DNA of 64,000 bases from Candidatus Bathyarchaeota archaeon (GTDB lineage Archaea; Thermoproteota; Bathyarchaeia; 40CM-2-53-6). Below the pieces are notes generated by a model that made no database searches, was not told the origin of the DNA, and was given only the letters and a program-made list of their open reading frames with translations. The stretch lies in NCBI GenBank assembly GCA_963783645.1, contig CAWAOH010000010.1, forward strand, positions 26,818 through 90,817. Direction: 5' to 3'. Both the position numbers and the translations under genes were made by a program. Of the stretch, positions 1-64,000 are shown one piece after another (position 1 is the first letter of the stretch; each line of letters opens with the position of its first letter).

Positions 1-485
1 CGCCAGTCCAGCAAATGCTCGCGCACAAGGTGACAGTTGGTTTGGGAAATGACGGTTACATTTTCGATATGTTTGAAAACATGCGAGCCGCTTTCTTACT
101 TCATCGTGTAAACAGTAGAGATCCCAATGCCATTGATCCGTATAGCGTTCTCGAAATGGCAACTATCAATGGGGCGAAACTCTACGGAATGGAGAAGGAT
201 GTTGGCTCGATAGAAATCGGTAAGAAAGCTGACATAATACTGATCAGACCGAATATTCTCCCAACACCGTTAACCATAGAGACAGTCGTTGGTCACCTAA
301 TCAACACCGTGGATGGCGACGATATAGAGCATGTCTTCGTTGAAGGAAAGCAAATAGTTAGGAACAAACGCCTCCTATCGTTTGATGAACAGAAAGCTCA
401 GCAGATATCTCAGAAAGCGGCTGCCAATCTCTGGACACGAATGAAGACAGCTACTCCTCAAGTAGACCGAGTACGTAATCCATAA
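1..485 (+). CDS. amidohydrolase-superfamily deaminase (MTA/SAH- or 5'-deoxyadenosine-deaminase-like), C-terminal part; 5' end outside window
   Basis: Frame of ORF 15..485 stays open to the window edge. C-terminal amidohydrolase/chlorohydrolase-type sequence ('GSIEIGKKADIILI', 'DIEHVFVEGKQIV') recognised by eye. Confidence 0.65.
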   Translation, partial: PVQQMLAHKVTVGLGNDGYIFDMFENMRAAFLLHRVNSRDPNAIDPYSVLEMATINGAKLYGMEKDVGSIEIGKKADIILIRPNILPTPLTIETVVGHLINTVDGDDIEHVFVEGKQIVRNKRLLSFDEQKAQQISQKAAANLWTRMKTATPQVDRVRNP

Positions 486-500
486 GATGACAAACAAACG

Positions 501-1787
501 TTGGAATACAGAGAAGTTGTAACTTCATTTCTGCAACAAGGACCACTCATTTTACTCTTGCGTAGGAGCAACCAAGTTGGAACATACCAAGGAAAATGGG
601 CAGCAGTAAGCGGTTTCTTGGAAGAAAATGAGAGTCCAATCGAACGAGCAAAGACTGAGATAAATGAAGAAGTTGGTCTGACTTCAGCGGACATCAGGCT
701 AGTTAGAACAGGCGAACCCCTGCGGGTCTACGACCCAGAGAATGATACAGTATGGATTGTGAATCCATTCCTGTTTAATGCATGTCAATCCACAATCAGA
801 GTTGATAGGGAAACCTCCCAGCACAAATGGGTAGATCCTGATGAGCTTGCAAATTACGAGACTGTTCCGAGGTTAAAACAGACATTTGATAGAGTCCGTT
901 GGGACCTTTCTACTGTTCCGACGAACCTATCAAAAGCCATTGAAATAGTGGATGAAATAGCTCAAGATAGAACCAATGGAGCCAGCTATCTCGGAAGGAA
1001 ATCCATAGAGGCAATACAAGTAGCAGTCCATCTTTCTGCAGCGGAATCCAAGAACGATCTCTTCAAGGACATACTGACAATCGCGACAAGAATGCGAACC
1101 ATACAGCCAAGCATGGCGTCGATTAGAAATACTGTTGGAAGACTGCTTCACGAAATTGATCCGAAACGTCAATCCTCAAAATCCATTACAGAATTCAGAA
1201 AAGCGGTTGAACAGTCCGCTCGGGAAACCCTAGCGGATAGCGAAAAAGCAGCGGAACTAGTGTCTAGAAATCTATGCAACATCCTAATTCAAAAAAGGTG
1301 CATTCTCACTCACAGCTTCAGCAGCACGGTGAAAAGAGCGCTTGAGTTGTGCGTGAATAGCAACCTGCAGGTCTACGTGACAGAATCAAGACCGACGTTT
1401 GAAGGTAGAATTCTAGCTCACGAGTTGACAGAGTTTGGTCTTCCTACAAAGGTCTTGCCCGATACGATAACTCGCGCTTTCCCAATAGAATTCGACGCAG
1501 TCATCGTAGGAGCCGACAGTGTACTTGCAGATGGTTCTGTTGTTAACAAGGCCGGGACCAAAGACATTGCCCGAACTGCTCAAGAATCCATGATCCCAGT
1601 TTTCGTAGCGGCCGAGAGGTCTAAACTCAATGTTATGCAATTTCTGGGTCAGCCTCTTCAGATCGATGGGACATTCGATCTGACTCCAAGCGATTGTATT
1701 TCATCAATCATAACCGAGCAAGGAGAAATGAAACCCAGCGACGCCTGGCATCAAACCAAGAGCTTGGTAAGGGAACTTTATACTTAG
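501..1787 (+). CDS. fusion protein: N-terminal NUDIX hydrolase + C-terminal eIF-2B alpha/beta/delta-like (ribose-1,5-bisphosphate / MTR-1-P isomerase family) domain
   Basis: NUDIX box 'GFLEENESPIERAKTEINEEVGL' (GX5EX7-[R/T]EUXEEXGU). The C-terminal ~280 aa carry eIF2B-family blocks 'THSFSSTV', 'VYVTESRPTFEGR', 'VIVGADSVLADGSVVNKAGT'. TTG start. Confidence 0.75.
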   Translation: MEYREVVTSFLQQGPLILLLRRSNQVGTYQGKWAAVSGFLEENESPIERAKTEINEEVGLTSADIRLVRTGEPLRVYDPENDTVWIVNPFLFNACQSTIRVDRETSQHKWVDPDELANYETVPRLKQTFDRVRWDLSTVPTNLSKAIEIVDEIAQDRTNGASYLGRKSIEAIQVAVHLSAAESKNDLFKDILTIATRMRTIQPSMASIRNTVGRLLHEIDPKRQSSKSITEFRKAVEQSARETLADSEKAAELVSRNLCNILIQKRCILTHSFSSTVKRALELCVNSNLQVYVTESRPTFEGRILAHELTEFGLPTKVLPDTITRAFPIEFDAVIVGADSVLADGSVVNKAGTKDIARTAQESMIPVFVAAERSKLNVMQFLGQPLQIDGTFDLTPSDCISSIITEQGEMKPSDAWHQTKSLVRELYT

Positions 1788-1827
1788 CTGCGTCACCTAA
1801 GTTCGAATCTGCCTTGGGGTATCATGC

Positions 1828-2211
1828 TTGAGTGGTATTCCGGAAGTCGACATCGGAATACGGAGAGTAGTGCAAGCGATCTTTCGGTCACAAGGTATGC
1901 TCCGTGAATACTTCACTGATCTTTTTCCATACATGCGAGAAGCGGTTCGCAAATTCAATCTTGAAGCAGTATGGGACAAAGTCTACGCGGATGTCATCAC
2001 AGGAGACTATGAACTAGACCGACTCTGCCTTTTCCTAAACCGGTTATACACTGAAGACAGAGCACTCTTTGCTTCCTTCCTGGGTTATGTTACTAAAGAA
2101 GTGCTTGATCGATTTCATGAGCCTAAGGAGAATCTAGACTGGTTCTTCCAGGAATTGAAAGAAATGGGATTCGAGTGGAACGGCAAAAGGCTCGTCCCAT
2201 CTAAACCCTAG
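1828..2211 (+). CDS. hypothetical helical protein
   Basis: 127-aa ORF in an otherwise empty interval; no motif recognised; an internal ATG (MLREYF...) is an alternative start. Confidence 0.4.
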   Translation: MSGIPEVDIGIRRVVQAIFRSQGMLREYFTDLFPYMREAVRKFNLEAVWDKVYADVITGDYELDRLCLFLNRLYTEDRALFASFLGYVTKEVLDRFHEPKENLDWFFQELKEMGFEWNGKRLVPSKP

Positions 2212-3477
2212 CCTGCCACCTCTTCAGGTGGCTGGATCCTACGGAAAAACACGTAAAACGCAACTGCAGATGCGAGATAGACCCCTGCGCCCAACGTCAG
2301 CGGTATAGAAATTGAGAGATAGTTTTCACTAGTCAAGAATATCCCTGCCAGAAAGGGGCCGAAGGAGTTTCCTATACCCCATATCATTGAGGTTATAGCG
2401 GAAGCGGATGCTCTTTCGTTCGATGGTACCGTTCCCATGAGATATGATTGCTGGACTGGCCATGAGATATTCATGAAGAAGTTTCTAAGAATGTAGAGAA
2501 TACCCGCGATCTGATAGGTGGGTGAGAGGACCATTGAGCCTAGAAAAACTGCGGACAGACCCTGAGCAGCGAAAACACTTTTCGAACTACCAAGAGCTCT
2601 CGTCAGTTTTGGTATTATTGGAACTACCACAAGTGACGTAACTTCCGCAGCCCGCGAACCATGATCCCAATGTGCTCTCATCAACTCCATACATTTTGTT
2701 GAACCACAAAGACAGAAGTTGCACCGAAAGACCCGAGGCAAATCCAACTAGTCCAAGAGTAATCGAAAATTTAGAAATGTGTTTGACTGCTCTCATGGAA
2801 AGCAAGTTCCGCTGTCTTTCCGTCTGTACCTGAACGAAGTCGTTGGCGTGTTGAGATACGGGCAGAACCAATATCCCAGAGATGATCGACACGCCTGCGA
2901 AGATTATGAACGTGTACTGAAATGATAGTTCCATACTAATCTTGAAACCATTTTGAAGCAGCATTGGAAGAACACTTAGCACAGAGCCAGTGGCTAATGC
3001 AATTGTCCACATACCCTGTGACCAAGCGAATATCTCGGTCCTGCCCTCCGTCCCTGCCTTCTCTGCTAGTAATGCAGTCCAGGCTGGTGTCCAGACTGCA
3101 GCACTGAATCCGCCAGCATACATTACTCCGCCGATAGCACTGGCTAGAAGGAGTAGGTTGAGGTCACGGGTAAACCCAAAGAGGACATAAGCTAATGCTG
3201 AAATAGAGAATCCGGACACGACGAAAATTTTCCGTCCATATCGGTCGGCCGCAACCGCGAATGGCACCAAGGCCAACGTGTTGGCGATTGATGATGCTGA
3301 AGTGATGGCGCCAATCACCTCCGCCGAAAAACCGATGTCACTTAAGTAAATTGGCAACACAACGAGAGTGAATCCGAGTGGCAGAGAATTTAGTGCCATC
3401 CCAGCTAACAAGAGTCTAACGTTCAGTGAACTCCGCGGCTGGTTTCTGATAGGCAATCTCGCTTCGACTATACACAA
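2208..3477 (-). CDS. MFS transporter, interrupted by a 1-nt frameshift (ORFs 2587..3477 + 2208..2747)
   Basis: Both ORFs are polytopic and together give ~420 aa of MFS-like sequence. The frames rejoin ('...STLGSWFA|AAEVTSLVVV...') if the CCC run at 2651-2653 (GGG on the coding strand) is shortened by one. Confidence 0.65.
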
Positions 3478-3554
3478 CTTAACTAAAGATATAGAATAAG
3501 CGAACGAAAGTCAAAAACAAATGGAAAATGGGGAAGAGTCGAAACCTATCGTAG

Positions 3555-3773
3555 TCACTGACATATCATTAGACAATTGCCGACATGGTGTTCTCCGCGT
3601 GGGTATTGGAGACTTGTCGCAACTAATGGGGTTGGACTAGTGTATACATAACCCACCGGAAGTCCGTAGTATGCATAATTGTACGCCGTTAGCGGATACG
3701 CATATGTTGGATAGTAGTAGGGATAGGGAGAATAGTACGGGTACTGCGGGTAACCGCATCCACATTGACACAT
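3555..3773 (-). CDS. small Tyr/Pro-rich, Cys-capped protein (72 aa from internal ATG)
   Basis: ORF 3555..3839. From the ATG at 3773 it reads 'MCQCGCGYPQYPYYSPYPYYYPTYAYPL...NCLMICQ', with 17 Tyr by my count. It fills the gap directly upstream of, and co-directional with, the MFS gene. The low-complexity composition makes coding status uncertain. Confidence 0.35.
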   Translation of the reverse strand: MCQCGCGYPQYPYYSPYPYYYPTYAYPLTAYNYAYYGLPVGYVYTSPTPLVATSLQYPRGEHHVGNCLMICQ

Positions 3774-3892
3774 GGTTTTGCGCCATTTTGAAACAGCCGT
3801 TAGCCTCCAAATTAAGTGTGTTCTAAACTCAGCGTGCACGTGTCAATTAACATGCAGAATAATGACATCCAAAGCTGCTGTATTTGCGCTCA

Positions 3893-4282
3893 TTACGCGA
3901 ATCCAGGTTCATTCCAGTCCCCAGCTGTATTTGGCTGTGGGAGATATCTTAACGAATGAGCCTCTCCTACTCCCCATGGCTCGGACCTGACCCAGCTGAA
4001 TCTCCTGTAGAAAAGATCGTATATTGCATGGAACTCTTTTCCACTCTCAATTACCTCTGTAGTGCTCTGAACCATCAAACCTCGATTCGGATTCAAAGTA
4101 TCCACTACTAATGCCGCCACATGGTGTGCACGCAAGTTACGCAGTTTTCCAGTTCCATAATCGTCTGCCGAATCGTAAACATAGCACACGGGAACAACGT
4201 GAGGAACACCATCAGGTGTTATAGTGGCCAGTCTGCCTAGCTCGTTTGCGTCTAGGAACTGCAATTCCGGTCTTGTGAACAT
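3893..4282 (-). CDS. pyridoxamine 5'-phosphate oxidase (PPOX/FMN- or F420-binding split-barrel) family protein
   Basis: 'ELGRLATITPDGVPHVVPVCYVYD...KLRNLRAHHVAALVVD' matches the PPOX-class split-barrel pattern. The internal ATG at 4282 is preferred over the longest ORF (to 4339). Confidence 0.6.
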   Translation of the reverse strand: MFTRPELQFLDANELGRLATITPDGVPHVVPVCYVYDSADDYGTGKLRNLRAHHVAALVVDTLNPNRGLMVQSTTEVIESGKEFHAIYDLFYRRFSWVRSEPWGVGEAHSLRYLPQPNTAGDWNEPGFA

Positions 4283-4432
4283 AATCCATAGTACCTCGTT
4301 GCATGTTTCAACATGGTAAACCCAACTTGGTAATCCCAAATGATTATTGTTGATCCCTTGGAGACGTTAACGTAACATTGGATGTGTCATCCAATGAGGC
4401 ACCTCAAACTATTTGTGACTGCTCAAGAATAA

Positions 4433-5149
4433 TTGGAAGAGTTCGCTTTGAAACTAAGAGCCGTCATCATTGATATGGACGGGACAATAACGCGTTTCAA
4501 CATTGACTACCTTGGAATGAGGCGAGCGGCTCTTGCTGAACTTGACAATATGAATTTGCGCACGCCAGAATTGACCGAGCAATTGAATCTCTATATTATT
4601 CTACAGACGGTCAGAATAGGTCTTGATGCTCAGACTTACGAGAAGTTGCGGGAAAGGCTCTACGCGCGTCTAGAAAATATGGAGATTAAAGCCGCTCAAG
4701 AAGTGATGCTTTATCCAGGCGTAGAAGAGACGCTACGTGAACTACGGAATCGAGATATCAAGATCGGCTTGGTCACGAATAACGGTCGTGCAGGTACAAA
4801 CCTTACCTTGAATCGCTTCAGACTGAAAGCGCTCTTTGACGCTGTTGTGACGCGAGATGATTGTAAGGAAATGAAACCTGATGCAGCACCAGTCAGACAG
4901 GTGCTCGCGGAATTGAATTTGCGAGCTGAAGAAGCAATTCTCGTCGGAGACGGGGTGATGGACATAATAGCAGCAAAGGCTGCAGGCTTGCGTTCGGTAG
5001 CAGTCGCTACCGGTCCCTCTGGCATCGACCGCTTATTGCAAACCGAACCTGACTACGTTCTCGGATCGATAAATGACCTCCAGAAATTAATCGATATACT
5101 GGACTCTGAAGCGGGTCAGAAAGCAGCCAACACAAATGTGCTTCCATAA
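4433..5149 (+). CDS. HAD-superfamily hydrolase (phosphoglycolate phosphatase-like)
   Basis: HAD motif I 'IIDMDGTIT', motif II 'GLVTNN', motif IV 'VGDGVMDIIAAKAAG'. Confidence 0.75.
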   Translation: MEEFALKLRAVIIDMDGTITRFNIDYLGMRRAALAELDNMNLRTPELTEQLNLYIILQTVRIGLDAQTYEKLRERLYARLENMEIKAAQEVMLYPGVEETLRELRNRDIKIGLVTNNGRAGTNLTLNRFRLKALFDAVVTRDDCKEMKPDAAPVRQVLAELNLRAEEAILVGDGVMDIIAAKAAGLRSVAVATGPSGIDRLLQTEPDYVLGSINDLQKLIDILDSEAGQKAANTNVLP

Positions 5150-5742
5150 TAAATCAAAATGATGCCAAACGCGATGAGAACACTTCTGTAGTACTTTGAT
5201 CCAACGATTTTCATCCCTTTCTTACCGAAATGAGCTAATGCCGTAAGAAACGCATAGTCCATCCAAACGTGTGAAACGTACATCAATATTACACCAAGCA
5301 GGGCCGCGAAAGCTAGTGCTTGGAGTATGAGTACTGATCCGATCGTTAGCCACCATAGTATGAAGTATGGGTTCAGTCCTGTTAAAGCGAAACCTAGCAT
5401 CAGCGAGCTAGCTGGGAGACCTTTTCTCTGTGGAGTTTGCTCAGGGCGACCATGCGTCACAGTTACATATATTTGGAAAGCTCCAATAACGATCAGTCCG
5501 GTTCCTCCCGCTATTCCAATCACAGATTTGACAAAAGGTTGACCCACGGCAGCCAGTAGGCCAAGAGCCAATGCAAGCACTAGAGGAAACTCTACGAGGG
5601 TGTGTCCAACTGCACAGGAGAAGCCTGACCAAGCTCCCTCTTTTGAGCCGTGCATAAGGATTGCGAAAGTGAGCGGTCCGGGTGCGAGAGCACCTGATGC
5701 TGTTACGATTACGACTGTCACAATAAAATCAATCAAGTTCAC
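5116..5742 (-). CDS. LysE/RhtB-family amino-acid exporter
   Basis: ~200-aa six-TM protein with N-terminal 'ASGALAPGPLTFAIL', typical of LysE-type translocators. Confidence 0.65.
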   Translation of the reverse strand: MNLIDFIVTVVIVTASGALAPGPLTFAILMHGSKEGAWSGFSCAVGHTLVEFPLVLALALGLLAAVGQPFVKSVIGIAGGTGLIVIGAFQIYVTVTHGRPEQTPQRKGLPASSLMLGFALTGLNPYFILWWLTIGSVLILQALAFAALLGVILMYVSHVWMDYAFLTALAHFGKKGMKIVGSKYYRSVLIAFGIILIYYGSTFVLAAF

Positions 5743-5812
5743 GTGCTACGAGTCCCTTCGTTATCTAGACCTTGCTTCCGCGAGAGCGATGATCTGTTCA
5801 GTCGATGACATA

Positions 5813-6673
5813 TCACTCTAGGCCAAGAGGTTTTCCTACTCTGCCTAATGCCCTAACGATATCATGTTTGCTAAGCAGCCCTACAACCGTTCCTTCATTG
5901 TCGAGAACTGGCAAACTCCCAATTCCCTTCCGCACGATTGTCTGTGCTGCTTGGGCCAAGTCATCATCTTGCTTTGCAAAGATAGGATCGCGGGTCATCA
6001 AATCCCGTGTCGTGAGCATAGCAACTTCTTTTCCGTTTCCTGAACTGAAGACCAGACGATGTTCCATAGAGTCATGCCTTTTTTGTCCAATCGAAAGAAG
6101 GTCCGATAGCGTTAGAATGCCGACCAACCCTTCGTCAATTACTGGTACGCTAGGTTGTTTGAACACTATTGCTTGTGCAACATGCACGACTGGGTAACTG
6201 CTCTTGGCAAAAATGAAATCTCTTGTCATGAACTCGCTGACCTTGAACGTGTTCGGGATCCTCCGCGAGAAGTAATTGCAGAGATCTGTTTCGGTGATTA
6301 TGCCTATGAATGGGTGTTCGTTTGTCACAATTGCGCACGTAAGGTTCTCTATGTCGAACAGCCGTGCGGCATTGAAGACAGGCAAATCTTCGCGGATTTC
6401 CGGCATCGATTTGGATGAAGCTTCTGAAACAAATATGTCCTCAAGGCCTCGATTTGTAGAATCTTCCATTAGAAAGCGTGCTAGGTCTCTCTTGGATATG
6501 AACCTGATAGGGCGCTTTTTCTCGTCAACGACAACAAGTTGTGAGACTCCGCGTTGGGACATGATGTTTCGAGCTTGCAGGAGAGAATCTGACTGAGGAA
6601 TGATCACAACCCATCCAGTCATGATACTACTCACAGTATCTGTCTGTGATACAGCTTGCAAGTCGACCATCAT
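5813..6673 (-). CDS. protein with four tandem CBS domains
   Basis: Repeated CBS-like units ('...GVSQLVVVDE..', '..LTCAIVTNE..IGIITETDL', '..SVPVIDEGLVGILTLSDLL', '..GSLPVLDNEGTVVGLLSKHDIV'). The start is set at the internal Met (6673), because the longest ORF would overlap the upstream gene. Confidence 0.7.
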   Translation of the reverse strand: MMVDLQAVSQTDTVSSIMTGWVVIIPQSDSLLQARNIMSQRGVSQLVVVDEKKRPIRFISKRDLARFLMEDSTNRGLEDIFVSEASSKSMPEIREDLPVFNAARLFDIENLTCAIVTNEHPFIGIITETDLCNYFSRRIPNTFKVSEFMTRDFIFAKSSYPVVHVAQAIVFKQPSVPVIDEGLVGILTLSDLLSIGQKRHDSMEHRLVFSSGNGKEVAMLTTRDLMTRDPIFAKQDDDLAQAAQTIVRKGIGSLPVLDNEGTVVGLLSKHDIVRALGRVGKPLGLE

Positions 6674-6813
6674 TTCTAGCCTACTTTGTTTCAACCGAGA
6701 CGGTTTTGCACGGTTGACGATATAAACGCAGATCGATACTTTCTCTTCTGGTAAGCAATATCGTTCAAAGCACTTTCTGGAACTTAATGGATCGTTGATT
6801 CTTGAGTACACAT

Positions 6814-7953
6814 TCAAATCGATTTTATGTTGATTCCTCGACTGGCGAGGTATGATAGCAACCAATTGCGGTGTTCCGCATCAAAGGCGATCTCTGGGGG
6901 AACGAGTCCGGTAGGGGTGATTCTACTAGTTCCCAGCAATTGCGCGGCAGCAGCGCACGGGTATGACGTTGTCCGGGCCATTGAAGTGGTATTGTTCGTT
7001 GAATCATAATGGTCAATCATGTCATACCTATTCTGGACGACTTTGCCGCTTTTCTTTCCAATCACATCGACTCGTAGAAGTGTGAGGTCTTTTTCGTTTC
7101 GTAGCGCGAGACGATCTGAGAGAATTTGTGCAGTGAATTTGCGTGGCACAATCTTCTGGCTGTTAAGTGTTACCGGTCTTAGTTCCAGCATTCCGCACTC
7201 GATCAAAGTTCGTATCTGTGCAACGTGTCCGGGCCAACGTATTGTCTTCTCGTCCATTTCCCTCACGCCGCGAACTGTTCTAATGAGGGTGGACAGTCCA
7301 TCTGTATAGAAGCATTCACAGCGTCCTATCGGTCGCGGGAACGTGATTGTTTCCAACCCTGACAGAGCCTCGACATCGATGATTCGACCGTTCTTCACGA
7401 TTCTGGCTTTCCGGAGATATTCTTCAAGAACGGCTTCGAACGAAAAGACAATTCGGTAATTCAGGGGTGGCTTTGGCCGTTCCGGTATTCCCCCAGTTTT
7501 TATGTGAACTTCATTCACTTTATCAAGTCGGTCAACGCCTGCCATCACAAGAACATTCGATAGACCGGGAGCTAGACCGCAAGCAGGTATGATTGTTATC
7601 TCTCTTCTCTTCGCCGCGCGGTCTATGGCACTACGTTCGTAGTGCCAACCGAAGATCAGATCAACATAGTGCACTCCTGCTGCAAGCGTAGCCCTAATTG
7701 GGTATTCGCAAAGTTCATGCGGTAATGCTCCTATACCCACATCAAATCGTTTGAGAAACTCAATGGTTTGAGTCCGTCGTCGAACATCATGTTTCTTTAG
7801 TTTCAGTTTCGTAGAGCGTTCTACTCGTCTCACTTCCTTCAGACGCGATTCGTCCACATCACAGAGTGAAACTTCTTCGACGTCTCTTGATCTTACTAGA
7901 TCACGTGCGATGGTTGAACCCATAAGGCCTGCGCCGAAAATCACAACTCTCAA
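6814..7953 (-). CDS. saccharopine dehydrogenase-like NAD(P)-dependent oxidoreductase
   Basis: N-terminal Rossmann 'VVIFGAGLMGSTIARDL' followed by a saccharopine-DH/LysDH-like C-terminal domain ('CGLAPGLSN', 'TTSMARTTSYP'). Confidence 0.7.
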   Translation of the reverse strand: MRVVIFGAGLMGSTIARDLVRSRDVEEVSLCDVDESRLKEVRRVERSTKLKLKKHDVRRRTQTIEFLKRFDVGIGALPHELCEYPIRATLAAGVHYVDLIFGWHYERSAIDRAAKRREITIIPACGLAPGLSNVLVMAGVDRLDKVNEVHIKTGGIPERPKPPLNYRIVFSFEAVLEEYLRKARIVKNGRIIDVEALSGLETITFPRPIGRCECFYTDGLSTLIRTVRGVREMDEKTIRWPGHVAQIRTLIECGMLELRPVTLNSQKIVPRKFTAQILSDRLALRNEKDLTLLRVDVIGKKSGKVVQNRYDMIDHYDSTNNTTSMARTTSYPCAAAAQLLGTSRITPTGLVPPEIAFDAEHRNWLLSYLASRGINIKSI

Positions 7954-8076
7954 CGGTCTAACGTCCGGTTCCAGTCAATTGCCAACGAAGTAAATATATC
8001 CACTCAGTCTAGATCAAAATAGAATTTTAGCGATGACATGGACTGCGATCGTCTCCGAGGCGCAATATCGCGGCAC

Positions 8077-8514
8077 TCAGTGTGAATCCAAGACTGCTTT
8101 GATGTGTTTAGGTATGTTCGGTTCGTAGGAAACGCGAAGCACCCAGCGCATCAAATCCTTTTCTGTAACGATTCCAACGAGCTCGTTATTCTCGACAATA
8201 GGGAGTCGCCGAATCCTGTGCTCAAGCATGATTTCGAATGCTTCCTGAATCGTTGTCTCCTTCGTTGATACCCTCAGAGGGTGGGACATTACCTGACTTA
8301 CAAGCTTCGTGAGAGCATCATCTCCTGTAATGACTTGTTTCGTCACATCTCGTTCAGTAACGATTCCCACAGGCTTGTTGCCTTCCACTACGACTATGGC
8401 ACCAATATTGTTCTTGACCATGCACTCTGCCGCTACACGTAGGGTGTCAATGACATTGATTGTTATTACTGGAACACTCATCACGTGTTCTAGCATGTCG
8501 CACTTGGTAGACAT
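8077..8514 (-). CDS. CBS-pair domain protein
   Basis: Two CBS units ('IGAIVVVEGNKPVGIVTERDV', 'IRRLPIVENNELVGIVTEKDLMRWV'). Paralogue of 15328..15870. Confidence 0.75.
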   Translation of the reverse strand: MSTKCDMLEHVMSVPVITINVIDTLRVAAECMVKNNIGAIVVVEGNKPVGIVTERDVTKQVITGDDALTKLVSQVMSHPLRVSTKETTIQEAFEIMLEHRIRRLPIVENNELVGIVTEKDLMRWVLRVSYEPNIPKHIKAVLDSH

Positions 8515-8632
8515 TTTAATCTAGACAAGTGACCTTTAAGATCGCTTAAAAGAATGTCACCTATTTTCATCTACGAGTAATATTGATGACGAGACTAAGT
8601 TCGCGTAAAAAAAGAGTGAAGAGGTTCTGGTA

Positions 8633-9037
8633 TTGAGTTCTTATACACGGCTTGCGGAAGTATTGATTCTGCTCGGAGGAATTCTTGGGCTGGTCATCGC
8701 GCTCGTCTCGTTGACCATGGTTCCGTTCATGGCCGGTGTCCTGGGCTACAGCTACGGAATAATGTGGCAGTTCGGTGGCATGATGATGGGCACATATGGC
8801 ATTTTCGGATACCCGCAATTTGGATTAGCTGTGATGTCCAGTGTGATGGTTGTGTGGAGTCTACTTGGACTAGCTGGTGCGTTGTTGTCCATATTCTGTG
8901 GACTGAAACTAAGACAGGAGCACACTAAGAATGTGTCATTCATCGGGTCGATTGGTGGCGTATTTTTGTTGCTAACTTTCTCTTGGTTGCCAGGTCTGAT
9001 GGTTTTGGCAGGCTCTGTCCTGCTCTACTTCGAATAA
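8633..9037 (+). CDS. small polytopic membrane protein, unknown function
   Basis: 134-aa ORF, four hydrophobic segments, Gly/Met-rich loop. Confidence 0.45.
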   Translation: MSSYTRLAEVLILLGGILGLVIALVSLTMVPFMAGVLGYSYGIMWQFGGMMMGTYGIFGYPQFGLAVMSSVMVVWSLLGLAGALLSIFCGLKLRQEHTKNVSFIGSIGGVFLLLTFSWLPGLMVLAGSVLLYFE

Positions 9038-9109
9038 GGCTCGATTGCTTCACTTATAATCAAGAGAGCAAAGTGCGATTGCTGCATTTGAACCGTCAAT
9101 TTTGCGTGT

Positions 9110-9652
9110 GTGACAGATTGTCCACTGAGATCACACACTAATATTCACCAACCAGCTTTATCTAGCATCACGAGTTCAGATGCGCGAATTTCAGAGTGTC
9201 CGCGAATGCCCCTCTGTCTAGTTGCTCTCCTTGTTTTCTCCGTTATGAGCTTGGGATCAGCCAAGTATCGTCCACTTGCGAAGCAGGCCTTCAAGTGTGT
9301 AATGAAGACGTTAACACTGAGTCCTTGCGATATGGAGTTCGAGCAGCGTGTTAAAGCGAAGGTGACTGCTAAGCTGCTCAAGGTATGGCCAGCGTTGGCT
9401 AAGTTCTTCTACTGGAATTTCAGAATATTCGCTTGGATCTTCACATTATCATTCTTCATCTCACTGGGTTACACGGCGTACTCTTTCTACAATTTCGCGG
9501 TCTACGGTTCATGTGAACCGGGAGGAACCTGCTACCTTACCCCAATAATCGGCTGGTGCATTCTTCTGATTGAGAAACTCTCCATATATGCCGTTCTGCT
9601 CATCCTGCTCGGCATAGCCGGCTACCTATTAATCCGCAGAGTGAGAAAGTAA
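9110..9652 (+). CDS. Cys-containing polytopic membrane protein, unknown family
   Basis: Hydrophobic segments plus conserved-looking Cys pairs ('FKCVMKTLTLSPCDME', 'GSCEPGGTCYLTPIIGWC'). The likely start is the internal ATG at 9206. A decayed partial copy lies at 10597..10670. Confidence 0.5.
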   Translation: MTDCPLRSHTNIHQPALSSITSSDARISECPRMPLCLVALLVFSVMSLGSAKYRPLAKQAFKCVMKTLTLSPCDMEFEQRVKAKVTAKLLKVWPALAKFFYWNFRIFAWIFTLSFFISLGYTAYSFYNFAVYGSCEPGGTCYLTPIIGWCILLIEKLSIYAVLLILLGIAGYLLIRRVRK

Positions 9653-9732
9653 TTCCATACATGCGTACGGGTTAAACGCAGCCATAGGATACTACTGGTA
9701 CTTATGGCAAGGCCTATTGAGGCGCGTGATTC

Positions 9733-10561
9733 TTGAGAAGTGTATTCTGCGAAGTCTTGGGTGCCGAGCTGAAGCTTGCGGGAATTCCTCGTCGCATAAT
9801 TAGCCTCAGCCCAGCTGCGACAGAGACATTGTTCGAACTGGGGCTCAGTGAAAATATCGTTGGCGTGTCGGCTTTCTGTGTTCACCCAGCAGAGGCTAGG
9901 TTAAGACAGGTGCTCGGGAGCTACAGTACAGTAGACTTTTCGAAACTCAGTGAACTGAAACCGGATCTGATCTTCACAGTAACAGGTTACCAGCGAGCTT
10001 TGGCCTTAGAACTCATGAAGCGTGGTCTCCCAGTATATACGGTAGAATTACCCGTGAGTGTCGCCGGAATTCTTGACTTTATCACGAAAATAGGACTCGT
10101 AGCGGGTATGGCTGAAACGCGTGCGACAGATAGTACAAGATCTTCTGTCAATACTTGCAAGAACGCCGAAAACAATTGGTACCCCTAATGTGTATGTGGA
10201 GATTGACTTCGCGGAACCTGTGACGTTCGGCGCATACAGCTATATTACCGACGCAATCGCGCTGCTTGGAGGCCATAACATATACGGAACGGAACCTTCA
10301 GAATGGCTCAGGCCGGACTTCAACCGAGTAGCCCAGATCGATCCCGATGTAATTCTCTACGAGGCCAAAATGTTCAAACCTTTCACGGAAAGCGATCTAG
10401 CTAGACTGATTCAATCCAGAAGCTGGAACAATATTAGAGCAGTCAGAAGCGGACGCTTATTCTTGGCACCGCGGCCATACGATTTTCTTGCTCATCATGG
10501 CCCAAGTTTCATCACGCAAGCAATTCCTTGGGTATCCGAACGGCTAAGAACGGATCGTTAA
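9733..10561 (+). CDS. BtuF/TroA-like (class 8 periplasmic-binding-fold) cobalamin/Fe-siderophore binding protein, interrupted by a frameshift (9733..10188 + 10121..10561)
   Basis: 'RIISLSPAATETLFELGL', 'KPDLIF' and 'DPDVILY' are typical of the family. The frames rejoin ('GMAERVRQIVQDLL') if the AAA run at 10115-10117 is shortened by one. Confidence 0.65.
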
Positions 10562-10596
10562 GGTATCGTCCTCGCTTTCATTCATGACTTGACAAG

Positions 10597-10670
10597 CATG
10601 GCTATTGACCAGCGTGTGAAAGCGAAAGTTATTGCTAAATTGCCAAAAGAGTCTTCTATTGGAATTTTAG
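10597..10670 (+). pseudogene. decayed fragment of a second copy of the 9110..9652 membrane-protein gene
   Basis: Nucleotide similarity to 9341..9423 ('cagcgtgt[tg]aaagcgaa[ga]gt..ttgctaa', 'ag-tcttcta[ct]tggaattt') with a ~20-nt internal deletion. Peptide 'DQRVKAKVIAKL' versus 'EQRVKAKVTAKL'. Confidence 0.5.
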
Positions 10671-10868
10671 CTGCCCATAATCGAGAGCAGGTTAGGAACC
10701 CCCCCCAGCATGCTCTACATGTGATCGAAACCACTTCGATCGACTACCTGATTGCGCGCATTCCCGCGTACATGAACCTATAGGTTACCTGTGCGTTTTT
10801 TTGTCACGCGAAACGTTGAGAAGCGGAAGAGCGAGACAGCTTCTCCAGAGGCATACAGGTAGTAATAA

Positions 10869-11540
10869 ATGGTCACAATTCCTAAGCCTTGGCAGCGGCG
10901 GCGCAGTAAACCGATGCCAAGCAGCAAGCACTCGAAAATCATCGGCAAGTTTGTTGAAGTCTCGAAGGAGACGACAAGACGAAATGGAAAATTGTTCGTC
11001 TTCTTCATGGGTGCTGAACACTGTCCTTACTGTGCGGCAGAGCGTTGGGCTATCGTCAGAGCTCTATCCAAATACGGCCAATGGAGCGGTCTGAAACAAA
11101 CCATGAGCGCCGCCCGAGACGAGCCTTTTCTCAATCTGCCGACTTACGATTTGACTGAAGCGACCTACACAAGCCCTCATGTTGAATTTGTTTCTCGCGA
11201 GACTAAGGATAGAGACTTCAAGCCTCTTCAGAAGCTATTGAAGACTGAAGAGAAGACAGTCCGTAAGTATAATCCGCAGAAGAATATTCCCTTTCTGCTG
11301 ATAGGAGGAAGATTCATGCAACTCGAAGCTGGATTCTCACCAAAGATCTTCATTGGTCATACATTCAGACAAACAGAAACTGAACTCAAGAAGATCGAAT
11401 CTGAGATAAGAAAGACAATCGATGATGAGGCCAACATCATATCTGCGCTTATGTGCGTGTCAGGTCTACCACCAGAACTCTGCAAAGAAACTGGAGTCGC
11501 TGAACTAGTCTCTCAGATTAACTCGAAATTACCTGATTAA
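10869..11540 (+). CDS. DUF929-type thioredoxin-fold protein with CPYC motif
   Basis: 'FFMGAEHCPYCAAERWAIVRALSKYGQWSG' is the hallmark block I associate with archaeal DUF929. No N-terminal TM segment is visible in this frame. Confidence 0.6.
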   Translation: MVTIPKPWQRRRSKPMPSSKHSKIIGKFVEVSKETTRRNGKLFVFFMGAEHCPYCAAERWAIVRALSKYGQWSGLKQTMSAARDEPFLNLPTYDLTEATYTSPHVEFVSRETKDRDFKPLQKLLKTEEKTVRKYNPQKNIPFLLIGGRFMQLEAGFSPKIFIGHTFRQTETELKKIESEIRKTIDDEANIISALMCVSGLPPELCKETGVAELVSQINSKLPD

Positions 11541-11569
11541 TAGCACGGATGACTAGTACTATATTGGAT

Positions 11570-11983
11570 TCAAACGAGTCGTAGAGTTGACGGATGAAAT
11601 TGAAGAGCCAGCGCAACTAATATCATCAGCTCAATTATGTCGAATCCTATAACGCCTTCGATACTTCTGTTCCTAATGTGACTCAGCCACTTCTCGAACT
11701 TTCGGCTCAAAGCAGCTTGAAACACTGCTAGGTGAACAATTCCAAGGAATGCAATCAGAGTAAGGAAAACCAATCTTTTTGGAAAGAAAATCATCCAAAC
11801 GATCAGAAGCGAAAAGTAGTAGAATATCTCAATTCCCAATCCCCCTTTGAGGAGGATCTTCGAATTCGTGAAATGTTGCTGCCGAGTCAAATCAACAATA
11901 TCGATCCATTCAGCGATGTGGATGATTATTATGGCAAATGCTGAGAAGAATATTGCTGGCTCAACTATATCGGCATAAAGCAA
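11570..11983 (-). CDS. membrane protein, unknown function
   Basis: 137-aa ORF with four hydrophobic helices; no motif recognised. Confidence 0.4.
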   Translation of the reverse strand: MLYADIVEPAIFFSAFAIIIIHIAEWIDIVDLTRQQHFTNSKILLKGGLGIEIFYYFSLLIVWMIFFPKRLVFLTLIAFLGIVHLAVFQAALSRKFEKWLSHIRNRSIEGVIGFDIIELMILVALALQFHPSTLRLV

Positions 11984-12000
11984 CGCCCATCTCCTAGAGG

Positions 12001-13224
12001 CTACTTTGCCTCGGGAGCTGGAGCTATTTGTATCAAGTCATTTCTTCTATGCTCGAGGAACCCTTCCCGTAACCCCCGCCTCAAGTAGTATGGGTTCCTT
12101 TCCCGCTTCTTCTTATTACACAACTTGACCACAAACGGAAGGCCAGGTTTCGCCTGATCAATAGGCGCCGCCTCTATCGCTCTCGCTTTAACAGCGCTGT
12201 CAAAGAGTTTCTGACCAAGCTCGGAACGGACAATGACCGTCGTCCAACCATCAGGTGAGCCAACAGCGCCAACCGAGATGTCCGCGAGTTCTGCAACATA
12301 GTCGATACAGTAATGACATGGGGGGCTCATATACGGCTCTAGATCTTTGGTAGACACATCGAGAACCACGTCTGCTCCGACGTAGACCTTGAAGCGATTT
12401 CGCTTGATTACCGTCCTAGTGATCTTTGATGGGTCTATGCCGTGCTGCTTCTGAATGAACTCTGTCACCAACTTATCGTGAGTGTAAACCTTGGAACAGA
12501 AGAGTCCTATTGTCAAAACGGGTCGACCTCCTCTTATCCAAGAACCACCGAACTTGACAGTGGCTTGAGTTGCCGTATGCATTCTCCAGACTCCTTGGAG
12601 TTCGCAAGGTAACGCAACCATACCGACGTGCGCATCAGGATATGATGCGGCCGCATCCGAAAGAACGCCCAAGACTCCTCCGTGTGTATACTTTGATCCG
12701 GCAGTCCTAACCAGATCAGCGGCAGTATCCCCGACAACTGGTACAGTCTTAAGAGCCATGCCGCTGCCCAAAACGAATACTGAGTTCGACTTGGTGAAGT
12801 CAGAGGTCGCGAAGCAGTTGATCAATCCGATCTGGAGTGCGTGTGTCATAAGCGCAATGACTGTGCCGCCGTCCTGACCAGCGTGCCAAATTTCCTCATC
12901 TAATGCCCTCGCGGAATAGATGTTCTTATAGATTCCAAGGGATTCTTCCTCAGGTCTTCTGGTCCTTCCAAACAAGAAGTATTCAATCTCATCTATTGGT
13001 AATTCGAGTCTCGGACAGCTATAGTAGCAGACCTGGCAAGCAGCACATGGACCCTTTATCACTGGTTCCTCATTCACATTCACATTGAGCACATTGATGG
13101 GGCATGATGCAACACAAGCACCGCACATCATGCAGTGATTTGCACGCACCACTTCGTTGAAGAGATGCCCCCATATCTTCGCATTTTTCGGAGGAGACCA
13201 GCCATCAGTCATGATGATGCACAC
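12001..13224 (-). CDS. FrhB/FdhB-family (coenzyme F420 hydrogenase/dehydrogenase beta subunit-like) protein with N-terminal 2x[4Fe-4S] ferredoxin domain
   Basis: Two 'CxxCxxCxxxCP' motifs ('CMMCGACVASCP', 'CAACQVCYYSCP') followed by an FrhB-like body ('GQDGGTVIAL', 'VALPCELQG', 'IGLFC', 'PCHYCIDYVAELADISVGA'). Confidence 0.7.
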   Translation of the reverse strand: MCIIMTDGWSPPKNAKIWGHLFNEVVRANHCMMCGACVASCPINVLNVNVNEEPVIKGPCAACQVCYYSCPRLELPIDEIEYFLFGRTRRPEEESLGIYKNIYSARALDEEIWHAGQDGGTVIALMTHALQIGLINCFATSDFTKSNSVFVLGSGMALKTVPVVGDTAADLVRTAGSKYTHGGVLGVLSDAAASYPDAHVGMVALPCELQGVWRMHTATQATVKFGGSWIRGGRPVLTIGLFCSKVYTHDKLVTEFIQKQHGIDPSKITRTVIKRNRFKVYVGADVVLDVSTKDLEPYMSPPCHYCIDYVAELADISVGAVGSPDGWTTVIVRSELGQKLFDSAVKARAIEAAPIDQAKPGLPFVVKLCNKKKRERNPYYLRRGLREGFLEHRRNDLIQIAPAPEAK

Positions 13225-13362
13225 CCGAATTCCACTAGAACGAGAAAAGCTCAGATATGAATACTTTCTTCTGTTCTAAAGCAGACGAACAATTGTGCCA
13301 TTTCTTTCCCGCCTTCTCCATATCTGAAGGGATGTGGCCGCATTTCGGAGTCTGCTTTTGAA

Positions 13363-13953
13363 TTATCTTCCATATAACCCAGAGAGTTGCAGGGCTTTCT
13401 TCAGGACATTATCAAACAGTTTCTTGAATCTTCCATCGGTCAATGATTTCTCGAGATCGTCATAATTGGTCAGGTCGACGCCGTATGCATCTGCATACTC
13501 CTCATCAAGTAATCCGCTATCCAAAGGGTGTCGATCAAGCATCGAATATGACACTGCCTTATGGAGAATCGTCACGAAAATGCTAGTAATCGCGCCCGTT
13601 CTAAGCAGCTGCTCGCGTTGGTCGATATATGGACAATCGGCATATTGTTTAATGTTGCAAGATTTCTTGTCATCGTTGAATAATCGCGAATAAACTTGAG
13701 ATACAGTGTTCCGAAAGTCTGTGTCGAGGGCTCGTTCTTCAACATGCTTGGTTGATGAAGTCGGTAGTTGGTCCTTGGTTTGTTGAAGTATTATCTGAGC
13801 TCGCTCAGCATCCTTCACCCAGTGATCTCTCGACCACAATATGCAGGACCATTCGCACTTCTGTTCGATCTCCGTTCCTAGTTGCATCTGTGTTGCAAAT
13901 TCCATCGCATATCGGGATGCGATATCCATTGGGCGCTCGCTTTGTTGTTTCAT
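13363..13953 (-). CDS. hypothetical protein
   Basis: 196-aa ORF occupying its own interval; no motif recognised. Confidence 0.4.
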   Translation of the reverse strand: MKQQSERPMDIASRYAMEFATQMQLGTEIEQKCEWSCILWSRDHWVKDAERAQIILQQTKDQLPTSSTKHVEERALDTDFRNTVSQVYSRLFNDDKKSCNIKQYADCPYIDQREQLLRTGAITSIFVTILHKAVSYSMLDRHPLDSGLLDEEYADAYGVDLTNYDDLEKSLTDGRFKKLFDNVLKKALQLSGLYGR

Positions 13954-14012
13954 GTGAAATTGAACCCTTCGCTGATCAATTATGTCTTGTTAGTTATTTC
14001 CCGTTTTGACTC

Positions 14013-15054
14013 CTAACGTACCTTTGCTCCAGTGAGTTCGCCGATAGACTTCAGGTTAGCATTTCTAACCAATTGAATGAGTTCACGGTTAATGCCTGCG
14101 ATTATTCCGGGACCTCTGTAGATCAATCCGGTGTAAAGCTGAACAGATGAGGCGCCAGATTCAAAGGCCTGCCATGCGTCAATCCCAGAAAAGATCCCTC
14201 CGCATGCATTGATAGGCAGTTTTCCTCCTGTATATCGGTAAACATCTCGCACGATACGGAGCATATCCTCGAAAATCTCTTTTCCGCTAAGGCCGGCAGT
14301 TCCGATGCTAGATCGTTCTTCAGGTATACGTTTCGTATTGATTGCTGTTATTCCATCGACCGAATTCTTTCGACAGATATCTACTAATCCAAGGACATTT
14401 TCCCTTTCTTTTCCGTTGAAGTATGGAGGGATTTTCACCCAAAGTGGTCTCTCTGATCGGATCTTGGTTATTGAATTGAGCAGCTGATCGAGGACTCCGG
14501 CATCTTGGAAGATTCTGACTCCCATCGTGTTCGGTGTGCTAATGTTCAATTCTATTCCATCCTGCGAGGGGGTCTAATTTGCGGTAACATAAGGAAAATT
14601 CATCAATGCTTAGTCCAGAGATGCTCAGAATGAGCGCGCCATTTCGCTTTCTCGCCTTCAGAATATTCTCTGCTACGCTCTCTGACCCATTGTTCGGTAA
14701 GCCCATTGAGTTAAGCAAAGATCTATTGCGATAACGCCACATCCTAGGTTTTGGGTTGCCATCGCGTCGTTCCGCGGTCACAGTTCCTAAGGTCAGATAC
14801 CCGAAACCCATACAGAATAGGGAGCTCATCATCTCACAATTCTTGTCAAAACCTGCTGCCAGACCGACAGGGGTCTTCAATGAGAGCGGACCTACATTTA
14901 CACGCAGGCTTTCGTCATCAACCGTGAGGTGGCTACGGACGACTTGCCAAATCAGTGGTTGTGTGAAGAATACCTTCGCGATCCCGTGAGCGGTTTCTGG
15001 TGATGTAAGAAATAGAGCAGGCCTGGCGATTGATTCGTAAAGATTTAACGGCAA
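14013..15054 (-). CDS. pyrD: dihydroorotate dehydrogenase, interrupted by a 1-nt frameshift (14539..15054 + 14013..14549)
   Basis: 'GLAAGFDKN', 'NSMGLPNNG', '(E)LNISTPNT', 'PLWVKIPP', 'GLSGKEIF', 'NACGGIFSG'. The frames rejoin if the G5 run at 14568-14572 (C5 on the coding strand) is shortened by one. Confidence 0.8.
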
Positions 15055-15327
15055 GCTCTCTACTCGTGTTTCTAGTTAGTTCACCAGCTTCAATATGGTT
15101 TCTGTTTTACTCGCGAACTCGTCGCTAATCCGCGGATAGTGCTTGGATCTTGGTTATTTTGACGCCTAACCCAAGCGTCTTCTCTTCATGATTATTCGAT
15201 ATATCGGAATGAATTGCTTATGCCTGTACGTGGTCTTACGTGTAGAGACCCCACCTACTCCAGATTTGTTCTCACTGTTGATAATTGTTGAAGTCGCTAT
15301 TATACAGCAGAACACCAGTAGCTGCGG

Positions 15328-15870
15328 ATGAAGATGATCAAACAGACCACCACTACGCTTTCTGAAATAATGACTACTAAAGTGATAACGGTGGACATTA
15401 GTGAGCGTGTTGAAGAAGCTCTTCGTCTAATGATAAAGTTCGACGTCGGCAGCGTCATCGTAACGGATAAACAAAGACCCGTTGGAATTATCACTGAACG
15501 CGACATAACACGAGTATCACTTCGGGGAGACAGCTTGCTTAGGATTCCTGTTCGAGGACTCATGTCCAAGCCAGTGCAATCTGTAGCTCCAGACACGGAA
15601 GTATGGAAGGCCTTCGAGATCATGCTAAAGCTGGGAGTGCGTCGTCTTCCTGTGGTCGACGATGAGAAGCTTGTCGGAATGGTTACAGAGAAAGATCTGA
15701 CTCGATGGGTCCTACGTATTTTCTATGAGCCGAGTCTGCCAGAAGAAATACGCACACTGGTTCAGAATCCGCGAATCGAAGCCCTAACAGGACGGCCAAG
15801 ATGCCCGAACTGCGGAAACTATCAAGATGAATGTGTTTGTGTGAGAACGGCCGTGTCTCCAGAGGAGTGA
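15328..15870 (+). CDS. CBS-pair protein with C-terminal Cys-rich (Zn-ribbon-like) tail
   Basis: Two CBS units plus 'CPNCGNYQDECVCV' at the C-terminus. Confidence 0.7.
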   Translation: MKMIKQTTTTLSEIMTTKVITVDISERVEEALRLMIKFDVGSVIVTDKQRPVGIITERDITRVSLRGDSLLRIPVRGLMSKPVQSVAPDTEVWKAFEIMLKLGVRRLPVVDDEKLVGMVTEKDLTRWVLRIFYEPSLPEEIRTLVQNPRIEALTGRPRCPNCGNYQDECVCVRTAVSPEE

Positions 15871-15875
15871 GCCCT

Positions 15876-16166
15876 TCATTTTACTGAGTAAACTGAGTAG
15901 ATTATCGCGATAAATCCTATTACGGTTACCAAAGTGCTGGCGAGTAATGCTACTATCAAGTCTGACTGAACGATCACGTAAAGAATTCCTTCAACCATCG
16001 TAGCTGCTGTTATAAGGGCAAATCCTAGGGCAACATACAGCAGCGGTTTGCTAGCATTTCTCCGATAGCCTTTGTAAGCCAGATATACGATAAATGTTCC
16101 CAGAACGAGCGCGAAAAGTTTAATGACAGTTACGAACCAATCCGTCTCTGAAAATACTCTGACCAT
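15876..16166 (-). CDS. small three-TM membrane protein, co-transcribed with the wHTH regulator
   Basis: 96-aa hydrophobic ORF 13 nt downstream of 16180..16572. Confidence 0.5.
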   Translation of the reverse strand: MVRVFSETDWFVTVIKLFALVLGTFIVYLAYKGYRRNASKPLLYVALGFALITAATMVEGILYVIVQSDLIVALLASTLVTVIGFIAIIYSVYSVK

Positions 16167-16179
16167 GATTCATTTTCCT

Positions 16180-16572
16180 CTAAACTTTCGGGATCGAATT
16201 CCACATTCTCGTAAATTTGTCTGCCACATGTTCATTGACGAGTACTTCTATCCGTACGTCTCCATTCTCGAAACCTACGTCTATGCGTCTGAGTAGGCTT
16301 CTATACAAATCGTACCATTTTCCATCTGTCGTCCGTCCGGATTTGACGGCAGCGATTAGACCTGCTTCAACGAGTTCCTCAATTCGTCGGTAGACTGTGG
16401 TGATGGGTATTTGGTATGTCTTGCTCAGATCTAGTGCACTGACTGGCTCAGCCACAGTGGCGGTCAGAATCTTACGCGAGTACTGATCAGCCATGGCTGA
16501 TAGTATACGTTGCTTTGCTAGATCTTCGTTGACTATCAATGTGCTCGATTCCGATGCATGATTATACAGCAC
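16180..16572 (-). CDS. ArsR-like winged-helix transcriptional regulator
   Basis: 'YSRKILTATVAEPVSALDLSKTYQIPITTVYRRIEELVEAGLI' is a typical wHTH. Confidence 0.65.
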   Translation of the reverse strand: MLYNHASESSTLIVNEDLAKQRILSAMADQYSRKILTATVAEPVSALDLSKTYQIPITTVYRRIEELVEAGLIAAVKSGRTTDGKWYDLYRSLLRRIDVGFENGDVRIEVLVNEHVADKFTRMWNSIPKV

Positions 16573-16698
16573 TCATCTACATCTAGGATTAAAATATCAT
16601 CATCATTCAAAGAACAGGCTCCGTATAGTCTAATCTTTGCAAGACTGTGCGCTTTGTTATGGTTCCAGAAAAGGGGAGAACATACACTAGGGTCTACG

Positions 16699-17163
16699 CT
16701 AATCCTCAGAACAATTAGGATTAGGTAGGATGACTGTGAGGTTTCCCGTTACGGCAGCAAGCTGGAAGATACTCGTCATCTATATCTTCTCTAACTTCCT
16801 TCTCCTCTACCACGAAGCCCTCCCGAAATTACTTCTCAAACGTCTTAAAGCTTTGCTCTATCAAAGTACATCAGCAGTAGACGTAGATCTAACAGATAGC
16901 CGCCGCCATGCGGAAGCGCCATTCCGATGGCTGCAGCGATGAGTCTATTCGGTTCATTAGTATCAATTCGACTCATAACACAAAGAGCTAACCCTTTGTC
17001 CTTTGACAGGACAGTACATCCGGGTGGAAGGATGCTTGAGACATAAACGAGATTGCAGAAGGCTATCCCAGCGTCGAAGTGCTAGCTCGAAACTTGCGAG
17101 TCTCTCCCTGTGAATGCCTACCCCTTTGGTGAGAAATATCTTGTCAGGAATGTTATTGTTCAC
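16699..17163 (-). pseudogene. pdaD: pyruvoyl-dependent arginine decarboxylase, multiply frameshifted
   Basis: N-terminus 'IPDKIFLTKGVGIHRERLASFELAL'. After a shift it reads 'DAGIAFCNLVYVSSILPPGCTVL...VMSRIDTNEPNRLIAAAIGMALP' (the self-cleavage 'SS' site is present). The C-terminal third is only readable by hopping through two more frames and past stop codons. Confidence 0.55.
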
Positions 17164-17361
17164 AGACTTGTCCTGAGTTACTGAACAGACGTGCTCTTGT
17201 CACTACTCTTCCTAATTATGGTAATGGTCTATCGATAAACTCTACAAAAGGCGCAGTACCATCGTCCATACCATACCTCTAAGCAGCTGCCGCATGTAGG
17301 GCATTTTCTGCGCCATGTGTTAGGTGGCAAACTTTCTTCCTAATTCAAAGCGAACAGATTT

Positions 17362-18348
17362 CTAAGCCAGTTTCGCGCCACAGTTGTGGCAGAAAGAGGC
17401 ACCTGCGGCAACAATACTGTTGCATTTTGGACACTGTCGACCAGGTGCGGGACTAGGCTGAGCCTGTGAGCTCAGGTTCTGACCACAGTTTGGACAGAAC
17501 TTGGATGTTGACGGGATATGTGCTTGACAGTTCGGGCATACTATGAGTGCAATTGCAACACCAGACCCACTTTGAGTTGTTTGGAACAAGGGGGGCACGA
17601 GAACCATTCCTGCTCCGAACGCTGCTCCGCCACCAGTCGATTTGCCTAGTTCCTTTGCAGCTTCCTTGACGGTTTCCATTCTGATCACTTCTTCGGAAGA
17701 GACTTGGCCGGTTTTCAACCAGAATAATCGATCCCGGAATTCAGGTGTGGTATCAATGCCTTCAAACTTAAGATCAATCATTTGAACTCCGATTCGCTTG
17801 AAATAATCGACCAAATTCACCTTTACTTCGGTAGAAGTCTCGTCAAGTTTCGTGAAGACCGTTTGAAGATCGTACTTTGAAAGAATGTCAATCATTTTCT
17901 CATTTATGAATCCTCTCAGGTAATTGTTCACGTCGGGCGTTGTGTATGCGTTCTGACCTCCTACAACCTCATTCACGAATATTGCTGCGTCCTCAACCTT
18001 GAAGAAGAAGGATCCGAAGGTCAAAAGTGGTGCAAGTTCAGTTGTTTGTGCGCGATTACCGAATTTTCCTGTAAACTGTTTGTTCGAAGCGAAAATCACG
18101 CTCGCCTTGAACGGTGTCTGCTGGAAACCTGCAATTCGAGAAATGACTTTCGTCAATAAGGGAAGGTTTAGTGTTGTCAGCGTATGTCTTCCTGGACCTA
18201 GTGTATCGTAGCTTTTGCCGTCCCGGAAGAAGACCGCCATCTCATACTCATGGACTATGACCTGTGCTCCCCAGAGAATATTCTCCTCGGGGTACCTCCA
18301 CACGATATCATCTTGTCCTGCCGACGTCCATTCGATTACTTGGGGCAT
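17362..18348 (-). CDS. SPFH/band-7 family protein with C-terminal double zinc ribbon (YdjI / COG4260-like)
   Basis: N-terminus 'IEWTSAGQDDIVWRYPEENILWGAQVIVHEYEMAVFFRDGK' and the following body match the YdjI-type SPFH fold. The C-terminus carries 'CPNCQAHIPSTSKFCPNCG' and 'CPKCNSIVAAGASFCHNCG'. Confidence 0.75.
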   Translation of the reverse strand: MPQVIEWTSAGQDDIVWRYPEENILWGAQVIVHEYEMAVFFRDGKSYDTLGPGRHTLTTLNLPLLTKVISRIAGFQQTPFKASVIFASNKQFTGKFGNRAQTTELAPLLTFGSFFFKVEDAAIFVNEVVGGQNAYTTPDVNNYLRGFINEKMIDILSKYDLQTVFTKLDETSTEVKVNLVDYFKRIGVQMIDLKFEGIDTTPEFRDRLFWLKTGQVSSEEVIRMETVKEAAKELGKSTGGGAAFGAGMVLVPPLFQTTQSGSGVAIALIVCPNCQAHIPSTSKFCPNCGQNLSSQAQPSPAPGRQCPKCNSIVAAGASFCHNCGAKLA

Positions 18349-18352
18349 TCAA

Positions 18353-18894
18353 CTAAACCTCCACACCTTCAATGATGGTCTTCCTATTGTCAAAAGCGAC
18401 TTCGAGTTGACTAATCGAATCGTCCAAGCTCTGTTCAACATTCCGAGCGGCCTCAAACTTATTCTGTGAAAGATCTGTCTCGAAAGTAGATATCGACTCC
18501 GCGAGTTTTTTTGCCATATCCATCATCTGAGCGTCGTATATGAGCATCTGATCCAACTGAGGAGCATCGATTCTAACTGAGTCAAAGAATCCTGCGTATC
18601 CGTACGCTGCCCGATTTACTTTCTCAGCAACTCTGTCAAGCTTTGCAATGAGCCGATTCATCAGGTCCATTACTTCTGCAACTTTAGAATCGCTTAGCAT
18701 CTGAAAACATCGCATAAGGCTGTCCCTCGATCTTTCAATCTCTCCGTACACATGGTTTCTAACTATTCTATCTGCTTCCGTCTCTGCTCTCGAACCTGAT
18801 AGCCGCGGAAGCCAGGAATCCCAATCATCAGACGTTCGAGAAGTCTCTCGCTCTCTTGGACTCTTTCCAGCGGAGTCTTCCCCGACAAAGTCAA
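18353..18894 (-). CDS. coiled-coil protein, middle gene of the SPFH cassette; probably frameshifted near 18776
   Basis: ORF 18353..18751 (GTG). A second frame upstream reads '...ERLMIGIPGFRGYQVREQRRK' and joins '(A)DRIVRNHVYGEIERS...' if one base is added at ~18775-18778. Start is ATG 18828 or TTG 18894. 4-nt gap to the SPFH gene. Confidence 0.45.
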
Positions 18895-18954
18895 ATCTCT
18901 AAGGTCAGACGCCGTTGTCCGCTATTAAGCGTTTAAACCGGGTCTCAGGCGAGA

Positions 18955-19281
18955 TCACAGGAGTTTGAAATCCGTGCTAGGTAGATCTCCCGTTATGACC
19001 TGGGCAGATGATCCGTCCAAGATGACTTGGTACCTCGAATTCCTGTAGACGTATGTAACAAACCATACTGGTGCGTGAAGATAGAAGCTGCCCGTAGTGT
19101 TGAATTGAGTCTTGATCTCGACAACACGATCTATCTTCTCTTTGGTCAAGTACTCATGTAGATTCTCTATTTCATCACGAGCTTGTGCAACTGCTTCATC
19201 AGAAGTCATTTCACTATTGAGGACCTTTGCATCTCCTTGGATTCTGCTGAAGTCGAATGGTATTTTTCCGCTCAAAGACAA
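18955..19281 (-). CDS. C-terminal half of a Zn-ribbon protein (YdjG-like?), possibly one gene with 19346..19711
   Basis: 'LHAPVWFVTYVYRNSRYQVILDGSSAQVITGDLP' resembles the C-terminal block of Zn-ribbon proteins encoded next to ydjI-type genes. The ORF has only a TTG start and a stop just upstream. Confidence 0.4.
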   Translation of the reverse strand: MSLSGKIPFDFSRIQGDAKVLNSEMTSDEAVAQARDEIENLHEYLTKEKIDRVVEIKTQFNTTGSFYLHAPVWFVTYVYRNSRYQVILDGSSAQVITGDLPSTDFKLL

Positions 19282-19345
19282 GTGGTAGGATCACGTAGGG
19301 AAGTTGCTTTGTCTTCGAGCCAGCACAAGCCAATCGTAACGATTC

Positions 19346-19711
19346 TCAATATCGCCTTCGCAGTTCAATAGGTGGTGAGATGCGTTCTAGAATTCCTATG
19401 TAGTGTGTTTTGGTTTCAGCACTGACTACCCAAATTGGGAGATAAGTTAGATATTGCTCTTCTATAGTTGATTTTTTCTGTAGATCCTTTGACGCGATGA
19501 AGCTGCTTATCATCCAACTTTGGATAAGTTTGGGGACCTCTGGGCCTTGCACTGTGTTGAGTAATAGTGAATGCTCGAACTCGAAGGCTTTTCCTGTTTC
19601 AATTACACTGGTGAAGCCGCAATACCTGCACGTTGCAAGAATTTCGCCAGGCTGAACTTGGAGCGGTGCACCACAATGTGAGCAGCTAATCTCCCGTGTG
19701 ATTGTGACCAA
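19346..19711 (-). CDS. N-terminal Zn-ribbon protein (YdjG-like?), first gene of the SPFH cassette
   Basis: 'CSHCGAPLQVQPGEILATCRYCG' zinc ribbon, then 'YLTYLPIWVVSAETKTHY'. Confidence 0.5.
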   Translation of the reverse strand: MVTITREISCSHCGAPLQVQPGEILATCRYCGFTSVIETGKAFEFEHSLLLNTVQGPEVPKLIQSWMISSFIASKDLQKKSTIEEQYLTYLPIWVVSAETKTHYIGILERISPPIELRRRY

Positions 19712-19794
19712 GCTTATTCATCTATGGGTTATTGTCGCTAATCTTTAATGATCTCTATCTCTTCTTGAGTAGGGACTTTGCTGTAGTGTTGAGT

Positions 19795-20488
19795 ATGGCT
19801 AATCTTGGGCAGCTCAAAGGAACAATGTGGACTACCGTTCTAATTACGTTAGTTATTTTCGTGGGCTTCATTATAGTCATCTCATTTTTCATAAGTTAGG
19901 CTGTCGGGCTTGAGATTTCACCGACTGCTATAATATTGGGCGCTTTGGGCCTTGCAATTATTTTCATGCTCATACAGTTTGCCATTAGCCCTTACATCGT
20001 TGCGGCTACTACCCACTTGCAGTATCTGAATCCGGGAGAGAACGCTTGGTTAGAGGGCACCGCATCAAAGCTAGCTCAACAAGCCGGTGTTAAAGCACCT
20101 CGCCTCGCAATCGTTCCAGATCGGACACCGAACGCGTTCGTATTCGGCAACTCCTCTAACAATATGACCCTCGCTGTAAACCAAGGCCTGCTTGATCAGC
20201 TGAATGAGGATGAGATTCAAGGTGTACTCGGTCATGAGATCGGTCACATTCGCCATAAGGATTCAATTATTATGACATTCATGTCAGCCGTCCCTCTCAT
20301 CGCATACGTCATTGTGCGTGCAGCTTTCGGGTTTCGCGTGTATAGTGGAAGCTGGCGTAGAGGGGAGCGCAAAAACGGAACTGTGTTCGTTATCCTGGCA
20401 GGACTGGTTGCGCTTGCAATATTTTATATCTCAACTCTTGGTACCTCCGCGAACAATTCGCTGACGTCTTCTCAGCCTACTTGACCCC
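19795..20488 (+). pseudogene. truncated, inactivated copy of the M48/HtpX-like peptidase gene
   Basis: Colinear with residues 1-~238 of 25658..26728. There is an in-frame TAG at 19897-19899 where the intact copy has Tyr (TAT), a non-3n deletion near 20440 shifts the frame, and similarity ends at ~20488 ('...FADVFSAYLT'). Confidence 0.75.
20038..20294 (+). repeat. 257-bp near-identical core shared (inverted) with 26229..26485
   Basis: Base-by-base comparison gives 255/257 identical, whereas the flanking htpX sequence is only ~65-70% identical. Confidence 0.9.
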
Positions 20489-20518
20489 CCCAGATCTGAT
20501 TGTCGTATGACTAGCGGA

Positions 20519-20728
20519 TCATGGCTTCTCGAGGATACCGGGCTGCGCAGCCTTGAGAATGCCTTCCGTGATAAGGTGGCTGATCAAATCTTCCGCCTCG
20601 TCGACCTCGACCTTGCCATATAACGCGGACAATAACACATCCTTTTCGACTACACCGTTCTGTCTTGAAAGGCTATCAAAGGTCTCAAGGATTACCTTCA
20701 GCTTCTGCCGTAATGGGTTTGATCTCAT
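20519..20728 (-). CDS. small winged-helix-like protein
   Basis: 69-aa ORF, 'VVEKDVLLSALYGKVEVDEAEDLISHLITEGIL' is wHTH-like; no family assigned. Confidence 0.4.
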   Translation of the reverse strand: MRSNPLRQKLKVILETFDSLSRQNGVVEKDVLLSALYGKVEVDEAEDLISHLITEGILKAAQPGILEKP

Positions 20729-20831
20729 GATTGTTCATGGTTCTCTGGATTTCCCCGGTATATTGGTATTCGGTCAATTTTGAATCGCAAGAATGGAAGA
20801 TTCTGTTTGCGTCTGTAATTGAAATACAACT

Positions 20832-21122
20832 TCAGTTGCTAGAAGTCTTCGTCACGTACACTATTAGTCGGCCTTTCTTCTGGAACCATTCTCTCACGCT
20901 GTATTTGCCATCATCTAGCTTAGCAGCTGCCATGATTGCCATGAGCCCATTAGAGATAATCATGCCGTATCTTGTTCCAGCTAGATACCAATACCCAGAT
21001 AATCCAATCAGCAGGATGCCTAGAACGTTCAGTTTGCCCGCAAAACGCAGCTCATTTCGATATCTTTCGATAAGATACAGATGTCGTGATTTCCTAACTT
21101 TCTCATACACTAATACAGGCAT
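20832..21122 (-). CDS. small membrane protein (TM hairpin)
   Basis: The 96-aa ORF with the hydrophobic hairpin 'LNVLGILLIGLSGYWYLAG...GLMAIMAAA' is preferred over the overlapping + strand ORF 20731..21132. Confidence 0.35.
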   Translation of the reverse strand: MPVLVYEKVRKSRHLYLIERYRNELRFAGKLNVLGILLIGLSGYWYLAGTRYGMIISNGLMAIMAAAKLDDGKYSVREWFQKKGRLIVYVTKTSSN

Positions 21123-21471
21123 ACGTTTGTAGAATTTCCCCAGCTGCTCTAAAGTGGCCGAGGTTTTTCCTCTCTCCTAAATCATCAATGGTGTCGACCT
21201 ATGGTCATAAGTTTACTGTCCATCTCCGCCATATTTTCCGTTCATTGTGGTAAGGTTATACTGCTAATGTGTATGCACAAGGAAACGCAAGCTGCTTCAT
21301 GATTGTCATCAGCGTCCTTTGCAACTTCTTACTATGGTCATTCACTGGCACTCGGATGATATTCTCAATTCCCTGAATTTCGGATAATTGGAGTCGTCTG
21401 GCTGCTGCTACAATCTGCATGCTACGGCTTAGCATATGAACAAAATGCGCAGTAAACTACCGAACGATCAG

Positions 21472-22089
21472 TTAACCGGTCAAATAGATATTGCCAGTCG
21501 TGGTGTCATACTGAATTGGAACTTTCTGAAGTGGAAAAGGGGCCGGTCCGGCGACAACTTGCGCATTATTGTATGGATTGTAGACTGCACCATGACAAGG
21601 GCACGTGATTTCTCCAGCGTATGGATTAAACTGGACTTGGCATCCCGCATGTGTACAGATCGCGCTGTAGGCTACAAATCCACCGTTATCCAAGTGGATG
21701 AGAATGAACGGTCCATAAGTCGGGTCATTGAACGTGAGTGATTGATTTACAGGGATGTTCGCAGCGTTTGAAAGAAGCCTTCCACCAGACTGCCCACTTG
21801 TAACATAAGTGGGAACCTGAACTTGCGGCGAAAAGAACGCAACTTTAAGCCACATGACGATAGGTACCGAGAGAGCCATCACGCCGAGGACGTTGCGAAG
21901 AAGATTTCTTCGTTCTTGTTGTCTCCTAATTTCAGGAGAACTTCTGATCGTGTCTGCTCTGAATGAAGCTCTGGAGAGGAGAACCGGCACTTTTGGCTGC
22001 GTGGTGTATACTGAGGCGACAATGTCTTCCGGAATTTTCACTCGATATTTTTCAATCAGTTTCTTTGAGAATTCTACTTCGTCAGACAC
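21472..22089 (-). CDS. Rieske [2Fe-2S] protein with Tat-like signal and long N-terminal extension
   Basis: Rieske boxes 'CTHAGCQV' and 'CPCHGAVY'. 'RRQQERRNLLRNVLGVMAL' is a twin-arginine/TM-anchor-like segment preceded by ~55 hydrophilic residues. Confidence 0.8.
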   Translation of the reverse strand: MSDEVEFSKKLIEKYRVKIPEDIVASVYTTQPKVPVLLSRASFRADTIRSSPEIRRQQERRNLLRNVLGVMALSVPIVMWLKVAFFSPQVQVPTYVTSGQSGGRLLSNAANIPVNQSLTFNDPTYGPFILIHLDNGGFVAYSAICTHAGCQVQFNPYAGEITCPCHGAVYNPYNNAQVVAGPAPFPLQKVPIQYDTTTGNIYLTG

Positions 22090-22101
22090 AGTTCTAGTCT
22101 C

Positions 22102-22966
22102 CTATGTAATTGATTTATCCGTTGAGTTTCTTGTGATGATGTTGTTTATTCCTTCTAGGATTTTAGCTGCGTCTTTTCTTTCAACGCCCAAGCTGAGCAC
22201 AAACGCCCTTACGAATTCCAAGATGGTTTGCGTCTCTTGATGAGCGACAAACTGCAGCTTGATGCGTTCAAATGCTTTGTCTATTTCGTAGACTTGTTTC
22301 GGGTATAGGTTAGTGCCCTCCGGGATGGGAGCTTCTTGAATCTTGGCCGTCTTCACGAGAGTCGGTTTCGCGGTTTCCGTTTGAATTGATTTTGATCCTA
22401 CTAGCCATTCAAGAGAGTCGAATCTGTTAGTTAGTACCCCATCGATGCTTAAACGGGGTTGTGGTCCAGTAAGCAGCAATGTCAACCAACACATCACGAA
22501 TACGATGTCTGATCCGAAGTAGAATGGAAACGCATTCCAAGTAGCGGACAGAAAGAAAGTGAAGTTAAGCAGTAGACCCGGCTAATGCAGCGACCCTGAA
22601 AAGAAACCCTAGCAAGATTGCCACTCCAATCAGCGCCTCGCCTATTGCAACAACATATCCAAAAGCAACCGCGCTGGGTCCCACCGTGCCCAGCAGAAAA
22701 TCGTGCAATGGTGAACCCACGGCATATTGAGTGATCAAGTGTCCAATGTATCCAGGTTTTGATGGGTCGAAATAAGTCGGATCAGTCAGATGCTGTATTC
22801 CAGCATACAGGAATGTGATTCCCATGAACGCACGTAAGGGTAATAACAGACCAGCAGCAAACATCGTTTGATCTGTGATACTCGATCGGCTCAATTTACC
22901 CGCTTCCAGACTTCGCAACCGACGCCTGCCTATTATACACAGCTGCTCAGTTGATATGACATGCAA
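22102..22966 (-). CDS. DoxX-family membrane protein with ~110-aa C-terminal soluble extension, interrupted by a 1-nt frameshift (22565..22966 + 22102..22497/22564)
   Basis: 'LLLPLRAFMGITFLYAGIQHL' is a DoxX-like start. The frames rejoin ('RVAALAG|LLLNFTFFLSATWNAFPFYFGSDIVF') if the CCC run at 22577-22579 is shortened by one. 12-nt gap to the Rieske gene. Confidence 0.6.
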
Positions 22967-23054
22967 TGGAATACAACCATATCAGCTTCGTGAACCTACA
23001 AGGCGCCACTAGCTGGCCAATGTTTTAGCTGAGGTTGGGCTTTCTCATAGGAGA

Positions 23055-23834
23055 GTGTGGGGTATGGCACGATTATCAGGCAAAGTAGCCATTATAACTG
23101 GCTCAAGTGGCGGAATCGGCAGAGCAGCTGCTATGATCTTTGCCAAAGAAGGGGCGGATGTTGTTATTCACTACCGATCTAAGGAGTCGGAGGCCAGAGA
23201 ATTAGTCGAGAAGATTGACGCAATCGGACGTAAAGCCTTGCTTGCCAAAGTCGATTTTACCGATGTTAGACACGCGCAGGATGAAGTTCAGAGGATGGTG
23301 GACTCCACGATTAATGAGTTCAGCAGAGTTGACATACTAGTGAACCTAGCCGGTTACCCTGCTCGCGGTGAATGGAACAAGAAATTGTTTGAATTGACCT
23401 CGGAAGATTTCTTCAAGCCTCTTAATGTCGATTTACTTGGGTCTTTCCTCTGTGCGCGGGCCGTAGCTCCGCATATGGTGCGGCAAAAGAAAGGGGTAAT
23501 CGTAAACGTGAGTTCGACTCCTGCACTCGCTGGTCATAACAAAGGGTTTGCATTTACTGTTGCCAAAGCTGCTGTCATAGGTCTTACTAAGGCGCTCGCG
23601 TTTGAACTTGCCCCTTTTGTTAGGGTTAACACTGTCGCGCTCGGAAATGTGGAAACCTCATGGACTCTTGAACTCAGTAGCGAGGAATTATCAGCTGCTC
23701 GAAATGAGAATCTCATCAAACGGTTCGGATCACAGGAGGAAGTTGGAAAGGCGCTCGTTTTCTTGTGCTCTGACGATTCATCTTTCATAACTGGTCAGAC
23801 TATAGTGCTGGACGGCGGCACAGTGTTGCACTGA
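23055..23834 (+). CDS. short-chain dehydrogenase/reductase (FabG-like)
   Basis: 'ITGSSGGIGRA', 'LVNLAG', 'VSS...FTVAK' (FxxxK where YxxxK is expected), 'ITGQTIVLDGG'. The likely start is ATG 23064. Confidence 0.8.
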   Translation: MWGMARLSGKVAIITGSSGGIGRAAAMIFAKEGADVVIHYRSKESEARELVEKIDAIGRKALLAKVDFTDVRHAQDEVQRMVDSTINEFSRVDILVNLAGYPARGEWNKKLFELTSEDFFKPLNVDLLGSFLCARAVAPHMVRQKKGVIVNVSSTPALAGHNKGFAFTVAKAAVIGLTKALAFELAPFVRVNTVALGNVETSWTLELSSEELSAARNENLIKRFGSQEEVGKALVFLCSDDSSFITGQTIVLDGGTVLH

Positions 23835-23855
23835 GAAAGGTAGACTTCGAGTTAC

Positions 23856-24465
23856 ATGAAACCTTCTGATGTGGAATCCTTAAGCAAGTCTATTCATATG
23901 CATAAACGCTTCCCTGAACGCCTGAGCTTTCTCCTCTACAATCCGATCAGACGAAGACTCAATCCTCCAACTGCGGCTTATCTCGCGCTTGGGGGTAGGA
24001 GACAAAGACACTGTCATAGACTTCGGGTGTGGCCCTGGCTTTTACACGATACCGCTTGCACGTATAGCAGCAAGAACTATCGGTATAGACATTTCCGCAA
24101 AAATGCTCGAGCGAGCAGGTCATAACTCCAAGAAGGACGGTGTCAGAGTCGAATTGATACAAAGCGATGGCATATCAATAGATCTTCAAGATGAATCAGT
24201 CAATCTAATTATGATGGTGCATGTCTTTCATGAAATTGGAGATAAAGAAAAGGTTCTTCGCGAATTTTCTAGACTTTTGAAACCTTCTGGAAGATTGGCA
24301 ATAGTTGAGAGAACTCGAGCTGATGGTCTTCTGTCAAGAAGGTTCGGTCCGCCCGTGATGGAGCATGGGGGTATAGTTCATGCGATAACACAAGCGGGTT
24401 TTACCGTCATTGAAGTAATGCAAAATGGGGAAGATTCTATGGTTATCGTAAGTAGAAATCGATAG
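23856..24465 (+). CDS. class I SAM-dependent methyltransferase, interrupted by a 1-nt frameshift (23856..24125 + 23989..24465)
   Basis: Motif I 'VIDFGCGPGFYT'; 'LKPSGRLAIVE'. The N-terminus 'RFPERLSFLLYNPIRRRL...YLALG' joins 'VGDKDTVIDFG' if the G5 run at 23991-23995 is shortened by one. Confidence 0.75.
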
Positions 24466-24578
24466 GATCATTCGTTCAGGACTCGTATCCTGTTTAAGGT
24501 GACTGCCACTTCATCTGGAGATTTATCATAGATAATTGTTTCATAGCGAGGACCGGACAATTGTCACGCAGTCTCCTG

Positions 24579-25358
24579 CTATTTGCCCTTGAAAACAGGC
24601 TTTCGCTTCTCTAGAAAGGCATGCATTCCCTCACGTGCATCCTCTGTGGCGAATAATGTGTAGAATAGTTTACGTTCGTACTCTAAACCGATCTCTAGTG
24701 TAGTATCGTGGGCTCTTAGAATTGCCTCTTTTGCTGCCCGAATTGAGATTGGAGGCTTTGATGCAATTTCGTTGGCCATTTTCTTGGTTTCTACCATCAA
24801 ACTCTCCACAGGAACTACTCTGTTAACTATTCCATTGCGATGTGCCTCCTCTGCTGAGATGGGGTTCCCGGTGAGAATCATCTCCATCGCCTTCGGCTTC
24901 CCAACTGTCCTAGTCAGTCTCTGTGTGCCACCTGCTCCAGGCATGATGCCAACATTCACTTCTGGTTGACCGAAGACTGCACTTTCTGATGCGATTATAA
25001 TGTCGCAGTTCATAGCCAACTCATTTCCGCCTCCTAGGCAGTAGCCGCTGACTGCCGCTATGATTGGCTTAGCGGTTTTCCGAATTCGATCCCACAGCTC
25101 AAATCGTCTGCTGAGAATAAGCTCTACGGGGGTCGCTTGAGACATCTCCTTGAGATCTGCTCCAGCAGCGAAAGCTTTCTCTCCACCAGTCACGATAATT
25201 ACATTGACGGTTTCATCATTGTCTAATTCCTCTAGGGCTCTGACCAATTCGGACATTAGTTCGGAGTTAAGCGCGTTAAGAACACTCGGACGGTTCAATT
25301 GGATAATTCCTAATGGCTTCTCCCTAGTTACGATGAGATTCTGGTAGCTCAAAGACAT
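24579..25358 (-). CDS. enoyl-CoA hydratase (crotonase family)
   Basis: 'FAAGADLKEM', 'AAVSGYCLGGGNELAMNCD', 'GQPEVNVGIMPGAGGTQRL'. Confidence 0.85.
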   Translation of the reverse strand: MSLSYQNLIVTREKPLGIIQLNRPSVLNALNSELMSELVRALEELDNDETVNVIIVTGGEKAFAAGADLKEMSQATPVELILSRRFELWDRIRKTAKPIIAAVSGYCLGGGNELAMNCDIIIASESAVFGQPEVNVGIMPGAGGTQRLTRTVGKPKAMEMILTGNPISAEEAHRNGIVNRVVPVESLMVETKKMANEIASKPPISIRAAKEAILRAHDTTLEIGLEYERKLFYTLFATEDAREGMHAFLEKRKPVFKGK

Positions 25359-25428
25359 TCAGTCTCGTGAATGTGCTCACTGAACTTAAGCTTGACCGCC
25401 TATACTTCTTCGGACCGCGACTTTCTTA

Positions 25429-25445
25429 GTATCTAGTCTAGATAA
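25429..25445. promoter_or_regulatory. GTATCTAGTCTAGATAA box (16/17 identical to 28194..28210), core palindrome TCTAG-T-CTAGA
   Basis: Direct comparison of the two intergenic sequences. It lies 70-90 nt upstream of the enoyl-CoA hydratase start. Confidence 0.4.
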
Positions 25446-25657
25446 TTGATTTATGTTAGGTATTTATTACCGGCCATTATTTGGCGCATACGGCGTCGGT
25501 TACTTTCAATCCCAAAGATGGAGTGTAATAGTCCGAGATTCTGACGCGTTCGTTAGGAGGAGCTGATTCGGCTTCAAGCTTGAGGGTGTCTATTCCAAGC
25601 CGTTTGAGGCGTTTCGAATGTTTGCGGGTGATTGGGCTATTCACTCAGTGTTACATC

Positions 25658-26728
25658 TCAGGCATGTTCGTAAATGTTTGACGTCTGCAGCCCGCGGCTC
25701 GTAATTTCTTGGTCGATCTGCCTGAGCAAGAGTAGGCGTTTGTAGGTGGGGGGATGTGTTGCGAAAGCTTGATTCAGAGTGCCCCACCGGGACTTTGCCT
25801 CCTGCTCCATAGCCAGCTCAAGTTCATGCTCATCCAAGACTCCGTCCTTGTCCAGGTCGTACCGGTTGACGTGTTCCATGACCTGATTCATCTCTTGCTT
25901 CGCGAGAGCAGGGTCGGAAATGTAAAGCGCCCGGGCCCCGTGCGGTTCTTCGGAGCTGAGTGAGAGCCCATAAGTTATGCGTGCAAGCGCACTTTCCAAT
26001 TCCCTCGGAGCGCCTGTAAGGTACGCTGAGAAGACGTCTGCGTAGGACTCTCTCAAACGGCTTAATCGCAGTACGAGCAGTTGAGCAATGAAATAGACAA
26101 TGAGCGCGACTATTCCGGCGAGTATGATGTAGACTGCACCATTATCCCTGTTCCCCTTCCGGTTTCCACCCATCCCTCCATAATACCCGAACCCGAAGGC
26201 CATTCGAACAATTACGTAAGCGACGAGCGGGACGGCTGACATGAATGTCATAATAATTGAATCCTTGTGGCGAATGTGACCGATCTCATGACCGAGTACA
26301 CCTTGAATCTCATCCTCATTCAGCTGATCAAGCAGGCCTTGGTTTACAGCGAGGGTCATATTGTTAGAGGAGTTGCCGAATACGAACGCGTTCGGTGTCC
26401 GATCTGGAACGATTGCGAGGCGGGGTGCTTTAACACCGGCTTGTTGAGCTAGCTTTGATGCGGTGCCCTCTAACCAAGCGTTCTCGCCGGGTTGGAGGTA
26501 GCGCAGCCTGGTGCTCCACCGAACGATAGCAGGGCTGATTGCGAACTGAATGAGCATGAAGATTAGGGCGAGGATGAAAGCGCCGATTAGTATTGAGGCT
26601 GGGTCGAGTTGAAGATTTGTAGCATAACTGAAGAAGAACGAGACTACAACTATGAAACCGACGAAGATTACGAGAGTGATCAGGATCGTAAAGAACATCG
26701 TTCCCTTCAACTGAGTTAGGCTACCCAT
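25658..26728 (-). CDS. htpX: M48-family (HtpX-like) zinc metallopeptidase with an EF-hand-type loop in the C-terminal region
   Basis: TM segments, 'HEIGHIRH' (HExxH), 'SRLRESYAD', C-terminal 'THPPTYKRL'. Residues 291-302 'DLDKDGVLDEHE' fit the canonical EF-hand loop pattern. Confidence 0.8.
   Translation of the reverse strand: MGSLTQLKGTMFFTILITLVIFVGFIVVVSFFFSYATNLQLDPASILIGAFILALIFMLIQFAISPAIVRWSTRLRYLQPGENAWLEGTASKLAQQAGVKAPRLAIVPDRTPNAFVFGNSSNNMTLAVNQGLLDQLNEDEIQGVLGHEIGHIRHKDSIIMTFMSAVPLVAYVIVRMAFGFGYYGGMGGNRKGNRDNGAVYIILAGIVALIVYFIAQLLVLRLSRLRESYADVFSAYLTGAPRELESALARITYGLSLSSEEPHGARALYISDPALAKQEMNQVMEHVNRYDLDKDGVLDEHELELAMEQEAKSRWGTLNQAFATHPPTYKRLLLLRQIDQEITSRGLQTSNIYEHA
26229..26485 (-). 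repeat. inverted partner of 20038..20294 (255/257 identical)
   Basis: See 20038..20294. Confidence 0.9.
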
Positions 26729-26812
26729 TCATTCGACCTACCCGACTCTTGCGCACTTAAATCGCGAAGCCAATTAAGTCTCTCGGCTCCTCCCGCCATC
26801 CACATTCGCTCT

Positions 26813-27040
26813 TCACTCACTGAGGATCGTACCCGCTTCTGGCATCAAATCCTTGCACATTCCTCGAATCTCCGGCGAACATTCTCTGTCATGGGCGAGT
26901 ATCTTGAAATCTGGCGTAATCATGGGCGGAGGATCGAGTTTCGCGCATTCATTCGTGAAAGCCTCGTACAATTTTCTGAACTCATCAGACCATTGGTCTG
27001 GATGGAAGCATGGTCGTTTTCCATCTGCCGTTATCGTCAT
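26813..27040 (-). CDS. hypothetical small protein
   Basis: 75-aa ORF in an interval without a better candidate; no motif recognised. Confidence 0.3.
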   Translation of the reverse strand: MTITADGKRPCFHPDQWSDEFRKLYEAFTNECAKLDPPPMITPDFKILAHDRECSPEIRGMCKDLMPEAGTILSE

Positions 27041-27200
27041 CCTATCCTTAGATTCGCCTTTCCTGAGCAGGAAGGACTCGTTCGTCCGATAGTTGATTTT
27101 TGTTAGTAATTTATTAAGGGCGTTTCAGAGCTGTCGCTGGTTGACTTAGATCTTCAATCAAGACCTAGAATCTTCCAGTTATTGAAGTACCTCTCGTTAG

Positions 27201-27840
27201 TTACTTTTCGTCTGCTACGGAAGAGTTTAGGGTATCCCATGCGACTGTGACATGGTCAAATGGTGAGTGTTTGTAGTTCGGATCAGTCGTATTGACAATG
27301 ACCCTGACATGATCTTTGCCGAGTTTTTGGACAGCTTCGATGGCATCCGTCATTGTGAAATTTCCAATCTTCCAGTCCATGATGACATCGTCAAACTTAC
27401 TCATAGTTAGAGTAACATTAGATGTAATCCTTTGGGCGCCTACGTAGGCCTCTTGCAATGCAAATATGACTCTAGTGTCAGGGCAGATCAGTGGCGCATT
27501 GAACAACAGGATTCGATCGAAGAAATGCTCTGCTGAACAATCCTTCGCATAGCACAGCCCCACCGTTCCTCCAGCTGAATGCCCGAGAAGCGTAGGTTTC
27601 CTACCGTCTTGCGTTGCGTACTTTTTGGCATTGTACGAGATCATCATCTCATAATAGTCTGGAAATTCTGTACCGCTAATAGCAACAATTCTCCAATTGG
27701 CGGAAATTGCCTGTTGAATATTGCTGATAATCGTCATGCTGATCGAGTGGCAGCATCTGAATACCATTAGCAGTGATATAACCACCGCAAAGCAATATCA
27801 ATGTCCGACTTCCACCATCGTTACGCACCTCCACGCTCAT
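27201..27840 (-). CDS. alpha/beta-hydrolase-fold protein, probably frameshifted
   Basis: Nucleophile elbow 'GHSAGG'. An N-terminal strand 'MSVEVRNDGGSRTLILLCGG' (ATG 27840) is in a different frame from ORF 27201..27785. The two frames overlap open between ~27690 and 27785. Confidence 0.5.
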
Positions 27841-28193
27841 AACTGCGGACTTCCACGCTTTGACAGAACCAAGAAATATTATGCCTTGACTATAAACTTC
27901 GATCTACCCCTTTGGGTCAAGCGCCACATAGCACCGTGATTGAAGGGGATGTCGAAGTTAGTCTCACTAGAGGTTACCAAATAAGACCGACTGACCCGAG
28001 AGCAGATAGTGGAAGCGAGTAGAATTCGAGAAATCGCCCATCAAGAAAACCGAAGATGAACAAATGAATTTTCTATATCAGGAGGCAAGGAGGCTTTGGA
28101 GGCAAAAGCAGATATGATTTCAAAAAGTTCTTTAGAGTACGAATCGAGCAGAAGTCATTCGAGGCGAATGTCAAAATAATATGAAACCATTAA

Positions 28194-28221
28194 GTATCTA
28201 GTCTATATAACGAACGTTAAA
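28194..28221 (+). promoter_or_regulatory. composite promoter/operator: GTATCTAGTCTATATAA (shared with 25429) overlapping ATATAACGAACGTTAAA (identical to 31870..31886)
   Basis: Exact 17-nt identity 28205-28221 = 31870-31886. TATA-like 'TATATAA'. It lies 73 nt upstream of ATG 28294. Confidence 0.6.
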
Positions 28222-28293
28222 GAATAGTTCCTACGGCTTCAGCATCAACGAAGACAGGTGTGACAATTAGGTTTGACGCGACCGCCATGGACA

Positions 28294-29463
28294 ATGCGCA
28301 CAGATTATTCGGAAGCGCCCATTTTCGTTTGTTGGGAAACTACCAAAGCTTGTCTTCTGGCTTGCAGACATTGCAGGGCCAAAGCGATTCGAATCAGGCA
28401 GAGCGGAGAGCTTACCCACGCGCAAGGTTTGAAACTCATCGACCAGCTCGTTGAGTTTGGAGAACCATATCCAGCACTCTTACTCACTGGTGGAGATCCG
28501 CTGATGCGTCATGATTTCTTTGAACTTATCGAATATGCAAAGAGCCTTGGGATTTACGTGGCGGTAGCCGCCAGCGTTACACCGAGGTTGAACGAGACCT
28601 CAATCTCACGCATGAGAGATCTAGGAGTAGACATTATGTCAGTGAGTCTTGACGGAGCATTACCTGAAACTCATGATCGACTCAGAGGGATAAAAGGGAC
28701 CTGGAAGGCCACTATTGATGCACTTAGAATGGCGAGAGAGTTAGGCTTGCGGACTCAGACCAACACGACGGTGATGCGGAGTAACATCAACGAACTGGCC
28801 GACATCTTTCACATCGCGAAAGACAACGGGGCAGTTGCCTGGGAGGTTTTCTTCTTAATCCGAACCGGGCGAGGCGCGTCTATGGAAAGCCTCGATGCAT
28901 GTGAATGTGAAGAAGTCATGAACTTTCTCTACGATGCTGCGCTCTATGGGATTCCCGTGAGAACAGCTGAGGGTCCAAGCTTCAGACGAGTGCGTATTGA
29001 ACGAGAAAAGACCGTCAAAGAACCTTCAGGAGAGATCTATCGCAGGCTAATTGGCAGATTGCGAATGCTTGAAGGAATACCGGGGGGTTCACCCATGTTC
29101 AAATTATCTCACACAGCGGATGGGCGAGGGATATTGTTTGTCGGTCACAGGGGCGAAGTGTATCCGAGCGGCTTTTTGCCGGTTGACTGTGGCCGTGTTC
29201 CAAAAGATAATTTGCTTGAGATCTATCGTTCTCACCTATTTTTCAGGGCATTGCGAGATCCAGCTAGCCTCAAAGGAAGGTGTGGGATTTGTGAATACAA
29301 GTCTGTGTGTGGCGGTTCGAGGTCGCGAGCTTTCGCTGAGATGAATGACCCGTTCCAGGAAGATCCTATCTGCCCATACCTTCCTGCAGGTCACGGTGCC
29401 CAACAAGATCAGACTTGCTCCACTCAGACGTCTGGGGCAATCAAAAGTATACCCAATGAGTAG
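28294..29463 (+). CDS. radical SAM / SPASM-domain enzyme (AhbD/NirJ-like clade)
   Basis: 'WETTKACLLACRHCRA' (Cx3Cx2C), 'LLLTGGDPLMRHDFFELIEYA', 'SLDGALPETHDRLRGIKG', C-terminal SPASM 'LKGRCGICEYKSVCGGSRSRAF...DPICPY'. The ORF track starts at TTG 28273. Confidence 0.8.
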   Translation: MRTDYSEAPIFVCWETTKACLLACRHCRAKAIRIRQSGELTHAQGLKLIDQLVEFGEPYPALLLTGGDPLMRHDFFELIEYAKSLGIYVAVAASVTPRLNETSISRMRDLGVDIMSVSLDGALPETHDRLRGIKGTWKATIDALRMARELGLRTQTNTTVMRSNINELADIFHIAKDNGAVAWEVFFLIRTGRGASMESLDACECEEVMNFLYDAALYGIPVRTAEGPSFRRVRIEREKTVKEPSGEIYRRLIGRLRMLEGIPGGSPMFKLSHTADGRGILFVGHRGEVYPSGFLPVDCGRVPKDNLLEIYRSHLFFRALRDPASLKGRCGICEYKSVCGGSRSRAFAEMNDPFQEDPICPYLPAGHGAQQDQTCSTQTSGAIKSIPNE

Positions 29464-29529
29464 TCCTACATGGTGCATCGACTAGGTTGCCATCGAGTAT
29501 TCTTCTTCGGTCTCCGTTTCTGAGAAATG

Positions 29530-30345
29530 TCATGAATGGAAGAGAGCTGCTCCGTAAAGCAGGAAAAAGCCGAGTAGAACTGCGAGAGATATTCGAATCC
29601 ATTGCGAATAGGTTACTTCCTTCCCATTGTTCCCTTCGAATATTGGTCTTATTACTTGCAGTATCACGGAGAGTGCTGCTCCGCCTCCCATCGCAAAGAA
29701 GTAGGAGGAATCTATCGGAACGTAATAGGCTACAGCTTCACCAATTACCGACGGAATACCAAATGCCAGCCCCACAATTACGGTCTGCCACAGTTGCTTA
29801 CGAATCGACAAGTCCTGAGTTCTTGCCAAAGCAACAAAGACTACGATCACTATTGTTGATTCAAGCAGCTTGTGTAGGACGTAGGATAGGCCTCCACCAA
29901 CTCCGCCAATTGCATCTAGCACGCTAGTTGCCTGCGTACCCGCCGCTGTTCCTCCGAACTCCAATCCTTCACCGATTCCATGAATACTCATTCCGAGGCC
30001 GACGAGCATTGCTAGGAGAAGATGGAAGATGCTGGCTTTCGCCATGCTTTGTTTTCTTGGGCTTCGTCCACCAAGCAGAGCAACCAAAAGGAAACCCGTG
30101 ATGAAGAGCACAACGAGACCTGTCTGATGGAAGCCGAAGGCATATCCGTCATTGACACCCAGCTGTACTGCATCATTCATCGTATCGAAGAAGAACCAGA
30201 ACAGCAATCCAAGAGCATAGGCAGAGAAATAGCGAGTGTTAACTTGGGTGATATTACTGAGAGCGACCACGGAAAACATCCCAATGTAGATTGGGATAAA
30301 TGTCGCTAGCACGAATTCAATGAAAGATACGCTGAACTCTATCAT
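29530..30345 (-). CDS. polytopic membrane protein, ZIP-like divalent-metal permease (weak)
   Basis: ~8 TM segments. 'SIHGIGEGLEFG' and 'VLHKLLES' resemble the H-x-x-x-E-G motifs of ZIP/ZupT TM4/TM5. Confidence 0.4.
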   Translation of the reverse strand: MIEFSVSFIEFVLATFIPIYIGMFSVVALSNITQVNTRYFSAYALGLLFWFFFDTMNDAVQLGVNDGYAFGFHQTGLVVLFITGFLLVALLGGRSPRKQSMAKASIFHLLLAMLVGLGMSIHGIGEGLEFGGTAAGTQATSVLDAIGGVGGGLSYVLHKLLESTIVIVVFVALARTQDLSIRKQLWQTVIVGLAFGIPSVIGEAVAYYVPIDSSYFFAMGGGAALSVILQVIRPIFEGNNGKEVTYSQWIRISLAVLLGFFLLYGAALFHS

Positions 30346-30523
30346 GTTTCTCGCCGTCGCGCTGACGACGTCAGGTAAATGATAGCCTTTTTGGTACAGT
30401 CAAATGAGTATTGCAAGAATTTTAGACTGACTATCTGGTCTTCTCGGACACTTTGGCCAGGCGGAACATGTAAACGTTCTTCTGTTTGCATCCACATTAG
30501 ACGATTGTTCAAGTGTCTTTTCA

Positions 30524-30994
30524 ATGATTCGCTCGAAGAAAATGATCGTAGTGAGTGTTGTGATATTGCTGGTTGTTTCCCTTATCGTTATTGCGACTGG
30601 CGGCATTTTCAACTTGACTAGTCAGGCTTCCAATGCCCCTCCGTCAATCGTGGTCACAAAATCAACTTGCGATCGGCCACCTGGGTTCATTCTCATAATT
30701 GCTGACCTTTCAGGCTTCAATGACAGCATAGGTCACGGGGCACCTCTTCATCCATGGCCAGTTATTCGCATACAGAGGGGACAAATGGTCCGGTTTGTGG
30801 TGTGCAACCATGACACGACGCAACCTCATGGTTTTGCGATAAGGTATTACCTAGATGCTGGAATAGCGATGGCTCCTGGTGACGCATATCAGATGGTCTT
30901 CCCGGCAACTGAGACAGGTACCTTTGATATATTCTGCAACATCTTCTGTACGATTCACGTTTTCATGCGTGGTCAGCTAATTGTATCAGGCTGA
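30524..30994 (+). CDS. membrane-anchored type-1 (blue) copper protein, amicyanin/halocyanin-like cupredoxin
   Basis: N-terminal TM anchor. C-terminal 'FDIFCNIFCTIHVFMRGQLIV' compares with amicyanin 'CTPHPFMRGKVVV' (C-x2-H-x2-M), and there is an upstream His in 'QPHGFAI'. Confidence 0.6.
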   Translation: MIRSKKMIVVSVVILLVVSLIVIATGGIFNLTSQASNAPPSIVVTKSTCDRPPGFILIIADLSGFNDSIGHGAPLHPWPVIRIQRGQMVRFVVCNHDTTQPHGFAIRYYLDAGIAMAPGDAYQMVFPATETGTFDIFCNIFCTIHVFMRGQLIVSG

Positions 30995-31070
30995 TCGAAT
31001 AGGGACTACTAGTACCGAAGCATGCCAAGCAAACTGGCAGCACATCAAATGAATCGATGTTACGGGACAT

Positions 31071-31760
31071 TCAACGTGGTATGGGTGAAGTGAAGTATTT
31101 GAAAAGCCAGTACGGGACTAGAAAACCTTCGAAAACGAACATCATTATCATCATCGCTAAACCAAATTGGGCCTGTTGGGTAATCGGATAGATAGAATAG
31201 AAACGATTGTACCCTGCCCCAGATGTGACAAGCAGAACAACTCCAAAGATCCCCATAGCTTTACAACCCAATATCGCCGCCATCTTACGCGTCCTTCCGC
31301 TGAGAAAACCCGCTCCAATGAAAATCAGAATCCCAGCGAAAAGAAGCGACATGTGCATAATCACATGTAATCCGAAATTAAGCAAAGCAGAATCAAGAAC
31401 TGTGGGAACGTGCCAGTAAACAATTATCAATGCAGCCACAGTCAAGCTGGGAACTCCTCCCTTGTTTAACCTGCTGTTTAGTGAACCAAAGTCAGAGATC
31501 ACTTCAACTGATAGTAATTCCTGAAGCGAATAAGCCGCCAGGACGCCAGCCAACAGGAGCAGCAGGTCAGAAAACATGATGAAGACTTCCGGCGCCACGT
31601 TGAAGTTTGCCGTCAATGCCCAGTAAAGATAGTCGATGAGCTCAAAGGGCGGAAACATGGAAATCATGAGAGCGATACTCAAGGTAAGAGCCGTCAAACC
31701 ACGGATGAATTTATGCGTGACCGCGGCGTCGCTGAACTTGTCAGACCTTGACATCGCCAA
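31071..31760 (-). CDS. membrane protein, caa3-CtaG / DUF1404-like (copper-insertion factor-like)
   Basis: Seven hydrophobic segments. 'YWHVPTVLDSALLNFGLHVIMHMSLLFAGILIF' resembles the W-H-x-P...H-x3-H core of CtaG/DUF1404 proteins. Confidence 0.45.
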   Translation of the reverse strand: MAMSRSDKFSDAAVTHKFIRGLTALTLSIALMISMFPPFELIDYLYWALTANFNVAPEVFIMFSDLLLLLAGVLAAYSLQELLSVEVISDFGSLNSRLNKGGVPSLTVAALIIVYWHVPTVLDSALLNFGLHVIMHMSLLFAGILIFIGAGFLSGRTRKMAAILGCKAMGIFGVVLLVTSGAGYNRFYSIYPITQQAQFGLAMMIMMFVFEGFLVPYWLFKYFTSPIPR

Positions 31761-31869
31761 ACCCCCGAGATTGGTAGATCAGATCATGTAAATAGCTCGT
31801 TTGAATCGTCTTCCTGAATCTGCAATTTTCGCTATATTTGCCTCGGACAAAATATTCGAATAAATACTC

Positions 31870-31886
31870 ATATAACGAACGTTAAA
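31870..31886 (+). promoter_or_regulatory. ATATAACGAACGTTAAA box (identical to 28205..28221) in the CtaG-like/TetR divergent intergenic region
   Basis: Exact 17-nt identity; 33 nt upstream of ATG 31919. Confidence 0.6.
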
Positions 31887-31918
31887 TACACCAACTTTCA
31901 GCCACCACCAAGGAAGAG

Positions 31919-32408
31919 ATGAGATATCACGGCCTCACACCCCTCTTCTCAGCAACATATTCTAGATGTAGCAAAGGCACTCTTTACGAGGAAAGGATTC
32001 TCAAATGTTTCAATACGTGATATTTGTCGAGAGGCGCGTGTGACGGCTCCTACTGTCTATTATTATTTCAAAAACAAAGAGGCCCTTTTTGAGGCGGTTG
32101 TTCGCGAAACGATAACCATGCAGAGATTCACAACTCTCCTCAGCAGTGAATGTAAGAAGGCGAAAGATCCGAGCTCGCAAATTCGAACTTTTGTTCGCGT
32201 TTATCTTTTCTCTTTCCCGAGTAAACTGATTAACACAGGACTTTACCTTCGGGGTTCAACTCAGCTTGATGCTGTAGGCGCACAAACTCTGCTCAAAGAG
32301 CTAGCACATGTTGAATCACTGCTGGTGCGAATTATTCGCGACGGAATAAGCAGCGGGGATTTTGCGAAACTGACTCGCAAATGGCTTCAGGATGCCTCCT
32401 TGGAATGA
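31919..32408 (+). CDS. TetR-family transcriptional regulator, interrupted by a 1-nt frameshift near the 5' end
   Basis: HTH 'ILDVAKALFTRKGFSNVSIRDICREARVTAPTVYYYFKNKEALF' is in frame with ORF 32040..32408 but has no start of its own. ATG 31919 joins it ('MRYHGLTPSSQQHILD') if the C4 run at 31940-31943 is shortened by one. Confidence 0.7.
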
Positions 32409-32533
32409 TGAACCGATTCATCTTTCAAAGGATTCACTTCAGACGAAATTATAGGGCAGTTGAAGCGGCGTCGTATTTGTCGGATTTCTTTCTCAGGGCG
32501 ATGAAAGCAAAGGAGAATTAAGAGGTAGCCATT

Positions 32534-33451
32534 ATGCTGAAAACTCGCATACTTGTAGGCACTAGAGGAAGCCAACTTGCACTCGCGCAAACTAATCAAG
32601 TCATCGAGGAATTGAAACGGGCAGTACCGAGGCTGAAGTGTGAAGTCGTACCCATTCGAACTAAGGGCGACAATATGCATGAACTTGACACGTCCGTCGA
32701 AGGAAAAGGCATCTTTACCAAGGAAATCGAAGAGGCGTTGATCCAAGGCCGGGTCGACATTGCGGTTCACAGCATGAAGGACCTCTCCGTAGACCTGTCA
32801 GCTAACGTTACCATTGCAGCTGTCCCAAAGAGAGGAAACCCACATGATGTTCTGGTCTCGCGTGAGAAGAGGAGATTTTCACAGTTGCCATCCGGAGCGC
32901 GAGTCGGAACGAGTAGTCCGAGAAGGAAGGCGCAGCTATTGGCTGCTCGCGGAGACCTTGAAATTGTCGATATTCATGGGAATGTAGATACACGTTTCAG
33001 GAAACTTGCGAGCGGAGCTTATGACGCGATCGTAGTGGCGGCGGCGGGTCTGGAACGACTTCACCTGGATCGTAATGCCACAGAGGTTCTACCAACTAAT
33101 TTGATGCTCCCAGCAGTTGGGCAAGGTGCACTCGCAGTCCAGAGCAGAAAGGGAAATCAGGAGATTACGGAGTTGGTCATCAAGATTGATCATCCCATCA
33201 CAAGAAGCGAGATCGAGGCGGAGAGAGCTTTTGCTAAGAAGTTGGGAGCAAATTGTAGAACGCCTATAGCGGCGTACGCAAGATCTGATTCATCGAAGCT
33301 GACCATTGAAGGAATGGTTTCGTCTCCAAACGGACGAATGCTTATTCGAGGTCGATTAACTTCGAATAATCCAGATTCTAGCCAGATTGGAGAAGAACTG
33401 GCAAAAAACCTTCTAGACAAGGGAGCTGAGGCACTGTTGGAGGATTTGTGA
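32534..33451 (+). CDS. hemC: porphobilinogen deaminase (hydroxymethylbilane synthase)
   Basis: 'ILVGTRGSQLALAQTN', 'AVHSMKDL', 'VGTSSPRRKAQL', 'GNVDTR', 'GANCRTPIAAYA'. Confidence 0.9.
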   Translation: MLKTRILVGTRGSQLALAQTNQVIEELKRAVPRLKCEVVPIRTKGDNMHELDTSVEGKGIFTKEIEEALIQGRVDIAVHSMKDLSVDLSANVTIAAVPKRGNPHDVLVSREKRRFSQLPSGARVGTSSPRRKAQLLAARGDLEIVDIHGNVDTRFRKLASGAYDAIVVAAAGLERLHLDRNATEVLPTNLMLPAVGQGALAVQSRKGNQEITELVIKIDHPITRSEIEAERAFAKKLGANCRTPIAAYARSDSSKLTIEGMVSSPNGRMLIRGRLTSNNPDSSQIGEELAKNLLDKGAEALLEDL

Positions 33452-34235
33452 TGCAAGCAACCACAATGCCGCTTTCGGGTAAGCGAATACTAGTTACGCG
33501 ATCTGCAGGTCAGGCAATGAGTCTCTCGAAGAAGCTTCGGTATTTAGGAGCGATAACAATCGAAATTCCAACTATCGAAATTAGGCCTCCTCCAGATTTT
33601 GATCCAATTGACGATTCTATAAGAAATCTCAGCGGGTATGATTGGATAATATTCACGAGTGTCCATGCGGTTGATTTCTTTTTCCGACGAATGGGTATTC
33701 TACAAGTTCCTGTCTCTGCTCTAGGTCTTCTTAGAATCGCTGCAATAGGTTCGGCAACCTCATCCGCAATAGAGCGGGCTGGTAGAAAGCCTGACTATGT
33801 TCCTTCAGACTTTCTCTCTGAGCGTATCGCCATAGGTCTCGGTGAGTTACGGGGGAAGCGTGTTCTGCTGCCTCGGGCTGATATTGCCTCTAAGAATTTA
33901 CCGCTTCTATTGCGTGACAAAGGGGCATCTGTAGATGAGATCGTGGCCTACGAGACTGTCCCACCGCAAAATTGAACTTCGATAGATTGAGGGTAGTCCT
34001 CAATTCAGGTGTAGATATAGTGACTTTCACGAGCCCCTCGACAGTACGTAATTTTGCAAATGCAGTCGGACATACAGATGTCGGGAGATTTTTGAGTAAC
34101 GCAAGGGTAGTTTGCATTGGACCCGTTACAGCTGAAGCAGCGAGAGATCTAGGTATAAATGTGAATGTCGTTGCGAGACCTCACACAATAGATGCATTGG
34201 TGGAGGCAATTGTAAGTGACATCAGAAATCTATGA
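33448..34235 (+). CDS. hemD: uroporphyrinogen-III synthase, interrupted by a 1-nt frameshift (33448..33975 + 33972..34235)
   Basis: 'GKRILVTRSAGQA', 'DWIIFTSVHAV', 'VDIVTFTSPSTVRNF'. The frames rejoin ('ETVPPQKLNFDRL') if the A4 run at 33968-33971 is lengthened by one. Confidence 0.8.
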
Positions 34236-35226
34236 AACCTCGAACAGGTTCACATTCACGCAGAGACCGCGTCGACTACGACGATTAGAGGCTCTGCGTC
34301 GTCTTGTAAGAGAAACGAGGTTGTCAAGTTCTGATCTGGTGTATCCAATGTTTGTTGACGCTAGGATTAGCTCGCGAGAACCGATTCCTCCAATGCCAGG
34401 TATCTACAAATTTGCTCTCTCCGAATTAGAGGAAGAGGCATCCGAAATCGCATCGTTGAAGATACCTGCAATTCTACTTTTCGGACTACCAGAGAACAAG
34501 GACCCGATGGCAAGCGAAGCCTACGCAGCCAATGGGATCGTGCAACAAGCGATACACCTCATAAAGAAATCCGCGCCTGAACTGGTGGTAATATCTGATG
34601 TTTGTCTTTGTCAGTACACTGACCATGGTCATTGCGGACTTGTGAGAGACGGGACAATAGACAATGATGAGTCTTTAGAACTTCTCTCGAAAATCGCTGT
34701 CTCACATGCAAAGGCAGGCGCTGACATTGTGGGACCAAGCGCGATGATGGATGGCCAGGTCAAAGCGATCCGAAATGGATTAGATGAAAGTGAGCTGAGT
34801 GACACAGCAATCATGGCATATTCAGCTAAATTCGCTTCGTCGTTTTACGGACCTTTCAGAGAAGCAGCAGAGTCAACCCCTCTCTGGGGAGACAGGCGCA
34901 CATACCAAATGGATCCCGCGAACAAAAAGGAAGCCATTCGTGAAATCGGTTTGGATATTGAGGAGGGTGCGGATATCGTGATGGTAAAGCCTGCTCTAGG
35001 ATATCTTGACATACTAAGTCAAGCCAGAAGCCAATTCAATACACCACTCGCAGCGTTCAATGTGAGCGGAGAATATGCCATGATCAAAGCTGCAGGAGGG
35101 AGAGGATGGATAGATGAAAGAGCAGTCGCGATGGAAGTACTAACTTCAATCAAGCGTGCTGGTGCAGACATCATAATAACGTATTTCGCGAAAACGACTG
35201 CCCGCCAATTGCAGGAACGAACATGA
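34216..35226 (+). CDS. hemB: porphobilinogen synthase (ALA dehydratase), Zn-type
   Basis: 'RPRRLRR', 'LVYPMFV', Cys triad 'DVCLCQYTDHGHCG', 'VMVKPALGYLDI', 'VSGEYAMIKAA'. Confidence 0.9.
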   Translation: MTSEIYETSNRFTFTQRPRRLRRLEALRRLVRETRLSSSDLVYPMFVDARISSREPIPPMPGIYKFALSELEEEASEIASLKIPAILLFGLPENKDPMASEAYAANGIVQQAIHLIKKSAPELVVISDVCLCQYTDHGHCGLVRDGTIDNDESLELLSKIAVSHAKAGADIVGPSAMMDGQVKAIRNGLDESELSDTAIMAYSAKFASSFYGPFREAAESTPLWGDRRTYQMDPANKKEAIREIGLDIEEGADIVMVKPALGYLDILSQARSQFNTPLAAFNVSGEYAMIKAAGGRGWIDERAVAMEVLTSIKRAGADIIITYFAKTTARQLQERT

Positions 35227-35948
35227 TGAAAACCCAGGTATCATCATTGCCAAATCAGGTTCAAGCTACTGAGCGGGAATTCCTGAAATACACCTTCTTC
35301 AAGGTCGATCCGCAATGGAGACGGCTAGACGAAAGCCAAAGGAAGGCGAGCAAAGAGCAATTTGCTCTACTCGTGGAGGATTTCGGGAAAAACAATCTTG
35401 TTAAACCATATTCTCTCGTAGGTATCCGTGGCGATGCTGACTTTCTCCTTTGGAACATCAGCAGAGGTCTGGAAGAACTTCGATCATTCATCTCTAAACT
35501 TCTGAAATCAGAACTCGGGAAATATCTGACTCTGCCCTATTCGTATCTCGCCATTACTCGGAAGTCAGAGTATTTGGGGAGCCATGAGCACGCTGGACAA
35601 GATGGAGTAACTTTACAGCTTCCAGGAGGTTCTAGATACCTCTTCGTTTATCCTTTCATAAAGAAACGCAAGTGGTATTTCTTGCCTCATGAAGAAAGAA
35701 CATTGATGATGACGCATCATTTCAAGATTGGACACAAATATCCGTCAGTAAGAATCCACACCGGATACTCCTTCGGACTCGATGACCAAGAATTTGTACT
35801 AGCTTTCGAGACGGACGAACCTACAGATTTCTCAGAACTTGTAATGGAGTTGAGAGGCAGCGAAGCTAGTCGATACACGGCGCTTGAAACGCCAATATTC
35901 ACATGTGTACAGATGAAGGTTAGAGAGATTCTGGATCTGCTCGGTTAA
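35223..35948 (+). CDS. hemQ: chlorite-dismutase-family protein, coproheme decarboxylase-like (HemQ/ChdC)
   Basis: 'YTFFKVDPQWRRL', 'ADFLLWNIS', 'YLFVYPFIKKRKWYFLP', 'HFKIGHKYP', plus its position inside the heme cluster. Confidence 0.75.
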   Translation: MMKTQVSSLPNQVQATEREFLKYTFFKVDPQWRRLDESQRKASKEQFALLVEDFGKNNLVKPYSLVGIRGDADFLLWNISRGLEELRSFISKLLKSELGKYLTLPYSYLAITRKSEYLGSHEHAGQDGVTLQLPGGSRYLFVYPFIKKRKWYFLPHEERTLMMTHHFKIGHKYPSVRIHTGYSFGLDDQEFVLAFETDEPTDFSELVMELRGSEASRYTALETPIFTCVQMKVREILDLLG

Positions 35949-35967
35949 CCTCCATTTGTGATTTAAC

Positions 35968-36246
35968 TTGAAGATCAAGAATTCCAAGGAGCTCTACGAG
36001 AGGGCGTCAAATACTCTCGTCGGAGGAGCTGACAGTCCAGTCAGCGTCTTCAGAGCCGTTGGGGGAACTCCTCTATTTATTCGAAGAGCTCACGGGTCAA
36101 AGATTGAAGACGAAGACGGAAACTCTTACATTGATTTCGTTTGTTCATGGGGAGCGGTAATTCTCGGCTCGGCTCATCCTAAGCTGTGCGCTAAGGCTGC
36201 GAAAGGCGGATTTCGAATGGTAAGGACTAAAGGCGCTAACAGTTGA
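35968..36246 (+). pseudogene. hemL: glutamate-1-semialdehyde 2,1-aminomutase, N-terminal ~75-80 residues only
   Basis: 'LVGGADSPVSVFRAVGGTPLFIRRAHGSKIEDEDGNSYIDFVCSWGAVILGSAHPKL' matches the HemL N-terminus. The reading frame ends after 92 codons, overlapping the hemE start, whereas full-length HemL is ~430 aa. Confidence 0.7.
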
Positions 36247-37277
36247 ATGACCGATTCATCAAGGCATGTCGCAGAGAGAGATCTGACGGTACTCCTGTCT
36301 GGTTCATGCGTCAAGCTGGACGCTTTCTACCGGAATATAGGAAGATACGAGAAAAGCACAGTCTGATGGACATTTGCAAGGACCCTGATTTATGCGCGGA
36401 AGTCTCAACGCTACCAGTTGACGTCCTAGACGTCGATGCAGCCATACTGTTTGCTGATATCATGCTCCCATTGGAAGGCATGGGTGTCAAATTCGAAATC
36501 ACTGATGGAGTTGGCCCAGTTATCCTGAGTTCACTGAACGACTTTCAAAGCGTGAACTCATTAACCAATCTGGATCCTGATTCTGATGTACCTTTTGTCA
36601 TGGAAGCAATTTCTGCAACAAAGAAGAAGCTCGACTCGCGCGTACCATTGATCGGATTCTGTGGAGCACCATTCACACTAGCGAGTTACCTGATCGAAGG
36701 ACATGCAACAAGGGATTATGTCGAAACTAAGAAACTAATGTACAAGGACCCCAAGACTTGGCATCTATTGATGGACAAGCTTTCAACTTCGATGGGGCTT
36801 TACTTGAGAGCCCAAGTGAACGCAGGCGTCGATGCCGTTCAGTTATTTGACAGTTGGGTTGGCTGCCTAAGCCCCTCGGATTATCACAAGTATGCACTAC
36901 CCTATTCACGTAGAGTATTCAGTTATCTTAAGGACCTGACGACTCCTTGTATTCATTTTGGGACCGGAACCGCTGCCATACTGGACGATATGAAACAGGC
37001 TGGAGGCGATGTTTTCAGCATTGATTGGCGGATTCCAATAGATGTTGCATGGCAAAAGCTAGGATATGATGTAGCCATTCAAGGGAACCTGGACCCAGCT
37101 GTGCTTTTGGCGGATAGCAACTTAGTCAAAGCTCAAGTTGCTGACATCTTGATGAGAGTCGGAAACAAGCCAGGACATATCTTCAACCTAGGCCACGGGA
37201 TACTGCCGGACACGCCACAAGACAATGTCAGACAAGTCGTGGAGTTTGTTCATGAACAGACTAAAGCGAGAGCTTAG
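36243..37277 (+). CDS. hemE: uroporphyrinogen decarboxylase
   Basis: 'NDRFIKACRRERSDGTPVWFMRQAGRFLPEYR', 'FDSW', 'NLGHGI'. TTG start overlapping the hemL-stub stop. Confidence 0.9.
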   Translation: MNDRFIKACRRERSDGTPVWFMRQAGRFLPEYRKIREKHSLMDICKDPDLCAEVSTLPVDVLDVDAAILFADIMLPLEGMGVKFEITDGVGPVILSSLNDFQSVNSLTNLDPDSDVPFVMEAISATKKKLDSRVPLIGFCGAPFTLASYLIEGHATRDYVETKKLMYKDPKTWHLLMDKLSTSMGLYLRAQVNAGVDAVQLFDSWVGCLSPSDYHKYALPYSRRVFSYLKDLTTPCIHFGTGTAAILDDMKQAGGDVFSIDWRIPIDVAWQKLGYDVAIQGNLDPAVLLADSNLVKAQVADILMRVGNKPGHIFNLGHGILPDTPQDNVRQVVEFVHEQTKARA

Positions 37278-37280
37278 GAC

Positions 37281-38201
37281 ATGTCATCAGATTTTGATCA
37301 TGCTGCGATTCTTCTAATGGCATATGGAACACCGTTGTCAGAGGACGAAATAGAACCCTATCTTGCTGATATCCGGCGAGGTCGAAAACCTACCTTAGGG
37401 CAAGTCGAGGATCTGAAGAGACGCTATAGGGAAATTGGAGGGTATTCGCCACTTCTGGAAATCACAAAAGCTCAAGCATTCGAACTGGAGCAGCAACTTC
37501 ACTCGAAGAGGATTCGAGTGCAGGTTTACCACGGAATGAAGCATTGGCACCCATACATCTCAGAGACGGTGCAGGAGATTTTGAAGGTTGGAGTTCACAG
37601 GATTGTGGGTTTGGTACTTGCGCCTCATTATTCGCGCATGAGTATTGGTGGGTACAGAGAGTCACTTCAAATGGCTCTTATGAATTCGAAGAATATTCGG
37701 GTCGACTTCGTGGAAAGCTGGTACGATAATTCACTCTTTCAAGATGCCGTGGCGGAGAAAGTGAGTAATGCATTTGAGAAGTTCCCACCAGACGCGGATA
37801 TCTACGTCCTTTTTACTGCACATAGTCTACCGGAGCGAATAATCGCCGAGGGTGATCCTTATCCTATCCAGCTTCTTGAGTCCTGCAAGGCAGTTGCGAG
37901 ACTCACTAATATCGAAAGATGGTCATTCGCATACCAAAGTGCTGGTCAAACAGGAGAAAAATGGTTAGGACCTGATATTCTAGAGGTATTGGGAAAGATT
38001 GCCGCCAAGTCGAACGTGCTTGTGGTCCCTATTGGATTTGTTACTGATCATCTCGAGATTCTCTACGATATCGATGTGGAAGCTCAGGCATTAGCAGAAT
38101 CTCATAAAATCATCCTGCATCGTACCGAGTCCTTGAACACCAGTCCCAAGTTCATAGCCGCTTTGGCTGACATAGTCGGCAATCAGCTAACTTCAATCTA
38201 A
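37281..38201 (+). CDS. hemH: ferrochelatase (coproporphyrin ferrochelatase-like)
   Basis: 'AILLMAYGTP', 'GGYSPL', 'FTAHSLPE', 'VVPIGFVTDHLEILYDID'. Confidence 0.85.
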   Translation: MSSDFDHAAILLMAYGTPLSEDEIEPYLADIRRGRKPTLGQVEDLKRRYREIGGYSPLLEITKAQAFELEQQLHSKRIRVQVYHGMKHWHPYISETVQEILKVGVHRIVGLVLAPHYSRMSIGGYRESLQMALMNSKNIRVDFVESWYDNSLFQDAVAEKVSNAFEKFPPDADIYVLFTAHSLPERIIAEGDPYPIQLLESCKAVARLTNIERWSFAYQSAGQTGEKWLGPDILEVLGKIAAKSNVLVVPIGFVTDHLEILYDIDVEAQALAESHKIILHRTESLNTSPKFIAALADIVGNQLTSI

Positions 38202-38466
38202 GCTCCGACTCTGCCATCCAGTATCATGTAAGTAACAAGTCCCTTTGCCACTGTCTTATTCTCTTCAAACACGACGGCCTCGCCAACTGCAAGTCGGCGT
38301 TCGATCAAGGTACATAATGCCAATCCCACTGCTGAATCGATAAGAGATGCAGCTACTCCTCCATTCCTGAACCTTGAATCAAGGAACGAGTTACCTTCAA
38401 TCGCAATTCAGACCGGCCCCGACGTAATCCTACGAGTCTAATATCGAGGTGCCCATAAAAGGGCAT
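38198..38466 (-). pseudogene. remnant of a PaaI/4HBT-type hotdog thioesterase (frameshifted, internally deleted)
   Basis: Hand translation gives 'MPFYGHLDIRLVGLRRGRSELRLKVTRSLIQGSG' in one frame and 'NGGVAASLIDSAVGLALCTLIERRLAVGEAVVFEENKTVAKGLVTYMI' in another. The total of ~90 aa is short for the fold (~130 aa). Confidence 0.35.
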
Positions 38467-38550
38467 GAAACGGGCAAGGTGTCTAATCTAACAATCTCTA
38501 TGTCTCAAAGTGAACTGGTCTCGTCGAATTGGGTAAAAGTCAAGAAAATG

Positions 38551-38874
38551 TTAGAGAGGCATATCGTATTCATCTATGTACAGACTCGTCATACTGCTGG
38601 CGAATTTGTATGTGTCTTCTTGGGTAATCCGCCCTTCGGGTGATGCAAAAGCCATCTTCATGCTTTCAACGTTGTCAAACCACAGTTCGAGTACTCCGTG
38701 ATAGTCGGGCTCGCGGTTTAGTGGTTTCTTCACGACATTTACTACGTACTTTCTTACACCCGGCATCTTCTTTACCAGCGGAGCGTGAATACGCAGCCAA
38801 TACCGAGTAAATTCCTCATCAGTCAGGTTATCATTCTTGATCAGCAAAACCATAAGTTTGAACAAATCAGACAC
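38551..38874 (-). CDS. EthD-domain protein
   Basis: 'LTDEEFTRYWLRIHAPLVKKMPGVRKYVVN' and overall size (~105 aa) fit the EthD family. Confidence 0.65.
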   Translation of the reverse strand: MSDLFKLMVLLIKNDNLTDEEFTRYWLRIHAPLVKKMPGVRKYVVNVVKKPLNREPDYHGVLELWFDNVESMKMAFASPEGRITQEDTYKFASSMTSLYIDEYDMPL

Positions 38875-38920
38875 CTTTTCGGAATAAACACGACAGATCG
38901 TATAAGACTTACACGCCCGA

Positions 38921-40087
38921 TTATTCCCGCAATGAAAGTAGAACGATACTGCTGATAATCAGTACGAATCCCACAATTGAATCGTAGGAAAGTCTCTCTT
39001 GGAGGAACAGGAAACCGACAACTGCGGCTGTAAGGGGTTCGACGATGGCGAAAACGCTAGCCTGGGTTGGTTCAATCAATTTCAGTCCGGTTAGATACAA
39101 CACATAAGCAACTGCAGTGGGCACTAGACCCACAACGACGATCAATCCCCAACCATAGAGATTCGCAGGTGGATGAACCCCCTCCAAAGCGAACATGATC
39201 GGAAATAGCAGGAGAGCGCCAAAGATCATCGCCAAGAAGGTGGTTACAGCTGGTTCCCTGTTCTGTCCGAGGATTTTTCCGAAGATGTACCATGAGGAAT
39301 AAGCAAGTCCAGAAGCAATTGCCAACCAGTCACCAAGCTGGGTTATGGAGCCAAACAACGGTTGCCCCCTAGCGATCCCCACGATTAGGAATGCACCGGT
39401 GACCGAGAGCGTTACTGCGGCAACTTTCGCCCGTGAGAATTTCTCTTTCAGAATCACCCAAGAGAGTACTGCGACAAACGCAGGGGCTGTGTACAGCAAC
39501 GCCGCGGCGTGTTGAACAGTCGTGTATGCATATGCAGTAAAGTACAACGCTTCGAAAACAGTAAGGCTGCAGAAACCAAACCCGATGAAGAGCAACATTT
39601 CGTGTCGACTGACTGTTATGGAGTAGCGTTTAATCACCAAAAACAGTCCGAGAAGAGGTATAGCTACTACTAGTCTGAACCACGCCAAGGAGATTGGGCC
39701 GATTGATTGGGCGTACGCCAATTTTGCAAGAATTCCCATGAACCCCCATAGGAAACCTGCTCCCATAACCAAAAGAGCACCACGAAGCTGGTTCTTCAAT
39801 GCCAAGCCGCCATCAATATCTGACCAACACCTTTCACGAACCTCACGGAACTCTAAATAGCTATTCTCAGCTAACCGTTGACAAAGAACAAATAACTCGT
39901 AATCGTTGGCACCGAGAAATTGGAGTTTACTGAGGCCATTTGCGTGTGGGAGATTTGAATTGTCCAAAGGTATATCGTCTTTAACGATCGCAGCAATCGC
40001 TTTCGGCACAAGCGCAATTTTCATCAGATTTGCTACGGAGGCTGCAGCGCTGTCCTTGACGTTCTTTCGCTTGTCAATCGCAGCCAT
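38921..40087 (-). CDS. EamA/DMT-family transporter (true start probably internal, ~39800)
   Basis: Ten hydrophobic segments and two EamA-like halves. The first ~95 codons of the longest ORF are hydrophilic and overlap the divergent gene. Confidence 0.7.
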   Translation of the reverse strand: MAAIDKRKNVKDSAAASVANLMKIALVPKAIAAIVKDDIPLDNSNLPHANGLSKLQFLGANDYELFVLCQRLAENSYLEFREVRERCWSDIDGGLALKNQLRGALLVMGAGFLWGFMGILAKLAYAQSIGPISLAWFRLVVAIPLLGLFLVIKRYSITVSRHEMLLFIGFGFCSLTVFEALYFTAYAYTTVQHAAALLYTAPAFVAVLSWVILKEKFSRAKVAAVTLSVTGAFLIVGIARGQPLFGSITQLGDWLAIASGLAYSSWYIFGKILGQNREPAVTTFLAMIFGALLLFPIMFALEGVHPPANLYGWGLIVVVGLVPTAVAYVLYLTGLKLIEPTQASVFAIVEPLTAAVVGFLFLQERLSYDSIVGFVLIISSIVLLSLRE

Positions 40088-40874
40088 CGCGATGTTAGTG
40101 TTTGCTTACTCGACACGAAAGTTGACGACCTTAACCAGAACTGATCTCTTACTTGTTACCGTATCAGGTGTAATGTTGAGTCTTCACTTCGCAACGTTTA
40201 TTGTGGCAGTCAAGTTTACGACTGTTGCAAATGCGACCTTTTTAGTTAGCACGAGCCCTGTGATGCTCGCGGTGCTCTCACCCATTCTAATTAGGGAAAG
40301 AACCACATCGCGTGAGGGTGTAGGCGTCATTATTGCGACTCTTGGAATATTACTCGTCGCCAATGCAGGTAACGGTTTTCGCTCTTTCGGACTGGCGGAC
40401 TTTTCAGCTTTACTCGCAGCTCTGTTTGTCTCATTCTATTCGATAATAGGTCGGTTTCTTCGCACCCACGGCGTAAGTACCGCTTGCTATACTGCATATG
40501 TTTATTCGATTGCGACAATAGTCACGTTTTCGCTTGCTGAGATGTTAGGGTCCAATACTTTTAGAGCATATGATGCGACTAACGCGTTTGCAATACTCGG
40601 CCTTGCCCTAGTTCCAACCCTGCTTGGACATTCATTATACAACTACTCTCTCGGATCTGTAAAAGCAGTCACGGCTAACCTCTTTCCTTTATTGGAGCCG
40701 ATCCTGTCTTCAGCATTCGCAGTGCCGCTCTTCGGAGAGATACCGACTCTCACTCAGCTGATAGGTTACTTCCTAATCCTATTCGCAGTAGTAATTGTCA
40801 TGACCTCCAATCAAAGTTCTATGTCAGAAGTTGATAGTGCGCTTAAGTATACGATTGCCGCAAGCAAAGGATAG
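39906..40874 (+). CDS. EamA/DMT-family transporter (start probably internal)
   Basis: Two EamA-like halves ('GTSAIFIRFA', 'LLGHSLYNYSL'). Divergent from 38921..40087. Confidence 0.7.
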   Translation: MAPRNWSLLRPFACGRFELSKGISSLTIAAIAFGTSAIFIRFATEAAALSLTFFRLSIAAIAMLVFAYSTRKLTTLTRTDLLLVTVSGVMLSLHFATFIVAVKFTTVANATFLVSTSPVMLAVLSPILIRERTTSREGVGVIIATLGILLVANAGNGFRSFGLADFSALLAALFVSFYSIIGRFLRTHGVSTACYTAYVYSIATIVTFSLAEMLGSNTFRAYDATNAFAILGLALVPTLLGHSLYNYSLGSVKAVTANLFPLLEPILSSAFAVPLFGEIPTLTQLIGYFLILFAVVIVMTSNQSSMSEVDSALKYTIAASKG

Positions 40875-41009
40875 AGGGATTTTGATCTTCCGACTATCAC
40901 GATAATTGGACTGTCAACTCAATTCGTATACAGAAGATCGGTTCTGAAGAACAACCTTACCACACAAATATATCCAGCAAGAGTTGCAACCAGTGTCGGA
41001 GTGAGGAAA

Positions 41010-42296
41010 ATGCTTGACGTAAAATTCGTCCGCGAGCACAAAGACGAAGTCAAAGAGAATCTCAAACGAAGAGGAGATCTCGACAAAATAGCGTGGATAG
41101 ATGAACTGATCAAGGACGACAAGAACTGGCGCAACACTCAGACCGAAGCAAATAATCTGCGCAACAAGAGAAATCGACTCACCGAAGAAATTGGCAGACG
41201 TCGCAAGACCGGTGCGGATACTTCTGACCAAGTGAAGGAAGCAGAACCGATACCTGACCAAATCAAGAAGTTAGAGACGGAGACAGCACAATTTGAGCGC
41301 AGAGTCACGGATATTCTAATGCGACTGCCGAACATGATGCATGAAACCGTCCCATTCGGCACTGATGAAAGTGGCAACGTTGAAGTAAAGAAGTGGGGAA
41401 AGGAGCCACAATTTACCTTCGCTCCAAAAGACCACATTGACTTGGCAATGAAACTGAAGTTAATCGACCTCGAACGAGCAGCCAAAGTGGCAGGTGCTCG
41501 ATTCTACTATCTGAGAGGCGATCTGGTCAAGCTGAATTATGCGTTGCTTAAGTTTGCTCTTGACTTCATTGAAAAGAAAGGATACACTCTCATCCAGCCA
41601 CCATACTTCCTAAAACGAGACGCAATCGGAGGAGCGGTTGCATTATCAGATTTCGAAGATGTGATTTACAAGATTCAAGACGAAGATCTCTATTTGCTTC
41701 CAACGGCAGAACACGCGCTCCTTGCCCAACACATGGGGGAAATCCTCGATGGAAAGACACTCCCGCTGAGATACAGCGGAATAAGTCCTTGTTTCAGAAA
41801 AGAAGCTGGGGCTCACGGCAGAGACACGAAGGGGATCTTCCGTATACATCAGTTTGAAAAAGTCGAGCAGTTCGTATTCTCAAAGCCCGAAGAATCTTGG
41901 GCTGAACATGAGAGGATGATTCAAAACGCCGAAGAACTGTTCCAGTTTCTTAATCTACCTTACCGAGTAGTCAACGTGTGTACGGGAGACTTGGGAACTG
42001 TTGCGGCAAAGAAGTATGATCTTGAGGTTTGGCTTCCAGGACAAGGTAAGTATAGGGAACTCGTTTCTTGCAGCAATTGCACAACGTACCAAGCTGTAAG
42101 GTCTAAGATTCGATTCAGGGACAAGCCTGATGAACCTACTAAGTGGGTTCACACTCTCAATAGCACACTCGTCGCTTCTGAGAGAGCACTAATCGCGATC
42201 ATGGAAAATTATCAAACTGAAGACGGAGCGGTCTTGATCCCTGAAGTGTTGCAACCTTACATGAGCGGAGCCTCTAAAATCCAAGCAGCAAGTTGA
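41010..42296 (+). CDS. serS: seryl-tRNA synthetase
   Basis: N-terminal coiled-coil arm and class II core 'FRKEAGAHGRDTKGIFRIHQFEKVEQF', 'TLNSTLVASERALIAIMENYQ'. ATG at 41010. Confidence 0.9.
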   Translation: MLDVKFVREHKDEVKENLKRRGDLDKIAWIDELIKDDKNWRNTQTEANNLRNKRNRLTEEIGRRRKTGADTSDQVKEAEPIPDQIKKLETETAQFERRVTDILMRLPNMMHETVPFGTDESGNVEVKKWGKEPQFTFAPKDHIDLAMKLKLIDLERAAKVAGARFYYLRGDLVKLNYALLKFALDFIEKKGYTLIQPPYFLKRDAIGGAVALSDFEDVIYKIQDEDLYLLPTAEHALLAQHMGEILDGKTLPLRYSGISPCFRKEAGAHGRDTKGIFRIHQFEKVEQFVFSKPEESWAEHERMIQNAEELFQFLNLPYRVVNVCTGDLGTVAAKKYDLEVWLPGQGKYRELVSCSNCTTYQAVRSKIRFRDKPDEPTKWVHTLNSTLVASERALIAIMENYQTEDGAVLIPEVLQPYMSGASKIQAAS

Positions 42297-42379
42297 AGCC
42301 CTGAATCGTTGTGTTCGCTTGTATCTAAAACTCTAAGGTGGGCCAAAACAATCGAATCAACCCATGCTTATGAGGCGCG

Positions 42380-44935
42380 TCAGGCGCATGCGCCCCATCC
42401 ACATTCGGGACATGTATGACAACCCTCTTGGTAAACAACCTGAGTCTGGCATTGCGGGCAAAGTTTGACTTCTTCTGTGGCGCGTTGAGATGCTCCGACG
42501 ATGGTGAGGATTTGGGGACCGCGCAGCCGTTGAGGATCCTCAGTTTCTGAGTTCGTGGCGGAACTTTCGTGTTTCTTGGTCGGAGCAACGAGTACTTGTT
42601 CTTTAATGGAGGTGTCCCTGAACACGGTTACGTCTTTGCAGCCTAGTCTGTATGCGAGGAGATATGAGGCCCGCATATCTTCAACTGTAGCGTTTGCTGG
42701 AAAGTTATTCGTCTTTGAAATGGATGAGTCAGTCCATTTCTGAAAAGCGGCGAGGGCTCTAATGTGGTCTTCCGGTCGGATGTCCATCGCGGTAATGTAC
42801 ACTCGTTTGAGATCATTGGGTATGTAGCTTATTCTCTGAATAGATCCTCCATGATCGTTCACATCACGCAGCAAATCGTCTCCAAAGAGTCCCTCTTCAG
42901 TCATTACTCTCTCAAAGACGGGGTCAATGTAGTAGAAGCTGCCCACTTTGACGTGTTTCTCGAAGACCAGCGAGTAGACTGGTTCAATTCCGCTGCTGCA
43001 GCCTGCAATCATTGATATGCTGCCAGTAGGTGCTATGACGGTTGTGTAGCCGTTTCGTAGTCCATACTGCTTGACCATCTCGCTAATCTTATCCCACTCG
43101 AAATGCCATGATTTGCGGTCTCTGAATCCAGCAAAAGGAAGTTGTCCTTCAGGGTAGAAGCTCTTGTTGTAGTAGGGCAATGGTCCTCTTTGTTTCGCCA
43201 ATTCTATGGATGCAACTTTCGAATGATAATTGATGAACTCGATGAGTTCCTCCATGAATTTTCTGCCTTCGTCGGTGTTGTATCCCATCCTGAGTTCGTA
43301 CAGGAGGTCCGCTAGGCCCATCACGCCCAAACCTATTTTGCGAGTGGCAAGGGTCATATCTTCAATTGATTTGAGCGGAAAGTTATTCACGTCTATTACA
43401 TTATCGAGGAATCTTGAAGCTGAGAAAACCGCCTCTCTTAGTCCGTCCCAGTCGTAGGTAACTTTGCCTCTTCCGTCTCTTTTCAGGAAGGCCCACACGT
43501 TAATGCTGCCGAGATTACAGGATTCATTGGGATAAAGTAGAACTTCGCCGCAAGGATTGGTGGTCACGATTGGACCAAGATGCTTGTAGAAGGGGTTGTA
43601 TTCGTTTACGTGATCAAAAAAGATGACGCCTGGTTCAGCGCTTTCCCATGCTTGGTATACGATCATGTCGAATAGTAGTCGAGGGTTGACTTCGCGCACA
43701 ACTTTACCTGTTCTTGGATTAATGAGTGGGTACGGTTTGTTCTTGTTGTAGCAGTCCCAGAAGTCTGACATTATCAGGACTGATATGTTGAAGTTTCGGA
43801 GTGCCTTGTTTCCTTTCTTTGCTGTGATGAACCTCTCGACATCAGGATGGTTGCTGTTTAGGATGCCCATGTTTGCCCCACGTCTGATGCCGCCTTGTTT
43901 GATGACGTCTGTCATCGTGTCGAATAGCATCATGAAACTGATTGGTCCAGAGGCAATGCCTGACGTTGAGCTTACGTAGTCGCCTTCGGGTCTCAACTTG
44001 GAGAAGTTGTATCCCATTCCTCCGCCCGCTTTGAATACGACGGCTGTCTGCTTGAGGGTCTCCATGATGCTCTCGATGGAATCGTCTATATCCAAAACGA
44101 AGCATGCTGAACCCATTCCGAGAACGTTTCCGAAGTTTGCTATCGCTGGTGTGTTGGGCATGAACTTTTTCGAGACCAGCAGCGTGTAAAATGCGTCAAT
44201 GTTATTGGCAAACTTGCTAAAATGGCCTGTCTTGAGCATTTCGAAGAACTGTGACCAACTAATCTTCATCGCTCCTTCTCTATTGAAACGGTCATACATG
44301 CGCTTCAGCGCGCTGAGGTGATATTGGTTCAGTCTGTAATTTCCTACGGATACCTTCTCGTGATGTTGTGTTGGGTCAAAGTTCTCTAATTCATGAGCGG
44401 TTTGTTTCTCGTTGATATCGTAAATCTCAGAATCGTAAAGCAAGTCCGGCAGAGAAGCGTGGACTGCTATTCGTGTGAACAGTTGTTTCGGTGTCTCGAT
44501 TAATTTTCCTGTTTCATCTTTCTTTAGGTATCTTGCTTTGAGAACCTTTAGAGCATTGAGATCGAACATCTTGTCAACTTCGTCTATTGCCTCCTTCTCG
44601 AGAATACGTTGCTTCTCCTTTCGGATCTCCGCTCGCTTCTGTCGGTAAATTATGTAGTGCTTTGCAACCTTCGCCTGTTCGTTCTCAACCAGAACCCGTT
44701 CAACAAAATCTTGCACGTCCTCGACGGCAGGTATTGCTTCAGTGCCATATTTCTCGTTGAGAATTTCGACCACGCGATTAGAAAGAGATTCGGCCAGGGT
44801 GTGATCTCTTCCACCTGTCGCGGTTATTGCTCTGTAGATCGCGTTAGTTATTTTCTCCTTGTCAAATGGGACGATTCGCCCATCACGTTTTCTTATCTGT
44901 GTAGGTTTCAGCGTCGAGGCTTCACTATGAGTCAT
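42380..44935 (-). CDS. nrdJ: class II (adenosylcobalamin-dependent) ribonucleotide reductase with ATP-cone and C-terminal Zn-finger
   Basis: ATP-cone 'IRKRDGRIVPFDKEKITNAIYRA', catalytic 'TTNPCGEVLLYPNESCNLGS', C-terminus 'CPQCQTQVVYQEGCHTCPECG'. ~850 aa. Confidence 0.9.
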   Translation of the reverse strand: MTHSEASTLKPTQIRKRDGRIVPFDKEKITNAIYRAITATGGRDHTLAESLSNRVVEILNEKYGTEAIPAVEDVQDFVERVLVENEQAKVAKHYIIYRQKRAEIRKEKQRILEKEAIDEVDKMFDLNALKVLKARYLKKDETGKLIETPKQLFTRIAVHASLPDLLYDSEIYDINEKQTAHELENFDPTQHHEKVSVGNYRLNQYHLSALKRMYDRFNREGAMKISWSQFFEMLKTGHFSKFANNIDAFYTLLVSKKFMPNTPAIANFGNVLGMGSACFVLDIDDSIESIMETLKQTAVVFKAGGGMGYNFSKLRPEGDYVSSTSGIASGPISFMMLFDTMTDVIKQGGIRRGANMGILNSNHPDVERFITAKKGNKALRNFNISVLIMSDFWDCYNKNKPYPLINPRTGKVVREVNPRLLFDMIVYQAWESAEPGVIFFDHVNEYNPFYKHLGPIVTTNPCGEVLLYPNESCNLGSINVWAFLKRDGRGKVTYDWDGLREAVFSASRFLDNVIDVNNFPLKSIEDMTLATRKIGLGVMGLADLLYELRMGYNTDEGRKFMEELIEFINYHSKVASIELAKQRGPLPYYNKSFYPEGQLPFAGFRDRKSWHFEWDKISEMVKQYGLRNGYTTVIAPTGSISMIAGCSSGIEPVYSLVFEKHVKVGSFYYIDPVFERVMTEEGLFGDDLLRDVNDHGGSIQRISYIPNDLKRVYITAMDIRPEDHIRALAAFQKWTDSSISKTNNFPANATVEDMRASYLLAYRLGCKDVTVFRDTSIKEQVLVAPTKKHESSATNSETEDPQRLRGPQILTIVGASQRATEEVKLCPQCQTQVVYQEGCHTCPECGWGACA

Positions 44936-45226
44936 GAACCAATCACCTAGAATAGCACGGAACCGAACCTAGATCTGTCTTATGTTATTAAGTCTACGAT
45001 CGTGTACCGCTAAGTCGAGAATTTTATACTATGCCATTTGTCTAAGTAAAAAGCGGCAGCATTGACAATCGCATGCTTCTAGCAAAGCACACCGTAGTGA
45101 ACATCACCATATTCTAGACCGTAAGAGCAAGAGACGGACAATGCAAGTCTAGTTGTTTGTCTAGATTTAGGGAGAACAGAAGTTTAACGGTACCTTCTAC
45201 GCAACAGCAAGTAGATAGATCTAGGG

Positions 45227-45874
45227 TTACTGGTACTTTAAGGGATCAACCATTCCTATCTGTTTGAATGCGTCGAGACGATTGCGGCAGCCTCGACATT
45301 TCCTGCACGGAATTTCAACGTCTTCGTAGCAGCTCCATGTGAGCCCGAGAGGAACCTTGAGTTCCAAGGCTAGCTTAAGCACCTCAACTTTGCTGTGGTT
45401 GATTAGAGGGTTGACGATTTGGGTTGATGTTCCATCTGCACCTGTTCGAGTTCCGATCTTCAACAGCTCATTCATTCTCTGAATGAAGGTGGGTGTTGCG
45501 TCGGGCAGTTCTCTTGTGTCGTCGGCGTTGGAACCGAAAATTATCGTGTCGATGCCAAGCGTTTCGGCGTAGGCGGCTGCGATTCCGTAGAAGATGGTGT
45601 TCCTTGCGGGCACGTAAGCTGAGGTTACGTTGCTTGGTTGTATAGGATGATATCGGGTTTGGATGTCCTTGTAGAAGGGAAGAGATACGGTGAAATGCTC
45701 CTTCACCTTGGCTGCGTTGGCCAGTGATTTTGATGCCTTAGCCTCCTGGTAGCTGGCTTGTGCGTACAGTATGTTGATTGAGTAGATGCTTGGTGTTTGT
45801 TGTTCTGCCCAGTAGAGAGCCGTGGCAGAGTCAATTCCGCCAGATAATAGGACGATTGCACTCTTCAAACTCAT
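45227..45874 (-). CDS. queC: 7-cyano-7-deazaguanine synthase
   Basis: 'AIVLLSGGIDSATALYWA' PP-loop and C-terminal Zn cluster 'SCYE...CRKCRGCRNR'. The internal ATG (45874) is preferred. Confidence 0.85.
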   Translation of the reverse strand: MSLKSAIVLLSGGIDSATALYWAEQQTPSIYSINILYAQASYQEAKASKSLANAAKVKEHFTVSLPFYKDIQTRYHPIQPSNVTSAYVPARNTIFYGIAAAYAETLGIDTIIFGSNADDTRELPDATPTFIQRMNELLKIGTRTGADGTSTQIVNPLINHSKVEVLKLALELKVPLGLTWSCYEDVEIPCRKCRGCRNRLDAFKQIGMVDPLKYQ

Positions 45875-45986
45875 CCAATCGTCAGTACCTGCCACGATGC
45901 AATAAGCAGCTATGCCCACGCGCTCTTTACAGACAACGCAGACCGGAATCGTTCCTTATTGAGACTGGGAACGTTGTTTTGAATTT

Positions 45987-45998
45987 CGTTCCGGAACG
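45987..45998. promoter_or_regulatory. perfect 12-bp palindrome CGTTCCGGAACG flanked by two GGAACGTT words
   Basis: Read directly. GGAACGTT occurs at 45968-45975 and 45993-46000. It lies 70-125 nt upstream of queC. Confidence 0.35.
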
Positions 45999-46118
45999 TT
46001 TCGAAATGAAGTAACATCTTGCTGTTTCGGAACACATTCTGAAACGATGCGAATAAGCCGAATGAATAGATACAGGAGAAGGGACGGGTGGGGCTGGGTT
46101 ACAAGACCAGCCGCAAGG

Positions 46119-46289
46119 TTAACGCGTCTTCATGAAGGAAGTGATTGATTCCGTCCTACATTGAGGGCAGATCTTCAGGTGGTAGCGGTCGTTAGGCAAC
46201 GACTGGTGGCACCACTCACACCTTCGAATCTTAGGCGTTTCCATCTCCGGGATCTCTTCAAACAGTAACTTTTCGAGGTCTTCAACCAA
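46119..46289 (-). CDS. possible small Zn-ribbon protein (56 aa, TTG start)
   Basis: Hand translation: '...IRRCEWCHQSLPNDRYHLKICPQCRTE...' (CxxC...CxxC). It is below the ORF-track size cut-off. Confidence 0.25.
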   Translation of the reverse strand: MVEDLEKLLFEEIPEMETPKIRRCEWCHQSLPNDRYHLKICPQCRTESITSFMKTR

Positions 46290-46313
46290 ACTTGATTCAT
46301 CTCATTTCATGGG

Positions 46314-46342
46314 TTGCCTTGTTTGCTTCGCAAACAAGGCAA
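46314..46342. promoter_or_regulatory. perfect inverted repeat TTGCCTTGTTTGC-ttc-GCAAACAAGGCAA (13-bp arms)
   Basis: Read directly. It lies in the AT-rich divergent region between the small Zn-ribbon ORF and the RHH gene, so an operator is more likely than a terminator. Confidence 0.5.
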
Positions 46343-46444
46343 TCAATAATACAAGTTAAGGAATGTAAAAAGAATTAACAAGGTTTATAAGAAACTTATG
46401 TAATCAATGTAATCTTGATATCAAGTTAAGCCACGTATCTTTGT

Positions 46445-46867
46445 GTGTTGAATAACATGACTAACAATGCGGTCTTGATTCGCGGGTTGGACCGGGACCT
46501 CTACAACACCGTGATTTCAAGAGCCAAGCAGCAGGGTAAGAACGTGGGTGACTTGGTAAACGACGCCCTAAGACAATTTGTGAGTGCATCTCCATCGGAA
46601 AGTCATGACGTATTTGACACGAAGAAGCTGATTATCGCCGGTTCCGTGCTGTTATCCAAATCGGACATCTTAGGTCTTCACCAGGAGCTTGGAAACTTCC
46701 ACTTGGAGAACAGCGGCGACCTCACATTCGACAAGGATGTTGATCGTGAGGCGTTCTCGAAGATTGAACGGATCCACAACACCGGTAAACTTCGAGTCCC
46801 CAGCGGCGTACACCACTTCGCCCTCCTGAAGGCAGGGCACATACGCGGAGAAGTAGAGAAGTACTAG
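46445..46867 (+). CDS. ribbon-helix-helix (CopG/MetJ-like) DNA-binding protein with ~90-aa C-terminal domain
   Basis: 'AVLIRGLDRDLYNTVISRAKQQGKNVGDLVNDALRQFV' fits a beta-strand plus two helices of the RHH fold. The C-terminal domain is unassigned. Confidence 0.5.
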   Translation: MLNNMTNNAVLIRGLDRDLYNTVISRAKQQGKNVGDLVNDALRQFVSASPSESHDVFDTKKLIIAGSVLLSKSDILGLHQELGNFHLENSGDLTFDKDVDREAFSKIERIHNTGKLRVPSGVHHFALLKAGHIRGEVEKY

Positions 46868-47046
46868 GGTGAACCATCAGACATTGCAGTGTTTGTAGCC
46901 TATTTTCAGCCTTTCACCGCCCAGCTTTTCAGGCTGTGACAACTCAATTTTCAGCCCACTGACATGGCTATTACTGATGTGTTCATGTAGGTGCCCTCAT
47001 CGCAAAGGCAACCAGTTACTGGTACCCGCAGAAATATGAGGGACAG

Positions 47047-47172
47047 ATGACACGCCATTTGCGGTTACCGCGCCCACCAATCATCCGATGCCTGCATTGC
47101 GGCCACGACAACTTCCTCGGAAGTGATCGTTGCGGTAAATGTGGGAAGCCGCTCGTGCGGAGTGAAGGATGA
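47047..47172 (+). CDS. possible small Zn-ribbon protein (41 aa)
   Basis: Hand translation: 'MTRHLRLPRPPIIRCLHCGHDNFLGSDRCGKCGKPLVRSEG'. The overlapping 98-aa minus-strand ORF looks non-coding. Confidence 0.25.
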   Translation: MTRHLRLPRPPIIRCLHCGHDNFLGSDRCGKCGKPLVRSEG

Positions 47173-47351
47173 GTTGGGATTGCTGAATAGATCGTACAAG
47201 TCAACTTGTTAAACATCGAATGCAAGCGACTGATACTGCCGCTTCCACCAATCGATCGAAAATACTCGCAAATGACCTCGCGATACCCATAACAAACCTC
47301 ATGAAACGACATGGCAATCAGTCTACACGGTATGTATCGAAATCCTGTAGC

Positions 47352-47359
47352 TTTTTTTT
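47352..47359 (+). terminator. T8 tract (archaeal oligo-T terminator candidate)
   Basis: 'gtagcttttttttcgg' downstream of the + strand ORFs of the insert. An 8-bp-stem hairpin also lies at 47406-47424, next to the queD stop. Confidence 0.3.
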
Positions 47360-47427
47360 CGGTGTTGTGTTAGGGGCCAGAGGCCATGGTAGTGAGTTTG
47401 TTTGAGATCTGAGGCTCTCAGATCATC

Positions 47428-47757
47428 CTATACGGTTTGAACCCCGAATTTTCCTGTTTCCCAGAGTTCAATCTCGACAGGAGACTTGAAACTATTGGCC
47501 AACTGATCTCGTATCTGCCTTGCTAGACGTTCACATGTCATATTTCCAATGTCACGGTGGTCGTACTTCTCGTCGATGAGTCCGTCCACGGTTTTCTTGA
47601 TCTCCTCAAAATCGAGCCATTCGCTGCTCACGCCGTACACTCTCGCTAACAGTAGGTAGTTGTGTCCATGCATCCGGCCGCATTTCGGATGACCAGCGAT
47701 AATGTGCGCGGCGGCAAATTCACGCTTGTACAATCTCGCAACATCAGGTTCTGTCAT
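47428..47757 (-). CDS. queD: 6-carboxy-5,6,7,8-tetrahydropterin synthase (PTPS family)
   Basis: 'HPKCGRMHGHNY' and 'EIELWET'; ~110 aa. Confidence 0.85.
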   Translation of the reverse strand: MTEPDVARLYKREFAAAHIIAGHPKCGRMHGHNYLLLARVYGVSSEWLDFEEIKKTVDGLIDEKYDHRDIGNMTCERLARQIRDQLANSFKSPVEIELWETGKFGVQTV

Positions 47758-47759
47758 TC

Positions 47760-48311
47760 TTATACCGGCTTCCGCAGCATGTCAAAGAATTCGTTTCGAG
47801 TTTCCGGTTTTTCAAACTGACCTCGAAGCTCAGACGTCACAATGTCAGCCGCACTCTTGACACCTCTCATCTGCATACACAGGTGCCTAGCTTGGATCAC
47901 TACCGCTACGCCGAGAGGATGCAAATTCTCGTTCAGAGCATCCGCAATCTGCTTGGTCATTCGCTCCTGGAGTTGAAGCCTTTTACTGAAACAATCAACG
48001 AGTCTCGCGAGCTTTGAAAGGCCAACCACGGCCTTTGACGGAATATATCCAATGTGTACTTTACCGTAAAACGGAAGGAGATGGTGTTCGCAGAGGCTAA
48101 AGAAATCGATCTCCTTAGCAATGACCATCCCAGTAATCTCATTCCATTCTCTTGACAGAATCTCCTTCGGTTTCATCGCATAGCCTTCGGTGAGCTCCTC
48201 ATACATGTCCGCGACGCGTCGAGGCGTGTCGAGGAGACCTTCCCGTTTCGGATCCTCACCCATTACCTCAAGAAACTCTCTAGTCAGCGTCCGCATTCGA
48301 TTCTTATCCAT
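47760..48311 (-). CDS. folE: GTP cyclohydrolase I
   Basis: '[10 protein letters not shown]', '[22 protein letters not shown]', 'QERMT'. Confidence 0.9.
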
Positions 48312-48391
48312 GATTCATACAATCCGAAATGGTAAACAATGGATCGTGCGGTATGCTCGTGAGCAATAAGTCATTGCCTCGTAGAAGCGTG

Positions 48392-49009
48392 ATGAAGAGC
48401 GCCAAGGTGTCAGTTATAGAAGAATTAGTTAGACCACTGCCTCGCTCCTTCTACGATAAGGGAACCGTGACTGTTGCAAGAAAGCTTCTGGGCAAACGTT
48501 TGGTTAGAGTGAGAGGGCGTGTCGAATTGATTGGGAGAATAGTCGAAGTCGAAGCGTACAGGGGGCGAGATGATCCTGCAAGTCATGCTTATCGCGGCAA
48601 GACGCCGAGGAACATGCCAATGTTCGGTGAGCCAGGTCACGCATACATCTACTTCACTTACGGAAACCACTACTGCCTAAACGTTACAACGCAGCGACCT
48701 GGCGTAGCCGGGGCAGTCCTTATTCGCGCCGTCGAACCATTGAATGGTTTGAGTTTGATGAGGCGGTTGCGTCCAGGGGTGCCAGATTTGCAGTTAACTA
48801 ATGGTCCAGGAAAGCTGACCAAAGCGTTTGCCATTGACAAGCCGCTTAACGAAATAGATTTGACAAGACTTGGTCACTTGTTCATCGGCCAGCCGAGGAG
48901 TGAGTCAACGTTTGTGATCGAACGATCACCTAGAATAGGTATAACGTTGGGAAATGAACGATTATGGCGGTTCTACATCAAATCCAACCCATACGTTTCG
49001 AGGCGTTAG
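48392..49009 (+). CDS. mpg: DNA-3-methyladenine glycosylase (AAG/Mpg family)
   Basis: 'VARKLLGKRLV', 'IVEVEAYRGRDDPASHAYRGKTPRN', 'GHAYIYFTYGNHYCLNV', 'NGPGKL'. Confidence 0.8.
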   Translation: MKSAKVSVIEELVRPLPRSFYDKGTVTVARKLLGKRLVRVRGRVELIGRIVEVEAYRGRDDPASHAYRGKTPRNMPMFGEPGHAYIYFTYGNHYCLNVTTQRPGVAGAVLIRAVEPLNGLSLMRRLRPGVPDLQLTNGPGKLTKAFAIDKPLNEIDLTRLGHLFIGQPRSESTFVIERSPRIGITLGNERLWRFYIKSNPYVSRR

Positions 49010-49020
49010 CTCACTGGGAA

Positions 49021-49767
49021 TTATGATGCAAGATATTTGAATGTGTAGTAGAGATTTCTCATACGAAGCATGAAACTGAACTTGGTTTTTCCTTTGCGCA
49101 TCCTAAACCCTACGGGGATTTCAACAACGTGAAATCCTTCTTTCAGAATATTCACGAACAGCTCTAATTCAATCTCAAAGCCCATGGACTGAATCTTAGG
49201 ATAAATCCGTCTCACGGCTTCTCGCGTAAATAACCAATATCCTGTTTGAACGTCTGTAAACAGGCGAAGGAATTTCGCTCCGAGCAAAAACGATACTGTC
49301 AGGTTCGATGCAAAGCTCAACGCAGGCATTGCGCCTTTTTCTCTCACTCCCCGAATGCGTGAGCCTAGAACGACGTCCGCCTTGCCAGATTGCGCAGCAG
49401 GCACCATCTTCGCAAGGTCGGAGGGGATGTTGGTTTCGTCTCCATCAATTATAGAGAGGAACTCTGAATTTCCCTCCAGAAATAGTTTCATTCCCGTTCG
49501 GACCCCGCAACCTTTTCCTTTGCCAAATTCCTGCAAAACCACCCTCGCTCCCATGGAAATGGCGATATCTCTGGTTCTGTCAGAGCTGAATCCATCAACG
49601 ACTAGAATATCAGTAAACCCCGATGCCCCGGCTTCCTGTATTAGTTGTTGGATCGCTTCTTCTTCATTCACGGTCGGAATCAATAGCAGAACGTTGGGGT
49701 ATATGATTGGGTTATGTTTTTCAGTAATTTGCTGACCATGATCGGCTCGGTTTTCCATAGGTGGCAC
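49021..49767 (-). CDS. family-2 glycosyltransferase (dolichyl-phosphate mannose/glucose synthase-like)
   Basis: 'LLIPTVNEEEAI', 'VVDGFSSDRT', 'IDGDE' (DxD). Confidence 0.8.
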   Translation of the reverse strand: MPPMENRADHGQQITEKHNPIIYPNVLLLIPTVNEEEAIQQLIQEAGASGFTDILVVDGFSSDRTRDIAISMGARVVLQEFGKGKGCGVRTGMKLFLEGNSEFLSIIDGDETNIPSDLAKMVPAAQSGKADVVLGSRIRGVREKGAMPALSFASNLTVSFLLGAKFLRLFTDVQTGYWLFTREAVRRIYPKIQSMGFEIELELFVNILKEGFHVVEIPVGFRMRKGKTKFSFMLRMRNLYYTFKYLAS

Positions 49768-49854
49768 AAACCTACTGATTTGCTCTGTATCGTGGCAAGC
49801 CTTTACAGTATGCCAATTTCAAGCAGCTTCGTTCAACCAACTTGACTTATTTAG

Positions 49855-51189
49855 TTACTTGCTTGCTGTTGTTATTCCTACGTCTCTAACGAGCACATAG
49901 GGTGTGAGAGTTGGAGTAGGTACCTCCCACCATCTAATCCAGTGTCTCTCGTTTGAGAGTGCTTCGATAGATTGGAGTATCCTGATCATGTTGTCGCTCA
50001 CTCTCAGTCCTTTCACGGGATTTCCAAGTTTTCCATTTTTGATCTCAAATACGCCGTCGCGGCATATTGTTGAGAAGTCGCCTGTCTGGTAGTTCTGAAA
50101 TCTCGTGTACCAATTGTTCGTTATGTAGAGTCCCGTCTGTGCTTTGTCGAGCAGATTTTCGAATCGTTGCTCACCAGGCTCGACAATCAGATTTCTAGGA
50201 GCAGGTATCATTCCTGCTACTCCTGCCTCGAACTGGGCGCTTCCTGTAAGTCGAGCATTATACTTCGCTGCCGTATAGGAGGTATGAAGATAGTTCTCCA
50301 ACGTCCCCTTTGTAATCAGGTGCGTTTCTCCTGTTGGGTAGCCTTCATCATCGAGTGCTATTGATCCAGGACCGTTTGGTAGTCTTCCGTTGTCATGGAG
50401 AGTAAGTTTCTCTGAAGCAACTTTCTTACCCAGGCTATCCTGGAAAAATGAGAAGCCGAGGTCAACGGTATAAGCAGATGCGGAGTCTGCTGCGCGGTCG
50501 ATTAAGTCAGCGAATATTGCTGGGCCTAACACTATACTGTACTTTCCGGACTTACCTGCGGTAGCTCCTCGAGCTCTCTTAGCAATAGTTCCAGCCGTCG
50601 CGCCCGCTCCTCCGGGGTCAAATCGGCTGAGGTTAGTTGCTATTGAGATTCCCTGTCCGGTGGCATCATCCGTGGCGAAGGCACGGACGGTGATTTCGAT
50701 CCCGGTGCCTTTACTCGAGCCTTCTGCTCCTGCGGAAGTGATTACGAAATGTTCCCAGCTGCCTGAAACGACAACGCCCGAGACTCGCTGTGCGCCTTCT
50801 TTCCTAGCGGAGTTTATTGCATTCTCCGCGGCGTCAATCAATCCCGTGTCGATTTCTGCCAATCTCTTGTCGTATGTTCCTTCTACATCTGAATATGTGA
50901 ACGGCCCTTTGGGAAGTCCAAAATCCACGTCGCCGCGTGGCATCACCTTCATCGAATCAGCCAGCTCCTTTACGACGCTTTCGAATTCTGCGCCGTCCTG
51001 TTCCTCAATTCTGCATGCAGCTCGTTTTCCATTAGATACTAAGTAAACCGTTGGTACTTCGGTCTGCCAGCTATTGACAACCGTGATCGAATTGTTGCTA
51101 AATCTGACCATCTGATCTCGGGAACGCGTGAATCCCACGGCAGCGGACTTCACGCCAAGTTTCTTCGATGCCGACAGGATTCTGTTCAT
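49855..51189 (-). CDS. pmbA: PmbA/TldE-family metalloprotease component
   Basis: TldD/PmbA-fold sequence with C-terminal 'GLYITNNWYTRFQNYQTGDFSTICRDGVFEIKNGKL'. Starting at the internal Met avoids an 86-nt overlap with tldD. Confidence 0.8.
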   Translation of the reverse strand: MNRILSASKKLGVKSAAVGFTRSRDQMVRFSNNSITVVNSWQTEVPTVYLVSNGKRAACRIEEQDGAEFESVVKELADSMKVMPRGDVDFGLPKGPFTYSDVEGTYDKRLAEIDTGLIDAAENAINSARKEGAQRVSGVVVSGSWEHFVITSAGAEGSSKGTGIEITVRAFATDDATGQGISIATNLSRFDPGGAGATAGTIAKRARGATAGKSGKYSIVLGPAIFADLIDRAADSASAYTVDLGFSFFQDSLGKKVASEKLTLHDNGRLPNGPGSIALDDEGYPTGETHLITKGTLENYLHTSYTAAKYNARLTGSAQFEAGVAGMIPAPRNLIVEPGEQRFENLLDKAQTGLYITNNWYTRFQNYQTGDFSTICRDGVFEIKNGKLGNPVKGLRVSDNMIRILQSIEALSNERHWIRWWEVPTPTLTPYVLVRDVGITTASK

Positions 51190-51211
51190 AGTCTCGTGTG
51201 GATCCAAGTAT

Positions 51212-52636
51212 TCATCCTCCAAGACGAATCCTGCGGATTCTAATAGGGGGTCCACCGGTCCAGACAGGGGCCCCTTGTTGCGGATCACCCTTTCCACAGG
51301 TAGCTGCTGAGTATTCTACTTCTTTGCCAACCGCATCAACGCTTCCGTACAGCCCTGGCGTCGTGACCTCAAGGATTGGATTTCTGACCGGTGTTCCGAT
51401 TTTGCCGTCTTCAATAATGTAGGCTTCGAGGCCTACGTATCGTTGATTGTAGCGGCGGTCGTCAATATTCCATTCCATGAAACTCTTCATGTATACTCCA
51501 TGCTTAATGTCCCCAAGCAACTCGTCAAGCGCGTAATCTTCCGGTTTCATGAACGTGTTGCCCATTCGGATTATTGGCTCTCGATCATACGCCACCGATC
51601 GTGCGGCGGCATTACTCGATACACCGAATTCTGCCGCTGTCTCGCGATTATGCAATAGTTCAGCGATTATTCCCTCTTTAATGAGTGTCCTCGGCCTTGC
51701 TTTCACTCCCTCATCATCATACTTGTAGAATCCGTATGAATTTGGCAAGGTTGGATCATCAATAATCGTCACGTGTTCCGACCCTATTCTCTGACCAAGC
51801 ATATCACGTTTGACATAGGACTCACCTGCCTGAGCACCCTCGCGTCCAAGTATCCTGTCCGCCTCCTGCGGATGCCCACAGGATTCATGGCAAATTATGC
51901 CAGTTACCTCTGACCCTAGAACCAAGTCGATTTCACCCCTAGGGGGTTGAACACCCTCCCGGAGAACTCTCCCAAGCATTCTAGCCTGATCAGCAGCAAT
52001 GGCAGGTGGATTCCACTCTTTCACTGCCTCCCATCCACGGCTCTGCGCCTCGTGGTGCATACGTTGGATTGTTCCTTTTCCTTTCTCTTCCCCCGTAAGC
52101 ATGAATAACAAGCTGATTCTTGGCACAAGTCCTCGAATCTTAGACCCTTCACTGTTAAAGTAGAATTTCTCCGTTAACTCGTCGTCCAGAAGTAAAATCC
52201 GCGACGGTAAAGAAACATTAACCTGTTCTGGACTTAGAGCCTTCTCAATAGAGGAGAGTACGTCAAATTTCTCCTGGATCGATACTTGCTGAGTATCAAT
52301 TCTCATCCGCGCCTCCCATTTGTCTTCCCAGCTTTTCTCAGGGGCGAGTTTCGTTGGTGTTGAGATGAGTCTGGCAGCCGCCTTCGCTGTCTTGACAGCT
52401 GTTTCTGCTGATGCACGAATTTGGGATGATTCAAGGCTGTTTGTGGATGCAAAGCCCATAGATCCGTCTACTATGATCCGGATGCCAATGCCAAGTTTTC
52501 TTGTGGATGTAACAGGTTCTGCTGTACCATTCTTTAATGTGAGTGTGTGCCCGACGTCGCGCTGAACCCTTGCTTCAGCGTAATCTGCACCGGACCTCAG
52601 AGCCTGTTCAACAGCAAGACGTGCTTTGTCTTCCAT
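51212..52636 (-). CDS. tldD: TldD-family metalloprotease
   Basis: 'HESCGHPQEADR' (HExxxH), 'GVYMKSFMEWNIDDRRYNQRY', C-terminal 'CGKGDPQQGAPV'. Confidence 0.85.
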   Translation of the reverse strand: MEDKARLAVEQALRSGADYAEARVQRDVGHTLTLKNGTAEPVTSTRKLGIGIRIIVDGSMGFASTNSLESSQIRASAETAVKTAKAAARLISTPTKLAPEKSWEDKWEARMRIDTQQVSIQEKFDVLSSIEKALSPEQVNVSLPSRILLLDDELTEKFYFNSEGSKIRGLVPRISLLFMLTGEEKGKGTIQRMHHEAQSRGWEAVKEWNPPAIAADQARMLGRVLREGVQPPRGEIDLVLGSEVTGIICHESCGHPQEADRILGREGAQAGESYVKRDMLGQRIGSEHVTIIDDPTLPNSYGFYKYDDEGVKARPRTLIKEGIIAELLHNRETAAEFGVSSNAAARSVAYDREPIIRMGNTFMKPEDYALDELLGDIKHGVYMKSFMEWNIDDRRYNQRYVGLEAYIIEDGKIGTPVRNPILEVTTPGLYGSVDAVGKEVEYSAATCGKGDPQQGAPVWTGGPPIRIRRIRLGG

Positions 52637-52766
52637 GGGTGTAAGGCCAAGCCGACACGCTTCGGCCGATAATTAAGAGTAGCTTCTGCTGGTTATGCAT
52701 AAGCGGCCAAGAAATGGTAACAAAAAAAATTAGGAGATATTCGCAACCGATGGCTGATATTCACGT

Positions 52767-53360
52767 TTAGTACTGGTCGCGTCCGCGGTCTCTGCCGCCA
52801 CCGTATCCTCTTCCGCGGCCTCTACCGTAGCCTCCGCCACCGCCGCCACCGCCGTAGCCGCCGCCTCGGCCGCCACCATAGCCGCCGCCTCGGCCGCCAC
52901 CATAGCCGCCGCCTCGGCCGCCACCATAGCCGCCTCCGCCTCCGTAGGGTCGGTATGGACGTTCTTCGACGATTTTGTCGGAAAGGTTGTTCTGAGTATT
53001 GACATCGCCAAGAGCGGGTTCTGCTGGTTCAAGGCTACCATAGCGGCCGATGTTCAGTCGCATGGATCCTTTGAACGGGCGGACATATCCATTCTTGACC
53101 ATCACGCTGTCGCCTTCGTTCACTTTGTCGATGTTCTCATCCCAAAGCGTCATGTAGATTGCGCCGGTTTCGTCTCCGACGAGAGCGTCCAACACGCGGT
53201 GCGTTGTACCATCCTGTCGGGAAACTGTCTCCCGAGCTTCACCCTTTTGCACGACTTTTACGGTCGTGTTCACCTGTTTCGAGTATGGTTGGAGGTCGCT
53301 GACTTTCACGATAGGTGCCGGGGCACCACTAGGCTGTCTTTCTTCCTCTGACATTTTCAA
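52767..53360 (-). CDS. ssb: single-OB-fold ssDNA-binding protein (crenarchaeal SSB type) with Gly/Arg/Tyr-rich tail
   Basis: OB core 'VKVVQKGEARETVSRQDGTTHRVLDALVGDETGAIYMTLWDE...VMVKNGYVRPFKGSMRLNIGRYG', then the '(GGRGGGYG)n...RGRGRGYGGGRDRGRD' tail. Confidence 0.8.
   Translation of the reverse strand: MKMSEEERQPSGAPAPIVKVSDLQPYSKQVNTTVKVVQKGEARETVSRQDGTTHRVLDALVGDETGAIYMTLWDENIDKVNEGDSVMVKNGYVRPFKGSMRLNIGRYGSLEPAEPALGDVNTQNNLSDKIVEERPYRPYGGGGGYGGGRGGGYGGGRGGGYGGGRGGGYGGGGGGGGYGRGRGRGYGGGRDRGRDQY
52857..52928. repeat. three perfect tandem copies of a 24-nt unit (GCCGCCGCCTCGGCCGCCACCATA) inside the SSB tail
   Basis: Counted directly: 52857-52880, 52881-52904, 52905-52928. Each unit encodes 'YGGGRGGG'. 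Confidence 0.9.
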
Positions 53361-53520
53361 GTCTACTTCTTTTCAAACGGTAAGCCAACAACGATGAAGC
53401 GGAGTCTTAAGGGTTATGATAAACTCAAGAGAGATATGCCGTATCTGAGCTGCTGTATCCTTATCGGAGCTATTCTACAGGTAAGGGTCGAAAACGATAT
53501 TCTATGTATATGCTGCTATG

Positions 53521-54348
53521 CTAAAGATAAGGGGCGAGCAAGTCAACATTTTCAATTACGAGCTCAGGCTTCGTACGTGAATGGTTGATTGAGTCTCTGG
53601 TCTCTACTCCAGTGAGCACTAGTACTGTGTGAATTCCTGCTTTCTTTGCGCCCACCAAATCTGTTTCGATTTGATCGCCTACCATAACTGCGTATTCTGC
53701 TTTCTCGTTGGCGCGTTTCAATGCAAGCTTGAACATCCGCGGCGATGGCTTACCAATCATTGTTGCTTTCCTATGCGACCCGTACTCCAGTGCCTTGATT
53801 ATCGGACCTGCAGAAAGTGCGGGCCCATTATCGCTCATGTAAACTGCTCCGCCGTAACTGCCAATCAAGACTGAACGATTTCTAAGGAGGCGAAGAGCGA
53901 GGTCTAACTTGTTATAATTCAAACCTCTGTCGAATCCAACAACTACAACGTCAGGATTCGACTCTGTATACTGATGACCCGCAGCTTCTAGTTCATGTAG
54001 CAACCCGTTTTCGCCCACGAGGAAGAAGGTAACTTGTCTCCGATATTTTTGGGTCAGGTAGAGGGCTGTAAGGTAGCTTGAAGTCAGAATATCTTCAATA
54101 TCGAAATCGAATCCAAGATGCACGAGATTGCGATGAACTTTTTCCCGGGTGCGTGTCGAATCATTCGTCAAAACGAATGCTTGCCGTCCGGATGACTTGA
54201 TGCGTGCAATGACCTCTCGGCCTGCCAGATAGCGCTGGTTCTCCTTGCCGACCGAAAGTACGCCATCCATGTCAAATAGGAAAAGTCTCATCGTGCGGAG
54301 TTTCATTTTGGTCAGATGCTCTTCAGAGTGTTGTTCTTTAGCGTCCAA
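53521..54348 (-). CDS. HAD-superfamily subfamily IIA hydrolase (NagD-like sugar/PLP phosphatase)
   Basis: 'FLFDMDGVL', 'FVLTNDSTRT', 'GKPSPRMF', 'MVGDQIETDLVGAKKAG'. Confidence 0.75.
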   Translation of the reverse strand: MDAKEQHSEEHLTKMKLRTMRLFLFDMDGVLSVGKENQRYLAGREVIARIKSSGRQAFVLTNDSTRTREKVHRNLVHLGFDFDIEDILTSSYLTALYLTQKYRRQVTFFLVGENGLLHELEAAGHQYTESNPDVVVVGFDRGLNYNKLDLALRLLRNRSVLIGSYGGAVYMSDNGPALSAGPIIKALEYGSHRKATMIGKPSPRMFKLALKRANEKAEYAVMVGDQIETDLVGAKKAGIHTVLVLTGVETRDSINHSRTKPELVIENVDLLAPYL

Positions 54349-54368
54349 ATCTTACTGAATGCCAGTTT

Positions 54369-55328
54369 TCAGTTCTTTGGTATCAATCGCGTTGTAGCCA
54401 AGAGACCGCGCTGGGCAGATTTTGCGATCTGGGGGATACCAATCAGATCTTCGAATATCACCAGAACCCGCGAAAGAATTGCAAACGCTAGGGCCAGTCT
54501 GATATCTACTCCTAAGAGGAGGAAGATCCCGACAATGGCTCCTTCCTGGAAACCTATTCCTGAAGGTGTAAGTGGGACAAACCCGAAAGCTGTGATGAGT
54601 GGATGAAGGAGGAAGAATCCAAACCATCCGATATTGGTTATTCCCAGAGATAGTCCTAAGAAGAACCATTCAAACCCTTTCAGTACCCAGGAAAGTAAAG
54701 TAATCAGGAAAATTTCAGGTATCGCGCGCCGTGTCTTCATTGCGTTCTTTCCGAACTCGTCCAGTTTCGCAATAATGCGACCCGTGAATCGTGCGAAAAA
54801 TCTTGAAGTTGCGATTTTTCTGAACAAGTCAGCCGCTCGCGGAGACCAGATTATTGCTGCTAACACAAATCCGCCGAGTAGCATGAGTCCGATGCCGATT
54901 ATAGCCAGTGTGAATATTTCCCGAGTCAAGTTTGTGCGGTACAAGAGAAATACCAGTGCGCTTGCCCCGCCAAGGACCTTTACTAGGAATTCGATTGATT
55001 GTATACCAAGAATGCATGAAAGACTCGCTGAAGGGTCAATGTTCTGATTCATCAGATAGACTGGGGTGAGCATGTAGCCGGATCTTCCTGGTGTAACATC
55101 GCTAGTTAGCATCCCAGCATATTGAGGCAGGATCGTTTTCCTGAACGTCGCTTTGATGTCTTGTCGTTCGAGCACTCTGATGATTCTTATCGTGAACAGT
55201 ACATTAATCAGGAAATAAGCGAGGAACGCGAATAGTAGATAGAACGGGTTGGTTTTGGCAATGACTAGAAGCAAAGTATTGACTCCTGCATACCAGACCA
55301 GTGCTCCAAGTATGGCGACCATGAGCAA
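54369..55328 (-). CDS. flippase-like membrane protein (UPF0104 / LPG-synthase TM-region family)
   Basis: ~8 TM segments; 'VTPGRSGYMLTP' and 'PLTPSGIGFQEGAIVGIFLLLG' resemble the family's conserved loops. Confidence 0.6.
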   Translation of the reverse strand: MLMVAILGALVWYAGVNTLLLVIAKTNPFYLLFAFLAYFLINVLFTIRIIRVLERQDIKATFRKTILPQYAGMLTSDVTPGRSGYMLTPVYLMNQNIDPSASLSCILGIQSIEFLVKVLGGASALVFLLYRTNLTREIFTLAIIGIGLMLLGGFVLAAIIWSPRAADLFRKIATSRFFARFTGRIIAKLDEFGKNAMKTRRAIPEIFLITLLSWVLKGFEWFFLGLSLGITNIGWFGFFLLHPLITAFGFVPLTPSGIGFQEGAIVGIFLLLGVDIRLALAFAILSRVLVIFEDLIGIPQIAKSAQRGLLATTRLIPKN

Positions 55329-55534
55329 TAGTTGGAGGAGAAGACGCAGTCTACTCCCTGGTAGTCGGAATGTGTGTCACCATGTCGGCCACATCCGAGG
55401 GCGCTATATCTTTCTTATGTCTCAGTTTGGAGTCATGTTACAGGTTATTCGCGCTCATAGTGTAGGTAGTCATGAAACGAATCAGCTCTAGCTAGCGGCT
55501 CGATTGGATAATTCGAAGTGGGTGTGGGTTGCGC

Positions 55535-56203
55535 TTACGTACCTGTCATGTAGAAACTAAAAGGCGCATTGTTATCTACTATTGTAAAGTTGGCCCCCAT
55601 GGGAAAGTTGGCCGGAGGATAGGTGACCCCAGGAAAGTTGACCTGAGGAAATCCAAGTGAATAAGACGCCGGATAGGAGTAGCTGTAGTACCCGTAATTG
55701 TAGAGATATTGACCGCCCCATGAGCCAGTGTAGCTATAATGGTAAATCGTACCGTATCCTTGACTGGCTAATGTGCATAGCCAATAGACTCCTGGAGTGC
55801 TGATCGTAAGATAATCGGATGGTGCGAGCTGCCATGTTTCCCAAGCAGGTCCGTAGGTTTCCCTAACCTGAAGGCAATATCCGTTCTGCGTAGCAGCAAC
55901 AAGTTTCTGACCGTAAGGACTTCCATCACCGTTGTCTGCGTATATCCCGAACTTAATGCACTGGCTCCCGTCAGATCCAGTATAACTCATGTACAACGAA
56001 ACTGACTGCATAACGGTTGGATGACTCACAGTGATTTTAGTAAGCGCGACAACATACTGTTGCACAAGCGTACTCGTTATTGGTTCAATGGCTGTATCCC
56101 CGTAGTTGGTTGATGCAAAAACGGATTGCGAAGCGATCAATGTAACTGCTGCCAGAATGAGCAGCACTGCAACCCCGCACCTTCTCAACTCTCTTGCATT
56201 CAT
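55535..56203 (-). CDS. secreted protein: beta-rich domain plus Tyr/Gly/Ser-rich C-terminal region
   Basis: Signal-peptide-like 'RRCGVAVLLILAAVTLIASQSVFAS'. C-terminus 'YHYSYTGSWGGQYLYNYGYYSYSYPASYSLGFP'. No family assigned. Confidence 0.5.
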   Translation of the reverse strand: MNARELRRCGVAVLLILAAVTLIASQSVFASTNYGDTAIEPITSTLVQQYVVALTKITVSHPTVMQSVSLYMSYTGSDGSQCIKFGIYADNGDGSPYGQKLVAATQNGYCLQVRETYGPAWETWQLAPSDYLTISTPGVYWLCTLASQGYGTIYHYSYTGSWGGQYLYNYGYYSYSYPASYSLGFPQVNFPGVTYPPANFPMGANFTIVDNNAPFSFYMTGT

Positions 56204-56245
56204 TAAGGGATCGTATCGAATATACGACGCGCCAAGATATATGGA

Positions 56246-56295
56246 TTAACGTTCAACAACAAGTATATTCATTAACGTTCAATAACTTAACGTTC
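56246..56295 (-). promoter_or_regulatory. three copies of TTAACGTTCA (56246, 56272, 56287) in a divergent promoter region
   Basis: Read directly. Each is the reverse complement of the GAACGTTAA core of the 28205/31870 boxes, i.e. in the same orientation relative to the downstream minus-strand gene (start 56203). Confidence 0.55.
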
Positions 56296-56383
56296 ATCAA
56301 TTAAGGATGATTTGCTTGCTGTGCCGATATTATGCGCGCGATTGTTTTGTACTAGGCAGCGTACAACCCCTCGAGAGTACCCT

Positions 56384-56833
56384 ATGAATCCCGTTCTACA
56401 GGTCGACAAGGATGAGTGGGAAACCTTTCTCTCAGGGTTCTCAAAGCTGGCAAAGAACTACGAACTCATTCTCGGTAAGCTAGATCTGGCTCTCGCTCAG
56501 ATTGAGGTTCAACGCAAGAAAAACAGGCAACTCGAGGATGAACTAGATGAAATCAAACAAGACCAATCGGCAAAGAACCCCAACGAAGCTGAACACACCG
56601 TTAAGACTAAGCCTGGTTTTCTGGAATTCTTTTCTCGGATCGGACTATTCCGATTAACTCGAAGGCCACAGACAATTACATACGCATCGTGTCGGAGGTG
56701 TGGCTATGTAATCAAGCGGGCGAGTAGATTTTGTGTAGGCTGTGGTGCGGACTTTGGTGCGTTCGTCTGTCCTTGTGGTCGGGGCGTGTCCCCTGATGAC
56801 AAGTTCTGCGATCAGTGCGGACGCACAACATGA
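56384..56833 (+). CDS. coiled-coil protein with C-terminal double zinc ribbon
   Basis: Coiled coil 'LDLALAQIEVQRKKNRQLEDELDEIKQ'. C-terminus 'CRRCGYVIKRASRFCVGCG...CPCGRGVSPDDKFCDQCG'. ATG 56384 is preferred to TTG 56312. Confidence 0.55.
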   Translation: MNPVLQVDKDEWETFLSGFSKLAKNYELILGKLDLALAQIEVQRKKNRQLEDELDEIKQDQSAKNPNEAEHTVKTKPGFLEFFSRIGLFRLTRRPQTITYASCRRCGYVIKRASRFCVGCGADFGAFVCPCGRGVSPDDKFCDQCGRTT

Positions 56834-56846
56834 CTTTCTTAGATGC

Positions 56847-57125
56847 CTATTTTGAAATCCGTTTCTCCGTTTCTCTAGCGAGACGCGCCATAGTTTCCCT
56901 GGCTCTACGGAGAGATTCATCTGATTGACTCTTGCTAATGTTCACGCTTGCCTCTAGAGATTCCAACTTCTCCTTTGATGCTTTGAGTTCTTCGCGCAGC
57001 TGCCTATCCATCTTCTCAAGGGAGTCGATTTTTTCAATGAGTTTTTGTGACCTTTCGAGAAGCGCTTGGTTGTCTGATAAGAAGGCTTCGAACTCCTTTC
57101 GGTCCACCGTAACACGTTCAGACAT
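56847..57125 (-). CDS. coiled-coil protein, paralogue of the N-terminal half of 56384..56833
   Basis: 'VDRKEFEAFLSDNQALLERSQKLIEKID...DRQLREEL' aligns with 'VDKDEWETFLSGFSKLAKNYELILGKLD...NRQLEDEL'. Confidence 0.45.
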   Translation of the reverse strand: MSERVTVDRKEFEAFLSDNQALLERSQKLIEKIDSLEKMDRQLREELKASKEKLESLEASVNISKSQSDESLRRARETMARLARETEKRISK

Positions 57126-57408
57126 AAATCGCTCGTGGTCTATGACTATGATTCCAGTATATGAGGTCTTTCAAGTCGCCTGATCGTTTCAAATCGTTCT
57201 CTACCTATTTCATCAACCATATGTTGCAATCGAGATGCCCCGGATGCGCTCGCTCAATACGAAACCTTCAATGATGACCTGGAATCTCTTTCCAACCATT
57301 TGCTGTTCAACTGTCGCGGACGGTTGATAGAACCGTCAACGTTTTTGTGTTGATCTCTAAAATAACCAGCTACCTAGATGTTTCACGAGCCTGCTGGAGC
57401 GACTGGAC

Positions 57409-59312
57409 ATGTCCGAACATTATTCAGCTGATCAAATCCAAGTATTGGATGACTTGGAGGCTGTTCGAAAAAGGCCTGCGATGTACATTGGCAGCACCGA
57501 CATTCGTGGCCTTCATCACCTTGTATTTGAAGTTGTTGACAACTCAATCGACGAGGCGCTTGGAGGATTCTGTAAGAATATCAAAGTAACACTGATCCAG
57601 GATGGATCAGTAACAGTGCGGACGATGGGCGAGGCATTCCGGTCGAGACACATGTTCAAACTGGCAGACCGGCATTAGAAGTTGTCATGACTATGCTACA
57701 TGCCGGAGGAAAGTTCGACCACAAGACGTACCAAGTTTCAGGAGGTCTTCATGGAATCGGTGTGTCAGCGGTCAACGCTCTCAGCGAATGGCTTGAGACT
57801 GAGGTGCACCTGAAGGGGCATTCCTTCAAACAGCGATATGAGCGAGGAGTACCAGTGACTCCAGTCCAAGAAATCGGTGCGAGCGATGATCACGGAACAA
57901 TAGTCAGTTTCAAACCCGACGCTCAAATATTCGAAGACATAAAGTTCGACAACAAAATCATTCTAGGCAGACTCAGAGAACTTGCCTTCCTTACGGATGG
58001 ACTCGCTATCACCTTCACGGATCAGAGAGTAACTCCACCTAAGTCTCGAAGTTTCAAATATCAAGGTGGTATCAGAGAGTTCATAACGTATCTCAACGAA
58101 TCGAAGAATACCCTTCATGACGACGTGGTTCACGTTTCAGGAAGCAGGACAGACGTCCGAGTAGATTGTGCATTTCAATACACAGACGATTATTCATGGA
58201 GTATCCACACGTTCGCAAACAACATCAACACACGTGAAGGCGGATCGCATCTTGTCGGTTTGAAGGCCGCGTTGACGCGCGCGATCACCGATTATGCCTC
58301 TGGACACGAGCTTATCGATGAAGAGAAACTGAAGATTCAAGGCGACGATGTCCGTGAGGGACTAACTGCTGTCTTGAGTGTGAGATTACCGAATCCGCAA
58401 TTTGAAGGTCAGACAAAAGGAAGACTCGGCAACAGCGAGATCAGAGGAATCGTTGAATCAGTTCTATATGACGGGTTGAAAACCTACTTTTCAGAGAAAC
58501 CAACCGTCGCCAAAACTATCGTGCAACGGACAGCAGAGACAGCAAGAGCAAGAGTTGCAGCCAGAGAGGCCAAAGAACTCGTCCGCAAGAAAACTTCACT
58601 GGAAGGTGTAACGCTTCCAGGAAAATTGGCTGACTGCCAGATTCATGATCCAGAAAAAACTGAACTCTTCATAGTAGAAGGAGATTCAGCAGGTGGAAGC
58701 GCCAAACAAGCACGAGATCGACGAATACAAGCAATTTTGCCCTTGCGCGGTAAGATTCTGAATGTGGAGAAACACGGATTCAGTCGTATTCTCGATAACA
58801 ATGAGATACGTGCACTAGTAACCGCAATTGGATCAGGGATCGGAGACGCTTTCGACCTGAACGGTCTGCGGTACGCCAAAATCGTTCTCCTTACTGACGC
58901 GGATGTCGATGGTGCACATATCCGGACACTTCTTCTGACTTTTCTCTATCGCCACATGCCGCAACTTATTGAAGCTGGTAAAGTCTTCATCGCGCAGCCT
59001 CCTCTCTACCGTATACGAAAAGGTGACAAGATTTTCAATGCTATGAGCGAGAAAGAGCGGAAACGGATTATCGAACAGGAACTCAAGGGTAAACCAGACC
59101 TCGTGCAGAGATTCAAAGGGTTGGGCGAGATGAACCCCAGCGAGTTATGGGAAACAACCATGAACCCTCTCTCTCGCTCCTTGCTCAATGTCACAGTCGA
59201 CGATGCTGCGGAAGCAGACAAGGTGTTCTCCACGTTAATGGGAGATGTTGTCGAACCAAGGCGCCAATTCATCCAAGAGAACGCTGACGAAGTAGATTGG
59301 CTCGATATTTGA
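57409..59312 (+). CDS. gyrB: DNA gyrase subunit B, interrupted by a 1-nt frameshift (57409..57678 + 57687..59312)
   Basis: '[11 protein letters not shown]', '[14 protein letters not shown]'. After a -1 shift at ~57616-57621 it reads '[34 protein letters not shown]', then '[11 protein letters not shown]', '[11 protein letters not shown]', '[12 protein letters not shown]'. Confidence 0.9.
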
Positions 59313-59321
59313 GGATGAACG

Positions 59322-61781
59322 TTGAGCAATCCAGGAGAACGTATCAAACCAGTCGCTATCGAGACAGAGATGCGAAGATCCTACATCAAATATGCTATGA
59401 GCGTTATCGTCGGCCGTGCACTTCCTGATGTGAGAGATGGGCTGAAACCAGTCCAGCGACGAATCTTGTACGCGATACATGGTCTCGGTCTATCATCGAA
59501 AAGCCAGCACAAAAAGTCAGCAAGAGTTGTAGGAGAGGTACTAGGGAAGTACCATCCTCACGGCGAGATCGCGGTTTACGACGCATTAGTTAGAATGGCA
59601 CAAGACTTCACGATGCGCTACCCTCTCATTGACGGCCAGGGAAATTTCGGAAGCATAGATGGTGATTCCCCTGCCGCAATCCGATATACAGAGACTAGAC
59701 TCACGAGGCTTGCGGAGGAAATGCTTGACGAGCTCGAAAAGAGCCCAGTGGACTGGATGCCCAACTTCGATGACTCCCTCCAAGAACCAGTTGTTCTCCC
59801 AGTAAGATTTCCCAGTCTGCTTGTGAATGGCGCTTCCGGCATAGCTGTGGGAATGAGTTGCAGCATTCCCCCACACAATATGAGTGAGGTCATAGATGCT
59901 CTTGCATATTTGATCGACCATCCTGCGGCTAATATCGAAGATCTTCTAGGGTTCATCAAAGGTCCAGATTTTCCAACTGGAGGGATTGTATACGAAGCTA
60001 CGTCATTGCTGCAAACCTACAAACAAGGTCGAGGCTCGATAAGAATACTCGGGCGAATTGAGGAAGAAATTGCAAAAGGTGATCGAAAGCGGCTCGTGAT
60101 CACCGAGGTTCCTTTCCAAGTAAACAAGTCAAAAATCGTTGAGGACATTGCCAATCTCGTTAGGGAAGGCGAGATTGATGGAATCTCGAACATAAGAGAT
60201 GAATCGAGTCGCGAGGGTATCAGAGTAACCATTGATCTCAAGTCGGGATCTCAGCCAGAAGTTGTCAAGGGACAACTTTACAAGCTTACTCAATTGCACA
60301 CAACCTTCAGTTACATCAACCTCGTTCTCGTTGGCGGAAGACCCCAAATTCTCGATCTGAGACAGACACTCCAAGCCTTCATTGATCATCGAATCAGCGT
60401 AATAGAACGCCGATCAAAGCATGATCTACAACAGGCACAAGAGCGACTCAACATACTGGAAGGCTACACCATAGCACTGAAGAACATCGACAAAGTGATC
60501 TCCATACTTCGCAATGCCACCGAGCCAAAAGAAGCCTCGATAACCCTCAAGGAGCTGCACTTTGACGATCATCAAATTGACGCCATCTTAGAAATGAAAC
60601 TCCACCAGCTAACAAAACTGGAAGCAAACAAAATACAGAAGGAATCTGACGAGAAACGCTCTGAGATAGCGGATTTCCAGGAAGTCCTCAGTGAACGCTC
60701 CAAGTTACTTGCAGTTCTAAAGAATGAACTTCTGCAAGTTAAGAAGGAATATGGAGATACAAGACGAACCGAAATCAGACCAGAAAGCATCAACTTTGAC
60801 GTTGAACTCGTAATCCGAGATGAACTAGTACTCGTATTCCTATCAAACGATGGCTACATCAAACGCGTGGGATCGAAGTCCTTCCAAGTCTTAGAACGAG
60901 GAGCTCCGGGAATCCCGTCGATTGATTTGAAAGAACAAGACAAGGTTCTAAGAGTGATTTCCGCACGGACTCTCCAGACGATGGTTTTCGTTACTAATCA
61001 AGGAAAAGCATACACGTTGAAAGCACATGAGATTCCAGAAGGCACAAGATCAGCACGCGGTACACCCGCAGTCAACCGATTACAACTGGCTGACGAAGAG
61101 AAAATAGTCGAGATTGTTGCGGTAGATACTTTCTCTCCGACACAGTATCTAACACTGATAACGCGAAAAGGTACTGTAAAGCGGACACCTCTAGATGCGT
61201 TTTCAAATGTTCGTTCGACTGGTATTATCGCCACGCAACTTGACAACACAGACAGCCTCGCAAAGGCAATCGTAACGACAGGCGACGGGCAAGTCGCCGT
61301 TACCACTTCTGATGGCCTAATAATTCGTTTTGAGGAAGCTGACATCTCAGTGATGGGGAGGACTGCGAAAGGTGTGACAGGAATCAGACTTGAGGAGGGT
61401 AGTGAAGTTGCAGGGGCGTGTTTTCTTCCTCACGGTCAGAAAGGATTGGCAATCTTGGCTGTTTCAAAGAGGGGTTATGGAAAGAGAACACCGGTTGAAG
61501 CGTTTCGCCTTCAGAAGCGTGGAGGTTCCGGAATCGTAGGATTCAACGTGAACAGCAAGTCTGGCAACTTGATCGGAGTTCTTCCTTTGACTGAGCAGTT
61601 CGACGTGCTCTTGATATCGGAAAGAGGACAAACTTTACGAATTAATTCCGGCTCCATCGCACTCCAACGTAGAACTGCAGCCGGTAACAGATTAATCAAA
61701 TTAGATGAGGGCGACGCCGTCGCTTCGATAACGGCGACTCTTTCCGAACTACCTGAAACCAAGATGACTAGGAGAAGATGA
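59322..61781 (+). CDS. gyrA: DNA gyrase subunit A
   Basis: '[15 protein letters not shown]', '[22 protein letters not shown]', '[10 protein letters not shown]' (active-site Tyr), C-terminal beta-pinwheel repeats. TTG start. Confidence 0.9.
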
Positions 61782-62011
61782 TGCAAGGCATCAGAATTTT
61801 CATGGATGTTAATATTCAGGCATAGTTGGAAAATGGTGAGGAAAAAAACGTAGAAAAACGTTACTTGGCTACATTCAGCCCCTTATTTCTTCACTTTCTT
61901 CTTTTTGTGGGCTTTTGCCACCAGACGTCTCACCTCAAAGCGTTTTCAGCTAGTTAGCCCTGAATCTAGACGTATGCGCTGTTTATGCTTAAAAAATAAT
62001 CAAATCCTGAA

Positions 62012-62662
62012 ATGAATAGACCTAGTCAATATATTGCGGCCCGTCGAACTCGAGCGGGACTCGAAATGATCACTGGGATGAACTTCAACCATCAGTTCGA
62101 CGAAGTGGACTTTGACGATCGTGAATTAGAGGTTCTGAATTTCCTATCGAGTGAACAGAATGCGTATTTTACTTTTCAGGGTTTGAGAAGAAGATTGGGT
62201 TTACATCAGGAGACTCTTACAAGAACTCTCAAGCGACTTGAAGAGGCAAATGCAATCGAGCGATCAAGTGAAGGATACAGGATAAGAGCGGGCTCAAACG
62301 ATTCGTTCTCATTCTGCGTAAGAACGAATCAGTCGTTTAAGCAAGTGATCGATGCGTATCTCCCTGCAGAGATTGATGTCACCTTTCTTTATGAGAGGTT
62401 GAAAGGCAGATGGTTCAGCAACTTTCGCTGGTTGGGTCACTCCCATGACGGCCAAGAACTATCTATGAGTTGGATCAGCGAAGATGGCCAAATGCAATTG
62501 CAGGCACACGTAACTAAGGGAAAGATAACAATAGGTATCGGATCGACAGGAGCTCTCGCAGAGACCCCAAGAATCGCTGCGGCTTACCAGCTTTTCGAAC
62601 ACATTAGCAAGGCAACTGAGGAAATAGTTCAATCTCATAATAGTCAAGCCGTGGCCAATTGA
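62012..62662 (+). CDS. winged-helix transcriptional regulator with C-terminal domain
   Basis: 'FQGLRRRLGLHQETLTRTLKRLEEANAIERSSEGYRI' is a wHTH. The ~110-aa C-terminal domain is unassigned. Confidence 0.55.
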   Translation: MNRPSQYIAARRTRAGLEMITGMNFNHQFDEVDFDDRELEVLNFLSSEQNAYFTFQGLRRRLGLHQETLTRTLKRLEEANAIERSSEGYRIRAGSNDSFSFCVRTNQSFKQVIDAYLPAEIDVTFLYERLKGRWFSNFRWLGHSHDGQELSMSWISEDGQMQLQAHVTKGKITIGIGSTGALAETPRIAAAYQLFEHISKATEEIVQSHNSQAVAN

Positions 62663-62827
62663 CTCTTCAGATTATCATCAGAAAAGACTGGTAAAATGTG
62701 ATCACGTCCTCGATTCTGCGTATGGAGAGAGCATGTTTTAGGTGGATCTTGGGAGGCCGCGTATTGTCAGATTCAGAAGTGACACGCAAATCTTCTTAAT
62801 TGGTCTTCGCGATGGCGTTCCTATTAG

Positions 62828-63226
62828 GTGTATTTAATGTCAGAGAGACGGATTATTGACGACGCCACCTTTCCGAATGAATGGCCCAAGGTAGGCGACC
62901 ATGAAGGTCATGAGGTTCGGAAGAAGGAAGGCGTCAGCAAAGAGCTCGGCGTGCACGGTGTCGCTGTTGCAGTAGACTTCGACATTTGTATCGCTGACGG
63001 AATATGTATCTCCGTTTGTCCAGTCAACGTTTTTGACAAAATGGACATTCCAAGTGAAAAAGAGAGAATGGACAAGCAAACGCCGAACGATAGCGGAAAA
63101 TCGCTGCTGGACACTTGGAAAGCAGACCCGGCTCGAGAACGGGATTGTATATTCTGCAGAGCCTGTGAGATACAGTGTCCCGTCCAAGCGATCAAGATCA
63201 CCGAAGGCATAGGGCCCTTCGCGTGA
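62828..63226 (+). CDS. dicluster ferredoxin with His-rich N-terminal extension (Zn-ferredoxin-like)
   Basis: 'CIADGICISVCP' (CxxDxxCxxxCP, 3Fe-4S type) and 'CIFCRACEIQCP'. The N-terminal 'GDHEGHEV' is reminiscent of Sulfolobus/Thermoplasma Zn-ferredoxins. Probable ATG at 62837. Confidence 0.7.
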   Translation: MYLMSERRIIDDATFPNEWPKVGDHEGHEVRKKEGVSKELGVHGVAVAVDFDICIADGICISVCPVNVFDKMDIPSEKERMDKQTPNDSGKSLLDTWKADPARERDCIFCRACEIQCPVQAIKITEGIGPFA

Positions 63227-63379
63227 TTACCTTTTTTTCTGACTCAACTACTCACTCTTGCATCGATCACAAATCAGTGCTTAGACACTCCCTCCGCGAC
63301 CAATTATCTGCGCTCGTAACTCGTACGGAAACGTTAAGTTACTCGGTTAACGGCTAGCGAATCCAGCGAGAGACGATTC

Positions 63380-63883
63380 TTGGCAAACGAGGATTTTGAA
63401 ACGTTTAGTGTCTATAATTTCTCGATAGACTACCCGCCTGTGTGCCGCGTTGAATTCAACCCAAAGACCAGACGTGAAGGCGGAGACATCGTATTTCACT
63501 TCCCGGACCGAGAGAAAGTATTTCTTTCTTGGGGGAATCTGGAAAAAGCCGAGAAAAAGTTTGAGACTGCCGAGAAACAAGCAGAACACAGCCTCCAAGT
63601 TGTGAAGAAGAGCGGTAACGTCAAGAAAATGGAAAAATTGTCGAGCGATTCACTGACGCTGAACTCCCACAAGGCAGCTTACAACCGCGTTAGGCTCGAC
63701 GAACAATCTGGAGGCCTGTTCCCGGGAAAAAGAACTGTTCCTCACGACGCTTATTCAGTACATTTGCACTGCGATAAATCATCACGATACTTTGTCATCT
63801 ACACAATGCTCTCCCCTAAGGCACCTGAGGATTTTGGCGATGCCATCTTCATGGTGATGACAAAGTCATTCAAATGTCATTGA
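63380..63883 (+). CDS. hypothetical protein
   Basis: 167-aa ORF (TTG start); no motif recognised. Weak AACGTTAA / GTTAACG words lie 30-50 nt upstream. Confidence 0.4.
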   Translation: MANEDFETFSVYNFSIDYPPVCRVEFNPKTRREGGDIVFHFPDREKVFLSWGNLEKAEKKFETAEKQAEHSLQVVKKSGNVKKMEKLSSDSLTLNSHKAAYNRVRLDEQSGGLFPGKRTVPHDAYSVHLHCDKSSRYFVIYTMLSPKAPEDFGDAIFMVMTKSFKCH

Positions 63884-64000
63884 ATTCGGAAAAGTGCTGA
63901 ACCCTGGGAGAGCACTGTCATTAAACCTACATTTACTCTCCCTGAGAGGATGACATACCAGTCTCCCATGTAGCGCACGCACAATTAGCAATATTAAATG

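Follow-up and report, generated by a model that had tools for sequence, protein, structure and literature searches.

A probable regulatory sequence shared by a radical-SAM gene and a tetR gene

Two exact copies of a 17-nt sequence, ATATAACGAACGTTAAA, occur in the 64-kb stretch of archaeal DNA analyzed here in its entirety (hereafter, the window), one ahead of a radical-SAM gene (rSAM) and the other ahead of a TetR-family regulator gene. These copies raise a key question: is this box a regulatory site common to the two genes, or could it be a repeat that arose by chance? The first-pass annotation interpreted it as a shared promoter/operator module of the adjacent TetR protein, which would regulate both its own gene and rSAM, and the comparative evidence presented below backs both predictions. 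In our reading, which is drawn from sequence analysis, the box is most likely an autoregulated TetR operator that overlaps the promoter ahead of a heme operon of the coproporphyrin type and at which TetR would repress transcription.

Both copies were recovered on the + strand where they had been annotated (Table 1). The window contained no third copy of the 17-mer, even with up to three mismatches allowed, and searches of the window with AACGNNCGTT or with the 12-mer at two mismatches returned only the two boxes and half-site-like repeats near 56.2 kb. Identity between the copies ends at 17 nt, and their flanks differ (agtct-box-gaatag and tactc-box-tacacc); therefore, the boxes are not a recent segmental duplication. 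Box 1 ends 51 nt 5' of the rSAM start, while Box 2 ends 32 nt 5' of ATG 31919 and heads tetR and the heme operon.

Table 1 Positions of the boxes and associated genes in the window
Feature	Position	Strand	Sequence or evidence
Box 1	28204..28223	+	20-bp imperfect palindrome TATATAACGA-ACGTTAAAGA; 17-mer 28205-28221; 12-bp core TAACGAACGTTA 28208-28219
Radical SAM/SPASM gene, TIGR04053 family, AhbD-like	28273..29463	+	NCBIfam score, orthologue alignment
Box 2	31869..31888	+	CATATAACGA-ACGTTAAATA; 17-mer 31870-31886; core 31873-31884
TetR-family regulator gene	31919..32521	+	PF00440; HTH frame from 31923
Heme operon 3' of tetR	32534..38201	+	Pfam matches

The 20-bp dyad is symmetric at 8 of 10 positions, and its core, TAACG-AA-CGTTA, consists of the half-sites TAACG and CGTTA separated by a 2-base spacer. 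The variable positions are these central two bases (AG takes the place of AA in five of the tetR-proximal sites), which fits a spacer between half-sites. The TATA-like segment that had been pointed out in the box is indeed present, yet it belongs to the palindrome as one of its arms, a symmetry that had been missed: the left arm reads TATATAA and the right arm TTAAATA, and the two bases upstream are not conserved. An attempt to extract a promoter consensus from the upstream regions of the window's genes gave no clear TATA pattern, in part owing to uncertain start codons, and a literature search for AACGAACGTT returned primer sequences only.

Chance repeat or conserved element

The original statement that an exact 17-mer repeat is not expected by chance in 64 kb proved to be overstated. 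Second-order Markov simulations of the window, in which 64-kb sequences were scored for at least one repeated exact 17-mer, yielded such a repeat in 43% of cases, and the window itself holds two further lone 18-19-mer repeats (33345/41456 and 53120/60481). A bare 17-mer repeat is not rare, and the significance of the box comes from its position and its cross-species conservation.

The box was expected 5' of orthologous genes in relatives, and it was found upstream of the rSAM orthologue in 15 species. This footprint set was anchored on the protein (rSAM identity of 68-83%) and is thus unbiased toward the motif. An 18-nt block, TATATAACGAACGTTAAA, is essentially invariant in it, and its flanks cannot be aligned, with mean pairwise identities of 0.91 in a 22-nt block and 0.29-0.31 in the 39-nt flanks. 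The best conserved portion is the G/C-containing core CGAACG. The distance from the box to the start codon ranges from 35 to 67 nt across species, with no conserved leader.

Genes behind the box in relatives and metagenomes

Searches for the exact 17-mer in metagenomes gave 127 matches, including 63 before rSAM, 13 before tetR and 3 before hemA, all of these on the same strand and 30-200 nt upstream; the number of tetR-preceding sites rose from 13 to 24 when up to two mismatches were accepted. In relatives, the gene order is box-rSAM-tetR-(hemA)-hemC-hemD-hemB-chdC-uroD-cpfC, and tetR lies immediately 3' of rSAM in 12 of them. In the window and in loci L001 and L002, tetR is 3.6-4 kb away from rSAM and has its own box; in L003, L004 and L016, a second box is located between adjacent rSAM and tetR genes; and the tetR orthologue is preceded by its own box in L001, L002, L004 and L016. 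Where tetR or hemA is parted from the rSAM gene in relatives, a box of its own is present. In the window, a dyad stands upstream of both tetR and rSAM, and the same arrangement recurs in relatives.

The box was detected with no more than one mismatch in 15 of the 15 tetR-containing loci, a count of related species, and perhaps of a single clade, whose co-occurrences are therefore not independent events. In the tetR-less loci (L006, L008, L014, L015, L018-L021 and L045) and in all Spirochaetota, the box is absent or degenerate. GC-rich relatives whose locus contains no tetR still have a related sequence, TTAACGAGYGTTAG, ~30 nt 5' of the rSAM start; its retention could mean that conservation stems partly from promoter function, or it could be due to a TetR encoded elsewhere.

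The radical-SAM gene and the heme operon

The rSAM protein scored 464 bits against TIGR04053, above the NCBIfam cut-off of 395, and 273 bits against the AhbD model TIGR04545, under its equivalog cut-off of 500; by this score test, it is therefore AhbD-like rather than AhbD. A literature search for TIGR04053 found nothing. Instead of the annotated start, ATG 28294, TTG 28273 is most likely used: it is preceded by an SD-like AGGTG at 28256, and orthologues begin with M-T-[RK]-P-P-W-T.

The genes 3' of tetR, which overlap or abut, comprise hemC, hemD (split), hemB, a ChdC/HemQ-like gene, a hemL remnant, uroD and a ferrochelatase gene, and the same heme gene order follows tetR in L005, L007, L009, L012, L016 and L041. 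No hemA was found in the 64-kb window. The predicted regulon, which the first-pass annotation had overlooked, is the heme-biosynthesis operon, with hemA boxed separately in relatives.

The TetR regulator

The PF00440 model matched residues 13-59 of the frame that begins at 31923 with 68.3 bits (cut-off 24), which identifies a TetR_N helix-turn-helix, and the previously assigned start, ATG 31919, lies in a different frame. No canonical in-frame start codon was found in three independent assemblies, and a sequencing error was rejected as the cause of this N-terminal frame problem because it is common to all three. The window copy also looks damaged further downstream, where the loss of 1 nt near 32364, specific to the window, disrupts the frame; a near-identical tetR in L147 carries an extra C and is intact. 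The frame-corrected ORF ends with TAA at 32519-32521, 12 nt before hemC, and TetR orthologues are 194-204 aa long.

The AF2 model of the orthologue P0004 (83% identical; pLDDT 86) has 10 helices in a TetR fold with an all-helical C-terminal ligand-binding and dimerization domain, and Foldseek matched it to TetR structures at TM 0.6-0.75. These fold matches were generic and provided no clue to the ligand, while the PDB sequence search returned only distant TetRs, the best being Mce3R and PfmR with low scores. Five residues are invariant in the archaeal TetR proteins: C154, M158, R161, H168 and R171.

The same core beside clostridial tetR genes

Another important question is whether matches outside Archaea carry any meaning. 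The possibility that all non-archaeal 17-mer matches are due to chance was partly rejected, as L127, L122 and L088 adjoin bacterial TetR homologues; among the other non-archaeal matches, 22 of 44 lie inside long open frames. Clostridial-type TetR proteins are encoded at five distinct loci (L127, L174, L175/L176, L177/L178 and L122), and in each of them an exact TAACGAACGTTA is located 3-9 nt 3' of the tetR promoter's -10 hexamer, with a second exact copy ahead of the next gene. The tetR promoter matches the sigma-70 consensus at 12 of 12 positions in L127 and L174. At L088, only the end of the tetR gene is present, followed by the exact 17-mer.

In this uncharacterized family of anaerobic bacteria (P0121-P0240; L127, L174-L178, L122 and L088), the 12-bp core is identical to the archaeal one and has the same orientation, and the proteins share the recognition-helix motif P-x-x-YYY[FY]K-x-K with the archaeal TetR. 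The association of the core with TetR genes thus spans two domains of life. In contrast, overall identity between the clostridial and archaeal proteins is 29%, their C-terminal domains differ, and all five archaeal invariants are replaced; moreover, the clostridial sites are placed after the sigma-70 -10 box, and in place of heme genes they target either a small Cys-rich protein or a protease of the Rce1-like type.

Alternative explanations

Could the box be an unusually conserved core promoter only, i.e., TATA and flanking elements read by general factors or by an unlinked regulator, with the targets of TetR located elsewhere? Both of its arms resemble archaeal TATA boxes, and tetR-less relatives retain the related AT-rich sequence ~30 nt 5' of the rSAM start; however, invariance over 18 nt at ~70% protein identity, between randomized flanks, is not the behavior of a core promoter, and the part that is best conserved contains G and C. 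Moreover, the bacterial 12-mer lies 3' of a sigma-70 -10 box beside TetR homologues and cannot be a TATA box, and the exact box is lost precisely where tetR is absent, so we consider a core promoter alone very unlikely. The palindromic form of the box, and the fact that some relatives carry it between rSAM and tetR, a possible place for a terminator, might also point to an RNA-level element (a leader structure, riboswitch-like element or terminator) or to the remnant of a small mobile repeat. The probability of this is close to negligible: the boxes with their leaders fold no better than shuffled sequences (z = 0.09 and -0.07), the hairpin loop of the dyad would be 2 nt long, the Rfam scan of 27-33 kb gave no match, and the variable spacing to the start codon without a conserved leader does not fit an RNA element, whereas a mobile repeat is at odds with the presence of only two copies in 64 kb and with the lack of repeated flanks and target-site duplications.

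A different view of the same protein-DNA contact is that TetR acts at the box as an activator or dual regulator, for instance by recruiting TBP/TFB to a weak promoter upon a heme precursor or redox signal. End-product feedback on biosynthesis needs co-repressor or activator logic rather than classical TetR induction, and FadR_Sa stimulates TBP/TFB interaction at its own gene (PMC6449355). On the other hand, in the homologous bacterial systems the promoter fits the consensus perfectly and its start site is overlapped by the operator, the design of a repressor, and the archaeal box covers the sole TATA-like sequence. To our knowledge, nearly all characterized TetR proteins are repressors, and activation at the box is unlikely.

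Proposed mechanism and comparison with known systems

Repression by a TetR protein bound to a palindromic operator is a textbook mechanism, and our preferred reading, a repressing TetR operator, follows it. A TetR dimer would bind the 20-bp dyad TATATAACGA-ACGTTAAATA. As the dyad appears to hold the promoter's only TATA-like sequence, bound TetR would keep TBP, TFB and RNA polymerase from assembling and would thereby repress transcription; since this TATA assignment is putative, the designation of TetR as a repressor is putative as well. One box would serve the AhbD-like radical-SAM gene and the other tetR together with hemC-hemD-hemB-chdC-uroD-cpfC, and, with the box at tetR and the heme genes, TetR would be autoregulated and determine how the complete coproporphyrin-type heme pathway is expressed. 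A small molecule at the C-terminal domain would free TetR from the DNA; that it is a tetrapyrrole of the heme pathway is a guess. What the analysis establishes is the box itself with its symmetry and conservation, an exclusive association with these genes and an occurrence alongside TetR in two domains of life; contact with the TetR protein, repression as the mode of control, the TATA element and the ligand are inferred.

The usual archaeal heme pathway is the siroheme route, whereas the host archaea, uncultured and from peat and soil, carry the coproporphyrin-type pathway. We know of no described transcriptional regulator of heme synthesis in Archaea. It is conceivable, although we hold this broader scenario to be tentative, that TetR is the first archaeal transcriptional regulator of heme biosynthesis, that it senses a tetrapyrrole (heme, coproheme or coproporphyrin) or redox/oxygen via the archaeal-specific invariant Cys154/Met158/His168 and Arg161/Arg171, that it coordinates the radical-SAM step, which is oxygen-independent, with the ChdC route, which depends on peroxide, and that its DNA-reading head and the operator form a module used across the bacterial-archaeal divide. 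Heme-synthesis regulation is poorly known across prokaryotes (PMC13564367). The result is a precise predicted regulator-operator pair with a small regulon (rSAM, tetR-hemCDB-chdC-uroD-cpfC and hemA), and it firmly ties the uncharacterized TIGR04053 radical-SAM family to heme synthesis. The invariance of the operator, over 18 nt across species and over the 12-bp core across domains, makes it a metagenome marker for the regulon.

Among known systems, FadR_Sa (Saci_1107), a TetR protein of Sulfolobus acidocaldarius, represses through semi-palindromic sites, one of them autoregulatory, and resembles the archaeal TetR described here in serving a local metabolic cluster through a handful of sites that include its own gene (PMC6449355). 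It differs in its target (fatty-acid metabolism), its acyl-CoA ligand and its unrelated operator sequence, and its sites are mostly far upstream of promoters, with the autoregulatory site 3' of the start, whereas here a TATA-like element is overlapped. PaaR (TTHA0973) of Thermus thermophilus, an autoregulated local repressor, binds CNAACGNNCGTTNG, and its operator has the same half-sites (CNAACG NN CGTTNG; AACnAACGTTnGTT by REPSA) (PMC6651687). However, PaaR is bacterial, has a phenylacetate regulon, a phenylacetyl-CoA ligand and other outer operator positions, and showed no close protein relationship to the archaeal TetR in the PDB sequence search. The heme-linked TetR proteins HrtR, HatR and FhtR of Firmicutes are likewise autoregulated via palindromic operators (PMC6303022, PMC7858072) but are bacterial and control heme efflux pumps rather than biosynthesis. 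HrtR was not among the sequence or fold matches of the archaeal TetR, and heme binding by the latter is a guess.

Copper genes and the 56.2-kb repeats

Two further links had been proposed for the box. Control of the CtaG-like/copper genes (29530-31760) is not borne out, as it is only in the window's own lineage that these genes separate rSAM from tetR; in L001 and L002, the interval is occupied by a LarA-like gene and one for a 3-hydroxyacyl-CoA dehydrogenase, and most relatives have no gene in this place. As reported, TTAACGTTC is found on the opposite strand of both boxes, and three more copies lie at 56246-56295, which makes five matches against 0.49 expected. The orthologous 56.2-kb array in L179, L180 and L182 also contains three repeats, which read TTRAAYRTTAAK, e.g., TTAATGTTAAG. 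Over similar divergence, the CG and the 9-mer are lost in the relatives' array, whereas the TetR box is invariant, which speaks against a connection between the two and leaves nothing beyond a half-site-like resemblance to the TetR dyad. Judged by their sequences, the TTAACGTTC repeats at 56.2 kb are a separate conserved array.

Two identical boxes upstream of rSAM and tetR

The first-pass annotation reported an identical 17-mer, ATATAACGAACGTTAAA, upstream of a radical SAM/SPASM gene (rSAM) and of tetR, and both copies were confirmed on the same strand; no further copy was found in the window with up to three mismatches allowed. The identity of the two boxes is confined to these 17 nt, and their flanks differ, thus ruling out a recent segmental duplication as their origin. 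The claim that such a match is not expected by chance was too strong: some repeated exact 17-mer occurred in 43% of 64-kb sequences in second-order Markov simulations, and two other lone 18-19-mer repeats in the window look chance-like. The significance of the box lies in its position and its behavior in other genomes.

Features of the window (window positions)
Feature	Position	Strand	Remarks
Box 1	28205-28221	+	before rSAM
Box 2	31870-31886	+	before tetR
rSAM	start TTG 28273	+	downstream of box 1; orthologue N-termini and upstream AGGTG
tetR	corrected stop 32519-32521	+	downstream of box 2; PF00440, 68 bits
hemC, hemD, hemB, ChdC/HemQ-like gene, hemL remnant, uroD, ferrochelatase		+	after tetR, abutting or overlapping; Pfam
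hemD, split	33448-33975 / 33972-34235		apparent frameshift
hemL remnant (Aminotran_3)	35968-36246		N-terminal 92 aa only, between chdC and uroD
271-aa membrane protein, cupredoxin, DUF1404 protein			between rSAM and tetR
306-bp segment	27701-28006		upstream of box 1
gyrB, split	57409-57678 / 57687-59312		apparent frameshift
Three direct repeats	56246-56295		TGAACGTTAA[GT] in - strand reading
222-aa secreted-protein gene	55535-56203	-	downstream of the repeats
Motif cluster	45920-46009		upstream of gene 45227-45919 (-)
Inverted duplication, ~257 bp	20038-20294 and 26229-26485		near-exact
M48 peptidase gene	25658-26728	-	holds one duplication copy
ORF	19936-20484	+	holds the other copy

The rSAM protein passes the NCBIfam equivalog TIGR04053 (464 bits against a cut-off of 395), the second-best model being heme b synthase (AhbD), with a score under the AhbD cut-off. 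Its start was placed at the TTG codon because all orthologues begin with M-T-[RK]-P-P-W-T. The genes following tetR constitute the coproporphyrin-dependent heme pathway, and an AhbD-like rSAM beside them fits the presence of AhbD in some organisms with this pathway (PMC13564367). A search for hemA in the window found none. In relatives, the hemL slot holds a full hemL (L012) or nothing (L005).

Compared with L147, a 99.5% identical metagenome contig, the window tetR is one base short near 32364; with this base restored, TetR has ~199 aa and its stop lies 12 nt before hemC. This deletion and the hemD and gyrB splits suggest indel errors in the window's assembly. The 306-bp segment is missing from L147, and no flanking repeats were seen. 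Relative to the TetR helix-turn-helix (HTH) frame, ATG 31919 is displaced by +1, with TGA at 31920-31922; the next in-frame ATG/GTG/TTG is GTG 32040, within the HTH, and there is no canonical in-frame start. The start-region sequence is the same in L147 and L096 (about 96% identical), and the window and L096 differ in the TetR frame by seven synonymous substitutions to one non-synonymous. Given this bias and a start sequence common to three assemblies, the frame seems to be translated, either by initiation at a near-cognate codon (ATC 31926, ACG 31929) or by a +1 shift soon after the start.

Conservation and anatomy of the box

A motif-blind set was obtained by a scan anchored on the rSAM protein, with one genome per species, which yielded 24 archaeal loci (peat/soil MAGs labelled Bathyarchaeia, Nitrososphaerales or Thaumarchaeota) and ~29 bacterial loci, mainly Spirochaetota, with rSAM relatives. 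The first-pass annotation had proposed looking for the box upstream of orthologous genes in relatives, and the exact 17-mer does precede the rSAM orthologue in 13 species, with one mismatch in two more. A box-anchored alignment of 15 non-redundant species shows next to no variation in the 18-nt block TATATAACGAACGTTAAA: pairwise identity averages 0.91 across 22 nt and 0.29-0.31 across the 39-nt flanks, in species whose rSAM proteins are only 68-83% identical. Box and rSAM start codon are 35-67 nt apart.

The block forms an imperfect palindrome of 20 bp with halves TATATAACGA and ACGTTAAATA, symmetry at 8 of 10 positions and the core TAACG-AA-CGTTA. Variation falls on the central two bases, which are AG at five sites near tetR and in the distant relatives, as expected of a half-site spacer. 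The TATA-like ATATAA noted earlier thus belongs to the dyad as one of its arms, and the opposite arm, TTAAATA, looks just as TATA-like. An RNA-level role is unsupported: the box regions fold no better than shuffled sequence and have no Rfam match.

In 12 relatives, the gene directly after rSAM is the tetR orthologue, and the locus typically reads box-rSAM-tetR-(hemA)-hemC-hemD-hemB-chdC-uroD-cpfC. The window, L001 and L002 are the only loci where the two genes are separated, and in each of them tetR has its own second box; in L003, L004 and L016, a second box lies between adjoining rSAM and tetR. In archaeal loci without tetR (L006, L008, L014, L015, L018-L021, L045), the box is absent or degenerate, and neither tetR nor box was found in any bacterial locus of the rSAM-anchored set.

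Among the archaeal loci without tetR, the GC-rich L006, L008, L015 and L020 carry a palindrome, CCTAAG-N2-4-CTTAGG, directly before a degenerate box, TTAACGAGYGTTAG, about 30-60 nt upstream of the rSAM start; a different regulator may recognise this palindrome. The bacterial MAGs (L022-L044, L051-L053), mainly Spirochaetota, encode a 60-63% identical TIGR04053 rSAM, which heads an rSAM-hemA-hemC-hemD-hemB operon in the loci inspected (e.g., L036). Such operons tie the family to heme synthesis and suggest a transfer between bacteria and these archaea.

Which factor reads the box

A search for the exact 17-mer in a metagenome collection revealed at least 127 occurrences on at least 120 contigs. 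Among the matches listed, 63 lie upstream of the rSAM orthologue, 13 upstream of the TetR orthologue and three upstream of hemA (glutamyl-tRNA reductase; L107, L118, L143), while three adjoin bacterial TetR homologues and 44 have unrelated contexts, 22 of these within long open frames. Every one of the 79 archaeal sites in this list is on the coding strand at a distance of 30-200 nt from a start and heads a heme-biosynthesis transcription unit.

L127, a match first classed as unrelated, is a low-GC bacterial contig with a tetR gene whose promoter consists of a perfect sigma-70 TTGACA-17-TATAAT, 2 nt and then TCTAACGAACGTTAAA; downstream of tetR come a terminator and then a second site, TATATAACGAACGTTAAA, ahead of a gene for a 151-aa Cys-rich protein. 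Clostridia and related anaerobes have many TetRs of this family. Protein identity led to three more members (L174, L175/L176, L177/L178), and two of the metagenome matches, L122 and L088, proved to belong here as well. The exact 12-mer TAACGAACGTTA occurs twice per locus in the three fetched members and L122, just past the tetR -10 hexamer and before the next gene; of tetR, L088 has just the end, with the exact 17-mer after it. In this bacterial setting, the placement is that of a repressor site. In these loci (L127, L174-L178, L122, L088), the TetR family would control either a small Cys-rich protein, which has no Pfam match, or an Rce1-like protease.

The bacterial and archaeal TetRs are 29% identical overall; helix 2 is largely shared, and so is the recognition-helix pattern P-x-x-Y-Y-Y-[FY]-K-x-K. 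That distant bacterial TetRs with a like recognition helix adjoin the same site is the strongest argument that the box is read by TetR rather than by an unlinked factor. The first-pass proposal of a TetR operator, with autoregulation and rSAM control, is well supported as a prediction from comparative genomics, which extends it to the whole heme operon.

Predicted circuit and known systems

A TetR dimer would bind the dyad, which holds the only TATA-like sequence, and could thereby occlude recruitment of TBP/TFB or polymerase. TetR would repress rSAM and its own operon with the remaining heme pathway, and a further box would control hemA elsewhere in the genome. A ligand at the C-terminal domain presumably modulates DNA binding; the archaeal-specific invariant residues there (Y90, N100, Y104, R106, C154, M158, R161, H168, R171) would, speculatively, suit a tetrapyrrole with propionate groups. 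A fold search with the TetR model returned generic TetR matches only. The regulator-operator pair is a solid, testable prediction.

The proposed circuit resembles a classical autoregulated TetR repressor; FadR_Sa of Sulfolobus (PMC6449355) is the closest archaeal precedent, and the operator of Thermus PaaR, CNAACGNNCGTTNG (PMC6651687), is the closest to the box. The heme-sensing TetR proteins HrtR, HatR and FhtR of Firmicutes control heme efflux (PMC6303022, PMC7858072), whereas the TetR described here is predicted to control heme synthesis. No mention of this operator or of TIGR04053 was found in the papers searched.

Other candidate regulatory sites

Two further links made by the first-pass annotation found no support. 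The copper genes, which it tentatively placed in the regulon, do not accompany the box in relatives and so fall outside the conserved regulon: between rSAM and tetR, the window has copper-related genes, and L001/L002 have LarA-like and 3-hydroxyacyl-CoA dehydrogenase genes. The divergent DUF1404 gene may be regulated in the window's lineage alone. The repeats at 56.2 kb contain three copies of the 9-mer TTAACGTTC from the reverse strand of the box, but the shared CG and 9-mer are not kept in relatives. The window array lies upstream of ATATAT and the secreted-protein gene; three repeats are kept in the orthologous intergenic regions of L179, L180 and L182 (protein identity 68-83%), reading TTRAAYRTTAAK (e.g., TTAATGTTAAG), with a C[TA]ATAT element and the 222-aa secreted-protein gene following closely. 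The match of the repeats to the TetR dyad is only half-site-like, and they make up a regulatory array of their own, probably for another factor.

The motif cluster of repeated AACGTTCC / GGAACG (tcgaaACGTTCCGGAACGaaa...AACGTTCC...GGAACG) is possibly another operator. The window also carries the inverted duplication listed in the table.

Follow-up and report, generated by a model that had tools for sequence, protein, structure and literature searches.

To our knowledge, all AhbD biochemistry has been done on enzymes with the full SPASM motif (Methanosarcina barkeri, Desulfovibrio). The AhbD of non-methanogenic archaea was reportedly treated by Storbeck in 2010. Regarding the coproporphyrin-dependent (CPD) route, we know of an oxygen-independent alternative to ChdC only as a proposal from genome comparison and are aware of no biochemical demonstration of it. 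Coproheme is the only meeting point of the Ahb and CPD routes, and the sole step they have in common is the one that turns coproheme into heme b (PMC13564367). Gram-positive bacteria with the CPD route can carry an AhbD-like gene together with hemE, hemY, hemH and hemQ and no other Ahb genes, and this AhbD homologue was proposed to be an anaerobic alternative to ChdC (Dailey and co-workers; PMC13564367, PMC5095920). Elsewhere, what replaces ChdC in this route without oxygen is still called "yet unknown" (PMC10965808).

In archaea, genetic results come from Haloferax volcanii. Its ahbD deletion mutant (HVO_2144) is defective only in anaerobic growth and can be rescued by protoheme, and its pitA deletion mutant, which lacks the protein with the ChdC domain, shows a growth defect under aerobic conditions (Kosugi et al. 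2017, PMC5746218). The AhbDs of non-methanogenic archaea (Aeropyrum, Sulfolobus, Pyrobaculum, Halorubrum) have lost four of the SPASM cysteines, three of which are replaced by Glu, Ser and Ser, and they are recognised by CX3CX2C together with a C-terminal CX2CX5CX20-38C (Fix et al. 2023, PMC10452713). The model of the Aeropyrum enzyme displays two extra peripheral helices, and an M. barkeri AhbD variant without the AuxI cluster made no heme in the assay, but the substrate was consumed and the monovinyl intermediate was formed (PMC10452713). As the M. barkeri variant made no heme, an enzyme that naturally lacks AuxI must work somewhat differently.

Here we describe a radical SAM (rSAM) gene located in the window, a stretch of 64,000 nucleotides from a Candidatus Bathyarchaeota archaeon (GCA_963783645.1 CAWAOH010000010.1:26818-90817); all positions are counted from its first letter. 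Judging from its sequence and context, the gene quite likely encodes an AuxI-less AhbD-type heme b synthase, the anaerobic partner of HemQ.

Gene model and host genome

The source genome (G000) is a metagenome-assembled genome (MAG) of 1.59 Mb in 20 contigs, 76 % complete, in which ARAGORN recovered only 2 tRNAs. The closest named relatives are Bathyarchaeia MAGs from soil and peat, and the habitats of the relatives comprise peat, fen and other soils. Oxygen can fluctuate in such environments. The assembly contains frame breaks in the TetR, hemD and COX1 genes, the last of which, encoding heme-copper oxidase subunit I, is split across two frames; the rSAM gene is unbroken.

The rSAM gene is an intact ORF on the plus strand that ends at 29463 and starts either with TTG at 28273 or with ATG at 28294. 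We favour the TTG as the probable start (28273..29463; a protein of 396 aa), since the peptide MT(R/K)PPWT, encoded only from this codon, is conserved in the homologues. It is the single TIGR04053/AhbD-like gene of the genome, and the search of the 76 % that is covered gave no further rSAM gene resembling NirJ or AhbC. Based on profile scores, motifs, tree and structure model, we annotate it as a TIGR04053-family radical SAM gene of the AuxI-less AhbD type.

Family placement of the rSAM protein

Radical_SAM (PF04055, 82.6 bits) was the only Pfam domain seen in the protein. The NCBIfam profile TIGR04053 scored 464.4 bits against a cut-off of 395 and was covered from position 2 to position 366 out of 366. 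Behind it ranked canonical AhbD (TIGR04545; 273.3 bits, cut-off 500), NirJ2 (191 bits, cut-off 500), NirJ (171 bits, cut-off 515), NirJ1 (154 bits, cut-off 650) and AhbC (145 bits, also below the cut-off), and this order agrees with the original prediction, made from the sequence alone, which had noticed conserved blocks resembling the AhbC/AhbD/NirJ group. PqqE reached 103 bits (cut-off 381) and MftC 106 bits (cut-off 265), the latter being the maximum for any peptide maturase profile, with cut-offs ranging from 265 to 725.

In the phylogenetic tree of 101 rows, the window protein lies inside a TIGR04053 clade separated from AhbD-like outgroups with 100 % SH-aLRT support. This position and the profile scores place it within the AhbD/NirJ group and not with the peptide maturases. 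The Bathyarchaeia sequences form a clade of 12 rows (99 % support) that groups with sequences from peat and fen Spirochaetia and from Thermoplasmata (20 rows, 99 %). The Bathyarchaeia clade is separate from the actinobacterial/Bacillota clade as well as from the Thermoprotei clades.

TIGR04053 is the sister family of canonical AhbD. Databases label it only generically, and a literature search for 'TIGR04053' recovered no paper, yet the family can be read as AhbD. The initial AhbD/NirJ-like label should be narrowed, as it stands for the AuxI-less AhbD type represented by TIGR04053 but not for the canonical equivalog TIGR04545.

Cysteine motifs and predicted structure

The motif CX3CX2C, formed by C20, C24 and C27 (numbered from the ATG), is invariant in 21 sequences and, along with the Pfam match, confirms that the protein is a radical SAM enzyme, as originally proposed. 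Regarding the C-terminal part, the situation is more complex. A SPASM domain is characterised by seven or eight cysteines arranged as CX9-15GX4C, a gap, CX2CX5CX3C, a further gap and a final C. The window protein contains the AuxII portion, CX2CX5C...C, made of C330, C333, C339 and C360 with the spacing C339-X20-C360, and these residues are invariant across the family. When the protein is aligned with its relatives and the AhbD-like proteins of other Bathyarchaeia, the four AuxI cysteines of the eight-Cys motif are absent in TIGR04053 members, and three of these positions hold the invariant residues E206, S292 (in YPSGF) and S342 (in GGSR). The AhbD-like Bathyarchaeia sequences also keep both CX3CX2C and the C-terminal CX2CX5C...C. 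The protein thus has cysteines for only one of the two auxiliary clusters of a SPASM domain, and Pfam SPASM (PF13186) did not match it. The C-terminal SPASM Cys cluster reported earlier turned out to be incomplete: the CX2CX5C...C part is there, and four of the eight cysteines are missing.

The AlphaFold2 (AF2) model has a pLDDT of 86, and the solved folds nearest to it are those of the SPASM/Twitch enzymes PqqE, SkfB, BlsE, CteB, anSME and SuiB. A sequence search of PDB retrieved no solved structure of AhbD or of a TIGR04053 member, the top match being PqqE with 60 bits. Compared to AhbD-like sequences, the protein carries an insert of approximately 30 residues, which the model shows as two helices, 227-240 and 247-260. 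The Cys motifs, the E206/S292/S342 triad and the helical insert together reproduce the pattern of Fix et al. 2023.

The heme gene cluster

As noted in the original prediction, the rSAM gene lies 3 kb from a set of heme genes. The start of hemC is 3.07 kb downstream, and hemC is followed by hemD, hemB, hemQ, a hemL stub, hemE and hemH, all on the plus strand. The porphobilinogen deaminase gene hemC (32534..33451) was assigned through orthologues with Pfam Porphobil_deam. The uroporphyrinogen III synthase gene hemD (33448..34235) appears as two overlapping ORFs, split near 33972 in the assembly; the related loci L009 and L011 each have it as one HEM4 gene (260-262 aa). Then come the ALA dehydratase gene hemB (34216..35226) and the coproheme decarboxylase gene hemQ/chdC of the Chlor_dismutase family (35223..35948; PF06778, 187.7 bits). 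The hemL remnant (35968..36246) encodes a 92-aa stub of a class-III aminotransferase, with Aminotran_3 matching across 46 residues; at the same position, L054 has a hemL of full length (about 430 aa) and L057 a match of 72 % identity. The cluster ends with the uroporphyrinogen decarboxylase gene hemE (36243..37277; URO-D, 428 bits) and the ferrochelatase gene hemH, presumably of the coproporphyrin type (37281..38201; Ferrochelatase, 274 bits). No nir genes were found among the neighbours in the window.

In relatives with 70-73 % identity, the rSAM gene is the first gene of one operon, rSAM-TetR-hemC-hemD-hemB-hemQ-hemE-hemH, and 9 bp separate the rSAM gene from TetR in L011/L012, L053, L055, L058 and L065. 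In the close relative L007, the cluster reads rSAM-hemC-hemD-hemE-hemH and contains neither hemB nor hemQ. In the window, this operon is split between the rSAM gene and TetR by an insert of three genes. The first encodes a multi-pass membrane protein of 271 aa with no Pfam match (29530..30345, minus strand), of which L009 retains only a 61-aa remnant and which is absent in L011 and L053. The second encodes a secreted cupredoxin-like protein (30524..30994, plus strand; Cupredoxin_1, 28.8 bits) and was not found at the orthologous position in L009, L011 or L053. The third encodes a DUF1404 membrane protein (31071..31760, minus strand; PF07185, 38.7 bits); L009, too, has it between the rSAM gene and TetR. 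The TetR-family regulator gene itself (31919..32408, plus strand) has its frame broken near 31940 in a CCCC run, as judged by eye from the sequence. Pfam TetR_N and TetR_C_24 match the ORF 32040-32408, and the orthologues in L009 and L011 are unbroken, with 167-200 aa.

A shared operator box

A promoter/operator box of 17 nt, ATATAACGAACGTTAAA, is located upstream of the rSAM gene (28205..28221, plus strand) and a second copy upstream of the TetR-hem unit (31870..31886, plus strand). These are the only two copies in the 1.59-Mb assembly. The box contains a TATA-like ATATAA that runs into a perfect 5-2-5 palindrome, TAACG-AA-CGTTA (28208-28219). In 10 related loci, the box TATATAACGAACGTTAAA precedes the rSAM gene (L007, L011, L052, L053, L055-L058 and L065, and L009 with one mismatch), with divergent flanks. 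We regard a box kept while its flanks diverge as the phylogenetic footprint of a shared promoter/operator. The second copy before TetR was found in the window, in L009 and probably in L052; in these loci the operon is interrupted, or the contig stops immediately behind the rSAM gene. The palindromic box TAACGAACGTTA is probably bound by the TetR-family regulator of the cluster.

The original prediction had pointed to the same box at both genes and to co-regulation of the rSAM gene with the heme and copper genes. Both copies are real, and co-regulation with the heme genes gains support from the operator conserved in related loci. Co-regulation with the copper genes gains no such support; they belong to the lineage-specific insert.

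Heme route in the genome and the role of HemQ

Searches of G000 (76 % complete) recovered no ahbA/B (PF17805), no ahbC and no SUMT (TIGR01469), the genes that a siroheme-based supply of coproheme would need and that the original prediction had named as worth looking for. Likewise, ahbAB is absent from seven of the eight related genomes that bear the rSAM gene. Coproheme must therefore come through the hemE/hemH route. Among the genes of the CPD cluster, hemE, hemH and hemQ are present in this MAG, and neither cgoX nor cgoN was found. No CgoX scored over the cut-off in any of 12 lineage genomes (G000, three sisters and eight further rSAM-bearing Bathyarchaeia), and the four genomes searched for CgoN (G000 and the three sisters) yielded none. 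The sisters, G317, G324 and G330, which belong to the same family as our MAG, have hemQ-hemE-hemH without the rSAM gene and without CgoX. The rSAM gene is thus accessory to this gene set; and, as the sisters without it also lack CgoX, the oxidase step is a separate problem that the rSAM enzyme is unlikely to account for. A strong ferrochelatase match was obtained only for G000 among the 301 genomes of the phylum sample (a second genome, G252, gave a weak match of 40 bits), and four of the seven genomes in the family of the MAG have a ferrochelatase. Given this patchy distribution, the hemE/hemH/hemQ set looks acquired.

The best solved relatives of the window HemQ are coproheme decarboxylases, and both the VYPF tyrosine and the proximal histidine, which we take to be the catalytic residues of ChdC, align. 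The window HemQ looks intact by this comparison, so the rSAM enzyme should not be needed under oxic conditions. A gene of the Cld/HemQ family is also present in 15 of the 16 other TIGR04053-bearing genomes with CPD genes. The pairing of the two enzymes is hence the normal case, which fits an oxic/anoxic pair and not a replacement.

TIGR04053 in two heme pathways

We searched two samples, one of 301 genomes of the phylum and one of 80 loci from named genomes in which heme genes were scored within 5 kb. TIGR04053 exceeded its cut-off in 57 phylum genomes, 48 of which also have ahbAB, and canonical TIGR04545 exceeded its own in none of the 301. In Thermoprotei, the TIGR04053 gene often adjoins ahbAB, a gene for an AhbC/NirJ1-like rSAM protein and sirC. 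Because these Ahb-type clusters have a separate AhbC-like rSAM gene, the AhbD step has no other candidate in them than TIGR04053.

Heme genes were found within 5 kb in 44 of the 80 loci; 32 were of the CPD type, 11 of the Ahb type and none of both. Clusters of the cgoX/hemE/hemH/hemQ type hold TIGR04053 in Actinomycetota, Spirochaetia, Ktedonobacteria, Thermoplasmata and the Bathyarchaeia of this lineage. The arrangement is cgoX-rSAM-hemH in Cryobacterium, hemE-rSAM with a convergent cgoX and then hemQ-hemH in Planktophila, hemQ-hemE-hemCDBL-rSAM in a Ktedonobacteria MAG, and hemH-hemE adjoining the rSAM gene in Thermoplasmatales.

Alternative substrates

The missing CgoX raises the question of whether the substrate is metal-free, the enzyme performing either a HemN-like conversion of coproporphyrinogen III to protoporphyrinogen IX or standing in for CgoX/CgoN. 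In favour of such a role, CgoX was not found over the cut-off in 12 lineage genomes, nor CgoN in the four searched for it, and the CPD operon context taken alone fits coproporphyrinogen as well as coproheme. We nevertheless consider a metal-free substrate unlikely. The three sister genomes contain hemQ-hemE-hemH and have neither the rSAM gene nor CgoX, and in Actinomycetota and Spirochaetia the rSAM gene adjoins a HemY/CgoX-type gene, so that nothing is being replaced there. The Thermoprotei members, 46-49 % identical to the window protein, reside in siroheme-route clusters, where only iron-bound substrates occur, and the protoporphyrinogen oxidase needed after a HemN-like step was not seen. 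The sisters and the bacterial relatives with an adjacent cgoX led us to mostly reject the enzyme as a CgoX replacement. That it acts in Bathyarchaeia on a metal-free porphyrinogen, or otherwise compensates for the missing CgoX, and is not a simple backup of HemQ, we regard as a long shot; if true, it would add a new activity to the AhbD/NirJ group and amount to a variant of the coproporphyrin route that needs no oxygen.

Other tetrapyrroles come into consideration because substrates have diversified within the NirJ/AhbC/AhbD group, and the loss of AuxI separates TIGR04053 from the AhbDs that were assayed. With HemQ encoded in nearly all holder genomes (the 15 of 16 given above), the rSAM enzyme is never obviously essential for heme b, and it might perform a NirJ-like, AhbC-like or novel modification, for example making a modified heme for a terminal oxidase instead of heme b. 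The gene shows neither a NirJ score over the cut-off nor the nir context expected of heme d1 synthesis, and the NirJ, NirJ1, NirJ2 and AhbC profiles all stay far below their cut-offs. The ahbAB and SUMT genes that would supply didecarboxysiroheme were not found, the separate AhbC-like rSAM gene in Thermoprotei leaves the AhbD role to TIGR04053, and the H. volcanii ahbD mutant is rescued by protoheme (PMC5746218). A modification of this kind is accordingly improbable. The likeness in fold and sequence to PqqE, SkfB, CteB and SuiB would also suit a SPASM maturase modifying a so far unrecognised precursor peptide, the alternative mentioned in the original prediction. Maturase profiles, whose cut-offs are 265-725 bits, do not exceed 106 bits. 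The protein has no AuxI site, to which the peptide substrate is bound in some maturases, and the conserved neighbours are heme genes (44 of the 80 loci). Moreover, no conserved small ORF that could encode an adjacent precursor accompanies the gene, which in relatives directly abuts TetR or hemC. On account of the profile scores and the heme-gene context, we rejected the maturase reading, which is hardly credible.

Proposed function

The reading as an AhbD-type enzyme builds on what was observed: the family membership, the motif pattern, the conserved operon and operator, and the context in two pathways. We infer the substrate and the chemistry by analogy with characterised AhbD. The [4Fe-4S] cluster bound by CX3CX2C would cleave SAM reductively, and the resulting 5'-deoxyadenosyl radical would take a hydrogen from the ring A and ring B propionates of coproheme (Fe-coproporphyrin III). 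Oxidative decarboxylation would then turn each propionate into a vinyl group, giving heme b without O2 or H2O2, and the remaining C-terminal [4Fe-4S] cluster (AuxII) might hand the electron on. The coproheme would be provided by the bacterial-type route, with hemE, some coproporphyrinogen oxidase and hemH, and not from siroheme.

The rSAM enzyme would serve as the anoxic counterpart of HemQ/ChdC, the peroxide-dependent enzyme from the same cluster, a division of labour that we infer as well. Expression of both transcription units may be controlled at the palindromic operator lying over the TATA-like element, to which the TetR protein of the cluster would probably bind. The idea of an oxygen-independent backup for the last heme step, put forward in the original prediction, is supported by the family, the phylogeny, the two-pathway context, the operator and the H. 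volcanii genetics. As far as sequences can tell, TIGR04053 is the obvious candidate for the oxygen-independent alternative to ChdC in the CPD route.

Comparison with described systems

Canonical AhbD (TIGR04545; EC 1.3.98.6), known from M. barkeri and Desulfovibrio vulgaris, resembles the window protein in overall fold and in the proposed substrate and chemistry. It differs in having the full eight-Cys SPASM motif with two auxiliary clusters, and the identity to the window protein is only about 33-36 %. Much closer is the AuxI-less AhbD of Aeropyrum pernix, Pyrobaculum, Sulfolobus and haloarchaea, which by its sequence corresponds to TIGR04053: the window protein scores over the cut-off of this family and has the same Cys pattern, the same Glu/Ser/Ser replacements and the extra helical insert. 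The genes of those enzymes are found in clusters with ahbAB, an ahbC-like gene and sirC, whereas the window gene heads hemC-D-B-hemQ-hemE-hemH.

The genome of H. volcanii, which served as a control, gave a TIGR04053 match with E <= 1e-125 and no TIGR04545 match over the cut-off. The TIGR04053 match was the only AhbD-like candidate seen there and is putatively HVO_2144. H. volcanii, too, is an archaeon that has two enzymes for the step from coproheme to heme b, one of the ChdC type and one of the AhbD type, and its ahbD promoter carries a palindromic regulator site, as does the rSAM gene of the window (PMC5746218). In contrast to the window, where coproheme would come from hemE and hemH, H. volcanii makes it from siroheme. 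Its ahbD is situated among denitrification genes and does not share an operon with pitA, whereas the window has one TetR-associated cluster, and in PitA the ChdC domain is fused to an ABM-like domain, unlike in the window HemQ.

A similar gene context is that of the AhbD homologues in Gram-positive CPD bacteria, from which the locus differs in its archaeal host (Bathyarchaeia) and in a cluster without cgoX; in the tree, its rSAM protein falls with Spirochaetia and Thermoplasmata and not in the actinobacterial clade. What is gained is a better annotation and one more candidate enzyme, and no new kind of system. AhbD in CPD bacteria and the division of labour between ChdC and AhbD in H. volcanii were already known, and the new part is the archaeal member: the locus adds an archaeal case in which the candidate and ChdC are encoded within one operator-controlled cluster.

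Local features of the heme cluster

The radical SAM gene of the TIGR04053 family is separated from the TetR gene by a three-gene insert (window positions 29530-31760), and alongside this insert the operator box is present twice in the window. The insert encodes a 271-aa membrane protein with no Pfam match, a secreted cupredoxin and a DUF1404 protein, which together may form a copper-handling cassette.

Two genes of the window are each split into two reading frames, TetR (31919-32408, with the break at a CCCC run) and hemD (33448-34235), and the same is seen for the heme-copper oxidase subunit I gene elsewhere in the genome holding the window (G000:C14:38570-39884). Unbroken orthologues exist for all of them, and assembly indels seem likelier than pseudogenes. 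A class-III aminotransferase stub of 92 aa lies between hemQ and hemE (35968-36246); the same position is occupied by a full-length hemL in the related locus L054 and by a 72%-identical match in L057. Directly downstream of hemH, on the minus strand, we found a gene for an EthD-like small protein of the dimeric alpha/beta-barrel family (38551-38874). This gene is kept at the same position in three related loci (L011, L058 and L065) and may be accessory to the heme cluster.

Composition of the cluster in relatives

In a close relative (L007; 86% identity in the radical SAM protein, 88% in SerRS), the cluster reads rSAM-hemC-hemD-hemE-hemH (L007:9968-15028), and TetR, hemB and hemQ are absent from it. 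The operator box is nevertheless retained there. Judged from this locus, L007 may represent a natural hemQ-less state.

Oxidation of coproporphyrinogen III to coproporphyrin III is the step carried out by CgoX or CgoN. No CgoX/HemY scored over the cut-off in any of the 12 lineage genomes with hemE/hemH/hemQ-type clusters, i.e. the genome holding the window (G000), three sister genomes without the radical SAM gene (G317, G324, G330) and eight further genomes bearing it (G337-G344), and CgoN was found in none of the four genomes tested.

Other combinations of heme-route genes

In the Spirochaetia relatives (the Spirochaetaceae MAG locus L059 and three other genomes), the Chlor_dismutase match is only weak and half-length, at about 45 bits. 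In L059 it lies at 7614-7922 and closes a hemE-hemH-cgoX-hemL cluster placed opposite the radical SAM gene; the matching gene is a divergent HemQ-like gene.

Within the phylum sample, all 43 genomes of family f13, probably ammonia-oxidising archaea, encode ahbAB as a fusion, with a HemQ-like gene no more than about 2 kb away (e.g. G269:C1:453396-456246), and none of the 43 had an AhbC/AhbD/TIGR04053-like radical SAM match at E <= 1e-30. Their gene set looks like a siroheme route ending in HemQ, without recognisable AhbC. Eight genomes of the same sample, from families f36 and f21 (e.g. G098, G145, G114, G285), have TIGR04053 over the cut-off, without ahbAB and without ferrochelatase; two of these, G114 and G285, additionally possess HemQ.
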